Position numbers and translations under genes: made by a program. 64,000 nt of DNA, from assembly GCA_965207735.1 (NCBI GenBank), contig OZ242296.1:1216001-1280000 (forward strand), written 5' to 3'. Shown piece after piece: positions 1-64,000 of this stretch. Every line of letters begins with the position of its first letter. Position 1 is the stretch's first letter. The stretch is from Candidatus Versatilivorator sp. GTDB taxonomy: Bacteria > Acidobacteriota > Terriglobia > Versatilivoradales > Versatilivoraceae. Under the pieces are notes generated by a model. The model saw nothing but the letters and a program-made list of their open reading frames with translations. It ran no database searches and had not been told where the DNA came from.

Positions 1-550
1 AAAGACTTATCCACGAAGGGGCACGAAGGGCCACGAAGGCGCTGAGGTTGGCCGCGACGGGGTACCAAGTTCGCGAAAGGATTGTCGATTTCTGATTGTT
101 TCACTCTATGTATGATCCGCACACCAGGGCGGGGGCCCGGCTTGTCTGAAACAAACGACAAACGACAAAGAAAAAGACTTATCCACGAAGGGCCACGAAG
201 GACCACGAAGGGGCACGAAGGCGCTGAGGTTAACCGAGACGGGGTACCAAGTTCGCGAAGGGGTGGTCGATTTCAGATTGTTTCACTCTATGTATGATCC
301 GCACACCAGGGCGGGGGCCCGGCTTGCCTTGTCTGAAACAACCCTGTTTCACCCTCGGATGATCTGCCCCGTCGTGGGGGGCAGGGGCGCCCCTTGCCTG
401 AAACAACCGACAAAAGACAAAGAAAAAGACTTATCCACGAAGGGGCACGAAGAACGACGAAGGGACACTAAGGCGCTGAGGTTGGTCGCGAAGGGATTGT
501 TGATTTCTGATTGTTTGACTTTCGAATGATCCGCCCGGTACGGCGGGGCC
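1..550 (+). repeat. Modular tandem repeat array, family A (about 3 units of 170-250 bp; continues beyond the window start)
   Basis: AAAGACTTATCCACGAAGGG starts units at 1, 173 and 425. Units contain 10-bp CACGAAGG sub-repeats, GCGCTGAGGTT, usually GGGGTACCAAGTTCGCGAA, and TGTTTCA...TGAAACA cassettes (97-153, 279-340, 345-405). Confidence 0.95.
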
Positions 551-683
551 TGGACTCGCGGGCAAACGGGAGTCTCCCAAGGGGCGCCCGTCGGCTCTCA
601 GAGAATTCGCCCGCCGGATACCCTCCACCGCATCATCGGGACGACCCACCCGGGCGCCGCTCGTCATTGAAGGAGCTTCATCC

Positions 684-880
684 TTATTCGTGCCTATTCG
701 TGTCTTTTCGTGGTTCGTCTTCATTTCCAAATCGAAAACGGCTGCCTGTTTATCCTGTCTATCCTGTGCATCCATGTTCAATAAGTCCAAAACCGGTTTG
801 GCACGACATGGCCCTTGTTCCCGACAGGACATGAAGATTCGTTGTTTCACCCTCGTATGATCCGCCCGACAGCGGGGCAG
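684..880. repeat. Short tandem-motif REP-like remnants plus a partial family A cassette
   Basis: TTCGTG x3 at 10-bp spacing (686-716); ATCCTGT-type repeats (750-779); TGTTTCACCCTCGTATGATCCGCC at about 844-867. Confidence 0.6.
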
Positions 881-912
881 CGCTGGGGACGTTGTTGTGT
901 TACAGTACACGC

Positions 913-1848
913 ATGGCCTCAGTGCGAACTTCTTCACCGGTCCCTTTCAGGCGGGCTCGGCATGGAGTTCCGGATGCCCCCCGTACCGGTCCGGCGCTGG
1001 TGAAAGCCTTTTTCAAGCTGGGATTTCTTGTTCTGCTGGCCTTGGTGGGGCTGGAACGACCGCTGTTTGTTCGGAATGCGGCCGCTCACGGTCCGCCTGC
1101 GACAGACGAGGCGCCTTCAGGGAAAGATTGGCCTCTGATCCTGGCACGCGTGCGCAGCAACGCTCTGGCCTACAGCGCACAACTGCCCGATTTCATCTGC
1201 AAGCAGACAACTCGGCAATTTATTCGCACCGTGGCTCCGACCGTGGGGTGGAAGATAGCCGGGAGTTTTGTGGCGGAACTCTCCTACTATGACAGGAAGG
1301 AGCACTACGAAATACTGTCAGTCAACCGGAAACCGGCGCCGGGGGGAACAACCATGGAGAATCTGGGAGGAGGGCTTTCCATCGGAGAGTTCGGCTCTGC
1401 GCTGCGAGGCTTGTTCGAGCACAGAACACAGGCCGAGTTCAAACTCCTAGGGCTGAAGAACATCAACAAGCTGGAGACACTCTGCATCGCCTTCAAGGTA
1501 TCTCAGGAACGGTCGAAACGGTTTATTACATTGAACGATAGAACCATCATGACCGCCTACCGAGGGCGCTGTTGGGTCAATCCCGACACCTATGAGGTTG
1601 TCCGTCTGGAGAAGAAAGCCGTGGACATTCCCCGGAAATTTCCGGTGACCCAGTTTGACATGACGGTCGACTATGCGCCGGTCACCATCTCAGGCGCGTC
1701 CCACTGGCTGCCAAAGGAAGCTGAGATCTGGATCAGCCGCCGCCTGCCTGGAGTCTCCCTCAAGAACTCCCGCATACGAACCAAGAGCAAAATTCGATTC
1801 GACGGTTACCGCAGATTCGGAACCGGTGTCAAGCTGGTGACCGAATAG
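913..1848 (+). CDS. Hypothetical exported protein (start uncertain, 892-973)
   Basis: Hydrophobic N-terminal segment, then a beta-rich domain (LPDFICKQ...GEFGSAL...HWLP) of a type I recall from Acidobacteria. Confidence 0.7.
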   Translation: MASVRTSSPVPFRRARHGVPDAPRTGPALVKAFFKLGFLVLLALVGLERPLFVRNAAAHGPPATDEAPSGKDWPLILARVRSNALAYSAQLPDFICKQTTRQFIRTVAPTVGWKIAGSFVAELSYYDRKEHYEILSVNRKPAPGGTTMENLGGGLSIGEFGSALRGLFEHRTQAEFKLLGLKNINKLETLCIAFKVSQERSKRFITLNDRTIMTAYRGRCWVNPDTYEVVRLEKKAVDIPRKFPVTQFDMTVDYAPVTISGASHWLPKEAEIWISRRLPGVSLKNSRIRTKSKIRFDGYRRFGTGVKLVTE

Positions 1849-1874
1849 CCCGTCGGGCCAGGCAGGAGCGGGTC

Positions 1875-4800
1875 CTACTCGGGAGCCGCCGGCAGAGCTC
1901 CGGCGGCCTCTGCACCTACCGGTCCGCCCTTCTCCGGCGGGGACTCGATCCCGAAAACCCATCGAAAGATCCCCTTGAAATCTTCCAGGATCAGGTAAAG
2001 GGAAGGAACCAGCCCAAGCGTGATGAAAGTGGCGAAGAGGACACCGAAGGCCAGCGATATCGCCATCGGGATCAGAAACTGAGCCTGAACGCTCTTCTCC
2101 AGGATGAGCGGCGTGATGCCGGCCGCCGTCGTCAGAGAGGTCAACAGAATCGGGCGGAAGCGCACGATACCGGCCTGATGAACCGCCCGGACCAGAGGCA
2201 TGCCCTGCTTGCGATGTTCGTTGATGAAGCTGACCAGGACCAGGCTGTCGTTGACCACGATTCCGGTCAAGGCCACCACCCCGAGAATGGTGAGAATACT
2301 GGTCGAATACCCCAGAATGATGTGGCCCCAGATGGCGCCGACGATCCCGAAGGGTACCGCCGACAGCACGATCAACGGCTGTAGGTAGGATCTGAAGGGA
2401 ATGGCCATCATGGCGAAGATTCCCAGCACAACCAGGGCGAAGCCTTGGGCCAGTCCTTCCAGAGTCTCCTGTTGATCGCGCTGTTGTCCCTCAAAGCTGT
2501 AGGCGAATCGCGGAGCTGCTCTCAGCAGCTCCGGGAAGAACCTGGCGTCCATGTCGCCCAGGACTTCATTGGCGGTCGTCACCGCCGGGTCTACATCCGC
2601 GGTGACGGTAATGGTTCGCTGTCGGTCCACTCGGGAAATGGTCGCGAAGCCTCGTCCCATCTGGGCCCTGGCCACCGTCGAGAAGGGAACTTCACTGCCG
2701 TCGGGGGTGCGAATTCTCATTCTCTCCAGGGTTCCCACCGATCGCCTCTCTTCGGCCGGATAGCGCACCATCACTCTTACATCGTCCCTTCCCCGCTGAA
2801 TTCGCTGGGCTTCCTCTCCAAAAAATCCCTGACGGACCTGGCGGCCCAGGTCCTGCAGCGACAGACCGAGGGACTCCGCCTTGGGCGTGATGGCCAATTT
2901 CAGCTCAGGCTTGCCTCCCCGAAAGGAATCGTTGATGTCGATCACACCCGGATACTGGCTCAGCTTCTCCTTGGTCGCAGCCGCCAGTCGACGGAGCTCG
3001 TCGATGTCCTGACTGCTGAGCTGTATATCGATGGCCTTTCCGCTTTGAATCAGATTTGTATTGAACGTAAGCTCAACGGCCCCCGGAATGGGTCCGGCCA
3101 GCTCCCTCCACCGGGCGCCGATCTCACGACTGGTGATGCTCCTCGATTCCGAAGGAACCAATTCGATCATGACCTCCGCCCTGTACGGGGTGGAATACCT
3201 GTTGGCGTCACCCGATCGATCGCCGCGTTCGGACTGGGCTCGATTGGGTTGCTCTCCCACGACGGCCAGGACATGACGGAACACGGACCTGCCCGATTCT
3301 TGTTTGATCTCCCCATCCAGTTGAAAGGCGGCCTTCTCGATCCTCCGAATGGCCTGGGCGGTCACCGCGGCCGGGGTCTCCTGGGGCATGGTCAAGTCGA
3401 CAACCACGAAGTCGGATTCGATTTCGGGGAAATAGGTGAAGTCTATCAGACCCCCGGCCACAAGACCCGCGGTCATCAGCACGGTGGCCAGGGCCACGGC
3501 CAATGTGAGGTAGCGCCACTCCAGCACGAGCAGGAACATCGGCCGGTAAACCCTGTGAATGAATCTGTCCAGGCCATTCCCGAAAAACCCGAAGAAACCG
3601 TCCCAGACCCGGGTCAGGAGAGATTTAGACCGCCCTTCCCTTGGAGGACGATAGTGGGAAACATGATAGGGCAGGACCAGCTTGGATTCGATGAGCGAAA
3701 ACATCAGGGTCGGAATGACGATCAGAGGTATCACCCGCCAGATCGGCCCGGCCCCCCCCTGCACAAACAGCATCGGCGTAAAGGCCATGGCCGTGGTCAG
3801 CACCCCAAAGACCACGGGCACGGTGACTCGCTGAGTTCCCTCAATTGCCGCCGACAGACCTTTCCCGGTCGCCTCCTGCCTGGAATAAACACTCTCCCCG
3901 ACCACAATGGCGTCATCCACCACAATCCCCAGGACCATGATGAAAGAGAAAAGGGAAACCATGTTGATCGAGACATCGAACACGGGCATCAGCGCCATGG
4001 TCCCCAGGAAGGAAATGGGAATGCCGATGGTCACCCACAAAGCCAGCCGAAGACGCAGGAACAGGGTCAGAACCACAAAGACCAGCACCAACCCGGTCAG
4101 GCCATTCTTGATGAGCAGGTTCATACGGCTTTCCAGAATCGCGGACTGATCCCCCCAGGTGGTGAGGGCAATGCCGTCCGGCATCCGACCCTGTGTTTCG
4201 GCCACATACTCCTTGACCGCTCGGGCCACCTCCAGGGCGCTCTCATCGCCGACCCTGAAAGCCTGGACCATCACGCTTGGCTTGCCGTCGAGCCAGGAAA
4301 ACTTATCCGCGTCTTCGAACCCATCCACCACCCGGGCCACATCCCCCAGTTGCAAGCGACTCCCGTCCTGCCGGGTGAGCAGGGTCAACTTGGCGAACTC
4401 GTCGCCTCGATAGGCCTGTCCCTTGGTCCGCAGAAGGATCTCCCCGCTCTCGGCCTTGACCGACCCGCCCGGAAGATCGAGCGATCTTCGCCGGACCGCT
4501 CCTGCCACTTGATCAAAGGTCAGTCCGTGCCGTCTGAGGTCTTCCTCGGAAACCTCTATCGAGATTTCATAGAGTCGCGCGTTCCTCAACTCAACCTGGC
4601 TGAGTTCCGGAAGCAGCAACAAGTCATCCCGAACCCGCTCACCCAGCCGTTTCAGGGTCAGCTCGTCGGCCTCCCCCGAAATGGAAACGAAGATCACCTG
4701 GTTTCGGATTCTGGCCTCCTCGATCACGGGTTGCTCGGTTTCCTCGGGAAACGTGTCGATGGCGTCCACCCTCGCCTTGACTTCGTCCAGGAGCGCCCGT

Positions 4801-5105
4801 GGGTCGTAGTCCGACTCGATTTCGATTCGTACCGTTCCCATGCCCTCGTTGGCCGTCGACCGAACCCTCTCGATACCCTCCAATCCCTGCAGCGCTTCTT
4901 CCACGCGGATACAGACGGCTTCCTCGACTTCTTCCGGAGCGGCGCCGCGATAGCTCACCGATACCGAGATGACACCGGCCGCAAATTCGGGAAAGACCTC
5001 CTTCTTGAGATCGGGAAGCGTGATTACGCCCGCCATGACGACCGTGATCATCAGCAGGTTGGCAACCACTCCGTTTCGGGCAAACCAGGCAATGAGCCCG
5101 TTCAT
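1875..5105 (-). CDS. RND efflux permease (AcrB/AcrD/AcrF family)
   Basis: About 1076 aa; GIVVDDAIVVGE and RFRPILLTSLTT motifs; RND-like hydrophobicity pattern. Confidence 0.96.
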   Translation of the reverse strand: MNGLIAWFARNGVVANLLMITVVMAGVITLPDLKKEVFPEFAAGVISVSVSYRGAAPEEVEEAVCIRVEEALQGLEGIERVRSTANEGMGTVRIEIESDYDPRALLDEVKARVDAIDTFPEETEQPVIEEARIRNQVIFVSISGEADELTLKRLGERVRDDLLLLPELSQVELRNARLYEISIEVSEEDLRRHGLTFDQVAGAVRRRSLDLPGGSVKAESGEILLRTKGQAYRGDEFAKLTLLTRQDGSRLQLGDVARVVDGFEDADKFSWLDGKPSVMVQAFRVGDESALEVARAVKEYVAETQGRMPDGIALTTWGDQSAILESRMNLLIKNGLTGLVLVFVVLTLFLRLRLALWVTIGIPISFLGTMALMPVFDVSINMVSLFSFIMVLGIVVDDAIVVGESVYSRQEATGKGLSAAIEGTQRVTVPVVFGVLTTAMAFTPMLFVQGGAGPIWRVIPLIVIPTLMFSLIESKLVLPYHVSHYRPPREGRSKSLLTRVWDGFFGFFGNGLDRFIHRVYRPMFLLVLEWRYLTLAVALATVLMTAGLVAGGLIDFTYFPEIESDFVVVDLTMPQETPAAVTAQAIRRIEKAAFQLDGEIKQESGRSVFRHVLAVVGEQPNRAQSERGDRSGDANRYSTPYRAEVMIELVPSESRSITSREIGARWRELAGPIPGAVELTFNTNLIQSGKAIDIQLSSQDIDELRRLAAATKEKLSQYPGVIDINDSFRGGKPELKLAITPKAESLGLSLQDLGRQVRQGFFGEEAQRIQRGRDDVRVMVRYPAEERRSVGTLERMRIRTPDGSEVPFSTVARAQMGRGFATISRVDRQRTITVTADVDPAVTTANEVLGDMDARFFPELLRAAPRFAYSFEGQQRDQQETLEGLAQGFALVVLGIFAMMAIPFRSYLQPLIVLSAVPFGIVGAIWGHIILGYSTSILTILGVVALTGIVVNDSLVLVSFINEHRKQGMPLVRAVHQAGIVRFRPILLTSLTTAAGITPLILEKSVQAQFLIPMAISLAFGVLFATFITLGLVPSLYLILEDFKGIFRWVFGIESPPEKGGPVGAEAAGALPAAPE

Positions 5106-5135
5106 TTCTCCTCCAGTTACTCCACGCCTTCGCAA

Positions 5136-6320
5136 TCAGACAGGGTCCTGCTCTGCGACCGAATCGTCCACAACCTCAACCCTCATGCCGTTGACCGGCG
5201 TCTGAACCACCGACACACACACGCGCTCTCCCTCACTGAGACCGGAGGCGATCAGGACCTGGTCGAGCTCGGCGCGCAGAACTTCAACCGTGCGATAGTA
5301 GAGGCGGTCGGTCTCATCCACTACCAGGACCTGATCGCCCCTCAGGACGGACCGCGGCAACACAACCACGTCACTTACCCACTTCCCCCGGATTTCAGCC
5401 TCGACGAACATCCCTACGGCCAGTGGAGGACGACTCCGGTCACTGCCTCTGCCATAGGGATCCTTGACCTCGGCGACGGCGTGCACCATTCGGGTGCGGG
5501 GATCGATCTCCCCCTCGGTCCGAAGAATCCGACCCGACCACTGATGCCTCTTGCCCGCAAACTCGGCACTCAAAACGACTGTAGGGCCCCCTGTGGGCTG
5601 GGTTTGCCCCCGATAGGCAAGAGGCAGGTGAAGGTATGCCAGTTCGTCATCCGGAATTGGCAAGCGGACCTCGGCGAAATCGACCCCGTAAAGTCGCGCC
5701 AGAGAGGCTCCGGGGGCTATGAATTGACCGATATCGACTGTCTCCGACCAAACCCGGCCGTCGTACGCAGCTTTGACCTCGGTGCGCTCCAGATCGTACT
5801 CGGCATGCTCCAGGGCCGCTTCAGCCGCTGCCAGCGAAGCTTTTGCCTCATGGATCTGGGGTTCTCGCAACACCAGCGAGGTTGGAGGACCGCTGCCCAG
5901 GTTTTCCCATTCCTGCCTGGCCAAGGTGGCTTCCTGCTCCTCGGTCGCCAGCTTGAGTCCGGCTTGGGCCACCGCGGCGCGGGCCCGCACCACCGCCAGT
6001 TGATAGACCCTCGAATCGATTCGGAGGAGTACTTCCCCGGCTTTGAAGAAGCCACCGACAACCAGTGCCGGTGACACCCAGACCACTCGCCCCGAAACTT
6101 CCGAGGTCAACTGAGAGGTGGTTCTTGGCGCCACCGTACCCTCGGCGTGCACCATCAACCGGCGACCTTCCGGTTTAACCTCCATGACGTGAACCAGCGG
6201 CAGCGAGATTTCCGGCGGACGCTGCTCCGGCTCAGGCTTGGCTCGTATAATCAGCAGGGCGACGTAGGCACCCAGGGCCAATACCAGGATGGGAAGTCCG
6301 ATCTTGAGTGCTAGTTTCAT
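5136..6320 (-). CDS. RND periplasmic adaptor (membrane fusion protein)
   Basis: N-terminal TM; lipoyl/hairpin motifs (EVSGRV, KAAYDGRV); adjacent to the RND permease. Confidence 0.95.
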   Translation of the reverse strand: MKLALKIGLPILVLALGAYVALLIIRAKPEPEQRPPEISLPLVHVMEVKPEGRRLMVHAEGTVAPRTTSQLTSEVSGRVVWVSPALVVGGFFKAGEVLLRIDSRVYQLAVVRARAAVAQAGLKLATEEQEATLARQEWENLGSGPPTSLVLREPQIHEAKASLAAAEAALEHAEYDLERTEVKAAYDGRVWSETVDIGQFIAPGASLARLYGVDFAEVRLPIPDDELAYLHLPLAYRGQTQPTGGPTVVLSAEFAGKRHQWSGRILRTEGEIDPRTRMVHAVAEVKDPYGRGSDRSRPPLAVGMFVEAEIRGKWVSDVVVLPRSVLRGDQVLVVDETDRLYYRTVEVLRAELDQVLIASGLSEGERVCVSVVQTPVNGMRVEVVDDSVAEQDPV

Positions 6321-6372
6321 ACCCACTTTCCTTTGGGATTACGGCAGACTCAAACCGATTGAATAAATTCCC

Positions 6373-7788
6373 TCAGAAGCTCCCGCCCAGGGCCAGATGC
6401 AGATTGACACGGTTGTCGAGCTGCAGGCGCCTGAGGGTCAGCAACTGGCTTTCCGAATCGATGGCCGTCCTTTGGGCAGCCAACAAGGTGATGATTCCCG
6501 CCAGACCCGAGCGGTATCGCTGCTCGGCCAGGTCCCGAGCGGCCAGAGATTGTTCGGCTGCCTCCTGCAATGCCTGCCGTCGTCTTCGGATCACCTCTTC
6601 GGCCGCCAAAGCCGCTTCCACCTCGTTGTAGGCAGTCAGAACGGCGCTCTCGAATCTGGCCGCCGCCTCCTCCGCCCGCGCCTGGTTGAGGGTGACGCCC
6701 GCCTTCAGCCTGCCCCGGTTGAAGACCGGCTGGACTACGTTTCCGATCAGAGACCAGACCAACAATTCAGCCGACAGTAGGCTCCGCAACTGGTCGCTGG
6801 AGGTCCCAAAGGTGGAGGTGAGGCTGAAACTGGGCCTGAGTTGAGCCTTGGCCTCTGCGATTCTGGCATCGGCTGCCAGCAAATCCCGTTCGGCCGCCAC
6901 CAGATCCGCCCGGCGGTGGACCAGTTCGGAGGGCAGGCCGGTCGGCACTCGGTCGGGCCCCTTGGGCAGGTCCTTCCCCAACTCACGGCGGCCGTCCGGA
7001 TAGTCGCCCATGAGGACCTGGAGCTGGCGGACGCCGCGGTCCGCAAGCTCCAGCCGCGAATGTAGCGACGCTTCGGCGATTCTCAACTCGGCCAAGGCCA
7101 GGCGCAGATCCAAGGCAGGCCGGACACCGCCTTCAAAGCGGGCCCGAATGCGCCTGGCCGATATCCGGTAGCTCTCCACCGAAGATCGAGCCAACTCGAC
7201 CTGCCGGTGGGCCTCAATCGCCGCAAACCAGGCTCTGGCTGCCTGTGCCGAAAGCGACAAGCGGGCCGCCGCCAATTCCGCCTGGCGCGCCTGGGCGTTG
7301 GCCACTGCGGCCAGCTTCCCGGCCTTCACCTTTCCCCACAAGTCCGCCTCCCAGCCCAGGCTTAGCGATAGACCCGTGCTCGAGAAAGTCCGGCTCAACA
7401 CGCTCCCTTCCGCACCGGGCAGACGAAGACCCAAAAAGTTCTGCTTCCGGCCTCCCAGGTCGAAGCCAGCGTCCAGCCGGGGCAATTGGGATGCCGCGGC
7501 AATGCGAGCCTGGGCCTGGGCTGCTTCAATGCGAGCCGCCGCCGCTCGCAAGTCCTGGTTTCTTTCCAGGACTCGAGAAACCACTTGGTCCAAACTTCCG
7601 TCGCCAAAAGAGGTCCACCAATCGCCTTCGCCGGCAGCCGGAACCGTTTCCCCACCGGTCCAGGTGTCTGGGGCTTTCACAATTGAGGCTCGTTGGGGCC
7701 TCTGCAGCGATCGATTGCAACCGGCGGTCACGGCCGACAACGTGACCACCAGCAAAACACCGAAAACCCAACGACCGCGCTCGATCAT
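6373..7788 (-). CDS. Outer membrane efflux lipoprotein (NodT/TolC family)
   Basis: Lipobox TAGC; WEADLWG, PSELVHRRADL and LALGG motifs. Confidence 0.95.
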   Translation of the reverse strand: MIERGRWVFGVLLVVTLSAVTAGCNRSLQRPQRASIVKAPDTWTGGETVPAAGEGDWWTSFGDGSLDQVVSRVLERNQDLRAAAARIEAAQAQARIAAASQLPRLDAGFDLGGRKQNFLGLRLPGAEGSVLSRTFSSTGLSLSLGWEADLWGKVKAGKLAAVANAQARQAELAAARLSLSAQAARAWFAAIEAHRQVELARSSVESYRISARRIRARFEGGVRPALDLRLALAELRIAEASLHSRLELADRGVRQLQVLMGDYPDGRRELGKDLPKGPDRVPTGLPSELVHRRADLVAAERDLLAADARIAEAKAQLRPSFSLTSTFGTSSDQLRSLLSAELLVWSLIGNVVQPVFNRGRLKAGVTLNQARAEEAAARFESAVLTAYNEVEAALAAEEVIRRRRQALQEAAEQSLAARDLAEQRYRSGLAGIITLLAAQRTAIDSESQLLTLRRLQLDNRVNLHLALGGSF

Positions 7789-8486
7789 CCCAACACCTCC
7801 CGCTTGCCCTCACCTGCCGTTTCCGGGATCTCTGCCCGTGGCAGCGGGGCCTGCAGTCCGGCGGTAGCGAACCGGGTGAGCCGTTCGATGTTGGCCTCGA
7901 CCTCGTTGCCTTCGCCGGATTGGGCGCCCAACTGATGCACGAATCCTCCTTGCATCAGGGTGTGGACCATGGCTCCGATGACAAAGTGCATGCGCCACAT
8001 GAGTTCCGTCTTGGGCAGGTCGGGCGCCGCCTGCTCGAATGCCGCCGAAAACCGCCGGACCACTTCCTGAAAGAGGTCCACGAACATGCTCTGGAGCTGC
8101 CCCGAGGACTCGGTGTAGATCCGGCCGCAAAGCCGGGTGAAGGTCTCTCCCTTGTCCGCCTGCAGCCACAGCCGGAGCGGTGGACCCACCAGGATGCGGA
8201 CCAACTCGTCCAGCCTGGGCCGTTGCGGCCGGCAGCGTTCGAGGAGCTCGTCCAGCAGTCGCAACCGTTCACGATTGAGCGGGCCGATACGGCGGACGAA
8301 GACTTCCCTGACCAGAGCTTCCTTGGAGCCGAAGTGATAGTGGATGGCCGCCAGGTTCACTCCGGCTTCGGCCGTGATGGTACGGATCGAGACCCCGTCG
8401 ATGCCAGACTCGGCAAAGAGCCGCTCGGCCGTATCCAGGATCTGATCTCGGGTGTCGGTGGGCAAGGAATAAACCAATTCAATCAA
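7785..8486 (-). CDS. TetR/AcrR family regulator
   Basis: TRDQILDTAERLF...AGVNLAAIHYHFGSKEAL HTH; first gene of the efflux operon. Confidence 0.93.
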   Translation of the reverse strand: MIELVYSLPTDTRDQILDTAERLFAESGIDGVSIRTITAEAGVNLAAIHYHFGSKEALVREVFVRRIGPLNRERLRLLDELLERCRPQRPRLDELVRILVGPPLRLWLQADKGETFTRLCGRIYTESSGQLQSMFVDLFQEVVRRFSAAFEQAAPDLPKTELMWRMHFVIGAMVHTLMQGGFVHQLGAQSGEGNEVEANIERLTRFATAGLQAPLPRAEIPETAGEGKREVLG

Positions 8487-8529
8487 ACGTACGAATTAAA
8501 TCATACGTATGAAAGAAACCGGGTGTCAA
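8481..8529 (-). promoter_or_regulatory. Sigma70 promoter overlapped by a probable TetR operator
   Basis: Minus strand TTGACA (8529-8524), 18 nt, TATGAT (8505-8500). Perfect palindrome TCATACGTATGA at 8501-8512 and a degenerate copy at 8481-8495. Confidence 0.75.
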
Positions 8530-9170
8530 GCCGACTCCCTGCCTTTTTCGGCAAAACCGCAGATATGGGGACTCACCACCGGCAGCGGCGCCTGAAAGTC
8601 CTCCCACTTCAATTGGGAGAAGCCGGCTCGAGCAATCCGCACCCGGGTGTCCGCATCGGGCCGGCAACCGTCCAGCAGAGTGCTCCACACCGGACGCACC
8701 CCGCGCTGAATCCATCGCAGCCAACTGCCTTGCGGCGCCGCCACGTGCTCCAGAAAGCAGTAGCGCCCTCCAGGCTTGAGCACCCGCAGGATTTCCTCCA
8801 AGACCGCTTCCACCCGGCCCACCGAGCAGAGAACCAGGGTTCCGACCACGGCATCCACGCTTGCATCTTCCAATCCCAGTTCCTCTGCCAGACCGACTTT
8901 CAATCGGACCGGACGGTCCAGCCGAGCGGCCGCTTCCTGAATATAGGGGTGGAAATGGGGATTGGGCTCGATGCCGGTCCACCGGACTTCCCGGGGCAGG
9001 TAGGACAGATTGACCCCGCTTCCCGGTCCGATTTCCACAACCTCTCCGGAGAGATCACCGAGCAGGCTCCGCTTGCGTTCGGCCATCCAGCGCTCGTAGG
9101 GGCCGGTTCCGTGAGCCATACCCCAGGCGAAGGCCCGTGCTCGCCAACTGTGCTCTCCGGTTCGACGCAT
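8526..9170 (-). CDS. Class I SAM-dependent methyltransferase
   Basis: VVEIGPGSG motif I; LVLCSV; RVLKPGG. Confidence 0.9.
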   Translation of the reverse strand: MRRTGEHSWRARAFAWGMAHGTGPYERWMAERKRSLLGDLSGEVVEIGPGSGVNLSYLPREVRWTGIEPNPHFHPYIQEAAARLDRPVRLKVGLAEELGLEDASVDAVVGTLVLCSVGRVEAVLEEILRVLKPGGRYCFLEHVAAPQGSWLRWIQRGVRPVWSTLLDGCRPDADTRVRIARAGFSQLKWEDFQAPLPVVSPHICGFAEKGRESA

Positions 9171-9289
9171 GCGGCGAGTATAGGGTCCTGTCTCAGAAAT
9201 AGCATTACCATCTCCGATGGAGGTTCTTCAGGTGCGCAGCGGCTGTGGTATCTTGATTCCGGCTCGATCGATCGTTCCGGTGAAAACCC

Positions 9290-11071
9290 ATGGCAACTCC
9301 CCAACCCCTGGCAAATCTCCGACAGTTTCTGCAACTCCTGCGGCGAGAGAACCAGCTTGCGACCATCGAGGTCGAAGTGGACCCCTATCTGGAAGCCGCC
9401 GAGATCCATCGGCGAGTGATCCGGCAAGGCGGTCCCGCCCTGCTGTTCAAGCGCATCCGGGGAAGCCGGTTTCCGGTGGTCACCAATCTGTTCGGCACAG
9501 CGCGGCGCATTGAGCTGGCTTTTGGCAGGGGGCCCCAGCAGTTGGTCCAACAGGTGGCCACTTTGGCCCAGACCCTGCTGCCGCCCCGCCTGGGGCGTCT
9601 GTGGGGCCACCGCAACCTGGCCTGGGAGGCCCTCAAGCTGGGTACTCGCAAGGTCCCGCGGGGACCGGTGCTGGAATCCAGCCAGCAGCCCGCGGACCTC
9701 TCCCGCTTACCGATTCTGACCACCTGGGAAGACGACGGCGGTCCATTTGTTACACTGCCCCTGGTCTATACCCAGCACCCCGGCAATGGAAGTCACAACC
9801 TCGGAATTTATCGCCTCCAGGTCTACGACAACCGATCCACCGGAATGCACTGGCAGATCCAGAAGGGAGGAGGTTTTCACTACGACCTGGCCGAGTCCTC
9901 CAACGAAGCCCTGCCGGTCACGGTCTTCCTTGGGGGGCCTCCGTCGCTGATCCTGGCCGCAATCGCCCCCCTTCCCGAGAACGTCGGAGAACTGATGGTG
10001 GCTTCCTTGCTGGGAGGCCACCGCATCCCCATGGTTCACCCGGCGGGCAGCCCGCACCCATTTCCCGCGGAGGCGGAGTTTGTGCTGCAGGGGACCGTCC
10101 CGCCACGACAGCGACGCAGGGAGGGTCCCTTCGGCGACCACTACGGCTATTACTCGCCGGCGCACGACTACCCCGTTTTCCAGGTGGAGCGACTGCGGCA
10201 CCGGAGCGACGCCGTTTACCCTGCAACCGTGGTAGGCAAGCCACGGCAGGAGGACTTCTTCATCGGGGACTATCTGCAGGAGCTGCTCAGTCCCCTTTTT
10301 CCCCTGGTCATGCCCGGAGTGCGGGACCTATGGAGTTACGGGGAGACAGGCTTTCATTCCCTGGCCGCGGCCGTCGTGCACGAACGCTACGGTCGGGAAG
10401 CCATGAGCTCCGCATTCAGGATCCTGGGGGAAGGTCAGCTCTCCCTGACCAAAATCCTGATGGCGACCGACACGCCTATGAACCTGAGGGACTTCCCCGC
10501 CCTGCTGCAACACGTCCTGGAGCGCATCGAGTGGGAGACCGACTTCTTCATCCTCTCCAACCTTTCCATGGACACGCTGGACAGTTGCGGACCGCAGATC
10601 AACCAGGGCAGCAAGGCCATCTTGTTGGGAATGGGAGCCCCGAAGCGCGATCTACCCCGGCAGTATCAGGGCGAGGTTCCCGCCGGGGTGGGAGAAGTCG
10701 CCGCCTTTTGCCCGGGATGCCTGGTGATTGGCGGTTCCAGCTTCTCGGAGGAACCTGGCCAACCGGAACGCCTTGTCCAATGGCCCGACTTTCAACCCTG
10801 GCCCCTGCTGATCCTGACCGACGACCCCTCCATAGCCGGAGATTCCTCTCGCTTCCTGTGGTCGGTCTTCACCCGCTTCGAGCCGGCTGCCGACGTCCAT
10901 GCGGCTCAGACCACCGTCCGCCGTCATCATCTCTGTTACCAAGCCCCCATCCTGGTAGACGCCAGAATGAAGCCCGCCTATCCCCCGGAGGTCGCCTCCT
11001 CGCCCGAAGTGGAAAAAACGGTAGACCGGCGCTGGAGGGAGTACTTTCCGAAAGCGCCCCTTCGTGGATAA
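9290..11071 (+). CDS. ubiD: UbiD family (prFMN) decarboxylase, possibly of the menaquinone pathway
   Basis: NLGIYRLQ, EGPFGDHYGYY and VVGKPRQED motifs. Confidence 0.9.
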   Translation: MATPQPLANLRQFLQLLRRENQLATIEVEVDPYLEAAEIHRRVIRQGGPALLFKRIRGSRFPVVTNLFGTARRIELAFGRGPQQLVQQVATLAQTLLPPRLGRLWGHRNLAWEALKLGTRKVPRGPVLESSQQPADLSRLPILTTWEDDGGPFVTLPLVYTQHPGNGSHNLGIYRLQVYDNRSTGMHWQIQKGGGFHYDLAESSNEALPVTVFLGGPPSLILAAIAPLPENVGELMVASLLGGHRIPMVHPAGSPHPFPAEAEFVLQGTVPPRQRRREGPFGDHYGYYSPAHDYPVFQVERLRHRSDAVYPATVVGKPRQEDFFIGDYLQELLSPLFPLVMPGVRDLWSYGETGFHSLAAAVVHERYGREAMSSAFRILGEGQLSLTKILMATDTPMNLRDFPALLQHVLERIEWETDFFILSNLSMDTLDSCGPQINQGSKAILLGMGAPKRDLPRQYQGEVPAGVGEVAAFCPGCLVIGGSSFSEEPGQPERLVQWPDFQPWPLLILTDDPSIAGDSSRFLWSVFTRFEPAADVHAAQTTVRRHHLCYQAPILVDARMKPAYPPEVASSPEVEKTVDRRWREYFPKAPLRG

Positions 11072-11239
11072 CTCTTTTCCCGTTCGGTCAAGTCATCTAA
11101 ACTATCGGACATCGACCGCAGGGGGGAGCTGCCGGACACTAACCCGCGCCGGCCGAGTGGCTGCAACTCCTGTTTCAGCCCGATTGGCTGACCCGGCACC
11201 CCGGCCCCGCCTCTCCGGCACGGCGATGAAAGGGATGAA

Positions 11240-12328
11240 ATGGCCTTATTCCAGAAAAATGGCGGTGTCAATCCGAAACAGGTGCTTCAAACCCTCAAGA
11301 GTATCCGGGACCCCGACCTGCAGGAAGACATCGTCGGACTGAATTTCGTGAAGGATCTCACCATCAAGGGCTCCAGGGTCGCCTTCACCATCGAGTTGGC
11401 CAATCCTGCCTGCCCGGTCAAGGACCGGATCAAGGCCGAAGCCGAACGCCTGGTCGGCTCGCTCGAGGGAGTCCGCTCGGTCTCCGTGGAGATGAGCTTC
11501 AAGGTGACTCGCCGGCAGGATTCCCAAAGCCGAACCCTGATACCGGGCGTAAGCAACACCATTGCCGTGGCCAGCGGTAAAGGCGGGGTGGGGAAATCCA
11601 CCGTCGCGGCCAATCTGGCTGCCGCGCTGATGGAATGCGGAGCCCGGGTTGGATTGATGGATGCCGATGTCTACGGCCCCAGCCTCCCCACCCTGATGGG
11701 TTCCTCGCACACGCCTCAAGTGGTCGGGAACCGAATCGTCCCTCCGGTGGTTCACAAGGTCAAGATGATTTCCATGGGCTATTTCCTGCCCAAGAATGAG
11801 GCGGTCATCTGGAGAGGCCCCATGTTGCACAAGATGATCCATCAGTTTCTGGGAGAGGTGGAATGGGGGGATCTGGACTACCTGGTGATCGACCTGCCGC
11901 CCGGCACCGGGGACATTCAGCTCAGTCTGTGTCAGACCATTCCCCTGACGGGCGCCGTCATCGTCTCCACCCCTCAGGACCTTGCCCTCAAAGTGGCCTC
12001 CAAGGCGATCGCCATGTTCAGGAAGCTCAATACGCCCATCCTGGGGGTGGTCGAGAACATGAGCCATTACACCTGCGCCCACTGCGGGCAACGGGACGAT
12101 ATCTTCGGTCACGGAGGCGCCAGCAAGGCCAGCCGGGAGATGGGCCTTCCTTTCCTGGGTGAGATTCCCTTGAGCAGTGAGATCCGGCTTGCCAGTGACA
12201 GCGGCGAACCCACGGTATTGGGTCGCAGCTCCTGCTGTGAAGCCTTCCAGGCCATTGCCGGTGCGGTGGCCGCCCGGGTCAGCATCGCCAACCATGCCGC
12301 CGTCCAGGCCCCGACCATCGAGGTCTGA
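11240..12328 (+). CDS. apbC: Mrp/NBP35 Fe-S carrier ATPase with N-terminal DUF59
   Basis: ASGKGGVGKST, DLPPGTGD, ENMS and CxxC motifs. Confidence 0.93.
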   Translation: MALFQKNGGVNPKQVLQTLKSIRDPDLQEDIVGLNFVKDLTIKGSRVAFTIELANPACPVKDRIKAEAERLVGSLEGVRSVSVEMSFKVTRRQDSQSRTLIPGVSNTIAVASGKGGVGKSTVAANLAAALMECGARVGLMDADVYGPSLPTLMGSSHTPQVVGNRIVPPVVHKVKMISMGYFLPKNEAVIWRGPMLHKMIHQFLGEVEWGDLDYLVIDLPPGTGDIQLSLCQTIPLTGAVIVSTPQDLALKVASKAIAMFRKLNTPILGVVENMSHYTCAHCGQRDDIFGHGGASKASREMGLPFLGEIPLSSEIRLASDSGEPTVLGRSSCCEAFQAIAGAVAARVSIANHAAVQAPTIEV

Positions 12329-12330
12329 CG

Positions 12331-12654
12331 GTGGTTCCTGTTTCCATCAAACTCTCGGCGCCCGGCGGTGTGGCCGTCAGGTGGAGCGACGGGCACGCCG
12401 CCACTTACTCCTACGCCTACCTGCGCCGGCGATGCCCCTGCGCCATCTGCCGCGACACCCCCCCCGTGGTCAAGACCGAGCCCGACCCCTTTCCGATTCT
12501 CGGCAAAGGCCCGATCGCGGCCACGGGAGCCACCGCCATCGGCCACTATGCCATCCAGTTCGACTGGAATGACGGACATACCGATGGCATCTACTCCTAC
12601 TCCTATTTGCGGGAGATCTGCCCCTGCGAAGACTGCCGGAGCGGTAAGACCTGA
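12331..12654 (+). CDS. DUF971 (GBBH-like N-terminal) protein
   Basis: WSDGH, LRRRCPCAIC and DGHTDGIYS motifs. Confidence 0.88.
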   Translation: MVPVSIKLSAPGGVAVRWSDGHAATYSYAYLRRRCPCAICRDTPPVVKTEPDPFPILGKGPIAATGATAIGHYAIQFDWNDGHTDGIYSYSYLREICPCEDCRSGKT

Positions 12655-12795
12655 CTCCAATTTCGTCCTGCCCGGGTTCACTCGTTCACCGTATCGGGCC
12701 GCAGGTCAGACCCTCCAGCCGACGGAATGCTTTCGAGCATCGCCTACAGGCTGACGGACCCGGGGTATCTCGGAATCAAAAGGGTGGGTTTCGCT

Positions 12796-13227
12796 TCAGG
12801 CTGAATCGGTGGCCACTCCGATGACCTTGAAAGCAACGTTTCGGTGGCCTCGCTTGACGCGATAGACAAAAAAGTCTTTGCGGTCAATGGTGAAGACCGT
12901 TCGAAGGTTATGATTTTCAGCCATGCTGACCAGTGAGGCGTCGGCAAGATCCATGGGAACATCCGAGTACCGTGCCATGAGCTCAAAAACTCGCAGAAGA
13001 CTTCGCGTGTCCAGGAACAAAACGACCAGCCCGCCCGCAGCCACAAAATCCATAAGGCCTTCGGTTGCAACGCTGTTCGGTTGCAACAGATGAAAGGCCT
13101 CGGTTAAGACCGGCACGGTGGTGGCGATAGGCTCACTAATGGACTTCAGCACCTCGACACAGCTGCCATGGGCGCTGTCAACGGGATCGAACAGTGCTAC
13201 CAACGGACCGGTGTCGACCAAAATCAT
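12796..13227 (-). CDS. vapC: PIN-domain toxin
   Basis: MILVDTGPLVAL, VLTEAFHLL, MDLADASLV and TIDRKDF motifs. Confidence 0.9.
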   Translation of the reverse strand: MILVDTGPLVALFDPVDSAHGSCVEVLKSISEPIATTVPVLTEAFHLLQPNSVATEGLMDFVAAGGLVVLFLDTRSLLRVFELMARYSDVPMDLADASLVSMAENHNLRTVFTIDRKDFFVYRVKRGHRNVAFKVIGVATDSA

Positions 13228-13484
13228 CGTTGGTGTTTCTTCCTGATTGCCGAGGCAATGGCCGCTTTAGCGTGTCTGGCCTCTGAAAGTGCATGTCCTC
13301 CTCGCCCCAGGTCGAGCCGGCGAAAGATTTCGTAGGGCGTCAGGGACACCTCGTCTCGGGTAGAGGCCGCGTATGCCTCGATGCCACGCTTGAGAACTTC
13401 TGAGATCGACAGGCCCGTGCGCTCCCGCAGTGCCTGCAAGGTCGATTCAGCAGCTTGGTCGAGTCTCACTGTTCGGGTGCCCAT
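13224..13484 (-). CDS. Ribbon-helix-helix antitoxin
   Basis: TRTVRLD...SISEVLKRGI; 4-bp overlap with the PIN gene. Confidence 0.85.
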   Translation of the reverse strand: MGTRTVRLDQAAESTLQALRERTGLSISEVLKRGIEAYAASTRDEVSLTPYEIFRRLDLGRGGHALSEARHAKAAIASAIRKKHQR

Positions 13485-13829
13485 GGATAATCATCCCAAG
13501 GAATGTAATACGTACCTTAATACACCCCGAGTTGGAAATCAACCCGCACCCGGCTGGATTGCAAGCTCTCCCCATTTTTGAGAGGGTGTGACTGTGCCAA
13601 TGGCTTCGCCTGATCCTGGCCACCAGCGTAGTCCTCGGGACCTGCTTCTCCCTGCAGAGAGTTTCTCCATTTTGGGAAAATCCGACCCCTTCCAAATGTC
13701 GAATTGACTTAACCACTTGTTTTCAATGACTTGAGACGATTAACGGTCGTTTGGGGGGGAAGCTGCTGCAGGGGACCGAAGGGGAGGACGGAGATACAGT
13801 GAGGTGCCGTAGCGGTTCCGCACTTCCCC

Positions 13830-15272
13830 TCAGGCGAAAGCCTCTTCGATCACTTCGCCACCGTTGATGGTGGCTCGCTCCGACCTGCCGTTGTGAAGGT
13901 AGGTCAATTTGAGGTGGTTCAAGCCCAGCAAATGCAGCATGGTGGCGTGAATGTCATGGACATGGCAGGGTCGCTCGGCCGCCCGCAGCCCAATTTCGTC
14001 TGTGCTTCCGATCACCTTTCCGCCCTTGATTCCGGCGCCGGCCATCCAGACGGTAAATCCCCACGGGTTGTGGTCTCGACCTTCTCCCCTTTCGTTGAAG
14101 GGAGTCCGTCCGAACTCCCCTCCCCACACCACCAGCGTATCCTCGAGCAAGCCGCGAGCCTTCAGGTCGGCCAACAATCCTGCAATGGGCTTGTCCGTCG
14201 ACCTGGTCATCTTCGAGTGGTTACCTTCCAGGTCTTCGTGGGCATCCCAACCTTGACCGCTGCCCGAGTAACACTGAACAAATCGCACACCCCTCTCGAC
14301 CAATCGACGGGCCAGGAGGCAGTTTCGGCCAAAGGTCGCTGTCATTTCATCGTCCAGACCGTATAGTTTTCTGGTTGCCTCGGATTCCCGACTCAAATCG
14401 ATGGCCTCAGGGGCTGACGATTGCATCCGGTAGGCCAACTCGTAAGAATTCAAACGGGCCTCCAGTTCAGTGTCCTCAGCCTTGTCGGCTGCATAGAACC
14501 TGTTGAGGGCCGCCAGGTAGTCCAGCTTGCTGCGCTGCTGTCTGTCCGTGATCCCTTCAGGAGTCTTCAGGTGGAAAATGGGTGCCCCCTCCTTACGGAA
14601 TAAAGTGCCTTGGTAGGCAGCCGGCAGAAACCCGGAACTCCAATTCTTGGGGCCCCCAACCACCTGTTTTACCTCCCTGAGTATCACAAAGACCGGGAGG
14701 TTCTGGTTGGCGCTGCCCAGACCATAGGTGGCCCAGGCACCCAACGAGGGCCGACCGGCCAAGATCGAACCCGTATTCATTTGACAGAGCGCTCCCACGT
14801 GGTTGATCCCCTCTGCGTAGCAGGACCGGAATACCGCCATTTCGTCGACGTGCCGAGCCACCTGGGGGTACCAATCAGACACCCAGATACCGCTTTCCCC
14901 GTGTTGCTTCCAGCTGCGCTTGGAGGGCATCAAGGTGTTGTTTGCCGTACCCTTATTGGCTGTGAAGGGACGAACAAAAGACTCGGGCATTGGTTGTCCC
15001 GCCAGCCTGTCCAACTCCGGTTTCGGATCAAAAAGGTCGACGTGGCTCGGTCCCCCTTCCATGAATAGCCAAATGACCGATTGAGCCTTGGCGGGGTGGT
15101 GGGGCTGTTTGGCAGCCAGCAATCCATTGCCGCCGTCCGCTGCCGTTTGGGCAAAGAAGCCCTCCTTGTCGAGAAGATAAGTCAGGGCGACGGAACCGAA
15201 ACCGCTCCCCGCCCGGCGCAGAAAATCACGGCGGGAGGCCAAAGAAAGAATGTGAGGTTCCCTTTCAACCAT
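13830..15272 (-). CDS. DUF1501 family protein (Tat signal)
   Basis: SRRDFL twin-arginine signal; FMEGGPSHVDLFDPKP and WGGEFGRTP motifs; AGGAG upstream of ATG 15272. Confidence 0.92.
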   Translation of the reverse strand: MVEREPHILSLASRRDFLRRAGSGFGSVALTYLLDKEGFFAQTAADGGNGLLAAKQPHHPAKAQSVIWLFMEGGPSHVDLFDPKPELDRLAGQPMPESFVRPFTANKGTANNTLMPSKRSWKQHGESGIWVSDWYPQVARHVDEMAVFRSCYAEGINHVGALCQMNTGSILAGRPSLGAWATYGLGSANQNLPVFVILREVKQVVGGPKNWSSGFLPAAYQGTLFRKEGAPIFHLKTPEGITDRQQRSKLDYLAALNRFYAADKAEDTELEARLNSYELAYRMQSSAPEAIDLSRESEATRKLYGLDDEMTATFGRNCLLARRLVERGVRFVQCYSGSGQGWDAHEDLEGNHSKMTRSTDKPIAGLLADLKARGLLEDTLVVWGGEFGRTPFNERGEGRDHNPWGFTVWMAGAGIKGGKVIGSTDEIGLRAAERPCHVHDIHATMLHLLGLNHLKLTYLHNGRSERATINGGEVIEEAFA

Positions 15273-15325
15273 TCTCAACTCCTGAGACAGGACACCAGCC
15301 ACCCCCAGGCGTGTGTTCGCTCCCG

Positions 15326-17611
15326 CTAGTTCCGATACGTAAACTCGTTTGAATTGATGATCATGTGGCAAAGATCGACCAATGCCGCCGCCTCTACCGG
15401 ATCGACGTTGTAGGGGCGCATCAAGGGCAGCACCAGCTTTTCCCCCTCTGCGGCATGCTCTGCGATAACCCCACGATGGCGACGCAGGAAATCCAGGGCC
15501 GCGACCTTCTCTTCGCCCGTCGGTTGCCGTGAATAGGCCAGGCGATAAGCCATATCGATTTGGGCATCAGGGTCAAGACCCGCCGAGAAAAGCACCCGCC
15601 CTGCAAACCCTCGAGCCCATTCGAGCACCACCTCACTGTTCAGCAAGGTGAGCGCTTGCAGCGGGCTGGTCGTAATGTCCCGGCGCGGACAACTTTCGTG
15701 AGTATCCGGCAGGTCAAAATTTTCAAACATCGGATAGCGTGTGTTACGGCGTATGAATACATAGAGGCTGCGGCGATTTCGCTCCGCCGGGCTTTCCGTC
15801 GTTTCCCAGCTGGCTTTCATGCCGGGGGGAATCGGGGGAAAAACACTGGGTCCACCCATTTCCGGATTCAACAACCCGGAAACCGCCAGTGCCGCGTCGC
15901 GGATGATCTCCCCTTCCAGGCGCTGCCTGGGAAAACGCCACAACAGTGTGTTTTCCGGGTCGATTGTTGCTGCAGGCTCACGATAGAGGGAAGCCTGTCG
16001 ATAGGTGTTCGAGTTAAGGATGAGCCGGTGCAGGCGCTTGATGCTCCAGTTGTTTCGGATGAACTCCGTGGCCAGCCAGTCCAGTAACCGCGGGTGGCTG
16101 GGCAACCCGCCTGAAAGACCCAGATTGCTGGGTGTATCGACGATTCCCTGACCGAAGTGGTAATGCCAGATCCGGTTCACCATGACGCGAGCCGTCAAAG
16201 GATTGTCCGGATCGGCGATCCAGTTGGCCAATGCCGTACGCCGGCCCGTAGACTCCATCCCTTCCGGCGCCACAATCTTGGCCGGGCCGGGATCGAAGAG
16301 CGTGGGAAAACCGGGTTCTACCTCTTCCCCGGTTGCATCATAGGCACCCCCTGAGAGGACGAACGTTCGGGGCGCCTCGCGGCCCGCGTCCCCAATGCCT
16401 ATACCGATCGGCAACTCGCCTGGGTGCAAGTCCGAAAATTTGTCGAGGGTTGACTTGAGTTCCTTCCAGCGTTTCTTCTCTTCATCCTTCAGTTGGTTGA
16501 CCACAGCCTGGGTCGGTGCGTGATAGAGATAGGATCCCGGGTCCAAAAAGGCTTGCACCTTGTAATACATCAACCACTGAAAGGGTGTACGCTTCTCGGA
16601 CGGGCTTAAGATCGCCTCCTTGATTGCCTCCGGATATCTTGCAATCAATTCGTCGAGGATCTCTTGGCGCTTCGGTTCCTCAAGGGCCGCCATTTCCCGG
16701 CGGATCGGTGCTGTCTTTTCCTCCCACGCGGCTAGTTGACGGCGATGCCGATCGGCAGCTTCCCGGGAGGCAAGCACGATATCGTCCCTGGCGCGGACAT
16801 TGGCAAAAAAGGCCTGCAGCCGGTAGTAGTCCGCCTGTAAGAGTGGATCGAATTTATGGTCGTGACAGCGCGCGCACTCATAGGTGAGTCCCAAGAAAAC
16901 CCCGCCCACCACAGAGGTGATGTCATGAAGTATTTCCTGTCTCCTCTGCACCAGGTTGCGGGCGTTGTGTTCATCAGGATAGAGACGGTTGAATGCCGTG
17001 GCCAAACTGGCATCGGGATCGTTCGACCAAAGCTCGTCACCGGCGATCTGCTCACGCACGAAGCGGTCATAGGGCTTGTCGCTGTTGAATGATCGAATCA
17101 GGTATTCCCGGTAACGCCATGCATTGGGGCGAGTTTGATCGGATTTGAAACCCTCGCTGTCGGCATAGCGAGCCAGATCAAGCCAGTGACGGGTCCACCG
17201 TTCTCCGTAATGATGGGACACCAGGAGCCGGTCGACCACCTTCCCAAACGCCTTGGAGGATTGGTCTGCCAGAAAAGCATCGACGTCTTCCGGCGTGGGA
17301 GGCAAGCCAATCAGATCAAAATAAGCACGGCGGAGAAGGGTCACCTGGTCCGCCGGCGGGGACGGATTCAAGCCCTTGGCTTCCAGCTTGGCCAGCACGA
17401 AGGCATCGATTGGAGTTCGAACCCATTCAGAATGGCGAACTGCCGGCACTTCCGGACGCTGAACTTTCTGAAAAGCCCAGTGTTTACGCTGATGTGGACT
17501 GAAAGGCTCGTGCGGCGCTTTCCCTGACGAAGCGGCATTCGACACCAGCAGGGAAAGTAGACACACCAATAATGCCAAAGGCCGAAAAGCAACCTTTTTC
17601 TGCGGCTTCAC
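15326..17611 (-). CDS. DUF1549/DUF1553 (PSCyt2/PSD1) cytochrome-c-type protein
   Basis: HWLDLARYADS, CARCHDHKFDP (CxxCH) and NPLTARVMVNRIWHYHFG motifs; paired with DUF1501. Confidence 0.92.
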   Translation of the reverse strand: MKPQKKVAFRPLALLVCLLSLLVSNAASSGKAPHEPFSPHQRKHWAFQKVQRPEVPAVRHSEWVRTPIDAFVLAKLEAKGLNPSPPADQVTLLRRAYFDLIGLPPTPEDVDAFLADQSSKAFGKVVDRLLVSHHYGERWTRHWLDLARYADSEGFKSDQTRPNAWRYREYLIRSFNSDKPYDRFVREQIAGDELWSNDPDASLATAFNRLYPDEHNARNLVQRRQEILHDITSVVGGVFLGLTYECARCHDHKFDPLLQADYYRLQAFFANVRARDDIVLASREAADRHRRQLAAWEEKTAPIRREMAALEEPKRQEILDELIARYPEAIKEAILSPSEKRTPFQWLMYYKVQAFLDPGSYLYHAPTQAVVNQLKDEEKKRWKELKSTLDKFSDLHPGELPIGIGIGDAGREAPRTFVLSGGAYDATGEEVEPGFPTLFDPGPAKIVAPEGMESTGRRTALANWIADPDNPLTARVMVNRIWHYHFGQGIVDTPSNLGLSGGLPSHPRLLDWLATEFIRNNWSIKRLHRLILNSNTYRQASLYREPAATIDPENTLLWRFPRQRLEGEIIRDAALAVSGLLNPEMGGPSVFPPIPPGMKASWETTESPAERNRRSLYVFIRRNTRYPMFENFDLPDTHESCPRRDITTSPLQALTLLNSEVVLEWARGFAGRVLFSAGLDPDAQIDMAYRLAYSRQPTGEEKVAALDFLRRHRGVIAEHAAEGEKLVLPLMRPYNVDPVEAAALVDLCHMIINSNEFTYRN

Positions 17612-17733
17612 CCGACAATCCTCACCAACCTGGGAGTCGAGATCCTGTGATCTCTTCAATGAATGACCCAAACCTACCATCGCCCCCACCGTGTGTCAAC
17701 GACACCTCCGTCAAAGAGTCGTCCCATTGGCCC

Positions 17734-19035
17734 TCAACCAGCCATTCGGTTCAGTCTGGCAACGGTCTCCAGGTGATGGCTTTGGGGAAACAGGTCGATG
17801 ATCTCCAGGGATTCCACCGCATAGCCCCGACCCAGAAAAATCGCCAGATCTCTGGCCAGGGTGGAGGGATCGCAGGAAACATAGACAACCTGGTGAGCCT
17901 TGAGGTCGGCGACCTTCCCGACGGTGGTCTTGGGGATTCCGCTTCGGGGCGGGTCCAGCAGCACCAGGTCGATCCCCTCCAGATCCCGGCGGCGATCCCG
18001 CAGAAAAGTGTCCAGGTCCCTGTGCAATATACGGCAGTTGCGGCGACCGTTGGCCCGGGCGTTCGATTCCATATCCAGGATGGCGGCGGCGTTCTGATCC
18101 ACTGCCCAGACCAGCTCGAACTGCATCGACAGCGGCAGCGTGAAGAATCCGACCCCGCAGAAGAGATCCAGGGCGCGAGATCCTTCCAGACCCTGCGTCG
18201 CCCGTTGGCTCAAGGACTCCAGCATGAAATCGTTTACCTGAAAGAAGGATCCTCGGCTCACTCGGAAAGTCCACTCTCCCACCCTCTTGTGGACAAAGCC
18301 GGGCCCCGTCACCCGAAGTGTGCGCTTCTGCGACCGGGAAAGGTAGAGGCTCACCCGCCGGCTTCCCCAATCGAAATCACCGGCCGGCAGATCCCGTTTG
18401 AGGATCGAGAGGCTTTCGGCGCCCGGTTTCACCTTCAGGTCAATCAAGGATTCCTCTCCATCTCCCTGGAAGATTTCCACCTCGGTCAGGCAGGCCACCG
18501 TCATGGGAGAGCGCTCCAGGAAGGCTTGCAGATCGGGAAGGATAGCCCAGAGAGCGTCCGCGGCGATGCCGCACCGGTCGACTTCGACCACCCGGTGGGA
18601 GGCCCGCTGGAAAAATCCCCAGGAAACTTTCCCATTTCGCGCCAACACCTTCAATTGCAAGCGATTCCGGTAGGCTGAGCCAAGCGAGGAGTTCCGTAGG
18701 ATCTCGCTTGGGGGACTGCCAATCCGACCCACACGCCGCAGAGCGTCCGCCAGAATTTCCGCCTTGCTGTCGAGTTGCCTGCGGGCGTTCATCTGCTGGA
18801 AATCACACCCCCCGCATCGTCCGAAAAAAGGGCAAGGCGGCGGCTGCCGATCGGGCGAGGCCTCAACCAGCTCCCAGTCTAGAACCTCGAGATAGCTACC
18901 ACGGTCGACCGACTGCTTGACCCGGACACGATCGCCGGGGACGACCAGCGGGAGAAAGACAGCCCTCTTGTCCAGGAAGGCAATTCCCTTGCCTCCCGGA
19001 ATCATGCGCTCGACCGTCACCTGAAAGGTCTTCAT
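17734..19035 (-). CDS. rlmD: 23S rRNA m5U methyltransferase (RlmD/TrmA family)
   Basis: TRAM domain; CPFFGRCGGC; SFFQVN, LDPPRSG, YVSCDP and DLFPQSHHLE motifs. Confidence 0.9.
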   Translation of the reverse strand: MKTFQVTVERMIPGGKGIAFLDKRAVFLPLVVPGDRVRVKQSVDRGSYLEVLDWELVEASPDRQPPPCPFFGRCGGCDFQQMNARRQLDSKAEILADALRRVGRIGSPPSEILRNSSLGSAYRNRLQLKVLARNGKVSWGFFQRASHRVVEVDRCGIAADALWAILPDLQAFLERSPMTVACLTEVEIFQGDGEESLIDLKVKPGAESLSILKRDLPAGDFDWGSRRVSLYLSRSQKRTLRVTGPGFVHKRVGEWTFRVSRGSFFQVNDFMLESLSQRATQGLEGSRALDLFCGVGFFTLPLSMQFELVWAVDQNAAAILDMESNARANGRRNCRILHRDLDTFLRDRRRDLEGIDLVLLDPPRSGIPKTTVGKVADLKAHQVVYVSCDPSTLARDLAIFLGRGYAVESLEIIDLFPQSHHLETVARLNRMAG

Positions 19036-19129
19036 GGCTTCGGGAGAATCCCCGGGAATGCGTTACCGGGTGAGGGATGGATGTCGCCCCGGGTGTTGGC
19101 CGGCCGCTGGCGGCCAAGCCTCGGACCGG

Positions 19130-19849
19130 TCAATTGAGGGGAAGGTAGAACAGGCTCAGTCGCGGAACACCAAAGGTCTGCAGCAGCTTCTTTCGCATCA
19201 GCTTGCTTTCCAGCATGGCAATGTGCTCGGCCTTCAAGCCCCGCTTGTGCCGTTGGATCTCCTGCTGGGTCTCTTGCTTCGCTTCCAGCAGGGACTCTTC
19301 GCTCATCCCCGAGAGGATAGCTGCCACAATGCGCTCTTCCAGGGTGTTGAGCTTCAATTCCAGACCCTCATAGTCCAGTGCCTGCGATGCCTCGATTTCC
19401 TGCATGATTCCCTCGAGCGAGCCGAGAGCCTTCTCCACCACGGTTCTGAATGCCGGCAGCTCGGCCGCCTTGGGTGCCGCCAGGAGCGACTCCAGCTGGC
19501 GGCGAGCACTTTCCAGCAGTTCCAGCAACTGCGGCACATCCAGATCACTTTCCCCAGCCTGGGCTGCCGGATCGTTGCGTCCGGCCCGACTCTCCTTCTG
19601 GCGCTCGTGTTCGGCCAGAATGGTCTGCGTGCAGTAGGCGAGGCTGTTCACCTTTCCCACCGGCCTTCGCCTTTTGGAGCGTCTGTCAAAGGCCTGGTCC
19701 ACCCCGCGCAGCACCGCCGCCAAGGGAACCCCGGCATCTCGCAGGGATTCGATCAGGGACCAGTCCAGAGGCGACAGAGGGCGGACCTGCCCGCGTCGTT
19801 TCTGGAAGTGCTCCTCGATCTCGGTAAAGTAGTTGAAGTAATTTTCCAT
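19130..19849 (-). CDS. Conserved hypothetical protein with a DnaD-like N-terminal domain
   Basis: Coherent ORF in the coaX-rlmD run; RPLSPLD...SLAYCTQTIL resembles the DnaD/DnaB_2 pattern. Confidence 0.75.
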   Translation of the reverse strand: MENYFNYFTEIEEHFQKRRGQVRPLSPLDWSLIESLRDAGVPLAAVLRGVDQAFDRRSKRRRPVGKVNSLAYCTQTILAEHERQKESRAGRNDPAAQAGESDLDVPQLLELLESARRQLESLLAAPKAAELPAFRTVVEKALGSLEGIMQEIEASQALDYEGLELKLNTLEERIVAAILSGMSEESLLEAKQETQQEIQRHKRGLKAEHIAMLESKLMRKKLLQTFGVPRLSLFYLPLN

Positions 19850-19893
19850 GGCGCAGGGTCCGCCGCCCCCTCCCGGCAGGCCTGCCCCGGTTC

Positions 19894-20664
19894 TCACCGA
19901 GGAAAATTTTTCTCGTGGATGAGGCGCAGTCCATCCAGCGTCAAATGGGAATCGATATGTTGAATATGGCGGGTGCCGGACCCGAAGAGTGTAGCCTGAC
20001 CTCCGGTGGAAACCACCGTTGTGTCAGGCCCCAACTCCCCGATCATGCGTTGAAGAATGCCGTCGACCAGGCCGATGTATCCGTGATAGAGGCCCGATTG
20101 GATGCTGGCCACGGTCGAGGTGCCGATCACGCTGACGGCCGGCTTGACCTCGACTCTGGGGAGCCTGGCCGTCCGGGCGAACAGCGCCTCGGCGGCTATC
20201 GCCGGTCCCGGACTGATGACCCCTCCGAGATACTCCCCCTTCCGGGAAATGGCGTCGAAGGTGGTGGCTGTCCCAAAGTCCACCACGATGCAGGGGCCCC
20301 CGTAACGATCAAATGCCGCGACCGCATTGACGATCCTGTCGGCGCCCACGTCCGAAGGTGGATCGTATAGGATGGGCATTCCGGTCTTGACCCCCGGCCC
20401 CACAAACAGGGGAGTAATCTTGAAATACTTCAAGGCCGTCTGTTGCAGCACGGTATTGAGGGGAGGAACCACCGATGCAATCACGATGTCCGAGATGCGG
20501 GTGAACTCGATGCCCGTCAGACTGAAGAGGTTCCTGGTCAAAACGCCGTATTCGTCCGCGGATTGACGCTCCTTGGTTTCCAGGCGCCAGTCGTTCCTCA
20601 GCCTGGAGCCCTCGTAGATTCCAAGCCAGGTATTGGTGTTGCCGACGTCGATGACCAGCAGCAT
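19894..20664 (-). CDS. coaX: Type III pantothenate kinase
   Basis: MLLVIDVGNTN, GADRIVN and VDFGTATTFD motifs. Confidence 0.96.
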   Translation of the reverse strand: MLLVIDVGNTNTWLGIYEGSRLRNDWRLETKERQSADEYGVLTRNLFSLTGIEFTRISDIVIASVVPPLNTVLQQTALKYFKITPLFVGPGVKTGMPILYDPPSDVGADRIVNAVAAFDRYGGPCIVVDFGTATTFDAISRKGEYLGGVISPGPAIAAEALFARTARLPRVEVKPAVSVIGTSTVASIQSGLYHGYIGLVDGILQRMIGELGPDTTVVSTGGQATLFGSGTRHIQHIDSHLTLDGLRLIHEKNFPR

Positions 20665-20678
20665 CGTCGCTTCGCCTC

Positions 20679-20726
20679 CCCATGGGCTCACGCCCACGGC
20701 TACCTGCTGCCGCCGCTCCGCGGCTC
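20679..20726. repeat. REP-like element, family C
   Basis: 45/48 identical to 36521-36568. Confidence 0.85.
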
Positions 20727-20779
20727 GATGGGTCGCCCGGGCGTTCGCCCGGGATTTTCAATTGCCAACAAGTGTCGCC

Positions 20780-21190
20780 CCTGCCCTGCCGGGCAGATCA
20801 TCCGAGCGTGAAACAGGGTTGTTTCAGGCAAGTCCCGCCCCCTCCCTGTCGTGCGGATCATTCGAGAGTCAAACAATCAGAAATCGATAATCCCTTTGTG
20901 ACCTTGGTATCCCGTCGCGGTTAACCTCAACGCCTTAGTGTCCCTTCGTCGTTCTTCGTGCCCCTTCGTGGATAAGTCTTTTGTCTTTCGTCTCTTGTCG
21001 TTTGTTTCAGACAAGCGAGGCCCCCGCCCCCCACGACGGGGCGGATCATTCGAAGGTGAAGAAACAGGGTTGTTTCAGACAAGCCGGGCCCCCGCCTTGG
21101 TGTGCGGATCATACATAGAGTGAAACAATCAGAAATCGACCATCCCTTCGCGACCTTGGTATCCCGTCGCGGATAACCTCAGCGCCTTAG
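20780..21190 (-). repeat. Family A repeat array, part downstream of the intron
   Basis: Reverse complement of the 1-550 units, including TGTTTCA...GAAACA cassettes. Confidence 0.93.
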
Positions 21191-23185
21191 GTAGAGTCGA
21201 GGGGAGGCGCGCCGGCCTTAGATCGAGGGAGTCGCTGTTGCCGGCGGCTTTCGCCACTCGCCGGTGCCTCAATCTCGTTCCTCGCTGCGTTTCCTCGCCC
21301 CCGCTCGTCAAACCGGACGTGCGGTTTTCCCGCATCCGGCTTTCAGTCAAGATCATGCCTTCGCCCTCGGAAGGCTCTGTGGCTTCGACCCCAGGCAAGT
21401 GAGTCCATAGGTTTTCCATAGTCTCTCGTCCGAGAAGCGCACACTCCCCCCGGTCCTCACCTTGTGCTTCCGACAGAGCCACTGACGCAGCCGCCCGCCC
21501 GCGTGGCGGTCGATCGCTCGGTAGGCCGGGCTCACCTGCCCCAGAACGAAGTAGTTCGCCCACCCGGTCATCGCCCGGTTCAGGTGTTCTACCATCTGTC
21601 CTCGAAGCAGCGTCCCGTTCCTCGGCGCCGTCCACTCGCTGATCTTGCGGCAGATGCTCTGGACGCTCGCCTGGCTGGGTCGTGTGCCGATGTAGGCTCC
21701 TTTCCCTTTGGGGCGATAGTTGCGTCCGATGCGATATCCCAGAAACCCCATCGGTTCCTCCGGACACCGCAAGCATCGGGTCTTCCGCTCGTTGACCGGT
21801 AGCTTCAGCTCCTCCATGATCCGCTTGACCGCCGTCAGCATCTCTGCCGCCGGTGCCCTGCCGAGTACACGGAAGTCATCCGCATAGTTGACGATCTCCG
21901 CACAGAAGCGCCGGGCATATCCCAGCACCTTCCAGCCCAAAACGAAGCGCCGCATGTAGAGATTGCTGAGCAACGGTGAGATCGGGGCTCCTTGCGGTGT
22001 CCCCTTCCGCTCCCGGCGCCCTCGGTTCCGGCGGCGTCTGCCACCCTTCCCGTCGTCCTCCTCCACCGGCATCTCCAGCCATGCCTTGATGAGCTTGAGC
22101 ATCCTCCCGTCACTCACGCGCCGGGCAATGCTTCGAATCAGCTCCGCATGCGGAATCTCGCCGAAGTAGTTGGACAGGTCGCCGTCAACCACCTCCTGGT
22201 AACCCCTTTGCAGGAGTTCATGCACGCGTTTGACCGCGTCGTTGGCACTCCGCCCCCGCCGATAGCCATATTGCTCCGGTTGCAGGTCCGCTTCGAAGAT
22301 CGGCTCCAACACCAGCAAAGCCGCCGTCTGCGCTACCCGGTCCCGTATGCAGGGTATGCCCAAAGGCCGGAACTTGCCGGGCTGTTTCTTCGGGATCAGC
22401 ACCTGCCGCACCGGCTTCGGTACGTAGGTTCCTTCCCTCAGATCCCGCGCCAGTTCCCCCAGCCAGCCCTCCACCCCATACGCCTCGATGTCCTTGAAGC
22501 CCTCCCCGTCCACCCCGGCCGACCCGCCGTTTCGGCGTACCTGTGCCCAGGCTTCCTTCAGAAAGTCCTCTCGCCACACCTTGTCCGACAGCGCATGAAA
22601 CCGCCGCTTGGGGTCCTCCTTCGCTTTCGCATGTAGCATGGTCTGGAATTTCCGAACCCCCTCTGACCCTGTTAGACTCTTGTCAGTGGCCACGCCTTGC
22701 CTCCTTTCCATGCTGCTCTCAACTCAGGGTCCCTTCCCTCCACCGGCGTTACCCGGCTTCTCCGGTACTACCGACCCATCCGCCACCCTGACGGCCCGGC
22801 CTGCCCCTCGCGGGGTCCCGGTTGATGTGTGCCGCATCTCCCCCAGGGCTTCCCGTGTTGCTGCCTTCTTCCCCTTCCATGCGTGCCAGCGTCACTACCC
22901 CGACGGAAGCGGATCGGTGCCCGCGTCGCTCTCTTCCCCATCCGCCAACGGCCTTCCCCTAAAGACAGGAGGGTCGGCTTCCGTATTGTCCGTTTCGAGG
23001 CCTGCTCGACGTTCACTCGCGTTCCGGCCCGCATGCTCGCTGAGCCGCCCTTGGCGGCCCTTGACGCCAGAGTGCTTCAGACCATTTCGTTACCTCCATG
23101 ATCCGCCCTGGCTGCTACCAACCGGAGCGACAGTTGTTGGGCGGGGTTCGCACCCGCCAGAAGAAGGCGCCTTTCCACGGCGCAC
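21191..23185 (-). mobile_element. Full-length group II intron
   Basis: 5' end GTGCG at 23185; 3' end ...CTCTAC at 21191; domain V AAGCCGGATGCGGGAAAACCGCACGTCCGGTTT near 21310-21342. Removing the intron restores the repeat sequence GGGGCA/CTAAGG. Confidence 0.95.
21353..22711 (-). CDS. ltrA: Group II intron reverse transcriptase/maturase, no endonuclease domain
   Basis: RPLGIPCIRDRVAQ, GTPQGAPISPLLSNLY and YADD motifs; domain X GWANYF; ORF uninterrupted. Confidence 0.96.
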   Translation of the reverse strand: MERRQGVATDKSLTGSEGVRKFQTMLHAKAKEDPKRRFHALSDKVWREDFLKEAWAQVRRNGGSAGVDGEGFKDIEAYGVEGWLGELARDLREGTYVPKPVRQVLIPKKQPGKFRPLGIPCIRDRVAQTAALLVLEPIFEADLQPEQYGYRRGRSANDAVKRVHELLQRGYQEVVDGDLSNYFGEIPHAELIRSIARRVSDGRMLKLIKAWLEMPVEEDDGKGGRRRRNRGRRERKGTPQGAPISPLLSNLYMRRFVLGWKVLGYARRFCAEIVNYADDFRVLGRAPAAEMLTAVKRIMEELKLPVNERKTRCLRCPEEPMGFLGYRIGRNYRPKGKGAYIGTRPSQASVQSICRKISEWTAPRNGTLLRGQMVEHLNRAMTGWANYFVLGQVSPAYRAIDRHAGGRLRQWLCRKHKVRTGGSVRFSDERLWKTYGLTCLGSKPQSLPRAKA

Positions 23186-23680
23186 TGCCCCTTCGTGGAT
23201 AAGTCTTTTGTCTTTAGTCCTTTGTCGGTTGTTTCAGGCAAGTGGGGCCCCTGCCCTGTCGGGTAGATCATCCGAGGGTGAAACAGGGTTGTTTCAGACA
23301 AGCCGGCCCCCGCCCTGGTGTGCGGATCACACATAGAGTGAAACAATCGGCAATCGACCATCCCTTCGCGAACTTGGTACCCCGTCGCGGTCAACCTCAA
23401 CGCCTTAGTGCCCCTTCGTCGTTCTTCGTGCCCCTTCGTGGAAATGTCTTTTTCTTTTGTCTTTTTAGGTTGTTTCAGACAAGCCGAGCCCCCGCCCTGC
23501 CGTGCGGATCATACATAGAGTGAAACAATCTGAAATCGACCACCCCTTCGCGAACTTGGTACCCCGTCTCGGTTAACCTCAGCGCCTTAGTGCCCCTTCG
23601 TGGTCCTTCGTGCCCCTTCGTGGATAAGTCTTTTTCTTTTGTCGTTTGTCGTTTGTTTCAGACAAGCCGGGCCCCCGCCG
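23186..23680 (-). repeat. Family A repeat array, part upstream of the intron
   Basis: Remainder of the interrupted unit plus two further units, ending at the birA stop. Confidence 0.93.
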
Positions 23681-23683
23681 GCG

Positions 23684-24676
23684 CTACCATTCGACCACGT
23701 CCCCGGCCACGACCTCTTCCACCGTACCATCCTCACATCTGACCCTGAGGGCCCCCTGCTCACTCAGCCCGGCGGTAGTCCCCCGAATGGAGCGGCCCAG
23801 GTTGGAGACCAGGACAGGGCGGCCTCTAACGGAGGAAGAGAAGGCCATCCAGCGCTCCAGCAGAGGCCGGAGCCCCTGTTCCAGGAAAACCAGGTAGAGG
23901 GGCTCCAGATGGTTCAACAAGGCAGCCACCAGTCTCGGCCTGGAGACCGGGCCGCCCGCCGCTTGCTCCAGGGTCGATGCCCGGCCGGCAATGGCGCCCG
24001 GAAGCGAGCTTCCATTCACGTTGATGCCGACTCCTACGATGACGAAATGGACCCTGCCGGGATCGGCGTTCATCTCCGTCAACACTCCGCAGCACTTCCC
24101 GCCCCGGGTGAGCACATCGTTGGGCCATTTGAGGTCGGTGGGGATTCCGGCGACTTCCCGAATAGCCTGGCTGGCCGCCAGTCCCACCACCAGGTTCAAG
24201 CCGGGCGCCTGCGCAGGATCCACCTCCGGCCGCAATATCTGCGAGAAGAGAATGTCCTTGGTCTTGCGAGACAACCAGGTTCTGCCCAAACGCCCTCGCC
24301 CGCCGGTCTGCTCCTCGGCCACCACCACTGTCCCTTCCGGCGCTCCGTCCCGGGCAAGGCGCCGGGCGGTGTCGTTGGTGGAGCCGACCCTCAGGTAGTG
24401 GTGATACCTCCGACCCAGCCGGTGGGTGGCGAGATGGGGTCGAACCCGGGAAGCCACCGGCAGATCGGCAGCCGCCGTGAGCCGAACCCGCCCATCCGAG
24501 CCCACCTCCAGAGGCAGACCTTGCACCTGGAGCCGGGCCAGAACTGCTGACAACTCGGCTGGGGACATGTCCAGGGTACGGGCGAGCTCCAGCCGGCCCC
24601 TCCCCTCGTCCCCTGCATCCGCCAGCAACTCGACAAGTCGATCGAGCCGCGCATCGCTGGATGGAAGTTCCCTCAT
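23684..24676 (-). CDS. birA: Biotin-[acetyl-CoA carboxylase] ligase with N-terminal HTH
   Basis: STND, QTGGRGRLGRTW and KWPND motifs; ATG overlaps the nadC stop. Confidence 0.93.
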   Translation of the reverse strand: MRELPSSDARLDRLVELLADAGDEGRGRLELARTLDMSPAELSAVLARLQVQGLPLEVGSDGRVRLTAAADLPVASRVRPHLATHRLGRRYHHYLRVGSTNDTARRLARDGAPEGTVVVAEEQTGGRGRLGRTWLSRKTKDILFSQILRPEVDPAQAPGLNLVVGLAASQAIREVAGIPTDLKWPNDVLTRGGKCCGVLTEMNADPGRVHFVIVGVGINVNGSSLPGAIAGRASTLEQAAGGPVSRPRLVAALLNHLEPLYLVFLEQGLRPLLERWMAFSSSVRGRPVLVSNLGRSIRGTTAGLSEQGALRVRCEDGTVEEVVAGDVVEW

Positions 24677-25560
24677 CGCGGGTGGGGATTGGATAGTTGC
24701 AACTCCAGGCTGATATCGGCCGCCCTCGCGGAGTGGGTCAAGGCGCCCACCGAGATGAAGTCCACTCCGGTTACGGCATAGTCCCGAATATTGTGCAAAT
24801 CGATGCCTCCGGAGACCTCCAGAAGCGCACGGCCCCGGGTCCTGGACACACACTCTCCGACCTGTCCCGGCGTCATGTTGTCCAGCAAAATGGCTTCCAC
24901 CCCAACCCCCAGAGCTTGCTCCAACTCTTCCAGGTTGGAGACTTCCACCTCGATCCTTTGCGGGGAGTCGAGCCCCGAACGAACCCTGGAGACAGCCGCT
25001 TCGATTCCGCCCGCGGCCCGGATGTGGTTCTCCTTGATCAGAATCCCGTCATAGAGGCCGAAGCGATGGTTCTTCCCCCCTCCCATGACGACGGCGTACT
25101 TTTCCAGGAAACGCAATCCGGGGGTTGTCTTGCGGGTATCCAGGACGGCGATCCCGGTTCCCTCCACCGCCCCGACCATGGCCCGAGTCAAGGTCGCGAT
25201 GCCGCTGCACCGCTGCAGAAAGTTGAGCGCCACCCGCTCCCCACCGAGCAAGAGCACCGCCGGCCCGCGGACCGTCCCCAGAAGGCTTCCCCGGGGCACC
25301 CGGTCGCCTTCTCCAAAGAATGCCTGAGACGCACAGCGGTCGGACAGGATCCGGAAGGTCTCCGCCACCACCGGCCACCCCGCCAGGACCAGATCGGCCT
25401 TGGCCCGGAAATCTCCCCGAGCCGGCAGGGACGGATCGACGGTGAGCCGGCTGGTGACATCGCCGGCTCCACGGTCCTCCGCCAGCGCCTCGGAGACAAT
25501 GGGTGTCAGCTTCCGGGAATCCAGCTCCAGCCCGCATTTCTCACCAGGGGGCGTGATCAT
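24673..25560 (-). CDS. nadC: Quinolinate phosphoribosyltransferase
   Basis: DTRKTTPG, HRFGLYD, LLDNM and ISVGALTHS motifs. Confidence 0.96.
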   Translation of the reverse strand: MITPPGEKCGLELDSRKLTPIVSEALAEDRGAGDVTSRLTVDPSLPARGDFRAKADLVLAGWPVVAETFRILSDRCASQAFFGEGDRVPRGSLLGTVRGPAVLLLGGERVALNFLQRCSGIATLTRAMVGAVEGTGIAVLDTRKTTPGLRFLEKYAVVMGGGKNHRFGLYDGILIKENHIRAAGGIEAAVSRVRSGLDSPQRIEVEVSNLEELEQALGVGVEAILLDNMTPGQVGECVSRTRGRALLEVSGGIDLHNIRDYAVTGVDFISVGALTHSARAADISLELQLSNPHPR

Positions 25561-25579
25561 GGCGGAGGAATGTTTCCCT

Positions 25580-28252
25580 TTACAGTTGATCCCGATACTC
25601 CATCAACTTGCCCAGCTTTTCCTGAAACTGGATGAGACGATTGCGATTGAGCTCGACGACTTTCTCCGGCGCCTTGGCCACAAAGGCCTGATTCTGCAGC
25701 CGCTGCCGGATCGGTGTCATCTCCCGTTCCAACTTGAGGATCTCTCTTTCGATCCGCCCCTTTTCCACCTGCAGATCGATCAGACCCGCCAACGGAATCT
25801 CCACGCTCACCCCGGACGCCACCGAGCGAGCCGAATGGTCTTCCCTGCCGACCGCGGCCACCACCTCCACCCGATCGCAGCGGGCCAGGTTGCGGATATA
25901 GGGCCGGCTCTCCAGCAGGAATGAGCGCACCTCCGGTTCCGAGCTGGCCAGCCGGACCGGGATTCTGCGCCCGGGATCCAGGTTGATCTCGGCCCTCAGG
26001 TTTCGGATCTTGGTGATGACATCCTGCAACATGCCGATACGGGCTTCGGCCGTGGCGTCGGTCCGGGCCGGGTGACCCTCGGGATAGGACTGGACGGCAA
26101 TAGAGACTCCCTTGTGTGGCAACCGTTGCCAAAGCTCCTCGGTGATGAAGGGCATGAAGGGATGCATCAGCCGGAGAGCCTGATCGAAGACGACCAGCAG
26201 CACCCGGTAGGAGAGCTGATCCTCGGGATGCTTTTCCGGGCCCACGATCTTGGGCTTGACAAACTCGATATACCAATCGCAAAGCTCTCCCCAGAAAAAG
26301 TGGTAGATGGCGTGGCTGGATTCATGAAACCGATAGGCTTCCAACCCCGCGTTGACCTCACGGGTGACACCGGACAGCCTGGACAGAATCCACCGGTCCA
26401 CCAGGGACAGATCCTTCCTCCTTTGGGTGAGATCATCCATCTCGGCGCTGGCGTCGAAGTCCGGCGGGAGCTGGGCGCGAATGCTCTCCAGATGCAGGGT
26501 CACCAGGCGAAAAGCATTCCAGATCTTGTTGGCAAAGGCCCGATGGCTGAGGATCCTTTCTTCGGAGAGGCTGATGTCGGTGCCCGGCGCGGCCATGATG
26601 GCCAGGGTGAAGCGAACGGCGTCGGTACCGTACTGTTCCATCAGGTCCAGAGGATCCACCACGTTGCCCTTGGACTTGCTCATCTTCTTCCCTTCGGCAT
26701 CCCGCACCAGGCTGTTGATATAGACGGTCCGAAAGGGGACGTCCCCCGCAAACTTGAGGCCGGCCATGATCATGCGGGCCACCCAGAAGAAGATGATGTC
26801 GAATCCGGTGATCAGGACAGAGGTGGGGTAGAACTGTTTCAGGTCCCGGGTCTGCTCGGGCCAGCCCAGGGTGGAAAAGGGCCAGAGACCCGAGCTGAAC
26901 CAAGTATCCAATACGTCGGTCTCCGGCGTGAGCTCCCCGCCGGAGCAACGAATACACTGCCGCGGTTCCTGCCGGGCCACGTTGACCTCTCCGCAGTTTC
27001 GGCAGTGCCAGGCGGGGATGCGGTGCCCCCACCAAAGCTGCCGGGAGATACACCAGTCCCTGATGTTGCGCATCCACTCGAAATAGGTCTTGGACCAATT
27101 GGACGGAACAAATCGGACCCGGCCTTCCTCCACGGCCCGGATGGCCGGTTCGGCCAACGGTTTGGTCCTGACGAACCACTGGGTGGACAAGAGAGGCTCG
27201 ATCACCTGCTTGCAGCGATCGCACTGCCCCACGCTGTGGGTATGGTCTTCCACCTTTTCCAACAACCCTTGACGGTCAAGCTCCCTGACCACGGCGGCCC
27301 GGCAATCCGAACGGTCCAGTCCCCGGAACTCGCCCGCCGCATCGGTCATCCGCCCATCCTCATCCAGTATCGAGATCTGTTCCAGTTCGTGGCGCAGTCC
27401 GATTTCGAAATCGTTGGGGTCGTGAGCCGGCGTGACTTTTACCAGTCCGGTTCCGAATTGGGGATCCACAAAGGAATCGGCCACAATTGGAATCTCGCGA
27501 TCGGCCAAGGGCAGCCGCACCACCCTGCCGGCCAACCCCCGATAGCGCCCGTCCTTGGGATTGAAGGCCACCGCGGCATCCCCCAGCATGGTCTCCGGCC
27601 GTGTGGTGGCCACCGAGAGCGAACCGGGTCCGCCCGCGAGGGGATAACGCAGGGTGTACAATTTCCCCTGGGTCGGCTCTGCGTTCACTTCCAGGTCGGA
27701 GAGTGCCGTGCGGCAACGAACGCACCAGTTGATCAGTCGCTTGCCCCGGTAGATGAGCCCTTCCTCATAGAGCCGCACAAAGACTTCTCGCACCGCCCGG
27801 GACAGCCCCTCATCCAGGGTAAATCTCTCCCGGGTCCAGTCGCAGGAGCCCCCCAAACGGCGCAGCTGCCTCAAAATGGTGTTGCCGCTCTTCTCCTTCC
27901 ACTCCCAGACACGCCGCTCGAAGGCCTCCCGCCCCAATGCCTGACGGGAGGTCCCCTCCGCTTCCAGTTGACGTTCCACCACGTTCTGGGTGGCGATGCC
28001 GGCGTGGTCGGTGCCCGGCAGCCACAGCGTATTGTGCCCCTGCATCCTGCGCCAGCGGACAACGATGTCATGCAGCGTGTAGACCAGCATGTGCCCCATG
28101 TGAAGAGACCCCGTCACGTTGGGCGGCGGTATGACTATCACGAAGGGGGGACGGCTGGATTCGGCGTCGGCTACGAATAGACGCTTCCTTTCCCAGAATT
28201 CCATCCAGCCCGGCTCGACCGATTGGGGATCGTAGGTCTTTGAAATTTCCAT
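25580..28252 (-). CDS. valS: Valine-tRNA ligase
   Basis: [24 protein letters not shown] and KMSKS motifs; C-terminal coiled coil. Confidence 0.98.
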
Positions 28253-28469
28253 GCTGATGACTCAGGCCGGCAAGGCCCACACTGAACCGGCGTTTCTCAC
28301 CGGGTCGCAGCGCAAATGGGGCCGCAGACAGGCTGTTTTAGCGCCGTCCCTCCAAAAGTGATGGGAAAACACCGGTTACGGGAGGGGATGAAATACCCGG
28401 CGAATGGGGTCTGGCAGGAGGCCGTGCGGCGGGGCGGCAACGTCCGGTCCGGCGTCAGTCGCCTGCCTG

Positions 28470-29570
28470 CTATTCGGAACTGGAATCCGGGGATGCCGGC
28501 TCGCCATCCACCTCTCGTTCGGGACGGGTGACGATCTCGATACCCAACGAGCCGCCACTAGGCACAGCGGTCGGGGCAACGGGTGCGGGAGCGGCTTCTG
28601 CCGGGCCGCCGGGTTCCAGATTGATTTGCTCCGGTCCCAACAGCAGAGGTGGGCGTTCGGCCTTGCGTGCCCGGGAGACATCGGGTCTCTTGCTGAACAA
28701 CGATGCGAACCGCCCCATCAGGGACCGCTTGGTCACGTTTTCCAGGTCTTCCTGCGCCCGAGCCAAGGCCACCGGGTCGACGTCGGGAATGGGAAGGCCC
28801 AGTTTTTCCAGCTTTTTTCTGGACTCGCCTTCAAACTCACTAAGCGGGTGGTAGCGGACCACCAGTCCATAGTAATACCCTGCTGCAACGATGTTCTGCT
28901 CGCGTTCACGCACCCGGCCCAGGACGTAAAGGACTTCATCCTGCCGGCTGAAATCGGCGTACTTGATGGCCGTGGCCGCGCGGTTGAAGGCCCCCCTGTA
29001 GTTTCTTCGAACGAACTCGTGCTTGGCCACCCCCAGGTCCCCCACCGCCAGGACCTCCTCGACCTCCCGCAGGTACTGGCGGGCTTCAGAAACCAGGGGG
29101 CTGTCCGGATGTTCCGCAATAAAGGCCTGGAATTCCATTTGGGCGGCCCTGGCCTGGGTGGCGTCCCGATTGGGTTTCTCCATCTGGCGAAAGTGCGTCA
29201 GCGCAATGCGCATCTGGGCATCGTCGAGTTCCTCGCTGGTGGGGAAAAAGGTCTTGAAGTCCTCATACTCGGCCTTGGCCTGCAGCAGTCCCGAGGTTCC
29301 TCCCTGCTTGAAATAGGAGTCCGCAATGGCCAACTTGGCCCGTTCCTGGTATTCACTGTCGGGATAGGTGTTCAACAGGTTTTGAAAGACCAGGCGACCC
29401 ACGTCGTAGCGGCCTTTGGCCACATCTTGCAGACCCTTCTCGTACAGAATCTTGTCGGGCTCGGCTGCCCCGTCGGGGGTGATGACCTCTCCCTTTTTCC
29501 CTCCGAAGAAGCAGCCCGAAAAGGTCAAGGTGAGGACAGCCAACCAGGCTAAAGGTTTCCGGCTTTTCAT
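28470..29570 (-). CDS. bamD: Outer membrane protein assembly factor BamD
   Basis: Lipobox FSGC; TPR repeats; RDATQARAA motif. Confidence 0.88.
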   Translation of the reverse strand: MKSRKPLAWLAVLTLTFSGCFFGGKKGEVITPDGAAEPDKILYEKGLQDVAKGRYDVGRLVFQNLLNTYPDSEYQERAKLAIADSYFKQGGTSGLLQAKAEYEDFKTFFPTSEELDDAQMRIALTHFRQMEKPNRDATQARAAQMEFQAFIAEHPDSPLVSEARQYLREVEEVLAVGDLGVAKHEFVRRNYRGAFNRAATAIKYADFSRQDEVLYVLGRVREREQNIVAAGYYYGLVVRYHPLSEFEGESRKKLEKLGLPIPDVDPVALARAQEDLENVTKRSLMGRFASLFSKRPDVSRARKAERPPLLLGPEQINLEPGGPAEAAPAPVAPTAVPSGGSLGIEIVTRPEREVDGEPASPDSSSE

Positions 29571-29595
29571 GAACTCCTCCAGGAACGTGTCCTGC

Positions 29596-30282
29596 CTATG
29601 TCACTTCATCCTGGCCGCCGTCGAAGCATCCGGACGACCGATCGATCATTTGCCTTACCATGGCGCCCGGATCCGGCGAGCCGAAAATCTGGGAACCGGC
29701 AACCAGTACCTCCGCACCGCTCCTGACCAGCGCGCACAGGTTGTCGAGGCTTACGCCCCCGTCGACTTCTATTTTAACGGATAGTCCCCGACGATCAATC
29801 ATCTTTCGCAGGCCCTCGATCTTCTGCAGGGAATAGGGGATGAACTTCTGGGCTCCGAAGCCGGGGTTGACCGACATGATCAGCACGAAATCCACCAGGG
29901 ACAAGACGTTTTCCAGGACGGACAGGGAGGTGGCCGGGTTCAGAACCACTCCGGTCGACAATCCGCGGGAGCGGATCCGGTTCAAGGTCCGGTCCAGGTG
30001 AGCACTGGCTTCGGCATGAACCGAGATCCAGTCGGCGCCCGCATCGGCAAAAGCCTCGATATAGGCGTCCGGGTTATCGATCATCAGATGCACATCCAGG
30101 GGAAGCCGGGTAATCTTGCGAATGGACGCCACTACGGGAGGACCCAGGGTGATGTTGGGCACAAAGTGACCGTCCATGACGTCCAGGTGGAGCAGATGGG
30201 CGCCGGCATCTTCCACGGTTCGAATCTGCTCTCCCAGAGCGGCAAAATCCGCGGCCAGGATGGAAGGGGCGATTTGAATCAT
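29596..30282 (-). CDS. rpe: Ribulose-phosphate 3-epimerase
   Basis: IAPSIL, HLDVMDGHFVPN, MSVNPGFG and VDGG motifs. Confidence 0.97.
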   Translation of the reverse strand: MIQIAPSILAADFAALGEQIRTVEDAGAHLLHLDVMDGHFVPNITLGPPVVASIRKITRLPLDVHLMIDNPDAYIEAFADAGADWISVHAEASAHLDRTLNRIRSRGLSTGVVLNPATSLSVLENVLSLVDFVLIMSVNPGFGAQKFIPYSLQKIEGLRKMIDRRGLSVKIEVDGGVSLDNLCALVRSGAEVLVAGSQIFGSPDPGAMVRQMIDRSSGCFDGGQDEVT

Positions 30283-30286
30283 AAGG

Positions 30287-31042
30287 TTACCGGGCCACCT
30301 CGAAATCGACCGAGGATGCTTCCAGAATGATGTCGCCGGCTGCAGGAGTGTGTTCCAACACGGTCCCCCGGGCCACGCCCGGGAAGCTTTGGTATTGGAC
30401 CTCTCCCAGCTCGATGTCCCGCAATGCCAGGCTTCTGGAGACCTCCTCCAGACGCTTTCCCACCAGGTCCGGCATCAGGTAAGCCACCCTGTCTCGGCCG
30501 GCCGAGACCAGCATGTTGACGGTGGGCGATCGCGTCTCCTGCTTCCCGGGCAAAGGAAACTGGGACATCACCAAGTCCCTTTCAGTACTGTCGGAACTGA
30601 TGGTCGAGGTGAAACCGGGCGTGAGTCCCCTCTGCAGGAGTTGATAGCGGACGGCCCTCAGCGTCTTGCCGCGCAAGTCAGGCACCTGGATGCGCCGAGG
30701 ACCCAGGCTGACCAGCACCTTGACGTTGCCGCGGCTCTTGAGCCGGCTCCCCTCCGCCGGACTCTGCGCAATGATCCTGCCAGGAGGGACATGGTCGTCG
30801 AAGCGGTCTCCTCTCACTTTGAGGACCAGCTGTACGCCGGAAATCTGTCGACTTGCCTCTTCCAGGGAGCGACCCACCACGGCCGGAACCGTGACTTCAC
30901 TGCCTCGAATGGCCAGACGCATGGCTGTCAGGCAACTCACCAAGGCAGCGCTGATGAGGACGCCGGCCAGGAAAAGCACCCGCAGAAAACCAGCCGGCTT
31001 GCCACGAACCCTGCGATTCGGCTGACGATCACGGTCACACAC
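30287..31042 (-). CDS. PASTA domain protein
   Basis: TM followed by three PASTA-like repeats (VPAVVG, VPDLRG, MPDLVG). Confidence 0.88.
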   Translation of the reverse strand: MCDRDRQPNRRVRGKPAGFLRVLFLAGVLISAALVSCLTAMRLAIRGSEVTVPAVVGRSLEEASRQISGVQLVLKVRGDRFDDHVPPGRIIAQSPAEGSRLKSRGNVKVLVSLGPRRIQVPDLRGKTLRAVRYQLLQRGLTPGFTSTISSDSTERDLVMSQFPLPGKQETRSPTVNMLVSAGRDRVAYLMPDLVGKRLEEVSRSLALRDIELGEVQYQSFPGVARGTVLEHTPAAGDIILEASSVDFEVAR

Positions 31043-31112
31043 GGCGAAAATTTATCACAGCCACGGAAGGGCCGCCAAGGCTTCCCTGCCGAGGCGCTGA
31101 AATTCACTCACA

Positions 31113-32145
31113 GGGCGCCACGTTGGCCCCCCTCCGGCTCGACCGCGGGCTGCGCCGTTGTCATGAGCGTTAGCTCAGTCTGCCGCCGCCCCCCTCCGGA
31201 TCGACGGCGGGCTGTCACTTACGGGACACCGAGTCTGCCCCCCTCCGGATCGACGGCGGGCTGCGCCCTTGTCTCTCCGACTCCCCCTCAAGGGGGGAGT
31301 GATACTCGAGGCTTGCATGGGGCGCCTTGCCCGATTCCCGGGCGGGATGTAAACCATGTTCCCGGTCCAATGTGTCAACGCCGGTCCCGGTTAGTGCCCG
31401 GTATCACTCCCCCCTTGAGGGGGAGTCGCAGAAGTCGAGCCGTATGGCGAAGGCTGATGCGGTGGGGGGCAGACGCCAGCGCAGCTTTGGGGCGACGCGT
31501 GCCGTTGAAGCAGGTCCGTCTCGCTTCGTGGCTCCGCGAACGCTGCCGATCGGCTCTTACGGGACGCCGTGTCTGCCCCCCTCCGGATCGACGGCGGGCT
31601 GCGCCCTTGTCTCTCCGACTCCCCCTCAAGGGGGGAGTGATACTTGAGGCTTGCATGGGGCGTCTTGCCCATTTCCCGGGCGGGATGTAAACCATGTTCC
31701 CGGTCCAATGTGTCAACGCCGGTCCCGGTTAGTGCCCGGTATCACTCCCCCCTTGAGGGGGAGTCGCAGAAGTCGAGCCGTATGGCGAAGGCTGATGCGG
31801 TGGGGGGCAGACGCCAGCGCAGCTTTGGGGCGACGCGTGCCGTTGAAGCAGGTCCGTCTCGCTTCGTGGCTCCGCGAACGCTGCCGATCGGCTCTTACGG
31901 GACGCCGTGTCTGCCCCCCTCCGGCTCGACGGCGGGCTGCGCCCTTGTCTCTCCGACTCCCCCTCAAGGGGGGAGTGATACTTGAGGCTTGCATGGGGCG
32001 TCTTGCCCGTTTCCCGGGCGGGTGTAAACCATGTTCCCGGTCTAAAGTGTAAACGCCGTTCTCGGTTAGTGCCCGGTATCACTCCCCCCTTGAGGGGGAG
32101 TCGCAGAAGTCGAGCCGTATGGCGAAGGCTGATGCGGTGGGGGGC
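31113..32145. repeat. Tandem BIME-like array, family B (338-bp period)
   Basis: Units start at 31233, 31571 and 31909 (last one partial). Each has an inverted pair of ACTCCCCCTCAAGGGGGGAGT palindromes. Confidence 0.95.
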
Positions 32146-32348
32146 GGTCGCCGGGCTTTCAGGCGGCGTCGTGCGGCCACGCCAAGTCCCTTCAGCGCTG
32201 TCTTGATCCGCTGTCATTTCTTGTGCGACACGACTTCACAAATTTTCTGGCAAAAATCAGGGCAAGCTGCGATTCTTTCTCGAAGCCTTTAGCAGGCCGG
32301 CATCTCGCGGTCGCTACCGGCCGCTTGTCGTTCAGGAGAAAATCTCAG

Positions 32349-33350
32349 GTGGGAAAGAAAAACGGCTTCATGGTCGGGGTTGACCTTGGAGGGACCAGCA
32401 TGATGGCGGCGGCGCTGGACAGCCGCGGCCATGTGCTTGCCTCCAGGAAGCGGTCCACTCGTCCCGGTCTGGGCCCCGAGGGCGTCACCCGTAGAATCGC
32501 CGGGGCGGTCCGCAAGCTCCTGAAGGAGCTGGGAAAGAAATCGAAACGGGTTCAGGGTGTCGGGATCGGAGCTCCGGGAACCGTGGATCCTGAGACGGGA
32601 GTGGTGCTCTACGCCCCAAACCTGGAGTGGCAGGACCATCCCCTGGCAAAAAGGCTCAGCCAACTCCTCGGACTGCCGGTGACCCTGGACAACGACGTCA
32701 ATGGAGGCGCTGTCGGCGAACACGCACTCGGTTCCGGGCAAGGGGCCAGGAACCTGGTGGCGATTTTCGTCGGAACCGGCATTGGCGGCGGGGTCATTCT
32801 GGAAAACCGGCTCTACCACGGAAGCTGCGGTGGGGCCGGAGAGGTGGGTCACATCAAGATCATGGCCAACGGGCCCCTTTGCGGGTGCGGGCGCAAGGGC
32901 TGCGCCGAAGGGCTGGCCAGCCGCACGGCCATGGAGCGCGACATGCGTCGCGCCGTGGATTCGGGGCGAACCAGCCTGGTTCCGGCCATCATGGCCGGAA
33001 TGGGCCGGGAGCGCATGACCAGCCGGGTGATTGAAGAGGCGCTTCAGGCCGGAGATCCCCTCATGGAAGAAATTCTGGATCGGGCCCAGAACTGCCTGGG
33101 GCTGTTGGTGGCCAGCCTGGTCAACCTGCTGGATCCCGACTGCGTGGTCATTGGCGGAGGCATTGCGGATCGGTTGAAGGACCGGTTCCTGGAGCCGATT
33201 CGGGCAACGGCCGACCGGCACATTCTCAGGGCGCCACACCTGGAACCGGTCAGGATCCTGCCCTCCCGACTGGCCGGCCACGCGGGCGCGGTCGGCGCAG
33301 CCGTGCTTGCCTGGAATCGGCTGGCAGGCATCAATCCGGCCGATTCCTGA
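32349..33350 (+). CDS. ROK family sugar kinase (glucokinase-like)
   Basis: GVDLGGT, DNDVN, GTGIGGG and GEVGH...CGCG...GCAE motifs. Confidence 0.93.
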   Translation: MGKKNGFMVGVDLGGTSMMAAALDSRGHVLASRKRSTRPGLGPEGVTRRIAGAVRKLLKELGKKSKRVQGVGIGAPGTVDPETGVVLYAPNLEWQDHPLAKRLSQLLGLPVTLDNDVNGGAVGEHALGSGQGARNLVAIFVGTGIGGGVILENRLYHGSCGGAGEVGHIKIMANGPLCGCGRKGCAEGLASRTAMERDMRRAVDSGRTSLVPAIMAGMGRERMTSRVIEEALQAGDPLMEEILDRAQNCLGLLVASLVNLLDPDCVVIGGGIADRLKDRFLEPIRATADRHILRAPHLEPVRILPSRLAGHAGAVGAAVLAWNRLAGINPADS

Positions 33351-33454
33351 AATCCACGCCGGCTTGGTGGCAAACCGGATTTGGCACCCTAACAGAGCCC
33401 CAACCGCGCATTTTGCTTCGGCAGCCAGCGCGGTTGGCGCTAGAATCTTGGATC

Positions 33455-34150
33455 ATGATTCAGGTTTCAGTCGCCGCGCCTTGCAACGGCTCCGGAAAAA
33501 CATCGCTCCTGCTGGCCATTCTCAGGGCTTTCCCGGGAGTTTTTTCAACCGCCAAGTTCACCACCATCTATCGGGACGAACAGTTTTGTCCCGTAGGAAA
33601 CAGCGGCTGCCCCTGCCATCGCCTGGAGGGAAATTTTCTGCTCTGCGAGGACCCCATTGTCCTGGCCCAACCGGATACGGACACGGGCAAGCTTGTGGAG
33701 GCCGGCACCAGAGAGTCCTTGTGGGGTGTGGCCCGCCCCGAAGGATACCCGGCACTGGTCGATCTGCTTCGCAGAGACCGATTTCGGGAGAGCACGCGGC
33801 TGTTGACCGAGGGAAACACCGTCTTGGGCCACATGACGCCCGATTTCCTGCTCTTCGTCGTCAACCCCTGCCTTCCCCGGAATTGGTGGAAAGGCGACTC
33901 GGAACGGCTTATGGAAGCCGCCGACCTGGTGGTGGTCAACCCATTCCTTCCGGAAGCTGACCGGAACGGCGCTGCCGACGACCCTTCGGTCGAGCAGACT
34001 CTGACCCACCATGCCGAAAAATGCATCCGTTGCCAGGCCGGGTTGGGACTGGACCACTGGAACGACCGGCGTCCCTTCGATGCCATTCAGGCGCTGCTGG
34101 CAGGCGCGGTGGGGCCATCCGGTCTCAGGCCGACGGCGCGCGGCTTTTGA
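33455..34150 (+). CDS. Hypothetical P-loop protein (MobB-like) with a Cys/His cluster
   Basis: GSGKTS near the N-terminus; CPVGNSGCPCH; DTDTGKL; EGN. Confidence 0.65.
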   Translation: MIQVSVAAPCNGSGKTSLLLAILRAFPGVFSTAKFTTIYRDEQFCPVGNSGCPCHRLEGNFLLCEDPIVLAQPDTDTGKLVEAGTRESLWGVARPEGYPALVDLLRRDRFRESTRLLTEGNTVLGHMTPDFLLFVVNPCLPRNWWKGDSERLMEAADLVVVNPFLPEADRNGAADDPSVEQTLTHHAEKCIRCQAGLGLDHWNDRRPFDAIQALLAGAVGPSGLRPTARGF

Positions 34151-34176
34151 GCCGACCTCATTGCTTCCCCTCTACA

Positions 34177-36441
34177 ATGGACGATCCCACAGTGGCGGCT
34201 TTGCTTGAAGACAAGGCGGCTCCCAAACACCTCGCCTTTCGGCGAGCCACGGCGATACTGCTGTTCCTGTTGCTGATCCCTGCCGGTTGGGGTTCAAGGG
34301 TCCTGGCCCAGGGGTCGGACGAGGTCCGTTTCGAGCAGCTCTGCCGCAATTTCGTGGATGGGGACTCCCCCTCCGCCAGGCTGGAGCTGCTGGAGTTCAG
34401 CCAGAGTAGCCCGCAGAGTCCCCTGGCCGCCCTCGGGTACTACCTGCTGGGCCACAAGGACCTCCAGGAGGAGCGTCTCGAATCGGCACTGGATGCGCTG
34501 GAACTGGCCCTGGTCGGAGCCGACCAGGTCCCCATCCCGGACTTCATCCTCTTTCACCACGCCGAGGTCCTGCACAAGCTCAATCGGCCTGCACGCGCCA
34601 TCGAGGAGTGGCTCACCTACCTGAGGCGGTTTCCGCGAGGCCATCATGCCAGGCGGGCCATCGGTTTGCTTTGGGAAGACGCTCTGCTGGCGGGAAACCC
34701 CCAACTCGTTTTTGAATCTCAACAGGATTGGCCCCATCTCTCCAGGTCGGCCGAGGCTCTTTACTACGCCGCGGCCGCTCACGAGTCGATGGGGGAGACC
34801 CGGCGATCCATCGACGGCTACCTCCGCCTGCACTACCGGTCCCCCTTGAGCGCGGTGAGTTCGAAGGCTCTGGAGGCCATCACTCGGCTGCAGCTCGACC
34901 ATCCCGGGGAGTCCTTCGATGTCCCGCCGGCCTGGAAGAGAGACCGGGCCGAAAAACTCTTCAAGGGGAAACGGTACCGCCAGGCCGTGGAGGCGTTGAG
35001 CGCCGCCCTGGAAACGACCGAGTCGGCCGCCGAAAGAGCCAAGTACCAGTTGTGGCGGGCCATTTCCGAATTTCACTCCCGAAACCAACGGGAATCTCTC
35101 TGGACCTTGCAGGCCCTGCCCCCGAAATTGGCGCTGCAGCCTCAGGCCTTGTTCTACCGGGCCGAGAACTACCGCAGACTCGACGACGACGATTCCTTCC
35201 GGGAGACCGTTCAGCAGATTCAGCAGCGTTACCCCAGGTCCTCATGGCTGGAGCGAGCCTGGTTCAGCCTGGCCAATTCCCGATTGGTCAAACGCGAGCT
35301 GGACGAGGCCAACCGCTTCTACCTCAAGATGTCCGACCGTTTCTCCAGCGGACCACGGGTCACTCGCGCCCATTGGCGGGTGGCCTGGTACCATTACAGG
35401 CAGCGCGACCGGCGCCAAGCCCTCGCGCTGTTTGCCGAACACCTCCAGCGGTTTCCGCGCTCGCCCCACCGGCCGGCTGCCATCTACTGGACCGCTCGCA
35501 TCCGGGAAGAATCGGGCGATCCCGGGCAGGCCAGGCCCCTGTACCGGGCGATCACCGAGCTTTTCAGCAACCACTACTACGCTCATCGGTCCAGGGAACG
35601 CCTGGCGGAAAACCAGCCGACCAGAGCGGACGAAGCGGTGTTGGATCCAACGCTTTCCCATATACTGGGCCGCTTCAAGCGCCGCACCGCCTCCCGTTTC
35701 TCCTCGAAGGCCGCCCAGGTTCCCGATTTGCCTGAGCGGCTATCCGCCCGAGTCAGGACGCTCGCCTTGATCCAGTTGTTCGAGGCGGCCGCCGGAGAGC
35801 TCCTCCGAACCAGCCCAAACACAAGAGGCACGCGGCTTCAGGCAGCCATCCTCCTCCACCGGGGCGGCCGCTACCGCGCCTCCACCTCTCACCTGCAGCA
35901 GCTCTTCCCGGGCTTTGTCTACCGGTCCTTCGCCACGCTCCCCCGGAACATCTGGCGGATGCTCCTCCCCATCGAACACGCCCCGCTCTTTGCCCGGGAA
36001 GCTCGAAGACACGGGCTCGATCCCTACCTGCTGGTGGCGCTGGTCCGCCAGGAATCGGCCTTCGATCCCCGGGCCGAGTCGGTGGCGCAGGCCCGGGGAT
36101 TGATGCAACTCATCCCCCCGACGGCCAGACGGGTGGCGCGCCAACTCAGCCTGGACCGCTTCTCGCTCGACCAACTCTTCCTTCCCCGGCTGAACATCCG
36201 CCTGGGAAGCCGGTACCTGGCCGATCGCCTGGCACAGTTCAACGGCGACGTCGACCGGGCCGTGGCCAGCTACAATGCCGGGCCCGACCCTGTCAACCTG
36301 TGGCTCAGTGAGGGCAACTATCGGGAAGCCGCCGAGTTCGTGGAGAATATTCCTTTTACCGAGACCAGGAACTACGTCAAGATCCTCCACCGCAACTTGC
36401 AGTTGTATAAGCGGCTTTACGGGGAGGAATTCCCGGAATAG
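34177..36441 (+). CDS. TPR-containing soluble lytic transglycosylase
   Basis: RQESAF, GLMQL, ASYNAGP and ETRNYV motifs; TPR N-terminus. Confidence 0.93.
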   Translation: MDDPTVAALLEDKAAPKHLAFRRATAILLFLLLIPAGWGSRVLAQGSDEVRFEQLCRNFVDGDSPSARLELLEFSQSSPQSPLAALGYYLLGHKDLQEERLESALDALELALVGADQVPIPDFILFHHAEVLHKLNRPARAIEEWLTYLRRFPRGHHARRAIGLLWEDALLAGNPQLVFESQQDWPHLSRSAEALYYAAAAHESMGETRRSIDGYLRLHYRSPLSAVSSKALEAITRLQLDHPGESFDVPPAWKRDRAEKLFKGKRYRQAVEALSAALETTESAAERAKYQLWRAISEFHSRNQRESLWTLQALPPKLALQPQALFYRAENYRRLDDDDSFRETVQQIQQRYPRSSWLERAWFSLANSRLVKRELDEANRFYLKMSDRFSSGPRVTRAHWRVAWYHYRQRDRRQALALFAEHLQRFPRSPHRPAAIYWTARIREESGDPGQARPLYRAITELFSNHYYAHRSRERLAENQPTRADEAVLDPTLSHILGRFKRRTASRFSSKAAQVPDLPERLSARVRTLALIQLFEAAAGELLRTSPNTRGTRLQAAILLHRGGRYRASTSHLQQLFPGFVYRSFATLPRNIWRMLLPIEHAPLFAREARRHGLDPYLLVALVRQESAFDPRAESVAQARGLMQLIPPTARRVARQLSLDRFSLDQLFLPRLNIRLGSRYLADRLAQFNGDVDRAVASYNAGPDPVNLWLSEGNYREAAEFVENIPFTETRNYVKILHRNLQLYKRLYGEEFPE

Positions 36442-36476
36442 ACCCGGGCTGTTTGAGATTCATCTCCAGGAAGAAT

Positions 36477-36568
36477 TGCTGTCGCCGCCTACGCGGCTCG
36501 GTGGGGTGACAAAACGCTTTCCCATGGGCTTACGCCCACGGCTAACTGCTGCCGCCGCTTCGCGGCTC
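36477..36568. repeat. REP-like element, family C, between convergent genes
   Basis: TGCTGYCGCCGCYTWCGCGGCTC twice, flanking CCCATGGGCTTACGCCCACGG; matches 20679-20726. Confidence 0.85.
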
Positions 36569-36602
36569 GACTTCGGTCCAAACCGGGAACATCCCTTGCC
36601 CA

Positions 36603-38321
36603 TCAGGCGGTGGGCGTTCGGGAGATCTCTTCCAACCCCAGCTCCCGGATCGCGACCTCCCGGATCTTGTATTTCTGGATTTTTCCCGTGACGGTCATGG
36701 GGTAGCCGTCCACGAACTTGATGTACCGCGGAATCTTGAACTTTGCGATCCGGCCCCGGCAGAAGTCCTTGATGTCCCGGTCAGTGGCCGCCCCCGGCTC
36801 CTTCAACTGAATCCAGGCCAGGATCTCTTCACCCAGCCTGGCATCGGGAACGCCTACCACCTGGACGTCGCTCACTGCCGGATGGGTGTAGAGAAACTCC
36901 TCGATCTCACGGGGATAGACGTTCTCACCGCCGCGGATAATCATGTCCTTCACTCTTCCGGTGATTCTGCAATAGTCCTCTTCGTCCAGAGTTGCCAGAT
37001 CCCCGGTGTGCAGCCAGCCTTCGGAGTCGATGGCTTGCCGGGTTGCCCTCGGATTCCTGTAGTAGCCGCTCATCACCAGGTAGCCGCGAGTGCAAAGCTC
37101 CCCCGGAGTTCCCCGGGGAACCACTTCGCCTGAACCGGGATCGACGATCCTGACTTCGGTATGGGGCAAGGGCCTCCCCACCGTCGTGACTCGGGTTCGG
37201 ACGGGGTCGCTCACCCCGGTCTGGGTGATGACCGGGGAGCTCTCGGTGAGTCCATAGGCGATGGTCATCTCCCGACAATGCATTTTCTCGACCACCTGTT
37301 TCATCACCTCGATGGGACAGGGAGAGCCGGCCATGATTCCGGTCCGCAAGGAGCCCAGATCGACCCGGGAGAATTCGGGGTGCTCCAGTTCCCGAATGAA
37401 CATGGTCGGCACGCCGTAGACAGCCGTGCATCGCTCTTGCTCGACCGCCTTCAGCGTGGTCCAGGGATCGAAGGCCTCGTCGGGAATGACCATGGCGGCT
37501 CCATGAACGGCGCAGGCCATGTTTCCCAGCACCATGCCGAAGCAGTGGTAGAAGGGCACCGGAATGCAGACACTATCCCGGCAGGTGAGCTCCATCCGTT
37601 GACCCACCAGGTAGGCGTTGTTGACGATGTTGTGGTGGGTAAGCACGGCCCCCTTGGGATAACCCGTGGTTCCGGAGGTGTACTGGATGTTTATGGAATC
37701 GTCAGCCCTCAGGGAGGCATCCGTTTCGTCCGCCACCCCCGCGGTTTCGGCAGCCTGACCGCCGGAAACCATTGCATCCCAAGTCCCCATGCCCGTCAGG
37801 GGCTGCCCCTCTCCGGCCAGAACCAGGTTTCTGAGGTGAGGGAGACTGTCAGACCGCCAGTCGTTCGGGCCCGCGCCAGCCGCTTCGGGACAGACTTCGG
37901 CAATCATCTCCAGGTAGTTCGACGACCTGAAGCCGCTAATGGTGATGAGCGTCTGGGTCTCCGACTGTTCCAGGGCGTAGTGAAGCTCGCGCGACCCGTA
38001 ACCGGGGTTGATGTTGACCATGATGGCGCCGATGCGCGCCGTGGCGAACTGGGTCAGGACCCATTGGGAGCGATTGGTCGCCCAGATGGCGACCCGGTGC
38101 CCCTTCCCGACTCCCATGGCCGCCAGCCCACGGGCGACCTCATCGACCCGTTCCAGGAACTCCTTCCACCGCAAGCGGACGCCCTCGGAAACCACCACCA
38201 GGGCTTCCCGCTCGGGATACCTGGCTGCAGTCCTCTCCAGAACCGCTCCAATGGTCGACTCGAGCAAGGGAGCGTCGCGAGGTCCGCGAGCGTAGCTCAG
38301 ACTCTGTTTGGCGGTATTCAT
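36603..38321 (-). CDS. AMP-binding acyl-CoA synthetase
   Basis: YTSGTTGYPKG, YGLTESSP, WLHTGD and TGKIQK motifs. Confidence 0.95.
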   Translation of the reverse strand: MNTAKQSLSYARGPRDAPLLESTIGAVLERTAARYPEREALVVVSEGVRLRWKEFLERVDEVARGLAAMGVGKGHRVAIWATNRSQWVLTQFATARIGAIMVNINPGYGSRELHYALEQSETQTLITISGFRSSNYLEMIAEVCPEAAGAGPNDWRSDSLPHLRNLVLAGEGQPLTGMGTWDAMVSGGQAAETAGVADETDASLRADDSINIQYTSGTTGYPKGAVLTHHNIVNNAYLVGQRMELTCRDSVCIPVPFYHCFGMVLGNMACAVHGAAMVIPDEAFDPWTTLKAVEQERCTAVYGVPTMFIRELEHPEFSRVDLGSLRTGIMAGSPCPIEVMKQVVEKMHCREMTIAYGLTESSPVITQTGVSDPVRTRVTTVGRPLPHTEVRIVDPGSGEVVPRGTPGELCTRGYLVMSGYYRNPRATRQAIDSEGWLHTGDLATLDEEDYCRITGRVKDMIIRGGENVYPREIEEFLYTHPAVSDVQVVGVPDARLGEEILAWIQLKEPGAATDRDIKDFCRGRIAKFKIPRYIKFVDGYPMTVTGKIQKYKIREVAIRELGLEEISRTPTA

Positions 38322-38355
38322 GCTCTTGCCCTCGGAGCGAAAATGTTGCCGGCCA

Positions 38356-40902
38356 TTATAGCCGATGGGCGCCGCCTCGCAACGCTTCGAGCGGAGGCAG
38401 CTTGTTGAGTCCGCGAGTGGCCAGCACACCGATGAGCACGGTTACGGACGTGACCAGCAGGCATACCCCCAGACTGGGGAGAAAGGCCGGGACGAAGGGG
38501 GATTGGAAAACCAGGCGGGCCAGCACCCAGCTTCCCAGCCATGCCAGCAACACCCCTCCCACCGCGGCCGCACCCGCCAGGCAGAGATACTCCACTCCCA
38601 GAATCAGGAATACCTGCCGCCTGGAAGCTCCCAGAACCCTGAGCAACGCGCTTTCCCTTAGGCGCTGATACCTGCTGTTCCCTATCACTCCGACCAGCAC
38701 CGTGAGGCCGGCGACAATACTGAACAAGGCCATGAAACGAAGCACGAACGATACTTTCTGGAGGATTTCGTCGATGGTTTTCAGAATCAGCGCCAGGTCG
38801 ATGACCGAGACGTTGGGAAACCGCCCGACCGTGGCTCGCTGAATGGCCGCGGCCGCGGGGCCCGCGCCGGCCCGGGTCACCAAAACGTGAAACTGGGGCG
38901 CTTTCTCCAGCACACCCGGAGGAAAAACCACGAAAAAGTTGGGTTGGACCTTTCGCCAGTTCACTCTGCGGATGCTGCCCACCCGGGTTGCGACCGGCAT
39001 CCCCTGCACGTCGAATACCAGCTCGTCTCCCAAGCCGGCTTCCAGACGGCGCGCGATTCCTTCGTCCAGGGAGACGAGAGGGGGGCTGCCGCTCTCCCCT
39101 TCCCCAACCGGCCAACTTCCCCGCAGCAGTTCCTCGTTCTCCAGCAGCCCTCCCCGGTAGGTGGAGCGGTATTCCCGTCTCAAGGCCCAGTTCGGGATGG
39201 TGTTCCCGGGGTCGCTCAAATGCTGGGCGACGCTCTTTCCCCGGATCGACTGCAGCCTCATGGCCACCACCGGCATCTCCTGAAGCACGGGAGCGCCAAA
39301 CCCCCGCAAAAGGTCGGCGAGCTCCGCCTTCTGGTCCCCCTGGACATCGAACAGCACCATGTCGGGCTGACCCTTGCCGCCTGCTCTCATGATCTGGCCC
39401 AGCAGTCCCTGGTGCACCAGGTAGAGAAGCATCATCAGGAAAGTGGCGAAGCCGATCGAAAGTACCAGCACCAGAGTTTGATTGTGGGGGCGATGGAGGT
39501 TGGCCAATCCTTGGCGCCAGGGGTAGGACCAGGAGCCCGGAAAAAACCTTCGGATCAGGGCCATGCCCAGACGTGCCGCCGCCGCCAGCAGCGCCAACGA
39601 GATCAGCAGTCCAAGCACAAAGCCCACGGCATAGGTCCAACGACTGGTGTGGACCAGCGCAAACACCAGGATGGCGGCCACAATGGCCAGGCGAACCAGC
39701 CACTGGGCCCAGTCGAAGGGCTGCCGGCCGGCTTCATAGTCCATACGCAAGGCCGCCAGGGGTGAGAGCCTGCGCACGAACAACAGTGGCTGAATCGAGA
39801 ACAACCAGGCCAGGATCAGTCCGATGAGGCCGGCCCCGGCAATTCCGCTCCAGGACAGGTGGAAGGGGATGTCCACAAGCAAAAAATCCGCCAGGACGCC
39901 AGGCAGAAAATATTGAAGACCTACTCCCAGCAGGATGCCTCCAAGGATGCCGACCAGGCTCAAACCCAGGGCCTGACAGAGGTAGATGCCAAGCGTCTGG
40001 GGCGCCTTGGCTCCCAGGCAGCGCAAAAGGGCGGCCGTCGGCACCTTTCGCTTGACGTAGACGTGGACCGAGCTGGCCACGCCCAGTCCCCCCAGCAGCA
40101 AAGCGATGAATCCAGCCAGATTCAGGAAATCCGCCGAATTCTCGAAGGTTCGTCCCACACGAGCCTTGCGCTCGGCCACCGTTTCGGCCCGCAGGCCAAA
40201 CTCCAGCAGTTGCGGCTCGATTCTCCGGAGCAACGCCGTCGGCTCGATCTCGTCTTCGAACTTGAGATAGACCCGGTAGGAAGCCGTGTTCCCCCGCACC
40301 ATCAGTCCGGTCTCGTCCAGATAGGCCAGGGGGATGTAGACGCGACCGCCGAACAGGCTGCCGCCCAGAGACTCGCCCGGCATCTGCCTGAGGCGTCCGG
40401 CGATACGGAACGACCGTTCCCCGATCCGAACTTCATCTCCCGGACGCGCCTGGAACTGTTCCATCAAGCTCTCTTCGACCAGGGCAAAGGGACCCCGATC
40501 GAGCTGGGCGGGCGCATGGAGCGGCTCCACTTCCACGGTCCCGTAGAAGGGGAAGGCGGTCTCACCGGCCCTGACCTGGGCCAGTCGGCTGCCGCCGCTC
40601 CTCGGGAAATACACCATGGAGGAAAATCGCACCTCACGGGCCTGCGCTCCACCCAGGCTGTCGACCAGAGCTTCAGCCTTGCCGGTGAGCGGCTGCCGGC
40701 CGCTAAGCGCCAGATCGGCCCCCAACAAGGACTTGGCCTGGCTGTCCAAAGCCGTTTTCAGATTGGCGCGGAAGCCGCTGATCGCCACCAGCGCGGCCAC
40801 TCCCAGGACGATGGAGGCGGAGAACAGCACCAGTTGTCCGCGGCTGGACCTGCTGTCCCTCCAGGCCATCTTCCAAGGCCAGAGGGTGAGCATGGATCTC
40901 AT
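38356..40902 (-). CDS. ABC transporter permease (YbbP/FtsX-like)
   Basis: Two FtsX-type halves; LLGADL and VNW...PNFF motifs. Confidence 0.9.
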   Translation of the reverse strand: MRSMLTLWPWKMAWRDSRSSRGQLVLFSASIVLGVAALVAISGFRANLKTALDSQAKSLLGADLALSGRQPLTGKAEALVDSLGGAQAREVRFSSMVYFPRSGGSRLAQVRAGETAFPFYGTVEVEPLHAPAQLDRGPFALVEESLMEQFQARPGDEVRIGERSFRIAGRLRQMPGESLGGSLFGGRVYIPLAYLDETGLMVRGNTASYRVYLKFEDEIEPTALLRRIEPQLLEFGLRAETVAERKARVGRTFENSADFLNLAGFIALLLGGLGVASSVHVYVKRKVPTAALLRCLGAKAPQTLGIYLCQALGLSLVGILGGILLGVGLQYFLPGVLADFLLVDIPFHLSWSGIAGAGLIGLILAWLFSIQPLLFVRRLSPLAALRMDYEAGRQPFDWAQWLVRLAIVAAILVFALVHTSRWTYAVGFVLGLLISLALLAAAARLGMALIRRFFPGSWSYPWRQGLANLHRPHNQTLVLVLSIGFATFLMMLLYLVHQGLLGQIMRAGGKGQPDMVLFDVQGDQKAELADLLRGFGAPVLQEMPVVAMRLQSIRGKSVAQHLSDPGNTIPNWALRREYRSTYRGGLLENEELLRGSWPVGEGESGSPPLVSLDEGIARRLEAGLGDELVFDVQGMPVATRVGSIRRVNWRKVQPNFFVVFPPGVLEKAPQFHVLVTRAGAGPAAAAIQRATVGRFPNVSVIDLALILKTIDEILQKVSFVLRFMALFSIVAGLTVLVGVIGNSRYQRLRESALLRVLGASRRQVFLILGVEYLCLAGAAAVGGVLLAWLGSWVLARLVFQSPFVPAFLPSLGVCLLVTSVTVLIGVLATRGLNKLPPLEALRGGAHRL

Positions 40903-40913
40903 GGGAGGACGCC

Positions 40914-41699
40914 TCAGGCCGGATCCGATTCGATTCCGGCTGAATCCCGGGCAGCACCTGACAGGGTTTGCTCCGGGGCCTCGCCGGGTGGAACGAGGGA
41001 GCCTGGAACCCGATCGGAAGTGATTCTCCCACCCCTGAGGGTCAGAATCCTTCGGGTCTTGCCGGAGAGCTCCAGGTCGTGGGTCACCACCAGCAGCGTG
41101 GTGCCGAAGTCCCGGTTCATCTCCAGAAGCAACTCGATCACCTTCTCACCGGTATCGGCATCCAGGTTCCCGGTAGGCTCGTCGGCAAACAGAATCCTGG
41201 GGCGATTGACGAAAGCCCGAGCCAGACCGACTCTCTGTTGTTCCCCTCCGGACAGTTGGACCGGGTAATGGTGGGCGCGATCCTCCAGTCCCACCCGACC
41301 CAGCAGTTCGCCAGCCCAGGCTCGGCTGGGTTCGCCCCGCAGCTCCAACGGCACCATGACGTTTTCCAGCGCCGTCAGGGTCGGAACCAACTGAAAGGTC
41401 TGAAACACGAACCCTACCGATCGGTTTCTCAGTTCCGCCAAGCGGTCCTGGTCGAGGCCGCCCAGGTTCTGGCCGTTCAGCAGGATCGACCCCGAGGTGG
41501 GGTGGTCCAGGCCCGCGCACAGTCCAAGCAAGGTGGTTTTGCCACTGCCGGAAGGCCCCAGCACCGAGCAGGTTTCCCCCGGCCCCAGGGAGAAGCTGAC
41601 GTCGTCGACCACGGTGAGCAGACGCTCGCCGCTACGATAGCGCTTGGTGAGTCGGTCCACTTGCAACACCGGAGGGACAGGGCTCGCGAGGGTATTCAA
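40914..41699 (-). CDS. ABC transporter ATP-binding protein (YbbA-like; start uncertain)
   Basis: GPSGSGKT, LSGGEQQR and ADEPTGNLD motifs. Confidence 0.92.
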   Translation of the reverse strand: MNTLASPVPPVLQVDRLTKRYRSGERLLTVVDDVSFSLGPGETCSVLGPSGSGKTTLLGLCAGLDHPTSGSILLNGQNLGGLDQDRLAELRNRSVGFVFQTFQLVPTLTALENVMVPLELRGEPSRAWAGELLGRVGLEDRAHHYPVQLSGGEQQRVGLARAFVNRPRILFADEPTGNLDADTGEKVIELLLEMNRDFGTTLLVVTHDLELSGKTRRILTLRGGRITSDRVPGSLVPPGEAPEQTLSGAARDSAGIESDPA

Positions 41700-41912
41700 G
41701 AAGCGACCTCCGAAAATTAGGGGAAAACTTCGGGTGTGAGTCATCCGGGGTGAAATCGCAACGGCCGGCGTGACGCGAGGGTCGCTGTCGAATCGACGAT
41801 CCACCGGCCCTTATTGTTGCACAGTTCCACCTCGGTCATAATAGTAAAGCCCCCTCGGAGTTTAGCCCCCCGTCCCCGACGACGGGACGAGTCATACAGA
41901 GTGACACAGGGG

Positions 41913-42085
41913 GCTTCAGACGAGTCCTCCCCCGCCTTGGTGGGCGGATCATTCGAGAGTGAAACTATTGGAAATCGACAATCCTTTCGCGAACTTGGTA
42001 CCCCGTCGCGGTTCTCCTCAATGCCTTAGTGGCCCTTCGTCGTCCTTCGTGGCCCTTCGTGGATTCCTCTTTTTTCGTTTGCTAC
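41913..42085 (-). repeat. Single degenerate family A unit
   Basis: GCGGATCATTCGAGAGTGAAAC, TTCGCGAACTTGGTACCCCGTCGCGG and CCTTAGTGGCCCTTCGT. Confidence 0.85.
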
Positions 42086-42102
42086 AGACAAAAGGTAGAT
42101 TG

Positions 42103-42915
42103 GTGAAACCCCTTGCGAGCATTTTCTGCGTCGTTCTGACCGGTATCCTGCTATCGGCCTGCTCTCCCGGGCACCCGCCCCCCCGGCCGCAGCCTGCCGA
42201 GCAGTCCCCGCGCACACCCGAATCCGCTCACACATCCGCCATGACCATCCTGTGCCTGGGCGACAGCCTCACCGAGGGCTCCGGACTGGATCGGTCCCAA
42301 GCATACCCGGCCCGGTTGCAGGAGAAAATCGACGCCCTGGGCTGGAATTTCAAGGTGGTCAATGCCGGCCTGGGAGGAGACACCACGGCGGCCGCGCTGC
42401 GCCGGCTGGACTGGTCGCTGCAAAGTAGAATCGATGTCCTGATCCTGGCCCTGGGAGGCAACGACGGCCTGCGCGGCCACCCGCTGCCGGAGATCCGGAA
42501 GAATCTCGGGGCGATTATTTCAACAGCAACCTCCCGCTATCCCCGGCTGAAGGTGGTGGTGGCCGGCATGCAGATTCCACCCAACTACGGGTTGCAATAC
42601 GTCCGCGGATTCCAGGCTCTCTTTCCCCAGGTGGCGGCAAGCCATGGAGCCCTGTTGATTCCCTTTCTTCTGGAAGGGGTGGGCGGGCGACCCGAGCTCA
42701 ATTTCCCGGACGGAATCCATCCCAACAAGAGGGGGCAGGAAATCGTCGCCGAAAACGTCTGGAGATTTATTGAACCGATGCTGCGCAAGCTTCATCGCAA
42801 TGGGGCAAACGCGACCGCTTCCCGGCCGAACAGTGTTGCGCCGGCAGCCTCCATTTACCGGAGCGGTCCGGTCGCCAGCGGCTGGGCAATGGCAAAAAGC
42901 CTTTCTTTTTCATAG
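42103..42915 (+). CDS. tesA: SGNH arylesterase/thioesterase
   Basis: GDSLT, GGNDGLRG and DGIHPN motifs; divergent from the ybbAP-like pair as in E. coli. Confidence 0.88.
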   Translation: MKPLASIFCVVLTGILLSACSPGHPPPRPQPAEQSPRTPESAHTSAMTILCLGDSLTEGSGLDRSQAYPARLQEKIDALGWNFKVVNAGLGGDTTAAALRRLDWSLQSRIDVLILALGGNDGLRGHPLPEIRKNLGAIISTATSRYPRLKVVVAGMQIPPNYGLQYVRGFQALFPQVAASHGALLIPFLLEGVGGRPELNFPDGIHPNKRGQEIVAENVWRFIEPMLRKLHRNGANATASRPNSVAPAASIYRSGPVASGWAMAKSLSFS

Positions 42916-43041
42916 GTTTCCAATTGTGCTACACTGCTTTTGGACCTAAAGACCGGCCCTGCCGGACAACCCCTTGATCTTGGCAACAGCGAAAACTTGG
43001 CCCCTTTGGCCGGCTGATCGGCTGGAATCGGGACACTAGCA

Positions 43042-45297
43042 ATGGCTTGGCGCCCCCCAATCTCCCCCGCAGTCGTGCTGGCACCGCTGGCGCTTGCCCT
43101 TGCCCTCCTTTCCTGCGGTGGCTCCAGCGCCTTCAAGCGGGGCCTGGAGTATGAAGAGCTCAAGAACTACGACGCCGCCCTGCAAAGCTACGAAGAGGCC
43201 CTCAGCGCCGACCCCGGAAACGCCAGGTACCGCCTCTATTTCGAGCGGGCCCGCTTCCAGGCGGCCATAGACCATTTCGACCGGGGCCGGCGCTTCAAGG
43301 AAGAAGGCCGGCTGGAAGAAGCCCTGCAGGAGTTCCGCCGGGCCGCGCAGATCGATCCCTCCATCGAAGCGGCCCAACAGGAAGCCGAGGCGGTGGCCGC
43401 GCTGATCCGAGACCGGGACAGACAGGCCGAACAGGTGGAGCCGCAAGGCCCGAGCGAGGATCTATACCCTTCCCGGCAATTCCTGCCGGCGGTCAAACTC
43501 TCGGGAGAGGTTCGGCGGGCCTACGTGACCCTGGGAAAGCTCGGCGGCATCAACGTCATATTCGCCCCCGACTTCAACCCCAGCCCGCCGGAAGTGGAGC
43601 TCGATTTCAGCGAGGTCACCCTCCTCGAAGCCCTGGAACTGCTCGCCCTGCAGAGCAAGACCTACTGGTCCGTCCTCAAGGAAAACACCATTCTGGTCGC
43701 CGAGGACACCCAGCAGACCCGCCAGCGGTACCAGGAAGAGATCGTCAGGACCTTCCACCTGTCCAACGTGGGCGACAAAGCGGACCTGGGCCAGATCGCC
43801 ACCGCACTGCGTTCCCTGCTCCTGATGAACAAGGTGGCCCAGATCGATTCCCAGAACGCCATCGTGGTGCGGGATACCCCCGACAAGATCGCTGCCGCCG
43901 AGAGGATCATCCGGTCCATCGACAAATCCAAGCCCGAAGTCATGATCGAGGTGTACATCCTGGAAGTGGTGGGCACCGTCAGGCAGTTTCTGGGCTTCAG
44001 ACCGGGCATTCCGGGCGCCATCAACGTTTCTCCCAACGGACCCCAGGAAGACGGCGGTTTGAGCACCATCCCCCTCAACGAGTTGGGGCGGCTCGGCAGG
44101 CACAGCTTTTCCGTGGCCATCCCCTCCATCCAACTCGGGCAGCTCTACACCCGGGTCAAGGGCCGCGTGCTGCAGAACCCCACCCTGCGGGCCTCGGACG
44201 GGGAAGCGGCCACCTTCAAGGTAGGCACCCAGCAACCCATCGCTCAGGGAAGTTTTTCCACCGGAATCGGCGGGGGGACGGGTTTCGGCGGGGGCGCCTT
44301 CACCACGTTTTCCACCGTGGATGTGGGAGTCACGCTGGAGATCACTCCCCAGGTGCTGCTGAATCGCGATATCGCCATGAACGTCAGCGTGGCCTTGAAG
44401 ACCATCAGCGGCTTTGAGACCCTGGACGGGAACCGCTACCCCATCCTGGCCAATCGGGAAATCAGCCACGACATCCGGCTGCGGGAGGGTGAGTCCAGCG
44501 TGGTAGGCGGAATCATCCAGCGTTCCGACTCGGTCACCGTGGACGGAATCCCCGGGCTGAGCAAGATTCCGCTGCTGCGATACCTCTTCTCCACCGAGGA
44601 CAACAACGCCTCGGACAACGAAATCATCGTGGTGATTACTCCCCACATCGTTCGGCTGCCCGACATCCTGGAGCAGGAGACCTCGCTGGCTCTGCTGGGA
44701 TCTAGCAACACTCCCAAGTATCTGGGATCTCCCAAGCAACTGATTGGAGAGATTCCCGGTCCGGGGCCGGGGACCGGCCAAGCCCCGCCGCCCCAGTCCG
44801 GCAGCGGCCCAGTCGCCCCGAGCGCGCCACCGCCGACCTCGGAAGCCCCACCGCGGGCGTCCGATCGGCCGGCGCCCCGTCTGGCTTTCGTCAGGCTGGT
44901 GGCCCCCTCGGAACCCGTCGGACGTGGCAGCCGTTTCCGGGTTGGCGTCTCGATCGCCAACGCCCAACAGGTCCACGGGCTCTCGTTCAACTTCGGATTC
45001 AATCCGGACCTGGTACGGCTGGTGGAAGTTCAGGGCGGAGGATTCCTCAGCAGCGACGGAACGTCGGTGGCCCTGGCCGAACGCCTGGAAAACTCCCTGG
45101 GCCGAGCGGTGATCTCGATGACCCGCCCCCCCGACAGCGCGGGCGTCAGCGGTTCCGGCCTGTTGATGAACCTCGGCTTCGAGGCCGTGGGAACGGGTGA
45201 CGCAGCCATTTCCTTCGGACCCAATTCCGTCTTGCGCGACAGTGGGCAAACCCCCATTCCCGCCAGCCTTGCCGGCGCCCAGGCAACCATTCAGTGA
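43042..45297 (+). CDS. Secretin (GspD/PilQ family) with N-terminal TPR and C-terminal cohesin-like domain
   Basis: Lipobox LLSC; DVGVTLEITP, IPGLSKIPLL and VITPHIV motifs; Pro-rich linker, then a beta-sandwich. Confidence 0.9.
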   Translation: MAWRPPISPAVVLAPLALALALLSCGGSSAFKRGLEYEELKNYDAALQSYEEALSADPGNARYRLYFERARFQAAIDHFDRGRRFKEEGRLEEALQEFRRAAQIDPSIEAAQQEAEAVAALIRDRDRQAEQVEPQGPSEDLYPSRQFLPAVKLSGEVRRAYVTLGKLGGINVIFAPDFNPSPPEVELDFSEVTLLEALELLALQSKTYWSVLKENTILVAEDTQQTRQRYQEEIVRTFHLSNVGDKADLGQIATALRSLLLMNKVAQIDSQNAIVVRDTPDKIAAAERIIRSIDKSKPEVMIEVYILEVVGTVRQFLGFRPGIPGAINVSPNGPQEDGGLSTIPLNELGRLGRHSFSVAIPSIQLGQLYTRVKGRVLQNPTLRASDGEAATFKVGTQQPIAQGSFSTGIGGGTGFGGGAFTTFSTVDVGVTLEITPQVLLNRDIAMNVSVALKTISGFETLDGNRYPILANREISHDIRLREGESSVVGGIIQRSDSVTVDGIPGLSKIPLLRYLFSTEDNNASDNEIIVVITPHIVRLPDILEQETSLALLGSSNTPKYLGSPKQLIGEIPGPGPGTGQAPPPQSGSGPVAPSAPPPTSEAPPRASDRPAPRLAFVRLVAPSEPVGRGSRFRVGVSIANAQQVHGLSFNFGFNPDLVRLVEVQGGGFLSSDGTSVALAERLENSLGRAVISMTRPPDSAGVSGSGLLMNLGFEAVGTGDAAISFGPNSVLRDSGQTPIPASLAGAQATIQ

Positions 45298-45800
45298 GGA
45301 CGCCCATGTCCTTCCACTCGATCAGGATTCATTTCAGCAACAGCAGGCGCTCCGCCCGGGGGCTGACGCTGGTGGAGCTGATCGCCACCGTGGCCATTGT
45401 CAGCATCCTGGCCCTGGGAGCCCTGCCGCTGACCAAGGTGGTGATTCAACGGCAGAAGGAGGTTGAGCTGCGGCGGGCACTGAGAGAGATGAGAACGGCC
45501 ATTGACCGCTACCACGACGCCGCCCTGGGCGGCCAGATCGAGATCAAGTTCGGCACCGACGGTTGGCCGCCCGACCTGGACACCCTGGTCGAGGGGGTGG
45601 ATCAGCTCAACGCGGTCGACAAGCGGCTCCGCTTCCTGCGCCGCGTCCCCACCGACCCCATGACGGGCGACAAGGAATGGGGGTTGCGCTCCTCGCAGGA
45701 CAGTTGGGATGCCACCAGCCACGGCGGCCAGAATGTCTACGATGTCTACAGCAAGAGCAACGGAACGGCCCTGGACGGATCCAAGTACGCGGAATGGTAG
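45294..45800 (+). CDS. Pseudopilin (GspG-like)
   Basis: GLTLVELIA prepilin motif; LRRVPTDPM. Confidence 0.9.
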   Translation: MRTPMSFHSIRIHFSNSRRSARGLTLVELIATVAIVSILALGALPLTKVVIQRQKEVELRRALREMRTAIDRYHDAALGGQIEIKFGTDGWPPDLDTLVEGVDQLNAVDKRLRFLRRVPTDPMTGDKEWGLRSSQDSWDATSHGGQNVYDVYSKSNGTALDGSKYAEW

Positions 45801-45801
45801 G

Positions 45802-46242
45802 ATGGGAACGAAACGATGGAGCAAGGGTGACAGGTCCGGGGGTCACCCGGGCGGGAAGCTCGGTGGAGACGGGTTCACGCTGATCGAGCTGATGATTGTG
45901 CTCACCATCGTGGCCATCCTGGTGAGCATTGCCCTTCCCATCGCCGACTCAGCCATCCTTCGTGCCCGTGAAGCCGTTCTCAAGAGCAACCTGCACACGC
46001 TACGCACGCTCATCGACCACTACACCGCCGACAAGCGAAAGGCCCCCCAAACCCTGGACGACCTGGTGAGCGCCGGCTACCTGCGCGCCCTCCCCAAGGA
46101 TCCGATCACCAACGACACCGACTGGCAGATCGTGATGGAAGAGGCATCCATGTTCCCCGACCAGCTCGAGCTGGGAATCTACGACATCCGCAGCAACTCC
46201 GAAGCCATCTCCTCCGAGGGCACCCCCTACAGTGAGTGGTAG
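45802..46242 (+). CDS. Pseudopilin (GspG-like)
   Basis: GFTLIELMIV prepilin motif; YLRALPKDPIT. Confidence 0.9.
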   Translation: MGTKRWSKGDRSGGHPGGKLGGDGFTLIELMIVLTIVAILVSIALPIADSAILRAREAVLKSNLHTLRTLIDHYTADKRKAPQTLDDLVSAGYLRALPKDPITNDTDWQIVMEEASMFPDQLELGIYDIRSNSEAISSEGTPYSEW

Positions 46243-46288
46243 CCCCCGCACCGGCGAATCGACCGCGGATCCCTCTTTTCAGCGCACC

Positions 46289-47068
46289 CTAACGCACCAC
46301 TCCTTCCAGCGGGCTGCTGGCGCTGGCGTACAGCTTCCTGGGCATTCTGCCTGCCAGGTAGGCCAGCCGGCCTGCCCGGATGGCCAGATTCATGGCTTCG
46401 GCCATCGCCACCGGGTCATCCGCCTGGGCGATGCCGGTGTTCATCAGGACAGCATCGGCGCCCAGTTCCATGGCCAGCGCTGCGTCCGAGGCGGTACCCA
46501 CCCCGGCATCCACGATCAACGGCACCTCGGTAATCATTTCCCGCAGGATTTTCATGGTGGCCACGTTCTGAATTCCCATTCCGGAGCCTATGGGCGCCCC
46601 CAGAGGCATCACCGCGGCCGCCCCGGCATCGATCAGGCGGCGGGCGGTCACGATATCGTCGTTGGTGTAGGGAAACACCACGAATCCTTCCTTCACCAGG
46701 ATCTCGGTGGCCTCGAGCAGGCCCGCGTTGTCGGGAAAGAGCGTCTTTTCGTCCCCGATGACCTCCAGCTTGACCCAGTTGGAAAGACCGGCTTCGCGGC
46801 CGAGCCGGGCAGCCCGCACGGCCTCGTCCCGGCTGTAGCACCCGGCCGTATTGGGCAGGATGAAATAACGCTCGGTATCGATCCAATCCAGCAGCGACTC
46901 CCGGTTGCGATCGGAGAGATTCACCCGGCGCACCGCCACCGTGACCATATCGGCGCCCGACTTCTCATGGGCTTCCACCATCTGCGCAAAAGATGCGTAC
47001 TTCCCCGTGCCCACCAGCAGACGGGACGAAAACTCCCGCCCCGCGATGACCAGCTTGTCAGGTTTCAT
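46289..47068 (-). CDS. thiG: Thiazole synthase
   Basis: [23 protein letters not shown] and DAGVG motifs. Confidence 0.97.
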
Positions 47069-47285
47069 ATTGGCCCCACATGAGGAAACGGCTTCCAGGA
47101 ACAATCGTTTCCATGTCTTTTTGTCGGCCTCATTCTAGTTTAAAGCCGCCTCGATTGCATCGCGAAATTGCCCCATCCCCCGCTTGCCTTGACCGGGGTA
47201 CTTGGGCGGGTTATGTTTACCCCTTGACGGAAATCCCTGCCCTGCCTGAATCCCAGCGCGCAGCCTTCCCTCGGAATTTGCCCGC

Positions 47286-49457
47286 ATGAAGAACGGAGCT
47301 CTCATTCTGCTGATTCTGTTCCTTCTCTTCGCGCTTCCGGAGAGCCGACCTTCAGAGGAAAAATCCATGAAACCCACCCAGACCTCGTCTGCGGAACCCG
47401 TATTCACCAACCGATTGATCCACGAGACCAGCCCCTATCTCCGGCAGCATGCCCACAATCCGGTGGACTGGTACCCCTGGGGGCAGGAAGCCCTGGACAA
47501 GGCCAGGCGGGAAGACAAGCCGATTCTGCTCAGCATCGGCTATTCGGCTTGCCATTGGTGCCATGTCATGGAGCGGGAGTCGTTCGAAAACGAAGCTATC
47601 GCCGAAGTCATGAACGCCCACTTCGTGAACATCAAGGTCGATCGGGAGGAACGGCCCGACCTGGACACCCTCTACATGAACTACGTCCAGATGACCACCG
47701 GAAGCGGCGGCTGGCCCATGACGGTGTTTCTGACTCCCGATCAAGTCCCGTTCTACGGGGGGACCTATTTCCCTCCGGAAGACCGCTTCGGCCGCCCCGG
47801 CTTCGGGCGCCTCTGCCTGGCCCTGGCCGAGGCCTTTCGAGAGAAGCGAGAGGAGATCAAGACCCGGAAACCCGATGTCCTGCGCAGTCTGGCGGCCATG
47901 AACACCCTGCCGGCCGGCGCCGCCAACGTGACGGCCGCCAGCCTCGGCCAGGCCTTCGATCAGCTGGCCCCCCGTTTCGACCTGACCCATGGCGGCTTCA
48001 GCGGCGCCCCCAAGTTTCCGGGATCCATGAGCCTGACCTTCCTGCTTCGCCACTTCTCCCGGACCGGCCGCCCGGAGGGGCGAGAATTTGTCACGCTATC
48101 CCTCGAAAAGATGGCCCGCGGGGGCATGTACGACCAACTGGGTGGAGGATTTCACCGCTATTCGGTGGATGAGCGCTGGCTGGTCCCCCACTTCGAGAAG
48201 ATGCTCTACGACAACGCCCTCTTGAGCCGACTCTACCTCGAAGCCTATCAGCTCGACCCGCAGCCGCTCTATGCCAGAGTGGTGGAGGAGATCCTGGATT
48301 ACGTGGTTCGAGAGATGCAGAATCCCGAGGGCGGCTTCTACTCGACCCAGGACGCAGACAGCGAAGGCCACGAGGGCAAGTTCTTTATCTGGACCCCAAC
48401 CGAGATCGGGGAGATCCTGGGCGAAGAGGCAAGCAAGGCCTTTTGCCGATACTACGACGTCACTGACGGGGGAAACTTCGAAGGGTCCAACATTCTGAAC
48501 GTGCCCCTGCCGCTGGAACAGGTGGCCAGTGAGCTGTCACTGACTCCCGGGGAGCTGGCCCGCATCCTTTCCGAGGCCCGGCAACGCCTTTTCCCGGAGC
48601 GCGAGAAGCGGATCAAGCCCCATCGTGACGAGAAGATACTCACCGGCTGGAACGCCATGATGGGAGTCAGCTTCGTGGAGGCCTCGCTGGTCCTGCAGCG
48701 GGCCGACTACCTGGAGGTCGCCAGGCGCAATGCCCGTTTCCTGCTCGAGCATCTATGCCGCAAGGACAGGCTATTGCGGACTCACAAGGACGGGGTGTCC
48801 AAGCTCTCCGGTTACCTCGACGACTACGCCAACCTGGTCGAGTATCTGCTGGCGCTCTACCAGGCCACGGGCGAGAGAGAGTGGCTGGACCAGGCGGTCA
48901 TCTACAACGACGCCATGCTGGAGCTGTTCTGGGACCGGGAGCAGTCCATCTTCTTCCTCACCGGCAAGGAACACGAAAAGCTGGTGACTCCGGTCCGGGA
49001 CGCCTACGACAACGCCACGCCCGCAGGAAGCTCGGTGGCGGTCTTCAATCTTCTCAAGCTGGCCATCCTGACGAACAACCCCGAATACCGGACCATCGCC
49101 GAGACCAACCTCGAGAACATGCACCTGCCCCTGACCCGCTATCCCAACGGATTCGGATACCTGCTGGGAGCCGCCGACTTCTATCTGGGGCCGGTAAAGG
49201 AAATTGCCGTGGTGGGAGATCCCGAGTCGGAAGAGACCCGGCGGCTGCTCGAAGTGGTCCATCGGACGTTCCTGCCCAACAAGGTGGTGGCCATCCTGGA
49301 CCCCAACGACGCCGACGGCGCCGGCCAACTGCCCCTGCTTGAAGGCAAGACCCTGGTCAAGGGCCGCCCGGCCGCCTACGTCTGCGAGAACTACACCTGC
49401 AAGGCCCCGGTCACCGAACCCGGCCAACTGGAGCTGGAGTTGGGCCGGAAGCCGTGA
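47286..49457 (+). CDS. DUF255 thioredoxin-domain protein (YyaL/SPATA20 family)
   Basis: [21 protein letters not shown] and [11 protein letters not shown] motifs. Confidence 0.93.
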
Positions 49458-49497
49458 CGGGGATGACGAACAGACTGCCATTCTGTAGGAGCGCACC

Positions 49498-50538
49498 ATC
49501 GATTCAACCTTACCGGCACAAACAGGTCTCAACCCTACGGCAGCCCAGCCTCGCAGGGTCATTCTCGATGCGGATCCGGGCATTGACGATGCCATGGCCA
49601 TCCTGTTGGCGGCCCAGTCCACGGAATTGCGAATCGAGGCGATTACCGTGGTCTCCGGAAACGTGCTGGTGGACCAGGGTGTGGAGAATGCGCTCAAGCT
49701 GGTCGAACTGGCCGGTCGGACCGATATTCCGGTAGCCGGGGGAGAAAAATACCCACTCCGGAAAAAGCTGATCACGGTCCCCATCGTGCACGGCGAGAAC
49801 GGTCTTGGCGAGACGGAACTACCTTCCCCGACCAAGACTGCCGAATCGCGTCACGCCGTAGATCTGATCATCGATCTGGTCCGCGCCCACCCGGGGCAAA
49901 TCACCCTGCTGCCCCTCGGGCCCTTGACCAATATCGCTCGGGTCCTGCTCAAGCGGCCGGACATCGCAGAGCAGATACCCGAGATCATCCTGATGGGTGG
50001 CTCCATCGAAGGAGGAAACGCCAGCCCTGCCGCCGAGGCCAATATCTACAACGACCCGGAGGCCGCCGAGATCGTCTTTCAGTCGGGCATTCCCATCACC
50101 ATGGTGGGGCTGGGCGCCACGCATCAAACCCTGTTGAAACGATCCCACACGGCCGCTCTCGCCGACAGTCGCTCGCCCATCGCGCGCTATGTCGCCCGAA
50201 TAGCCGATTTCTACCTCGCCTTCTCCGAGAGCATCGGCTTTGAGGGAGGCGCACTTCACGATCCGTTGGCAGTGGGTTTGGCTGTGGATTCGACCCTGGC
50301 CATAGAGAGTCGTCCCATGCAAATCGCGGTGGAGACCCAAGGGCGTTTAACTTACGGCGAAACGGTGGCCAATCGCTATCTGCTCAGGGAATCCGTAGAG
50401 GACGCGGGAGACCACTACGTTCTCACCGGGATCAAGCCCATAGAGTCCAATGCACAGGTTCCGACCCTGATCGACGCCGACCGATTCCTGCGATTTTTCG
50501 TGGACCGGATCGGTGCACCACCGCGGGTTGCAGTGTGA
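49498..50538 (+). CDS. Nucleoside hydrolase (IU-NH family); start codon atypical
   Basis: ILDADPGIDDA lies upstream of the first ATG (49594); GPLTNIA, EANIYNDPEAA and LHDPLA motifs. Confidence 0.85.
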   Translation: MDSTLPAQTGLNPTAAQPRRVILDADPGIDDAMAILLAAQSTELRIEAITVVSGNVLVDQGVENALKLVELAGRTDIPVAGGEKYPLRKKLITVPIVHGENGLGETELPSPTKTAESRHAVDLIIDLVRAHPGQITLLPLGPLTNIARVLLKRPDIAEQIPEIILMGGSIEGGNASPAAEANIYNDPEAAEIVFQSGIPITMVGLGATHQTLLKRSHTAALADSRSPIARYVARIADFYLAFSESIGFEGGALHDPLAVGLAVDSTLAIESRPMQIAVETQGRLTYGETVANRYLLRESVEDAGDHYVLTGIKPIESNAQVPTLIDADRFLRFFVDRIGAPPRVAV

Positions 50539-50609
50539 GGACCCGGTCGGGGTGAAGTGCAAACTATTTCGGGTGCGGCGAGCCACCCGGTTGTGGATCG
50601 GAGTTTTCC

Positions 50610-50858
50610 ATGTCAAAGACGGCAAGATTGTTCTGGTCCGGACGCTCTCAGGCCGTTCGCCTGCCGAAGGAATTCCGCATGGACGGCGAGGTAGTACGCA
50701 TCCGCAAGCAGGGAGCGTCGGTCGTCCTCGAGCCTGTTGCCACTGATTGGGCGTGGCTCGATGCCATCGAAGGGAAGCTCTCAAAGGATTTCTTGCCCGA
50801 AGGGCGCAAACAGCAGACGCATCAGTTCCGGCCTGCCCTGGATGCAGCCTTCGAGTGA
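50610..50858 (+). CDS. vapB: AbrB/MazE-type antitoxin
   Basis: TARLFWSGRSQAVRLPKEFR motif. Confidence 0.88.
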   Translation: MSKTARLFWSGRSQAVRLPKEFRMDGEVVRIRKQGASVVLEPVATDWAWLDAIEGKLSKDFLPEGRKQQTHQFRPALDAAFE

Positions 50859-50915
50859 TGCGCTATCTGCTCGACACGAACGCTTGCATTGGGTTACTGA
50901 ACGGCAAGCCACCCT
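50858..50915 (+). pseudogene. vapC: Truncated VapC toxin
   Basis: MRYLLDTNACIGLLNGKP is coupled to the vapB stop (TGATG); similarity is lost after about 18 codons. Confidence 0.7.
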
Positions 50916-51121
50916 CACCCTCATTTGTTGATCGGGTTCGAGCCTCGGGCTCAGGCAAGACAACGCCTTGCCTTGCATCCCGCGGCTTGAGTTTGGTTGG
51001 TGTTATCTGTCCAATAAATCGGGGGCGGTACAGCCAGAGGTCCAACTGATCGAGAGCGTCTTGCTGGTCGTTTTTGAGTTGCATTGCAAAGACTGGCAAA
51101 ATGACAGCGAACCGTCCCTTG

Positions 51122-51418
51122 TCATCTTCTTTGTCGCCACCTCCTTGGATGACGACTGCCATGGATAACGGCAAAGACTATGACCTGGTCATCCTCAACC
51201 CGAAAGTAGACTCCAAAAGGAAACCGACGAATCAAGGCGCGGCGGGCACGCCTATGGACCACAGGATAAATGGCCGGATTTTCTGAGATTGCATTGCAAA
51301 GGCTCCGAACCTCATCAAGAAATTCATCCCCTAGACCCGGGCGTTGCTTCTCATACCAGATTGCGGCCTCTTCGATATCCGTTTCCGCTTCCGGCCGAAA
51401 ATATACCCTGAGACTCAC
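51122..51418 (-). CDS. RelE/ParE family toxin
   Basis: FRPEAETDIEEAAIWYE, RRFPFGVYF and HGSRHP motifs. Confidence 0.88.
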   Translation of the reverse strand: MSLRVYFRPEAETDIEEAAIWYEKQRPGLGDEFLDEVRSLCNAISENPAIYPVVHRRARRALIRRFPFGVYFRVEDDQVIVFAVIHGSRHPRRWRQRR

Positions 51419-51624
51419 AACCGTCCTTTAATGGCCGCCAAGACCTCACTGGATTCGCGACCCTTAATGTTGTCAAATTCGTATGCATCCAAGCGCCGAT
51501 CGAGTTCAACTCGTTGTTCTTCGGTCAGCGGCAGGGCGACTTGGTCGGCAGCTATGCTGTCCCAAATATCCTCCACCAGTCGCAATTTTTCGCCTATCGA
51601 GAGAGTGCCCAGCCCAGTTTTCAT
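51415..51624 (-). CDS. Addiction module antitoxin (TIGR02574-type)
   Basis: EKLRLVEDIWDSI...ELDRRL; overlaps the toxin start. Confidence 0.87.
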   Translation of the reverse strand: MKTGLGTLSIGEKLRLVEDIWDSIAADQVALPLTEEQRVELDRRLDAYEFDNIKGRESSEVLAAIKGRL

Positions 51625-51953
51625 TTCAAGTTCCTCCTCAGTACTGTCCGGTTAAGCTTTCACGACTTTGGTGTAACAGGGGAAAGTAGGGGACGTTGTT
51701 GAATTGCTGGAATAACTGCGCTCAGCTTCCGCATCTTGCCTGACACGAGCAGGCACTCGACGCCCCGCCCATCCGGCCAAATGCATCCGTAGGCTCCACG
51801 ACGCTGCGACGCTGCATGAGTCCTGTTGGGGGTTCGAGCATTCTCAATATCGACAAGAAATTGAAAGACGGCCGGCCCAAACAATTCCACTAATTCAACA
51901 ACGTCCCCGGGGTTCTGTTTTGCCCGTGTGAACAACTTTCGCAGAATCCACAT

Positions 51954-52721
51954 CTACATGGAAACGCGCACAAAGTCCTTTTTGGCATACCCGCGAGTGC
52001 GGGCGCAGACTTCATGACCCTCGCGACTTCCCTCGTCGTTGGTGTTGCCCTCAATGGTTGCTAATGTCTCACCGCGGGCCTCAACCACAAAGCCGGTGTG
52101 TGTCCAGTCGGACGAGACCCGGCGGTTCAGGAAGACGGTGCCGGGTGGGAGCTTGTCCGCAGCATTTGATGGATTGATGTCGGCGGCAGCGACAAACAGG
52201 TTTCGGTCGCGACCGTAGGCAGCGAGATTATCGCACGAGTAAGTCCTCGGAAAAGGCAAGGGATGTTTTGCTTCGGCGCTCGCCTGGCGGATCACAAACG
52301 ACACGAACCCCGCGCACCAAGGCCACTCGCTGCCCTCGTGACCGTTCATGTAAAGGCGCACCCAGGGTCCGCGGTTTGTCCCGCCAATCTCGCGTGGGTG
52401 CTCTTGCAGGTGCCTGTGGGCGATAGCAGCGACGACCCCGCCGAACTCGTCCGTCCCACCTCCGGGGTCGTCAAGTGCGCGCCGCATGGGCTCGCTAAGC
52501 TTTTCGAAAATCGTTTGGTCAACCTCACCCTCAAATGTCAGCTCTTGCGCCATACAGAATTGCTGAACAGCAGCCTCCGTGGCGGGACCGAACACCCCGT
52601 CGACGGCGACCGCGTGCCCGTTCAGGCACAGCCACTCCTGCACGCGACGTGAAGCCTTGCCACGCGCACCTCGCGCGACCGCCCTAGAAAAAGCAAGTTC
52701 CTTCGTTTTGTGGACAATCAT
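51954..52721 (-). CDS. Peptidoglycan-binding plus CHAP domain hydrolase
   Basis: VDGVFGPATEAAVQQF (PG_binding_1); PWCAGFV, HTGFV and TIEGNT (CHAP). Confidence 0.85.
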   Translation of the reverse strand: MIVHKTKELAFSRAVARGARGKASRRVQEWLCLNGHAVAVDGVFGPATEAAVQQFCMAQELTFEGEVDQTIFEKLSEPMRRALDDPGGGTDEFGGVVAAIAHRHLQEHPREIGGTNRGPWVRLYMNGHEGSEWPWCAGFVSFVIRQASAEAKHPLPFPRTYSCDNLAAYGRDRNLFVAAADINPSNAADKLPPGTVFLNRRVSSDWTHTGFVVEARGETLATIEGNTNDEGSREGHEVCARTRGYAKKDFVRVSM

Positions 52722-52854
52722 TACTCACCTCACCCACGGTAACAACCGTTGCCTGCGTCCGGATCGCGCCAATTCTCCTCGCCGTTCAGGACCGGAGCCT
52801 CTTTACCTCTACTGTAGAGTTTGGGATTTCTCTAGGGAAGAGAAGTCAAGAAAC

Positions 52855-53235
52855 CTATTTTATGGCGGCCGCTGCAGCAGCGTCCTTGATTTTCCTGGCG
52901 CGCTTCAGGAACTTGTAGATTCCTGTACTCCCACCCGCCAGGAAGAGTCCGGTCAATACCATCGAAAGGAAATCCCCGTGCTCCCTACCAAGGACGACCG
53001 CGATAAAATCCACTTGCAGGCGAAAAGCAATTGTCACGGAGATGGCCACAGAAATCCAGGGCTTCAGGTCCAGATAGTCGCCACCCGCCTGCTCGTCCAA
53101 TTTTTCTTCGATGACTCGCCAGAATTTTGAATCGAAGATCTGATACAGTGATCTTTCGATCGTCAGTGCCAGCAGTGCGAACGCCACAAGCACACCGATG
53201 AGGTTTTCCCAATAGTTTGCAGCAATTTCGATCAT
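52855..53235 (-). CDS. Small 3-TM membrane protein, holin-like
   Basis: About 126 aa; three hydrophobic helices; VLTGLFLAGGS; basic C-terminal tail. Confidence 0.6.
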   Translation of the reverse strand: MIEIAANYWENLIGVLVAFALLALTIERSLYQIFDSKFWRVIEEKLDEQAGGDYLDLKPWISVAISVTIAFRLQVDFIAVVLGREHGDFLSMVLTGLFLAGGSTGIYKFLKRARKIKDAAAAAAIK

Positions 53236-53677
53236 CTCTCCGCCTCCGGTTTGCAACCTGCCGATTCCTCTTCCTGTAACCTCGTCCCCACAACTGGGAC
53301 CAAGCTTTGCCCCGTCCGTTCAAAGAGTCCGCCTCTATAAAGGCTACCATCACTTGGCGAATGCCGAATCGAGTCTTTGGAGCGTCGGCTTTGGATACGG
53401 TGTCACTCCACTTCTCCGCTACCATATCCCTCCTTGGGAATGCTCTCCGGCCGAAGCCGACCTCCCTCAAACGTTTTTGCTTTGAATTGCCGAGACGAGC
53501 CCGACGGATGGTAATATCCGAGAGGGGTGGGTTCGGGACGATGCCTTGCCGTAACCGACCGGCCGTCAATTACCCCCGGCTGTCAGGCGCGAGGGTTAGG
53601 CAGGGTTGGACGGCACAAGATTTAGGGGAATGATAATAAGGGACTAATGGAATCGGTGGACTTTGTTGGATGGAGTC

Positions 53678-53753
53678 TGGTGGACGAGAAGGGGATCGAA
53701 CCCTCGACCTCGGCGTTGCGAACGCCGCGCTCTCCCATCTGAGCTACTCGCCC
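53678..53753 (-). tRNA. tRNA-Ala (anticodon CGC)
   Basis: 76-nt cloverleaf GGGCGAGTAGCTCAG...GGTTCGATCCC...TCCACCA; G3:U70 pair; anticodon loop TTCGCAA. Confidence 0.97.
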
Positions 53754-53999
53754 AGGCTGAACGGGTCTGTTTAGCATCTTGGCCCAAAATGAGTCAAGCC
53801 ATTTAGGCGCGGAAGGTGGCCCGCCGGCCAGCCGTCTGTCTGTCGCCTGCAGGTGAAAATCCCGACCACTCGGCAGGCTTCGCTTCCGGTTCCTGCAGGA
53901 ATCCCTGCCATGCTCCTTGTTGAATTGGTCCAGAATGGGTAGACCTCTGCCCTGGAGATGCCCGGATAAGCCGCCGACACCTGCCGTGAACTCCCATTT

Positions 54000-54686
54000 A
54001 TGAAATTTCTCCTCACCAACGATGACGGCTACGATGCCCCTGGACTGCAGGCGCTGCTGGAGGCCGCCGCGGGTCTGGGGGAATGCGTGGTGGTGGCGCC
54101 CAGCGAACCGCTGTCGGGCTGCAGCCACCGGGTCACCACACATGAGGCCATGCGGGTGGAGGGCCGCGGCCCCTCACGCTACAGCCTTGCGGGAACCCCC
54201 GCCGACTGTGTCCGTATCGGCCTGCGCCAACTGGCGGCCGATGTGGACTGGGTCCTTTCGGGAATCAATCAGGGAGGAAACCTGGGGGCGGATGTCTTCT
54301 ATTCCGGCACGGTGGCGGCCGTGCGGGAAGGCGTGCTGGAGGGTGTGCCGGGAATCGCCGTTTCCCAGTACAGCAAGAAGGACCTTCCCATCGACTGGAC
54401 CCGCTCCGCCCGATGGGTTCAGCCCTTGCTGGAAGAGCTGCTGCAGGCTCCCCGGTCGGCCGGGAGCTTCTGGAACATCAATCTGCCCCACCTGGGGCCC
54501 GGAAGCCCCGATCCCCCGACCGTCTGCTGCCCCCTGGACCTTTCCCCCCTTCCGGTCACTTTTCGAAAGGAAGCGGGCGGATTTCTCTACGCCGGAAACT
54601 ACCACCAGAGGCGGTACGCTGCCGGAACGGACGTGGACGTCTGTTTTCGGGGGGAAATCGCCGTCACACGGGTTCGGCTTGGCTGA
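54000..54686 (+). CDS. surE: 5'/3'-nucleotidase SurE
   Basis: LLTNDDG, GTPADCV and SGINQGGNLG...YSGTV motifs. Confidence 0.95.
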   Translation: MKFLLTNDDGYDAPGLQALLEAAAGLGECVVVAPSEPLSGCSHRVTTHEAMRVEGRGPSRYSLAGTPADCVRIGLRQLAADVDWVLSGINQGGNLGADVFYSGTVAAVREGVLEGVPGIAVSQYSKKDLPIDWTRSARWVQPLLEELLQAPRSAGSFWNINLPHLGPGSPDPPTVCCPLDLSPLPVTFRKEAGGFLYAGNYHQRRYAAGTDVDVCFRGEIAVTRVRLG

Positions 54687-54695
54687 GCTGTTGCC

Positions 54696-55196
54696 TCAGG
54701 GGACCGCGGAGCCGGAACCGGCTTCCCTGCTCCCTTCGAGACGCCGGTCGGCCCTCCCGGAGGCCAGGTAGCGCTTGGCGCAGGACTGCACCATGGAGAC
54801 CATGCCCATCAACCCCATGCTCTTCCCCATGGAGAGGTCCTTGCCGAAGATCCGGTAGACCAACTCACCGGGCACCTGGGCCAGGCTGGAGGCCGACTCC
54901 CCGGACAGGGTCTCGTCCAGAATGACGGCCATGCACTTGGCCGAGATCCCCTGGGGGTTCTCGACGGCGAAATGGAACTTCAGGGCCTGGCTGGGGAGCT
55001 CTTCGCACCAGACGTAGGCCTCCGACTCGCAAGCCGGCGTCAGGTGCGATTTGGGAAAGGGACGGGTGGCAATGAATTCCGGAACCGCCTTGAACCGGGA
55101 GGCGATGTCGATGAGCATCTGGATGCGCTCGTCGCGGTCGCCCGCCAGGTCCAGGTATTCCAGCAACATCGCCAGTCTTTCCGGGTATGGGTCCAT
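54696..55196 (-). CDS. sufE: SufE family sulfur acceptor
   Basis: PACESEAY conserved Cys; downstream of a rhodanese. Confidence 0.8.
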   Translation of the reverse strand: MDPYPERLAMLLEYLDLAGDRDERIQMLIDIASRFKAVPEFIATRPFPKSHLTPACESEAYVWCEELPSQALKFHFAVENPQGISAKCMAVILDETLSGESASSLAQVPGELVYRIFGKDLSMGKSMGLMGMVSMVQSCAKRYLASGRADRRLEGSREAGSGSAVP

Positions 55197-55255
55197 GATC
55201 ACCGAAGCACAACCTTGCGTTCCGCGACTGCGCCTGCCTTGCCGGGAATCGCGTC

Positions 55256-56119
55256 TTATGGCCTTTCGATGGGCACGTTGACCAGGTTGCCCCATTCCGT
55301 CCAGCTCCCGTCATAGTTTCTGACTTGCTGGAAACCGAGCAGATAGGTCAGAACGAACCAGGTGTGGCTGCTGCGCTCCCCGATCCGGCAATAGGCCACG
55401 ATATCGTCGCCGGGCTGCAGGTTGTTTTCCCCGGTGTAGATGGCTCGCAGCTCATCGGCGGACTTGAAGCTGCCGTCCTCGTTGGCCGCGCGAGCCCAGG
55501 GAATGTTGGCGGCTCTCGGAATGTGTCCCCCGCGCAGGGCGCCTTCGTTGGGGTAGGCCTCCATGTGCAGCCGCTCGCCTGTATATTCCGCCGGGCTTCT
55601 CACATCCACCAGGGGTCTGCCGGCCTGGACATGATCGAGCACCTGGTCTCGAAAGACACGAACCTTGCTGTCGTCCCTTTCCGGGGCCTGATAGTCGCTG
55701 GAGGGATAGTCGGCAGCCTCGGTCACCAGCGGCCGCCCCTCGTTTTGCCATTTCAGGCGCCCCCCATCCATGATCTTGGCATTGGTATGCCCGAACAACT
55801 GGAACACCCAGAAGGCGTAGCAGGCCCACCAGTTGCTCTTGTCGCCATACAGCACCACCGTCGTCTCCCGGGTGGCCCCGATCCGCCTCATCAGGGCTTC
55901 AAACCCCGACCTGTCGAGATAGTCGCGGCGCAGGGGATGGTTCAGGTCGCGGGTCCAATCGACTTCCACGGCGCCCGGGATGTGACCGGAGGCATAGAGC
56001 AGCGGATCCTCGTTGGATTCGGCAAATCTGAGATTGGAATCGTTCAGATGCTGAGACACCCACTCTGTCGACACCAGGGCGTCCGTACTGGCGTATCCTC
56101 GTTCTTCAATGGCACTCAT
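55256..56119 (-). CDS. Two-domain rhodanese (thiosulfate sulfurtransferase, SseA/CysA-type)
   Basis: [15 protein letters not shown] and YDGSWTEW motifs. Confidence 0.95.
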
Positions 56120-56221
56120 AAAGCGTCCCTCCTTGTAAGGTTTAGCAGAGTTATACCATAGACTTCGCCGGTCGTCTTTCGATCCGCCCCTCCCCGGGAC
56201 CGAATCGCCCCCGAGGCGGTC

Positions 56222-58039
56222 TCACCAACCCAGCGGCTGGCCCTTGTTCTGTTCATCCAGCCACTCCCGGAGCGGGGCAAAGTAATCCAGAATAGCGGTG
56301 GCATCCATCTCCCGCTCTCCGGTCAGCGCCTCCAGCGCCTCCGGCCAGGGCCGGCTGATCCCCATGGCGAGCATGGCACGCAGGCGTTTTCCGGCAGGCT
56401 CGCTTCCATAAATGGAGCATCGATGGAGGCTGTCTTCACAGCCGGCTTCCCCGGCCAGGGCTCGATGGAACTGAAACTGCAGGATCTGGGCCAGAAAGTA
56501 CCGCGTATAGGGCACGTTGGCCGGCACGTGGTACTTGGCGCCCGGATCGAAATCGCTTTCGTCGCGAGCCACGGGAGGCGCGATGCCCTGGTACCTGCCT
56601 CTCAATTCCCACCAGGCCTCATTGTAGCGGTCAGGCGGAATCTCACCGGAGACTACCTTCCAGCGCCATTGGTCCACCAGCAGGCCGAAAGGAAGGAAGG
56701 CAATCTTGTCCAGCGCCTGGCGCAGCAACAGCCCCAGATCCTTGGAAGGCGGGGGAACCTTGTTCAGCAGCCCCAGTCTTGCCAGGTAGGCCGGCGTGAT
56801 CGAGAGCGCGATGGTGTCCCCCACCGCCTCGTGGAATCCGTCGTTGGCGCTTTCCCGGAAGAGGACCGGCTGCTGGTTGTAGGCTCTCTGATAGTAGTTG
56901 TGACCCAACTCGTGATGGATCACGTTGAAATCCTCGGCGGTGATGTCGATGCACATCTTGATGCGCAAGTCCTCGCGCGAATCGAGGTTCCAGGCACTGG
57001 CATGGCAGACGACGTCCCGGTCGACGGGTTTTTCGAACAGAGATCGATCCCAGAAGCTTTGCGGCAGGGGGGCGAAACCGAGCGAACTGAAGAAGCCCTC
57101 CCCGTAGGAAACCATTTGCCGCGGGGTCGTCTTGCGAGACTGAAGAATCCGGGTGAGATCGAAGCCCGGATCGGTTTCCCGCGGCGCAACCAGCGGATAG
57201 ACGTTGGACCAGGTCTGCGCCCACATGTTACCCAAGAGATGGGCCGGTATGGGGCCGTCGGCGGGAACCACCTCCGGCCCGTAATGGGCTCGCAGCCGCT
57301 GTCTCACGTAGGCATGCAGCGAGAGATAAAAGGGCCGCACCTGCTCCCACAGGCGGTCCAACTCCTGCCGGAAGGACTCGGGGGACATGTCGTACTTGGC
57401 CCGCCACATGGCTCCGGTATCCGAGAACCCCAAGCTGCGGGCTCCCTGGTTGGCCAGTTCCACGTATCGCTGAAAGTCCTTTCGCATGGGAGGGGCAATG
57501 CTTCTCCAGCCAATCCAGGCTTCTTGCAGGATTTCCGGATCCCGGCTGGCGGCCATGATCCGGGAGAGTTCCTGCAGGTCTCGACATTCCTCGCCGGCCT
57601 TGCCGCAAACCTTCCCTTTGCCGTACCGGGATTCCATCGACGTCACCAGCCGGGTGAGTTCCTCGCTGGCCTTGGGATCGGGAGGGGCGGCCAGCGTCAG
57701 CGACAATCGAAGCAGTTCCAGTTTCCTTGCCACCTCCCGCGGCAGATCGGCCGTTTCGAAGCCCGCGGACTCCTTGGCCAGTCTGGCGGTGGCCTCAATG
57801 GCCCGATTGCTGGCCAATGCAGCCAGAGTCTGAGTGTCCCCGGTGATGTAGGTCGACCGGACCCAACTGGCGCGGGCGGCCTCGGTCCACAGCGCCAGCA
57901 GTTGCTCTTCCGCTTGGCGCACGAACTCCTCGGCCTCGGACGCGGCGGACTCGGCCTCCTCCGGCGATCCCGCCTGCGCCGACGACACGCCGGACGCAAG
58001 GGCCATGAAGACCCCAATGAAAATCTTCCATCTCCTCAA
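56222..58039 (-). CDS. M2 family peptidyl-dipeptidase (ACE-like)
   Basis: HHELGH, GFHEAVGD, HLLGNMWAQ and FDPGAKYHV motifs; TTG start with GGAGG upstream; signal peptide. Confidence 0.93.
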   Translation of the reverse strand: MRRWKIFIGVFMALASGVSSAQAGSPEEAESAASEAEEFVRQAEEQLLALWTEAARASWVRSTYITGDTQTLAALASNRAIEATARLAKESAGFETADLPREVARKLELLRLSLTLAAPPDPKASEELTRLVTSMESRYGKGKVCGKAGEECRDLQELSRIMAASRDPEILQEAWIGWRSIAPPMRKDFQRYVELANQGARSLGFSDTGAMWRAKYDMSPESFRQELDRLWEQVRPFYLSLHAYVRQRLRAHYGPEVVPADGPIPAHLLGNMWAQTWSNVYPLVAPRETDPGFDLTRILQSRKTTPRQMVSYGEGFFSSLGFAPLPQSFWDRSLFEKPVDRDVVCHASAWNLDSREDLRIKMCIDITAEDFNVIHHELGHNYYQRAYNQQPVLFRESANDGFHEAVGDTIALSITPAYLARLGLLNKVPPPSKDLGLLLRQALDKIAFLPFGLLVDQWRWKVVSGEIPPDRYNEAWWELRGRYQGIAPPVARDESDFDPGAKYHVPANVPYTRYFLAQILQFQFHRALAGEAGCEDSLHRCSIYGSEPAGKRLRAMLAMGISRPWPEALEALTGEREMDATAILDYFAPLREWLDEQNKGQPLGW

Positions 58040-58234
58040 GGGAGACCTCCTTCTCCTGCCGCTCCGACCGGAGGGCCCACTCAGTTTATAGTCTGGTTTC
58101 GCCTCCCTCAATGTTTTTATTTTCAATGGATTTGCCGGGTAGCGGTCCCATTGCGGCAAATTGGAAGCGCCTTTCCGGATTGCACGGCGTTGCCAAAACG
58201 ACGATCCCGAGAAGTCACTGACCCTCACGTACAT

Positions 58235-58350
58235 GGCGCCGCGTTGGCCCCCCTCCGGCTCGACTGCGGGCTTCGCCCTTGTCTCGCCGACTCCCCCTCA
58301 AGGGGGGAGTGATACTTGAGGCCTGCACAAGGCGCCTTGCCCGATTCCTG
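58235..58350. repeat. Solo copy of family B
   Basis: GCCCCCCTCCGGCTCGAC...ACTCCCCCTCAAGGGGGGAGTGATACTTGAGGC, as at 31113-32145. Confidence 0.9.
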
Positions 58351-58395
58351 GGCATGATGTAAATGATGTTTGCGGTTTTTTTTGTGGACGATGCC

Positions 58396-58606
58396 CACCC
58401 GGGAGCGCGGGCGTCCCGCCCGCACAATGCCTGGCACAGCCTCTGCCATCTCCGCCGCTCGGACCGACCCGGAACAGCGCCGTGGGTCTCCTTAGTCCTG
58501 GCCGTTGAGGTTCACGCCGACCCGGTGGCTGCCTGCAGCATCACCTTCAAGTTTAGCGGCAGCCAAAGGCATAAGGATGCGGGCGGGACGCCCGCGTTCC
58601 CGGGTG
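58396..58606. repeat. REP doublet, family D (inverted 29-bp pair)
   Basis: 58396-58424 matches the reverse complement of 58578-58606 at 28/29 positions. Confidence 0.88.
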
Positions 58607-58716
58607 TTACCCCTCGCATCAATTGCTCCTTGTGCTTCCGGAGCCGGCCAAATAAACTGGTAGGTGGGGGTTGAAGGTCCAGGGCGCCGTCGCCATGCCC
58701 GGCCGAAAGGTGAGCC

Positions 58717-59292
58717 ATGCGAGGGTTCAACATCTTCGTCGTCACGATGGCTTTGTCCCTTGGGGCCGGATCGATCGGCTGCAGGGGCGAGGCCGGTTCG
58801 AAACAGGCCGCACCGCTTTCGAAGGCTGCTCCGTCCGACAGCGGCGGTCCCCCCGCAACCATCAGCATTTTTTCGGTAGAGAAGGGAGAGTTGGTCATGG
58901 TGAACAAGGTAGTCAAGTCCGAGGAGGAGTGGCGCAATCAGCTCACGCCCCTCCAATACAACGTGACCCGGAAGAAAGGGACCGAGCTCGCCTTCAGCGG
59001 CAAGCACAATTTTTCCAAGGAGCCCGGCATCTACCAGTGCGTCTGCTGCGGCACCGATCTGTTCACCTCCGACACCAAGTATGACTCGGGAACCGGTTGG
59101 CCCAGCTTCTGGGAGCCCATTGCTGCAGAGAACATCCGCACCGAAGCCGACAGGGCCTATGGCATGGTCAGAACGGAAGTCCTGTGCAATCGCTGCGACG
59201 CCCACCTGGGGCACCTGTTCAACGATGGACCCCAACCGACCGGCCTGCGTTACTGCATGAATTCGGCCGCTCTCAATCTCAAGAAGAAATAG
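58717..59292 (+). CDS. msrB: Methionine-R-sulfoxide reductase (exported)
   Basis: [14 protein letters not shown] and RYCMNS motifs; N-terminal signal. Confidence 0.95.
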
Positions 59293-59350
59293 GGAGAGGC
59301 GCTCGAACGCCCGATGAAGGCGGCCTTCCTGCCCGATCCGATTCTCCTCG

Positions 59351-59881
59351 ATGCTCCGCTCCCACTTCGTAAATACCTCACGATTGGCGCTGATGGGCGC
59401 CTGGCTGATGGGTACGGCCTTCCTTTGGGTGGTGGCCACCGAGAACTTCCGTCGTGTGGACACTGTTCTGAGCGGTCCCAACAAGCAATTCCACCAAAGG
59501 CTGGAGCCTCTGCCGGCCGGTGATTCCCGCCTGGTCCTGCGTTTCCTGGCCTCCGAGCTCAATCGTTTCTATTTCACCTCCTGGGGCTGGTCTCAGCTGG
59601 TCCTTGGAGGAGTGGTCCTGATCCTGAGTTGGCGCCTGGCGGCGGACCGTTTCGACCTGGGGCTGCTCGGCGCCATGTGGCTGCTGTCGGCCATCCTGGC
59701 AGTCTGGGTGACCCCTTCCCTCATCGAAATCGGCCGCCAGGTCGACTTCGTCCCCCGATCTCCGCCACCGCCGCAGCTGGAAGCCTTCTGGCGCTACCAT
59801 CTTGCCTACACCTCGACCGATCTGGTCAAGTTCGGGGCCGGCCTGCTCTGGCTGCTTCGAACCGGGCTGAAGCGGGCCTGA
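59351..59881 (+). CDS. Membrane protein (DUF4149-like)
   Basis: Four hydrophobic helices; FWRYH near the C-terminus. Confidence 0.65.
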   Translation: MLRSHFVNTSRLALMGAWLMGTAFLWVVATENFRRVDTVLSGPNKQFHQRLEPLPAGDSRLVLRFLASELNRFYFTSWGWSQLVLGGVVLILSWRLAADRFDLGLLGAMWLLSAILAVWVTPSLIEIGRQVDFVPRSPPPPQLEAFWRYHLAYTSTDLVKFGAGLLWLLRTGLKRA

Positions 59882-59947
59882 GGCCCCGCCAGCAACCGGG
59901 AGGCTGACTTCCCTGTCCCACCGGATCGGCGACACTGTTTCCGTGCC

Positions 59948-60757
59948 ATGGCTACTTTCGCAATCGGCGACATTCACGGATGCTTCCGGACCCTGCAGCA
60001 CCTCGTGAAAGCCATCCGGTTCGACCCCGGAAGGGATCGACTCTGGCTGGTCGGCGACCTGGTCAACCGAGGACCGGGATCCCTGGAGGTCCTTCGCTGG
60101 GTCAGACAGCTCGGCGATCGAGCCGTGTGCGTTCTGGGAAACCACGACCTGAAGCTGCTGGCCTGCCACCTGGGAATTCGGTCTTCCCTGAAGAACCCTC
60201 AACTGAGCTCGATACTGGCCGCCCCGGACTGCCGGGAACTGCTCGCCTGGCTCAGAAGTCGGCCTCTCGTGCACTGCGAAGAAGGGTATGTCCTGGTTCA
60301 CGCCGGTCTGCTGCCGGAATGGACGGTCGAGGAAGCAATCCAACTGGGAGCGGAGATTCAACAGCGCCTGATGGGCTCGGGGGCTGTGGAGCTGCTGCAG
60401 GTCCTGTCGGCGAGAGAGCTGGACGGGAACAAGGAGAAGGAGAAAGTACCCGGGGCATTGCGACTGGCAACGGCCCTCAGGGCCATGACCCAATTGAGGA
60501 CGCTCAACCCGGACGCCGGCATGGACCTCAGCTTCGTGGGGCCGCCGGCGGAGATGCCGGACACTCTCATCCCCTGGTTTTCATTCCCGGGGCGGCGCAA
60601 CGGCTCCGCCACTGTTGTCTTCGGGCATTGGGCCGCCCTGGGGCTGTTTCGGGCGCCCGGAATCGCAGGCCTCGACAGCAACTGCGTCCGGGGAGGACGG
60701 CTGACGGCCATGCGACTGGAGGACGGCAGGATTTTTCAGCAGGAATTTGCGGATTAA
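59948..60757 (+). CDS. apaH: Symmetrical diadenosine tetraphosphatase
   Basis: GDIHGC, GDLVNRGP, LGNHD and FGHWAAL motifs. Confidence 0.92.
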   Translation: MATFAIGDIHGCFRTLQHLVKAIRFDPGRDRLWLVGDLVNRGPGSLEVLRWVRQLGDRAVCVLGNHDLKLLACHLGIRSSLKNPQLSSILAAPDCRELLAWLRSRPLVHCEEGYVLVHAGLLPEWTVEEAIQLGAEIQQRLMGSGAVELLQVLSARELDGNKEKEKVPGALRLATALRAMTQLRTLNPDAGMDLSFVGPPAEMPDTLIPWFSFPGRRNGSATVVFGHWAALGLFRAPGIAGLDSNCVRGGRLTAMRLEDGRIFQQEFAD

Positions 60758-62139
60758 CTTCGCTTGAATTCTCCCAGCACGGCGTTGAGGCTGCTCTTGG
60801 CGTCTCCGAAGAGCATGCGGGTGTTGTCCTTGTAGAACAGGGGGTTCTCGATCCCCGCAAACCCGGCTGCCATCGACCGCTTCAACACGATCACCACCCT
60901 GGCCCGGTCAACCTCGATGATGGGCATCCCGTAAATGGGACTTTCGGAGTCGTCCCTGGCGGCGGGGTTGACCACGTCATTGGCTCCAATCACCACACAC
61001 ACGTCCACCGTCTCCATGGTGGGGTTGACGTCCTCCATTTCCACCAGAAGATCGTAGGACACGTTGGCCTCTGCCAGCAGGACGTTCATATGTCCCGGCA
61101 TCCGGCCGGCCACCGGATGGACGGCATAGCGGACGTCACAGCCATTGTCCTCCAGGAGTTCCCCCAACTCCATCACCCCGTGTTGGGCCTGGGCGACCGC
61201 CAGGCCGTAGCCCGGCACGAAAACCACCGAGCGGGCGGCTTCCAGGATGAAATAGGTGTCCTCGGCCGAGATGGGCCGGGGATCGCCACCGGTCCCCTTG
61301 CGGGTTTTTCCGGCAACGGCTCCGAAACCGCTGAACAGCACGTTGGTGAGAGACCGGTTCATGGCTTTGCACATGATATTGGTCAGTATGAGACCGCTGG
61401 CTCCCACCAACGCACCGGCAACGATCAGGATGTTGTTGAGGATCACAAACCCGGCCGCGCAGGCTGCCAGCCCGGAATAGCTGTTGAGAAGCGCGATGAC
61501 CACCGGCATGTCGGCCCCACCGATGGGGACAACCACCATGATGCCGAGGAGAAACGCCGAGGCCATCAGGACCAGGAACAGCGTCTGGCTCTCCGGGGAA
61601 TCGAGACCGTAGAGCAGGCCGCCCACGCAGAGGAACGCCAGCAACAGGAGATTAATCGGCTGCTGACCCGGAAAAAGCAGCGGCCTGCTGAGGCGAACGG
61701 ATCGCCAACCGATCTCCCTCAGCTTGCCCCAGGCCACCAGGCTGCCGCTGAAGGTGACCCCGCCGATAACGACCGCCAGCAGAATGGTCACCGCACTCAA
61801 CGGGTCCTGCAACGGCTGGCGATGGTAGGCCTCCCAGCCCACCAGCAGGCTGGCTCCCCCGCCAAAGCCGTTGAACAACGCCACCAGTTCCGGCATCTCG
61901 GTGAGTTGCAGGCGGGTTGCCGCCAGGGATCCAATAGCTGAACCGACGACGACTCCCAGCAGGATCCACTGGTATTCCACTACCCCCGTATGCAGCAAGG
62001 TGACAACCACGGTCAGGAGCATGGCGCAGGCAGAGGCCAGGTTCCCCAAGCGGGCCGTGTCGGGGGAACTCATCAACTTCAGGCCCAGGGCAAACAGGAA
62101 GGCCGCCAGCAGGTAAGCCAATTGGATGTAAACGCTCAC
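60754..62139 (-). CDS. pntB: NAD(P) transhydrogenase beta subunit
   Basis: GGADMPVVI, HPVAGRMPGHMNV and GANDVVN motifs. Confidence 0.97.
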   Translation of the reverse strand: MSVYIQLAYLLAAFLFALGLKLMSSPDTARLGNLASACAMLLTVVVTLLHTGVVEYQWILLGVVVGSAIGSLAATRLQLTEMPELVALFNGFGGGASLLVGWEAYHRQPLQDPLSAVTILLAVVIGGVTFSGSLVAWGKLREIGWRSVRLSRPLLFPGQQPINLLLLAFLCVGGLLYGLDSPESQTLFLVLMASAFLLGIMVVVPIGGADMPVVIALLNSYSGLAACAAGFVILNNILIVAGALVGASGLILTNIMCKAMNRSLTNVLFSGFGAVAGKTRKGTGGDPRPISAEDTYFILEAARSVVFVPGYGLAVAQAQHGVMELGELLEDNGCDVRYAVHPVAGRMPGHMNVLLAEANVSYDLLVEMEDVNPTMETVDVCVVIGANDVVNPAARDDSESPIYGMPIIEVDRARVVIVLKRSMAAGFAGIENPLFYKDNTRMLFGDAKSSLNAVLGEFKRS

Positions 62140-62435
62140 TGGCGGTCACCACGCTTCTTCTTGAACATGGCCAGCATCCGCTGAGTCACCAGGTAACCCC
62201 CGACCACGTTGATGGTGGCCAGCGCAACCGCGGCCGTTCCCAGACCGATGCTGAGAGGAGTGCTGTCGGCGGCCCCGGCGGCCAACAGGGCACCGACCAG
62301 CGTAATTCCGGAAATGGCGTTGGAGCCCGACATCAGGGGGGTGTGCAGCGTCGACGGCACCTTGGAAATCAACTCGAGACCCAGGAAGACGGCAAGCATC
62401 AGGATGAACATCAAAAAGATCAGGTCTCCGGACAT
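62136..62435 (-). CDS. pntA: NAD(P) transhydrogenase alpha-2 subunit
   Basis: LHTPLMSGSNAISG motif. Confidence 0.95.
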   Translation of the reverse strand: MSGDLIFLMFILMLAVFLGLELISKVPSTLHTPLMSGSNAISGITLVGALLAAGAADSTPLSIGLGTAAVALATINVVGGYLVTQRMLAMFKKKRGDRQ

Positions 62436-62444
62436 GAGATCTCC

Positions 62445-63581
62445 TCAGCGATTGGCAGACGGGTTGATTCCCTCATACAAGATGCGGCCCTGGTGGGTAA
62501 CCAGGCAAGGGCCAAGCACCTCGTGGTTCAAATCCAGACGCAGACGGGGCTTCCCTTCGTCCAGGCATTCCCCGATGAGGTGGAAGAGGTTGCTGGAATA
62601 CACCTGACTGGCGTGGGCGGCGACCCTGCCCGGCAGGTTGGCCAAGCCGATGATTTTCACTCCCCCCGTCTCAACGATTCGATCCGTTTCCGAACCCTCC
62701 ACGTTGCCCCCGCGCTCCACGGCCAGGTCCACCACCACGCTGCCCGGTCTCATGCGGTTCAGGGATTGCGCGGTGATCAACCGGGGCGCCTGGCGGCCAA
62801 ACACCTGGGCCGTGGTGATCACCACATCCGCCTGCGCGCAGACGGTGGCCAACGCCTCCTGTTGCCGGTCCAACTGGTCGCCGGAAAGCGCCCGCGCATA
62901 TCCTTGCCTGGTCTCGCCGGTGTCGCCCAGATCGATCTTCACAAAGCGGGCTCCCAGCGACTTGACCTGCTCTTCCACCGCCGGCCGCGTGTCGTAGGCC
63001 TCGACCCGAGCTCCCAGCCTCTTGGCCGTGGCTATGGCCTGGAGGCCTGCCACTCCCGCACCGAGCACGAACACCCGCGCCGGAAAGATGGTGCCGGCCG
63101 GGGTGGTCATCATGGGGAAAATCTTGTCCAGGGCCTCGGCCGCCAAGATCACCGCCACATACCCGGCCAGGCTGGCCTGCGAACTCAAGGCATCCATCTT
63201 TTGAGCCCGGGTGGATCGCGGAATCAGTTCCATGCTGATGGCGCCGATCCCCCGACTCCTCATCTGTTCGATCAACCCGGAAGCCTGGAACGGATCCAGG
63301 AAACCGATGGAAAGACAACCGTCGCGAAGCCGGGCCAGGTCTTCCGCGGGAAGGGATCGAACTCCCACAACCAGGTCGGCAGCCGCCAGCATGTGTTCCC
63401 GACGGGTTGAGACCTCGGCCCCGACGGACCGATAGGCCTCGTCCGGGCAGCCTGCGCCCGACCCCGCTGAAGCCTCCACGGAAACCTCTATTCCCTTGCG
63501 GACCAGCCGTTCGACGTCGTCGGGAATCAACGCGACCCGCCGCTCTCCCTGATGGCATTCCCGCGGTACGACGATTTTCAT
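62445..63581 (-). CDS. pntA: NAD(P) transhydrogenase alpha-1 subunit
   Basis: ERRVAL, RAQKMDALSS and GAGVAGL motifs. Confidence 0.95.
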   Translation of the reverse strand: MKIVVPRECHQGERRVALIPDDVERLVRKGIEVSVEASAGSGAGCPDEAYRSVGAEVSTRREHMLAAADLVVGVRSLPAEDLARLRDGCLSIGFLDPFQASGLIEQMRSRGIGAISMELIPRSTRAQKMDALSSQASLAGYVAVILAAEALDKIFPMMTTPAGTIFPARVFVLGAGVAGLQAIATAKRLGARVEAYDTRPAVEEQVKSLGARFVKIDLGDTGETRQGYARALSGDQLDRQQEALATVCAQADVVITTAQVFGRQAPRLITAQSLNRMRPGSVVVDLAVERGGNVEGSETDRIVETGGVKIIGLANLPGRVAAHASQVYSSNLFHLIGECLDEGKPRLRLDLNHEVLGPCLVTHQGRILYEGINPSANR

Positions 63582-64000
63582 GGACAGACTCCTCCGAGGG
63601 GAAGGGACCGGGCCGGCGGACAGCAACTCACCGCCATCGGGCCGGGAAAAATGGCCTCAAGGAGGCACCCGGTTGCCCGAACCGCGCTGAACCTCCAGGT
63701 TCGCATTTTCGACAGCCTGGGGCTAGAAAAAACGGCGCCGCTCCAGCCGACTCTGCTGTTGGAGGGTTGGGACCCGGATCCGGCGCCGAAAAACCGATCG
63801 TGCCTTTGGCCGCGACCCGGAGTCGGCCATCATACTCGAAGACAATCCGGTGACCGAAGAAAAACTCAAGCTGGGCAGTCATCCTTTCTTCAGAGCCTGG
63901 ATTTCCATCGACCACTGAATTTCCCGGTCCTTCCGCCACCTTCTTGCGAAGGGTCTTGCCGATCCCGGGCAGCTATAAGCAGGCGCCGGCAGAAAACCGG

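Follow-up and report, generated by a model that had tools for sequence, protein, structure and literature searches.

A class F-like group II intron without an endonuclease domain that is probably specialised on a genus-specific dispersed intergenic repeat, almost always at one register

Results and discussion

The group II intron in the 64,000-nt stretch of DNA analysed here (the window, part of genome G000) is best explained, with a probability of about 0.84, as an endonuclease-less, class F-like intron whose near-identical copies are almost all placed at a single register of a genus-specific dispersed repeat and which probably spreads by retrohoming through RNA-DNA pairing. The observations behind this explanation are the number of copies, the identity of their sites, the complementarity and covariation of EBS and IBS sequences, the intergenic position of the repeat and a strand bias throughout the intron family. 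Coordinates are positions in the window; copies elsewhere are given as C1:position.

The intron and its locus

The intron comprises 1,995 nt of the minus strand (23185→21191, GTGCG...CTCTAC) and splits a repeat unit exactly between CACGAAGGGGCA and CTAAGGCGCTG; its Rfam matches are group-II-D1D4-4 at 23017-23159 and DV/DVI at 21191-21344. It has the hallmarks of a group II intron, namely a GUGYG start, an AY end, a domain V with the AGC triad and a domain VI with a bulged A. The RT and maturase ORF, located in domain IV, is intact and scores 328.7 bits with TIGR04416 (cut-off 300), and a search of solved structures for this RT returned none above 164 bits. The initial annotation had described an intact intron that splits the repeat unit at this position and is co-oriented with valS, nadC, birA and coaX; the position stands, as does the co-orientation with nadC, birA and coaX. 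The features of the locus are as follows.

21191..23185, minus strand: one of the genome's 13 near-identical copies of a class F-like (g3-affiliated) group II intron
21353..22711, minus strand: intron-encoded RT/maturase (RVT_1 and GIIM), 452 aa, YADD, without endonuclease domain
21310..21342, minus strand: domain V, full length, with AGC triad and 5-nt GAAAA loop
21194..21306, minus strand: long domain VI whose bulged A (21197) lies 7 nt from the 3′ end (predicted fold, z=-3.2)
23126..23132, minus strand: alpha element, pairing with alpha-prime (22924-22930) in a terminal stem-loop
22961..22967, minus strand: EBS1 UGUCUUU (intron nt 219-225), pairing with exon -1 to -7, G-U wobbles included
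22986..22991, minus strand: EBS2 GGACAA (nt 195-200), with a predicted pairing to TTATCC at -17 to -12 that contains one mismatch
22895, minus strand: EBS3, G291, pairing with the +1 exon base
23186..23202, minus strand: 5′ exon target, consisting of IBS2 TTATCC (23197-23202), spacer and IBS1 AGGGGCA (23186-23192), common to the other copies
21190, minus strand: IBS3 (+1 C), C in 12 of the 13 copies and T in one
23186..23690, minus strand: upstream part of the repeat-A array, comprising the beginning of the occupied unit and two complete units whose first-register sites (23610/1 and 23428/9) are empty
20775..21190, minus strand: downstream part of the repeat-A array, comprising what remains of the occupied unit, a further unit whose site (20958/9) is empty, and 60-bp modules
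23684..24676, minus strand: birA-like biotin ligase, upstream host gene
19894..20664, minus strand: coaX, type III pantothenate kinase, downstream host gene
20680..20725, plus strand: Acido-Lenti-1 motif, a separate repeat within the birA-coaX spacer

Domain VI is predicted to be structured over approximately 113 nt. Among 16 sequences, alpha and alpha-prime are paired in 99% of cells, with compensatory change in four of the seven pairs. The full six-base pairing of EBS2 was assigned by inspection.

Class assignment

The intron is class F-like and groups with g3 references. In a quick tree with long reference branches, built without g4, named basal-F or class E references, its RT groups with Ni.ha.I1 and a g3 fragment of A. 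caldus (SH-aLRT 96), an outcome of the phylogeny that had been proposed in the initial annotation. The RT is 44-47% identical to g3 references; class F subgroup g2 was rejected on the grounds that the FADD motif expected there is YADD in the window RT, which is 33% identical to that of B.th.I3. The following marks of class F are present: no endonuclease domain, alpha-prime in an ending stem-loop, a 5-nt loop in domain V, a long domain VI and an ORF-free length of 636 nt (1,995 minus 1,359), the class F range being 450-700 nt. The alpha-prime position, the domain V loop and the ORF-free length are common to classes F and E, and it is the long structured domain VI that separates class F from class E in the available text of PMC3753933. 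As far as the accessible descriptions go, the class F g3 introns Ni.ha.I1 and D.a.I1 share with the window intron an RT-X protein with YADD and no endonuclease domain, a length of about 2 kb, the 5-nt domain V loop, alpha-prime in a terminal stem-loop and the long domain VI (PMC3552965; PMC3753933). The class F introns listed in the accessible part of PMC3552965 reside in IS genes or "putative non-coding sequence", and a literature search for homing studies of class F introns found none, only a study of splicing in vitro (PMC3753933).

Class C (IIC) introns, which insert at terminators and attC sites, resemble the window intron in being specialised on a recurring intergenic feature, but according to the available text they recognise a hairpin in the DNA, have a short EBS1 and lack EBS2 (PMC12584367), whereas the window intron has an EBS1 of 7 nt and an EBS2, and no hairpin or terminator was found preceding its target site. 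Class C was therefore rejected, as it had been initially from the full-length domain V with its AGC triad.

Genomic copies and the target repeat

The genome contains 13 copies of the intron that are 99.6-100% identical, with 11 variable columns. Eleven of them follow the core sequence TCCACGAAG of an intergenic repeat that is not palindromic, although the repeat makes up only 1.07% of the genome (binomial p=2e-20). The enrichment is also found relative to all loosely matching sites (235 of 1,507 in the repeat, p=8e-8) and to the intergenic ones (235 of 519, or 45%, p=0.004), and with the fuller IBS2 pattern 111 of 114 genomic matches fall in the repeat. In five related genomes, all ten copies with the window guide type, chosen by guide sequence and not by flank, sit in the same repeat. 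The proposal that the intron has specialised on a dispersed repeat is borne out by this tabulation of flanks, which had been suggested with it. The other two copies have different flanks, one being 5 nt before an ATG and the other directly before a TGA; therefore, the specificity is not strict.

The occupied register is the first 10-mer of the unit, in which the intron follows TTATCCACGAAG-GGRCA. A second register, the last 10-mer, lacks the TTATCC IBS2, and genome-wide it is occupied at none of 114 sites versus nine of 194 IBS1-compatible sites in the first register (Fisher p=0.029). The junctions listed initially as empty targets (23408/9, 23590/1, 20938/9, 467/8 and 42029/30) do exist as sequence, but they are not equivalent targets because they belong to this unoccupied register without IBS2; the true empty sites lie about 20 nt from them, those in the window being 23610/1, 20958/9, 23428/9 (variant ATTTCC), 23/24 and 447/8. 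The occupied unit of the window is a short variant that lacks two 10-mers, a form in which nine empty units occur in the genome. Repeat variants mismatched to EBS1 are occupied at none of 68 sites versus nine of 194, an avoidance that is not significant (p=0.12). There are approximately 345 repeat cores in the genome, and only 14 of 335 empty ones are inside roughly predicted genes, in agreement with the initial idea of many neutral landing sites.

An alternative is that the specificity is relaxed, with many loose sites, that selection purges genic insertions and that the repeat is merely the commonest intergenic match. Consistent with this, 988 of the 1,272 loose matches outside the repeat are within predicted genes, both ectopic copies spare coding sequence, and introns occupy no more than about 5% of the compatible repeat sites, as predicted for selection-limited spread in the available part of PMC3522654. 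However, the repeat provides less than half of the intergenic loose sites, yet it holds most copies in this genome and every copy in the relatives; nearly all matches to the fuller IBS2 pattern are in the repeat; and the second-register sites are intergenic yet unused. Relaxed specificity is accordingly considered unlikely.

Still less likely is passive multiplication of a single insertion, either as a passenger of the repeat unit or through gene conversion among repeats, even if the repeat itself is dynamic and three genomes have an intron in the birA-coaX spacer. Among the 11 copies in the repeat, the 60-nt flanks have a median identity of only about 66-68%, far more divergent than the introns, and none of 55 pairs is identical on both sides, so these insertions are independent and passive multiplication is largely refuted already; furthermore, register and repeat variant differ among copies, and the intron family has a replication-strand bias that is absent from empty repeats. 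With the origin set from dnaA (GC skew being irregular between 3.8 and 4.5 Mb), 36-38 of the 45 family copies are in the lagging-template orientation (p<1e-4) versus 157-161 of 335 empty cores; for the 13 window-type copies alone the bias is weak (10-11 of 13, p=0.02-0.09; p=0.06-0.20 against empty repeats). The copies show no preference for the orientation of the gene upstream, as judged with a rough home-made gene caller (8 of 13 copies versus 176 of 321 empty cores). The window copy was rejected as founder of the burst, since at three columns the copy at C1:4519497 retains the outgroup state and the window copy has a derived one.

Guide sequences in related genomes

EBS1, EBS2 and EBS3 are complementary to the target site, and over 23 variants of the guide they change together with it. 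For EBS1 the mean score is 5.37 of 7, versus 2.92 when shuffled and a maximum of 3.87 in 5,000 shuffles; for EBS2, nt 195 and 196 are the best covarying columns for exon position -12 and the signal is confined to them; EBS3 pairs in 23 of 23 variants, with three Watson-Crick types. The window intron thus has the pairing of EBS1, EBS2 and EBS3 with IBS1-3 by which subgroup IIB introns recognise their targets. A scan with the junction pattern returned 93 loci, of which 83 are chance matches without intron sequence.

The window guide type is carried by relatives G002, G004, G005, G008 and G012; in these and in G000 the repeat variants GGGCA/GGACA/GGCCA/ACACA number as follows.

G000: 108/34/51/14
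G004: 7/7/12/49
G008: 8/9/9/16
G012: 10/10/5/83
G005: 126/40/210/1
G002: 32/51/120/26

EBS1 matches the commonest local variant in G000, G004, G008 and G012, imperfectly in G005 and not in G002; these genomes being related, the match represents about three lineages. In genomes with a GACACA majority, EBS1 is UGUGUUU or UGUGUAU. G002 and G005 have only two copies each of the window guide type, and a G005 guide, UGACUUU, keeps an A-C mismatch to the GGGCCA site. Sister introns with other guides are found at IS1380/MITE ends (29 copies) and in a hairpin repeat (three copies), and in one genome three sister guides divide three repeat families among them.

The birA-coaX spacer holds an intron in three of 14 genomes, including the orthologous spacer in G008 and G012. 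This does not establish it as a special hotspot, since G008 and G012 belong to one clade and may share an event, and the window genome has four sites there.

Nature of the repeat and read data

The whole repeat unit folds no better than shuffled sequences (z=+0.76) and is not palindromic; it was therefore rejected as a REP/REPIN, and a RAYT is not supported: there is one weak PF01797 match (C1:2227208-2227438), and the nearest repeat cluster among the matches listed is 35 bp long and about 640 bp away. As regards a MITE, for which terminal inverted repeats, a target duplication and a cognate transposase would be expected, the units are mostly solitary or in tandem, neighbouring pairs being 99 in the same sense versus 6 inward. 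One inverted pair flanks a GxxExxY fragment, and four of the five GxxExxY fragments have a core no more than 700 bp away (the 800-bp surroundings of cores make up 7.9% of the genome), so that the core resembles the remnant of one arm of a GxxExxY nuclease cassette. A search of the openly accessible literature found no paper on GxxExxY-flanking repeats. The repeat is also used by an IS110 element (10 of 10 copies) and by other IS.

The initial annotation went on to propose an RT/repeat-array partnership, under which the array might be built or maintained by the RT. Apart from co-occurrence and the matching of guides to variants, nothing favours a partnership of this kind, which is highly improbable: the core is tied to the cassette relics, and of the 12 other genomes that contain it, seven have no intron of this guide type, including G009 with 198 cores, which already suggests expansion of the repeat without the RT. 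The relation of the intron to the repeat is one-way use without mutual dependence, as the roughly 200 repeats of G009, a genome lacking this intron, illustrate. Misassembly across the repeats is the least probable explanation of all, for although no contig in four sequencing runs bridges the window junction (the joints listed connect one repeat to another and are uninformative), both ends coincide exactly with splice junctions and the guides match them, this arrangement recurs in independent assemblies, the orthologous spacer of G008 and G012 included, and the depth in run X1, which may be the source sample, is about 89-99 for intron contigs versus 6.4-8.0 for flanking genes, a ratio that fits about 13 copies. 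RNA run X15 covers the intron and the repeat but not the flanking genes, and therefore shows nothing about expression of the window copy.

Proposed mechanism and significance

If the intron is a specialist that retrohomes, host read-through would transcribe it, and its RNA would splice as a lariat with the aid of its own RT; the signs of splicing and mobility are genomic, namely the burst of copies and the strand bias. The RNP would then reverse-splice into the strand bearing TTATCC-ACGA-AGGGRCA/C, mostly the lagging-strand template at the fork, where nascent DNA would prime the cDNA as in RmInt1. The U-rich EBS1 could accept A or G at several positions by wobble and so cover the GGGGCA, GGGACA and GAGACA variants, while EBS2 or distal protein contacts might select the first 10-mer over later ones. 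A few guide substitutions would re-aim sister lineages at IS1380 ends or the hairpin repeat. The repeat is likely to be a harmless landing site for the intron.

A bolder and rather doubtful reading is that this class F lineage is a dedicated parasite of a non-coding repeat, with EBS1 tracking the drift of the repeat from species to species. The mismatched variant GGGCCA may be an escape form, since no variant is commoner in G002 and G005, the genomes with few copies, and one G005 guide is changed at exactly the opposing base. If the reading is true, the paired registers are a natural experiment in which homing in vivo is decided by EBS2, an element that class F splicing in vitro can do without. 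Such a role in homing, not splicing, has been proposed for EBS2 in the available text of PMC3753933, and it could be tested on natural targets, as the two registers share compatible IBS1 and IBS3 and differ in IBS2. The intron family also supplies genomic evidence on class F mobility.

Comparison with known systems

Bacterial group II introns are known to find safe havens in IS elements, in other introns, at terminators and at attC sites. To these can be added a dispersed repeat, short and non-coding, that is read through ordinary EBS pairing; a search of the openly accessible literature found no description of group II introns that home into a repeat of this kind. Precedents are RmInt1 and RmInt2, with IS targets, and the families of Thermosynechococcus elongatus, as described in the accessible parts of the sources cited below. 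RmInt1 and RmInt2 (Sinorhizobium meliloti) are endonuclease-less, biased toward the lagging template and aimed at a multicopy target, as here, and RmInt2 homes into the inverted repeats of ISRm17 much as a sister intron here is found at IS1380 ends; in contrast, they belong to class D and their targets are IS with their own transposase rather than a non-coding, non-palindromic repeat (PMC4615759). REP-targeting IS (the IS110 family and others) likewise use a dispersed host repeat as a safe site, but they are DNA transposons and REPs are palindromic; in Pseudomonas putida, only two of the nine group II introns listed are next to REPs (PMC1525189). TeI3 and TeI4 of T. elongatus are CL/IIB1 introns found mainly in other introns and IS, with no dedicated dispersed repeat seen in the available text; like the window lineage, they comprise families split by EBS divergence and ORF-less copies that were probably moved in trans, the ORF-less intron of the window family being 869 nt long, with 28 copies in T. 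elongatus and 45 in the window family (PMC2882425).

The intron, its copies and their sites

The spacer between birA and coaX holds a complete group II intron in the same sense as both genes, as the initial annotation stated:

window 21191-23185, minus strand: complete group II intron, 1,995 nt, beginning GTGCG and ending CTCTAC
window 21353-22711, minus strand: ORF for a reverse transcriptase and maturase of 452 amino acids without an endonuclease domain (profile and family search)

Rfam matches cover domain I and domains V-VI, and the nearest protein relatives are records titled Terriglobia, Candidatus Versatilivorator or Acidobacteria. In a quick tree, the protein clusters (SH-aLRT 96) with Ni.ha.I1 and an Acidithiobacillus fragment, both of them g3 references; the references for g1, g2 and D fall elsewhere. 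The references were identified from Table S2 of PMC3552965, and that for class D from Table S1. The RNA has a 5-nt DV loop, a terminal alpha-prime loop, a long DVI and a size as in IIF, for which excerpts of PMC3753933 describe these same features. We call the intron only class F-like and g3-affiliated, because the reference set contained no g4 or class E introns.

The host genome (5.26 Mb) contains 13 copies with 99.6-100% identity, one of them frameshifted. In Logan contigs of sequencing run X1, a possible source sample, the flanks were matched without differences at a depth of 6.4-8.0 and the intron reached about 89-99, a ratio that agrees with 13 copies; no contig of this run bridges the junction at birA-coaX. 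Eleven of the 13 copies follow the motif TCCACGAAG of repeat A, a short dispersed intergenic repeat with 453 BLAST matches in 276 clusters (about 345 cores, 1.07% of the genome); 14 of 335 empty cores fall within genes predicted by a rough home-made gene caller. The preference is significant relative to the genome fraction (p=2e-20), to loosely matching sites (235 of 1,507 in the repeat, p=8e-8) and to intergenic loosely matching sites (235 of 519, p=0.004). Nine of these eleven copies combine the standard register with a compatible IBS1 (the exon partner of the guide EBS1); in another the IBS1 is a variant, GTGATA, and the last is offset by two bases. The median identity of the 60-nt flanks of the eleven is 66-68%, so each intron was inserted separately, into a unit that had already diverged. 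The two remaining copies (C1:2900343 and 2853090) lie directly before a TGA stop codon, and 5 nt upstream of an ATG between it and a purine-rich, ribosome-binding-like sequence; therefore no reading frame is interrupted.

Register within the repeat

A repeat A unit consists of an A-rich tract, TTATCCACGAAG-GGRCA, more 10-mers, CTAAGG and a tail, and the intron is inserted at the first 10-mer. The five empty target sites of the initial annotation had to be reassigned to the last 10-mer, a second register; their resemblance to the intron junction stems solely from the occupied unit, which is a short variant. The true empty sites close by lie at window 23610/1, 23428/9 and 20958/9. Occupancy is 9 of 194 sites in the first register versus 0 of 114 in the second (p=0.029). 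Folding of the whole unit showed that it is not a palindrome, and no terminator was found ahead of the intron site.

Guide-target pairing

Homologue loci with parsable ends and a parsable EBS1 loop, tandem copies being excluded, gave 56 distinct intron-target pairs with 23 EBS1 variants. Intron copies arranged head to tail in tandem are present in G011 and in an alphaproteobacterial genome (loci L006/L041 and L104). Between EBS1 and its cognate exon, the mean pairing score is 5.37 of 7 versus 2.92 after shuffling (maximum 3.87 in 5,000 shuffles); this includes three variants with scores of at most 2.5, which probably stem from nested introns or mis-set ends. A blind column scan found intron nucleotides 219-224 for exon positions -1 to -6 and 195/196 for -12, as well as G291 for the +1 exon base, with which it pairs in 23 of 23 variants. 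The guides of the window intron are EBS1 UGUCUUU, EBS2 GGACAA and EBS3 G. By pairing rules, the U-rich EBS1 should accept either A or G at four positions, and this would fit the occupied sites GGGGCA, GGGACA, GAGACA and AAGACA. An A at exon position -15, common (12 of 13 sites) yet unpaired in the pairing model, is a candidate protein contact.

The mechanism appears to be ordinary retrohoming. Multicopy insertion sequences are known intron targets (RmInt1 and RmInt2, in excerpts of PMC4615759; also E.c.I4), as is EBS divergence with ORF-less passengers in T. elongatus (excerpts of PMC2882425), and two of nine P. putida group II introns adjoin REPs in a survey (excerpts of PMC1525189). A search of the openly accessible literature found no report of an intron that homes by EBS guidance into a dispersed repeat of non-coding type. 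New here are the target type, the built-in register control and the apparent tracking of target by guide.

Repeat and guide variants in related genomes

Of the 13 other genomes of the genus, 12 contain the repeat A core; none of the 47 further genomes searched does. A search by guide region rather than by flanks, over 14 genomes of the genus, found ten copies in five other genomes, all in repeat A, nine in the standard register and one offset by two; five lack the ORF. In the genomes whose commonest repeat variant is GACACA (G004, 49 of 75 counted; G008, 16 of 42; G012, 83 of 108), the introns have EBS1 UGUGUUU or UGUGUAU and are inserted at GACACA; in the host genome, where GGGGCA is commonest (108 of 207), the guide reads UGUCUUU. 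GGGCCA leads in G005 (210 of 377), which has one UGACUUU intron at GGGCCA despite an A-C mismatch and a second whose EBS1 is still UGUCUUU, at AAGACA; GGGCCA also leads in the sister genome G002 (120 of 229), yet neither G002 intron uses it. As the genomes are related, the match between guide and variant comes down to some three independent contrasts and might result from co-inheritance.

Homologues with other guides mostly have other flanks; therefore repeat A is the target of one sub-lineage only. That sub-lineage is not one clade in the protein tree, which suggests that retargeting happened twice or that domain I was exchanged. The partnership of reverse transcriptase and repeat proposed in the initial annotation is not supported, since G009 has 198 cores with no intron bearing this guide; repeat A is therefore not dependent on the intron.

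In five genomes the birA-coaX spacer measures 26-82 bp; in G002 it has one empty repeat unit, in G008 an intron without ORF and in G012 a full intron. G008 and G012 belong to one clade, separate from the host genome. The window copy is a haplotype both derived and recent, which implies at least two insertions. Across the genus (loci L312-L324), the spacer varies between 26 bp and about 3 kb, and several distinct tandem-unit repeat families have filled it.

Sister introns and strand bias

Two related introns of the host genome have other guides. Intron B (94% identical, EBS1 UGUAAUU) occupies 3 of 19 sites of a second dispersed repeat, a CCCAATGTA-T-TACATTGGG hairpin (19 places in C1, e.g. 2497484), inserted in its 3' arm. 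At a hairpin-repeat site (C1:4261108, minus strand) lies a mini-intron of 117 nt whose ends are intact; it originated by internal deletion at a short CGGA match. Intron C (86% identical, EBS1 UGAGAAA) has one full copy (C1:5004992) and, with the same guide, 28 ORF-less copies of 869 nt (L310; 22 of 28 identical), located 13 nt inside the terminal repeats of an IS1380 and its MITEs. One MITE end (C1:572756) reads GTGCG versus CCAGG in sibling MITEs with length unchanged; it resembles the 5-nt scar that an aborted intron insertion would leave.

Together the three introns account for 45 copies and 55 kb. With the origin placed at dnaA (3.54 Mb) and two choices of terminus, 36-38 of 45 copies are in the lagging-strand-template sense (p<1e-4) versus 157-161 of 335 empty cores; the bias is weak (10-11 of 13) when the copies of the window intron are taken alone. 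The same bias is reported for RmInt1 and RmInt2 (excerpts of PMC4615759). Cumulative GC skew at C1:3.84-4.5 Mb runs against the expectation for a dnaA origin, possibly owing to an inversion.

Nature and other occupants of the repeat

Four of five GxxExxY nuclease fragments in the host genome are within 700 bp of a repeat A core, and one (C1:2.249-2.250 Mb) lies between inverted repeat A arms; from this arrangement we infer that the core may be a relic arm of a GxxExxY cassette. The G005 birA-coaX spacer has a different tandem-unit repeat around an apparent GxxExxY pseudogene (recognised by eye), which lies between inverted repeat arms and is split by a small insertion.

All ten copies of an IS110-family element are in repeat A, always at CTTGYCTGAAACAACC (L305, C1:2807900-2810300, and nine others); other insertion sequences are there less exclusively. 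One IS110 end holds a copy of a 60-bp module of repeat A, which may be derived from IS110 or be its guide-matched target. A 1.49-kb insertion sequence whose transposase is IS1182/IS5-like is present in 43 near-identical copies (L304 and 42 others), 14 of which adjoin repeat A, mostly in the A-rich tract.

The repeat core TTATCCACG (window 23194-23202 and genome-wide) is one base off the DnaA box TTATCCACA; the genome has 185 occurrences of the former versus 8 of the exact box. The window also contains two Acido-Lenti-1 motifs (20680-20725 and 36522-36567) and a further 338-bp tandem repeat family (31092-32152 and 58213-58376).
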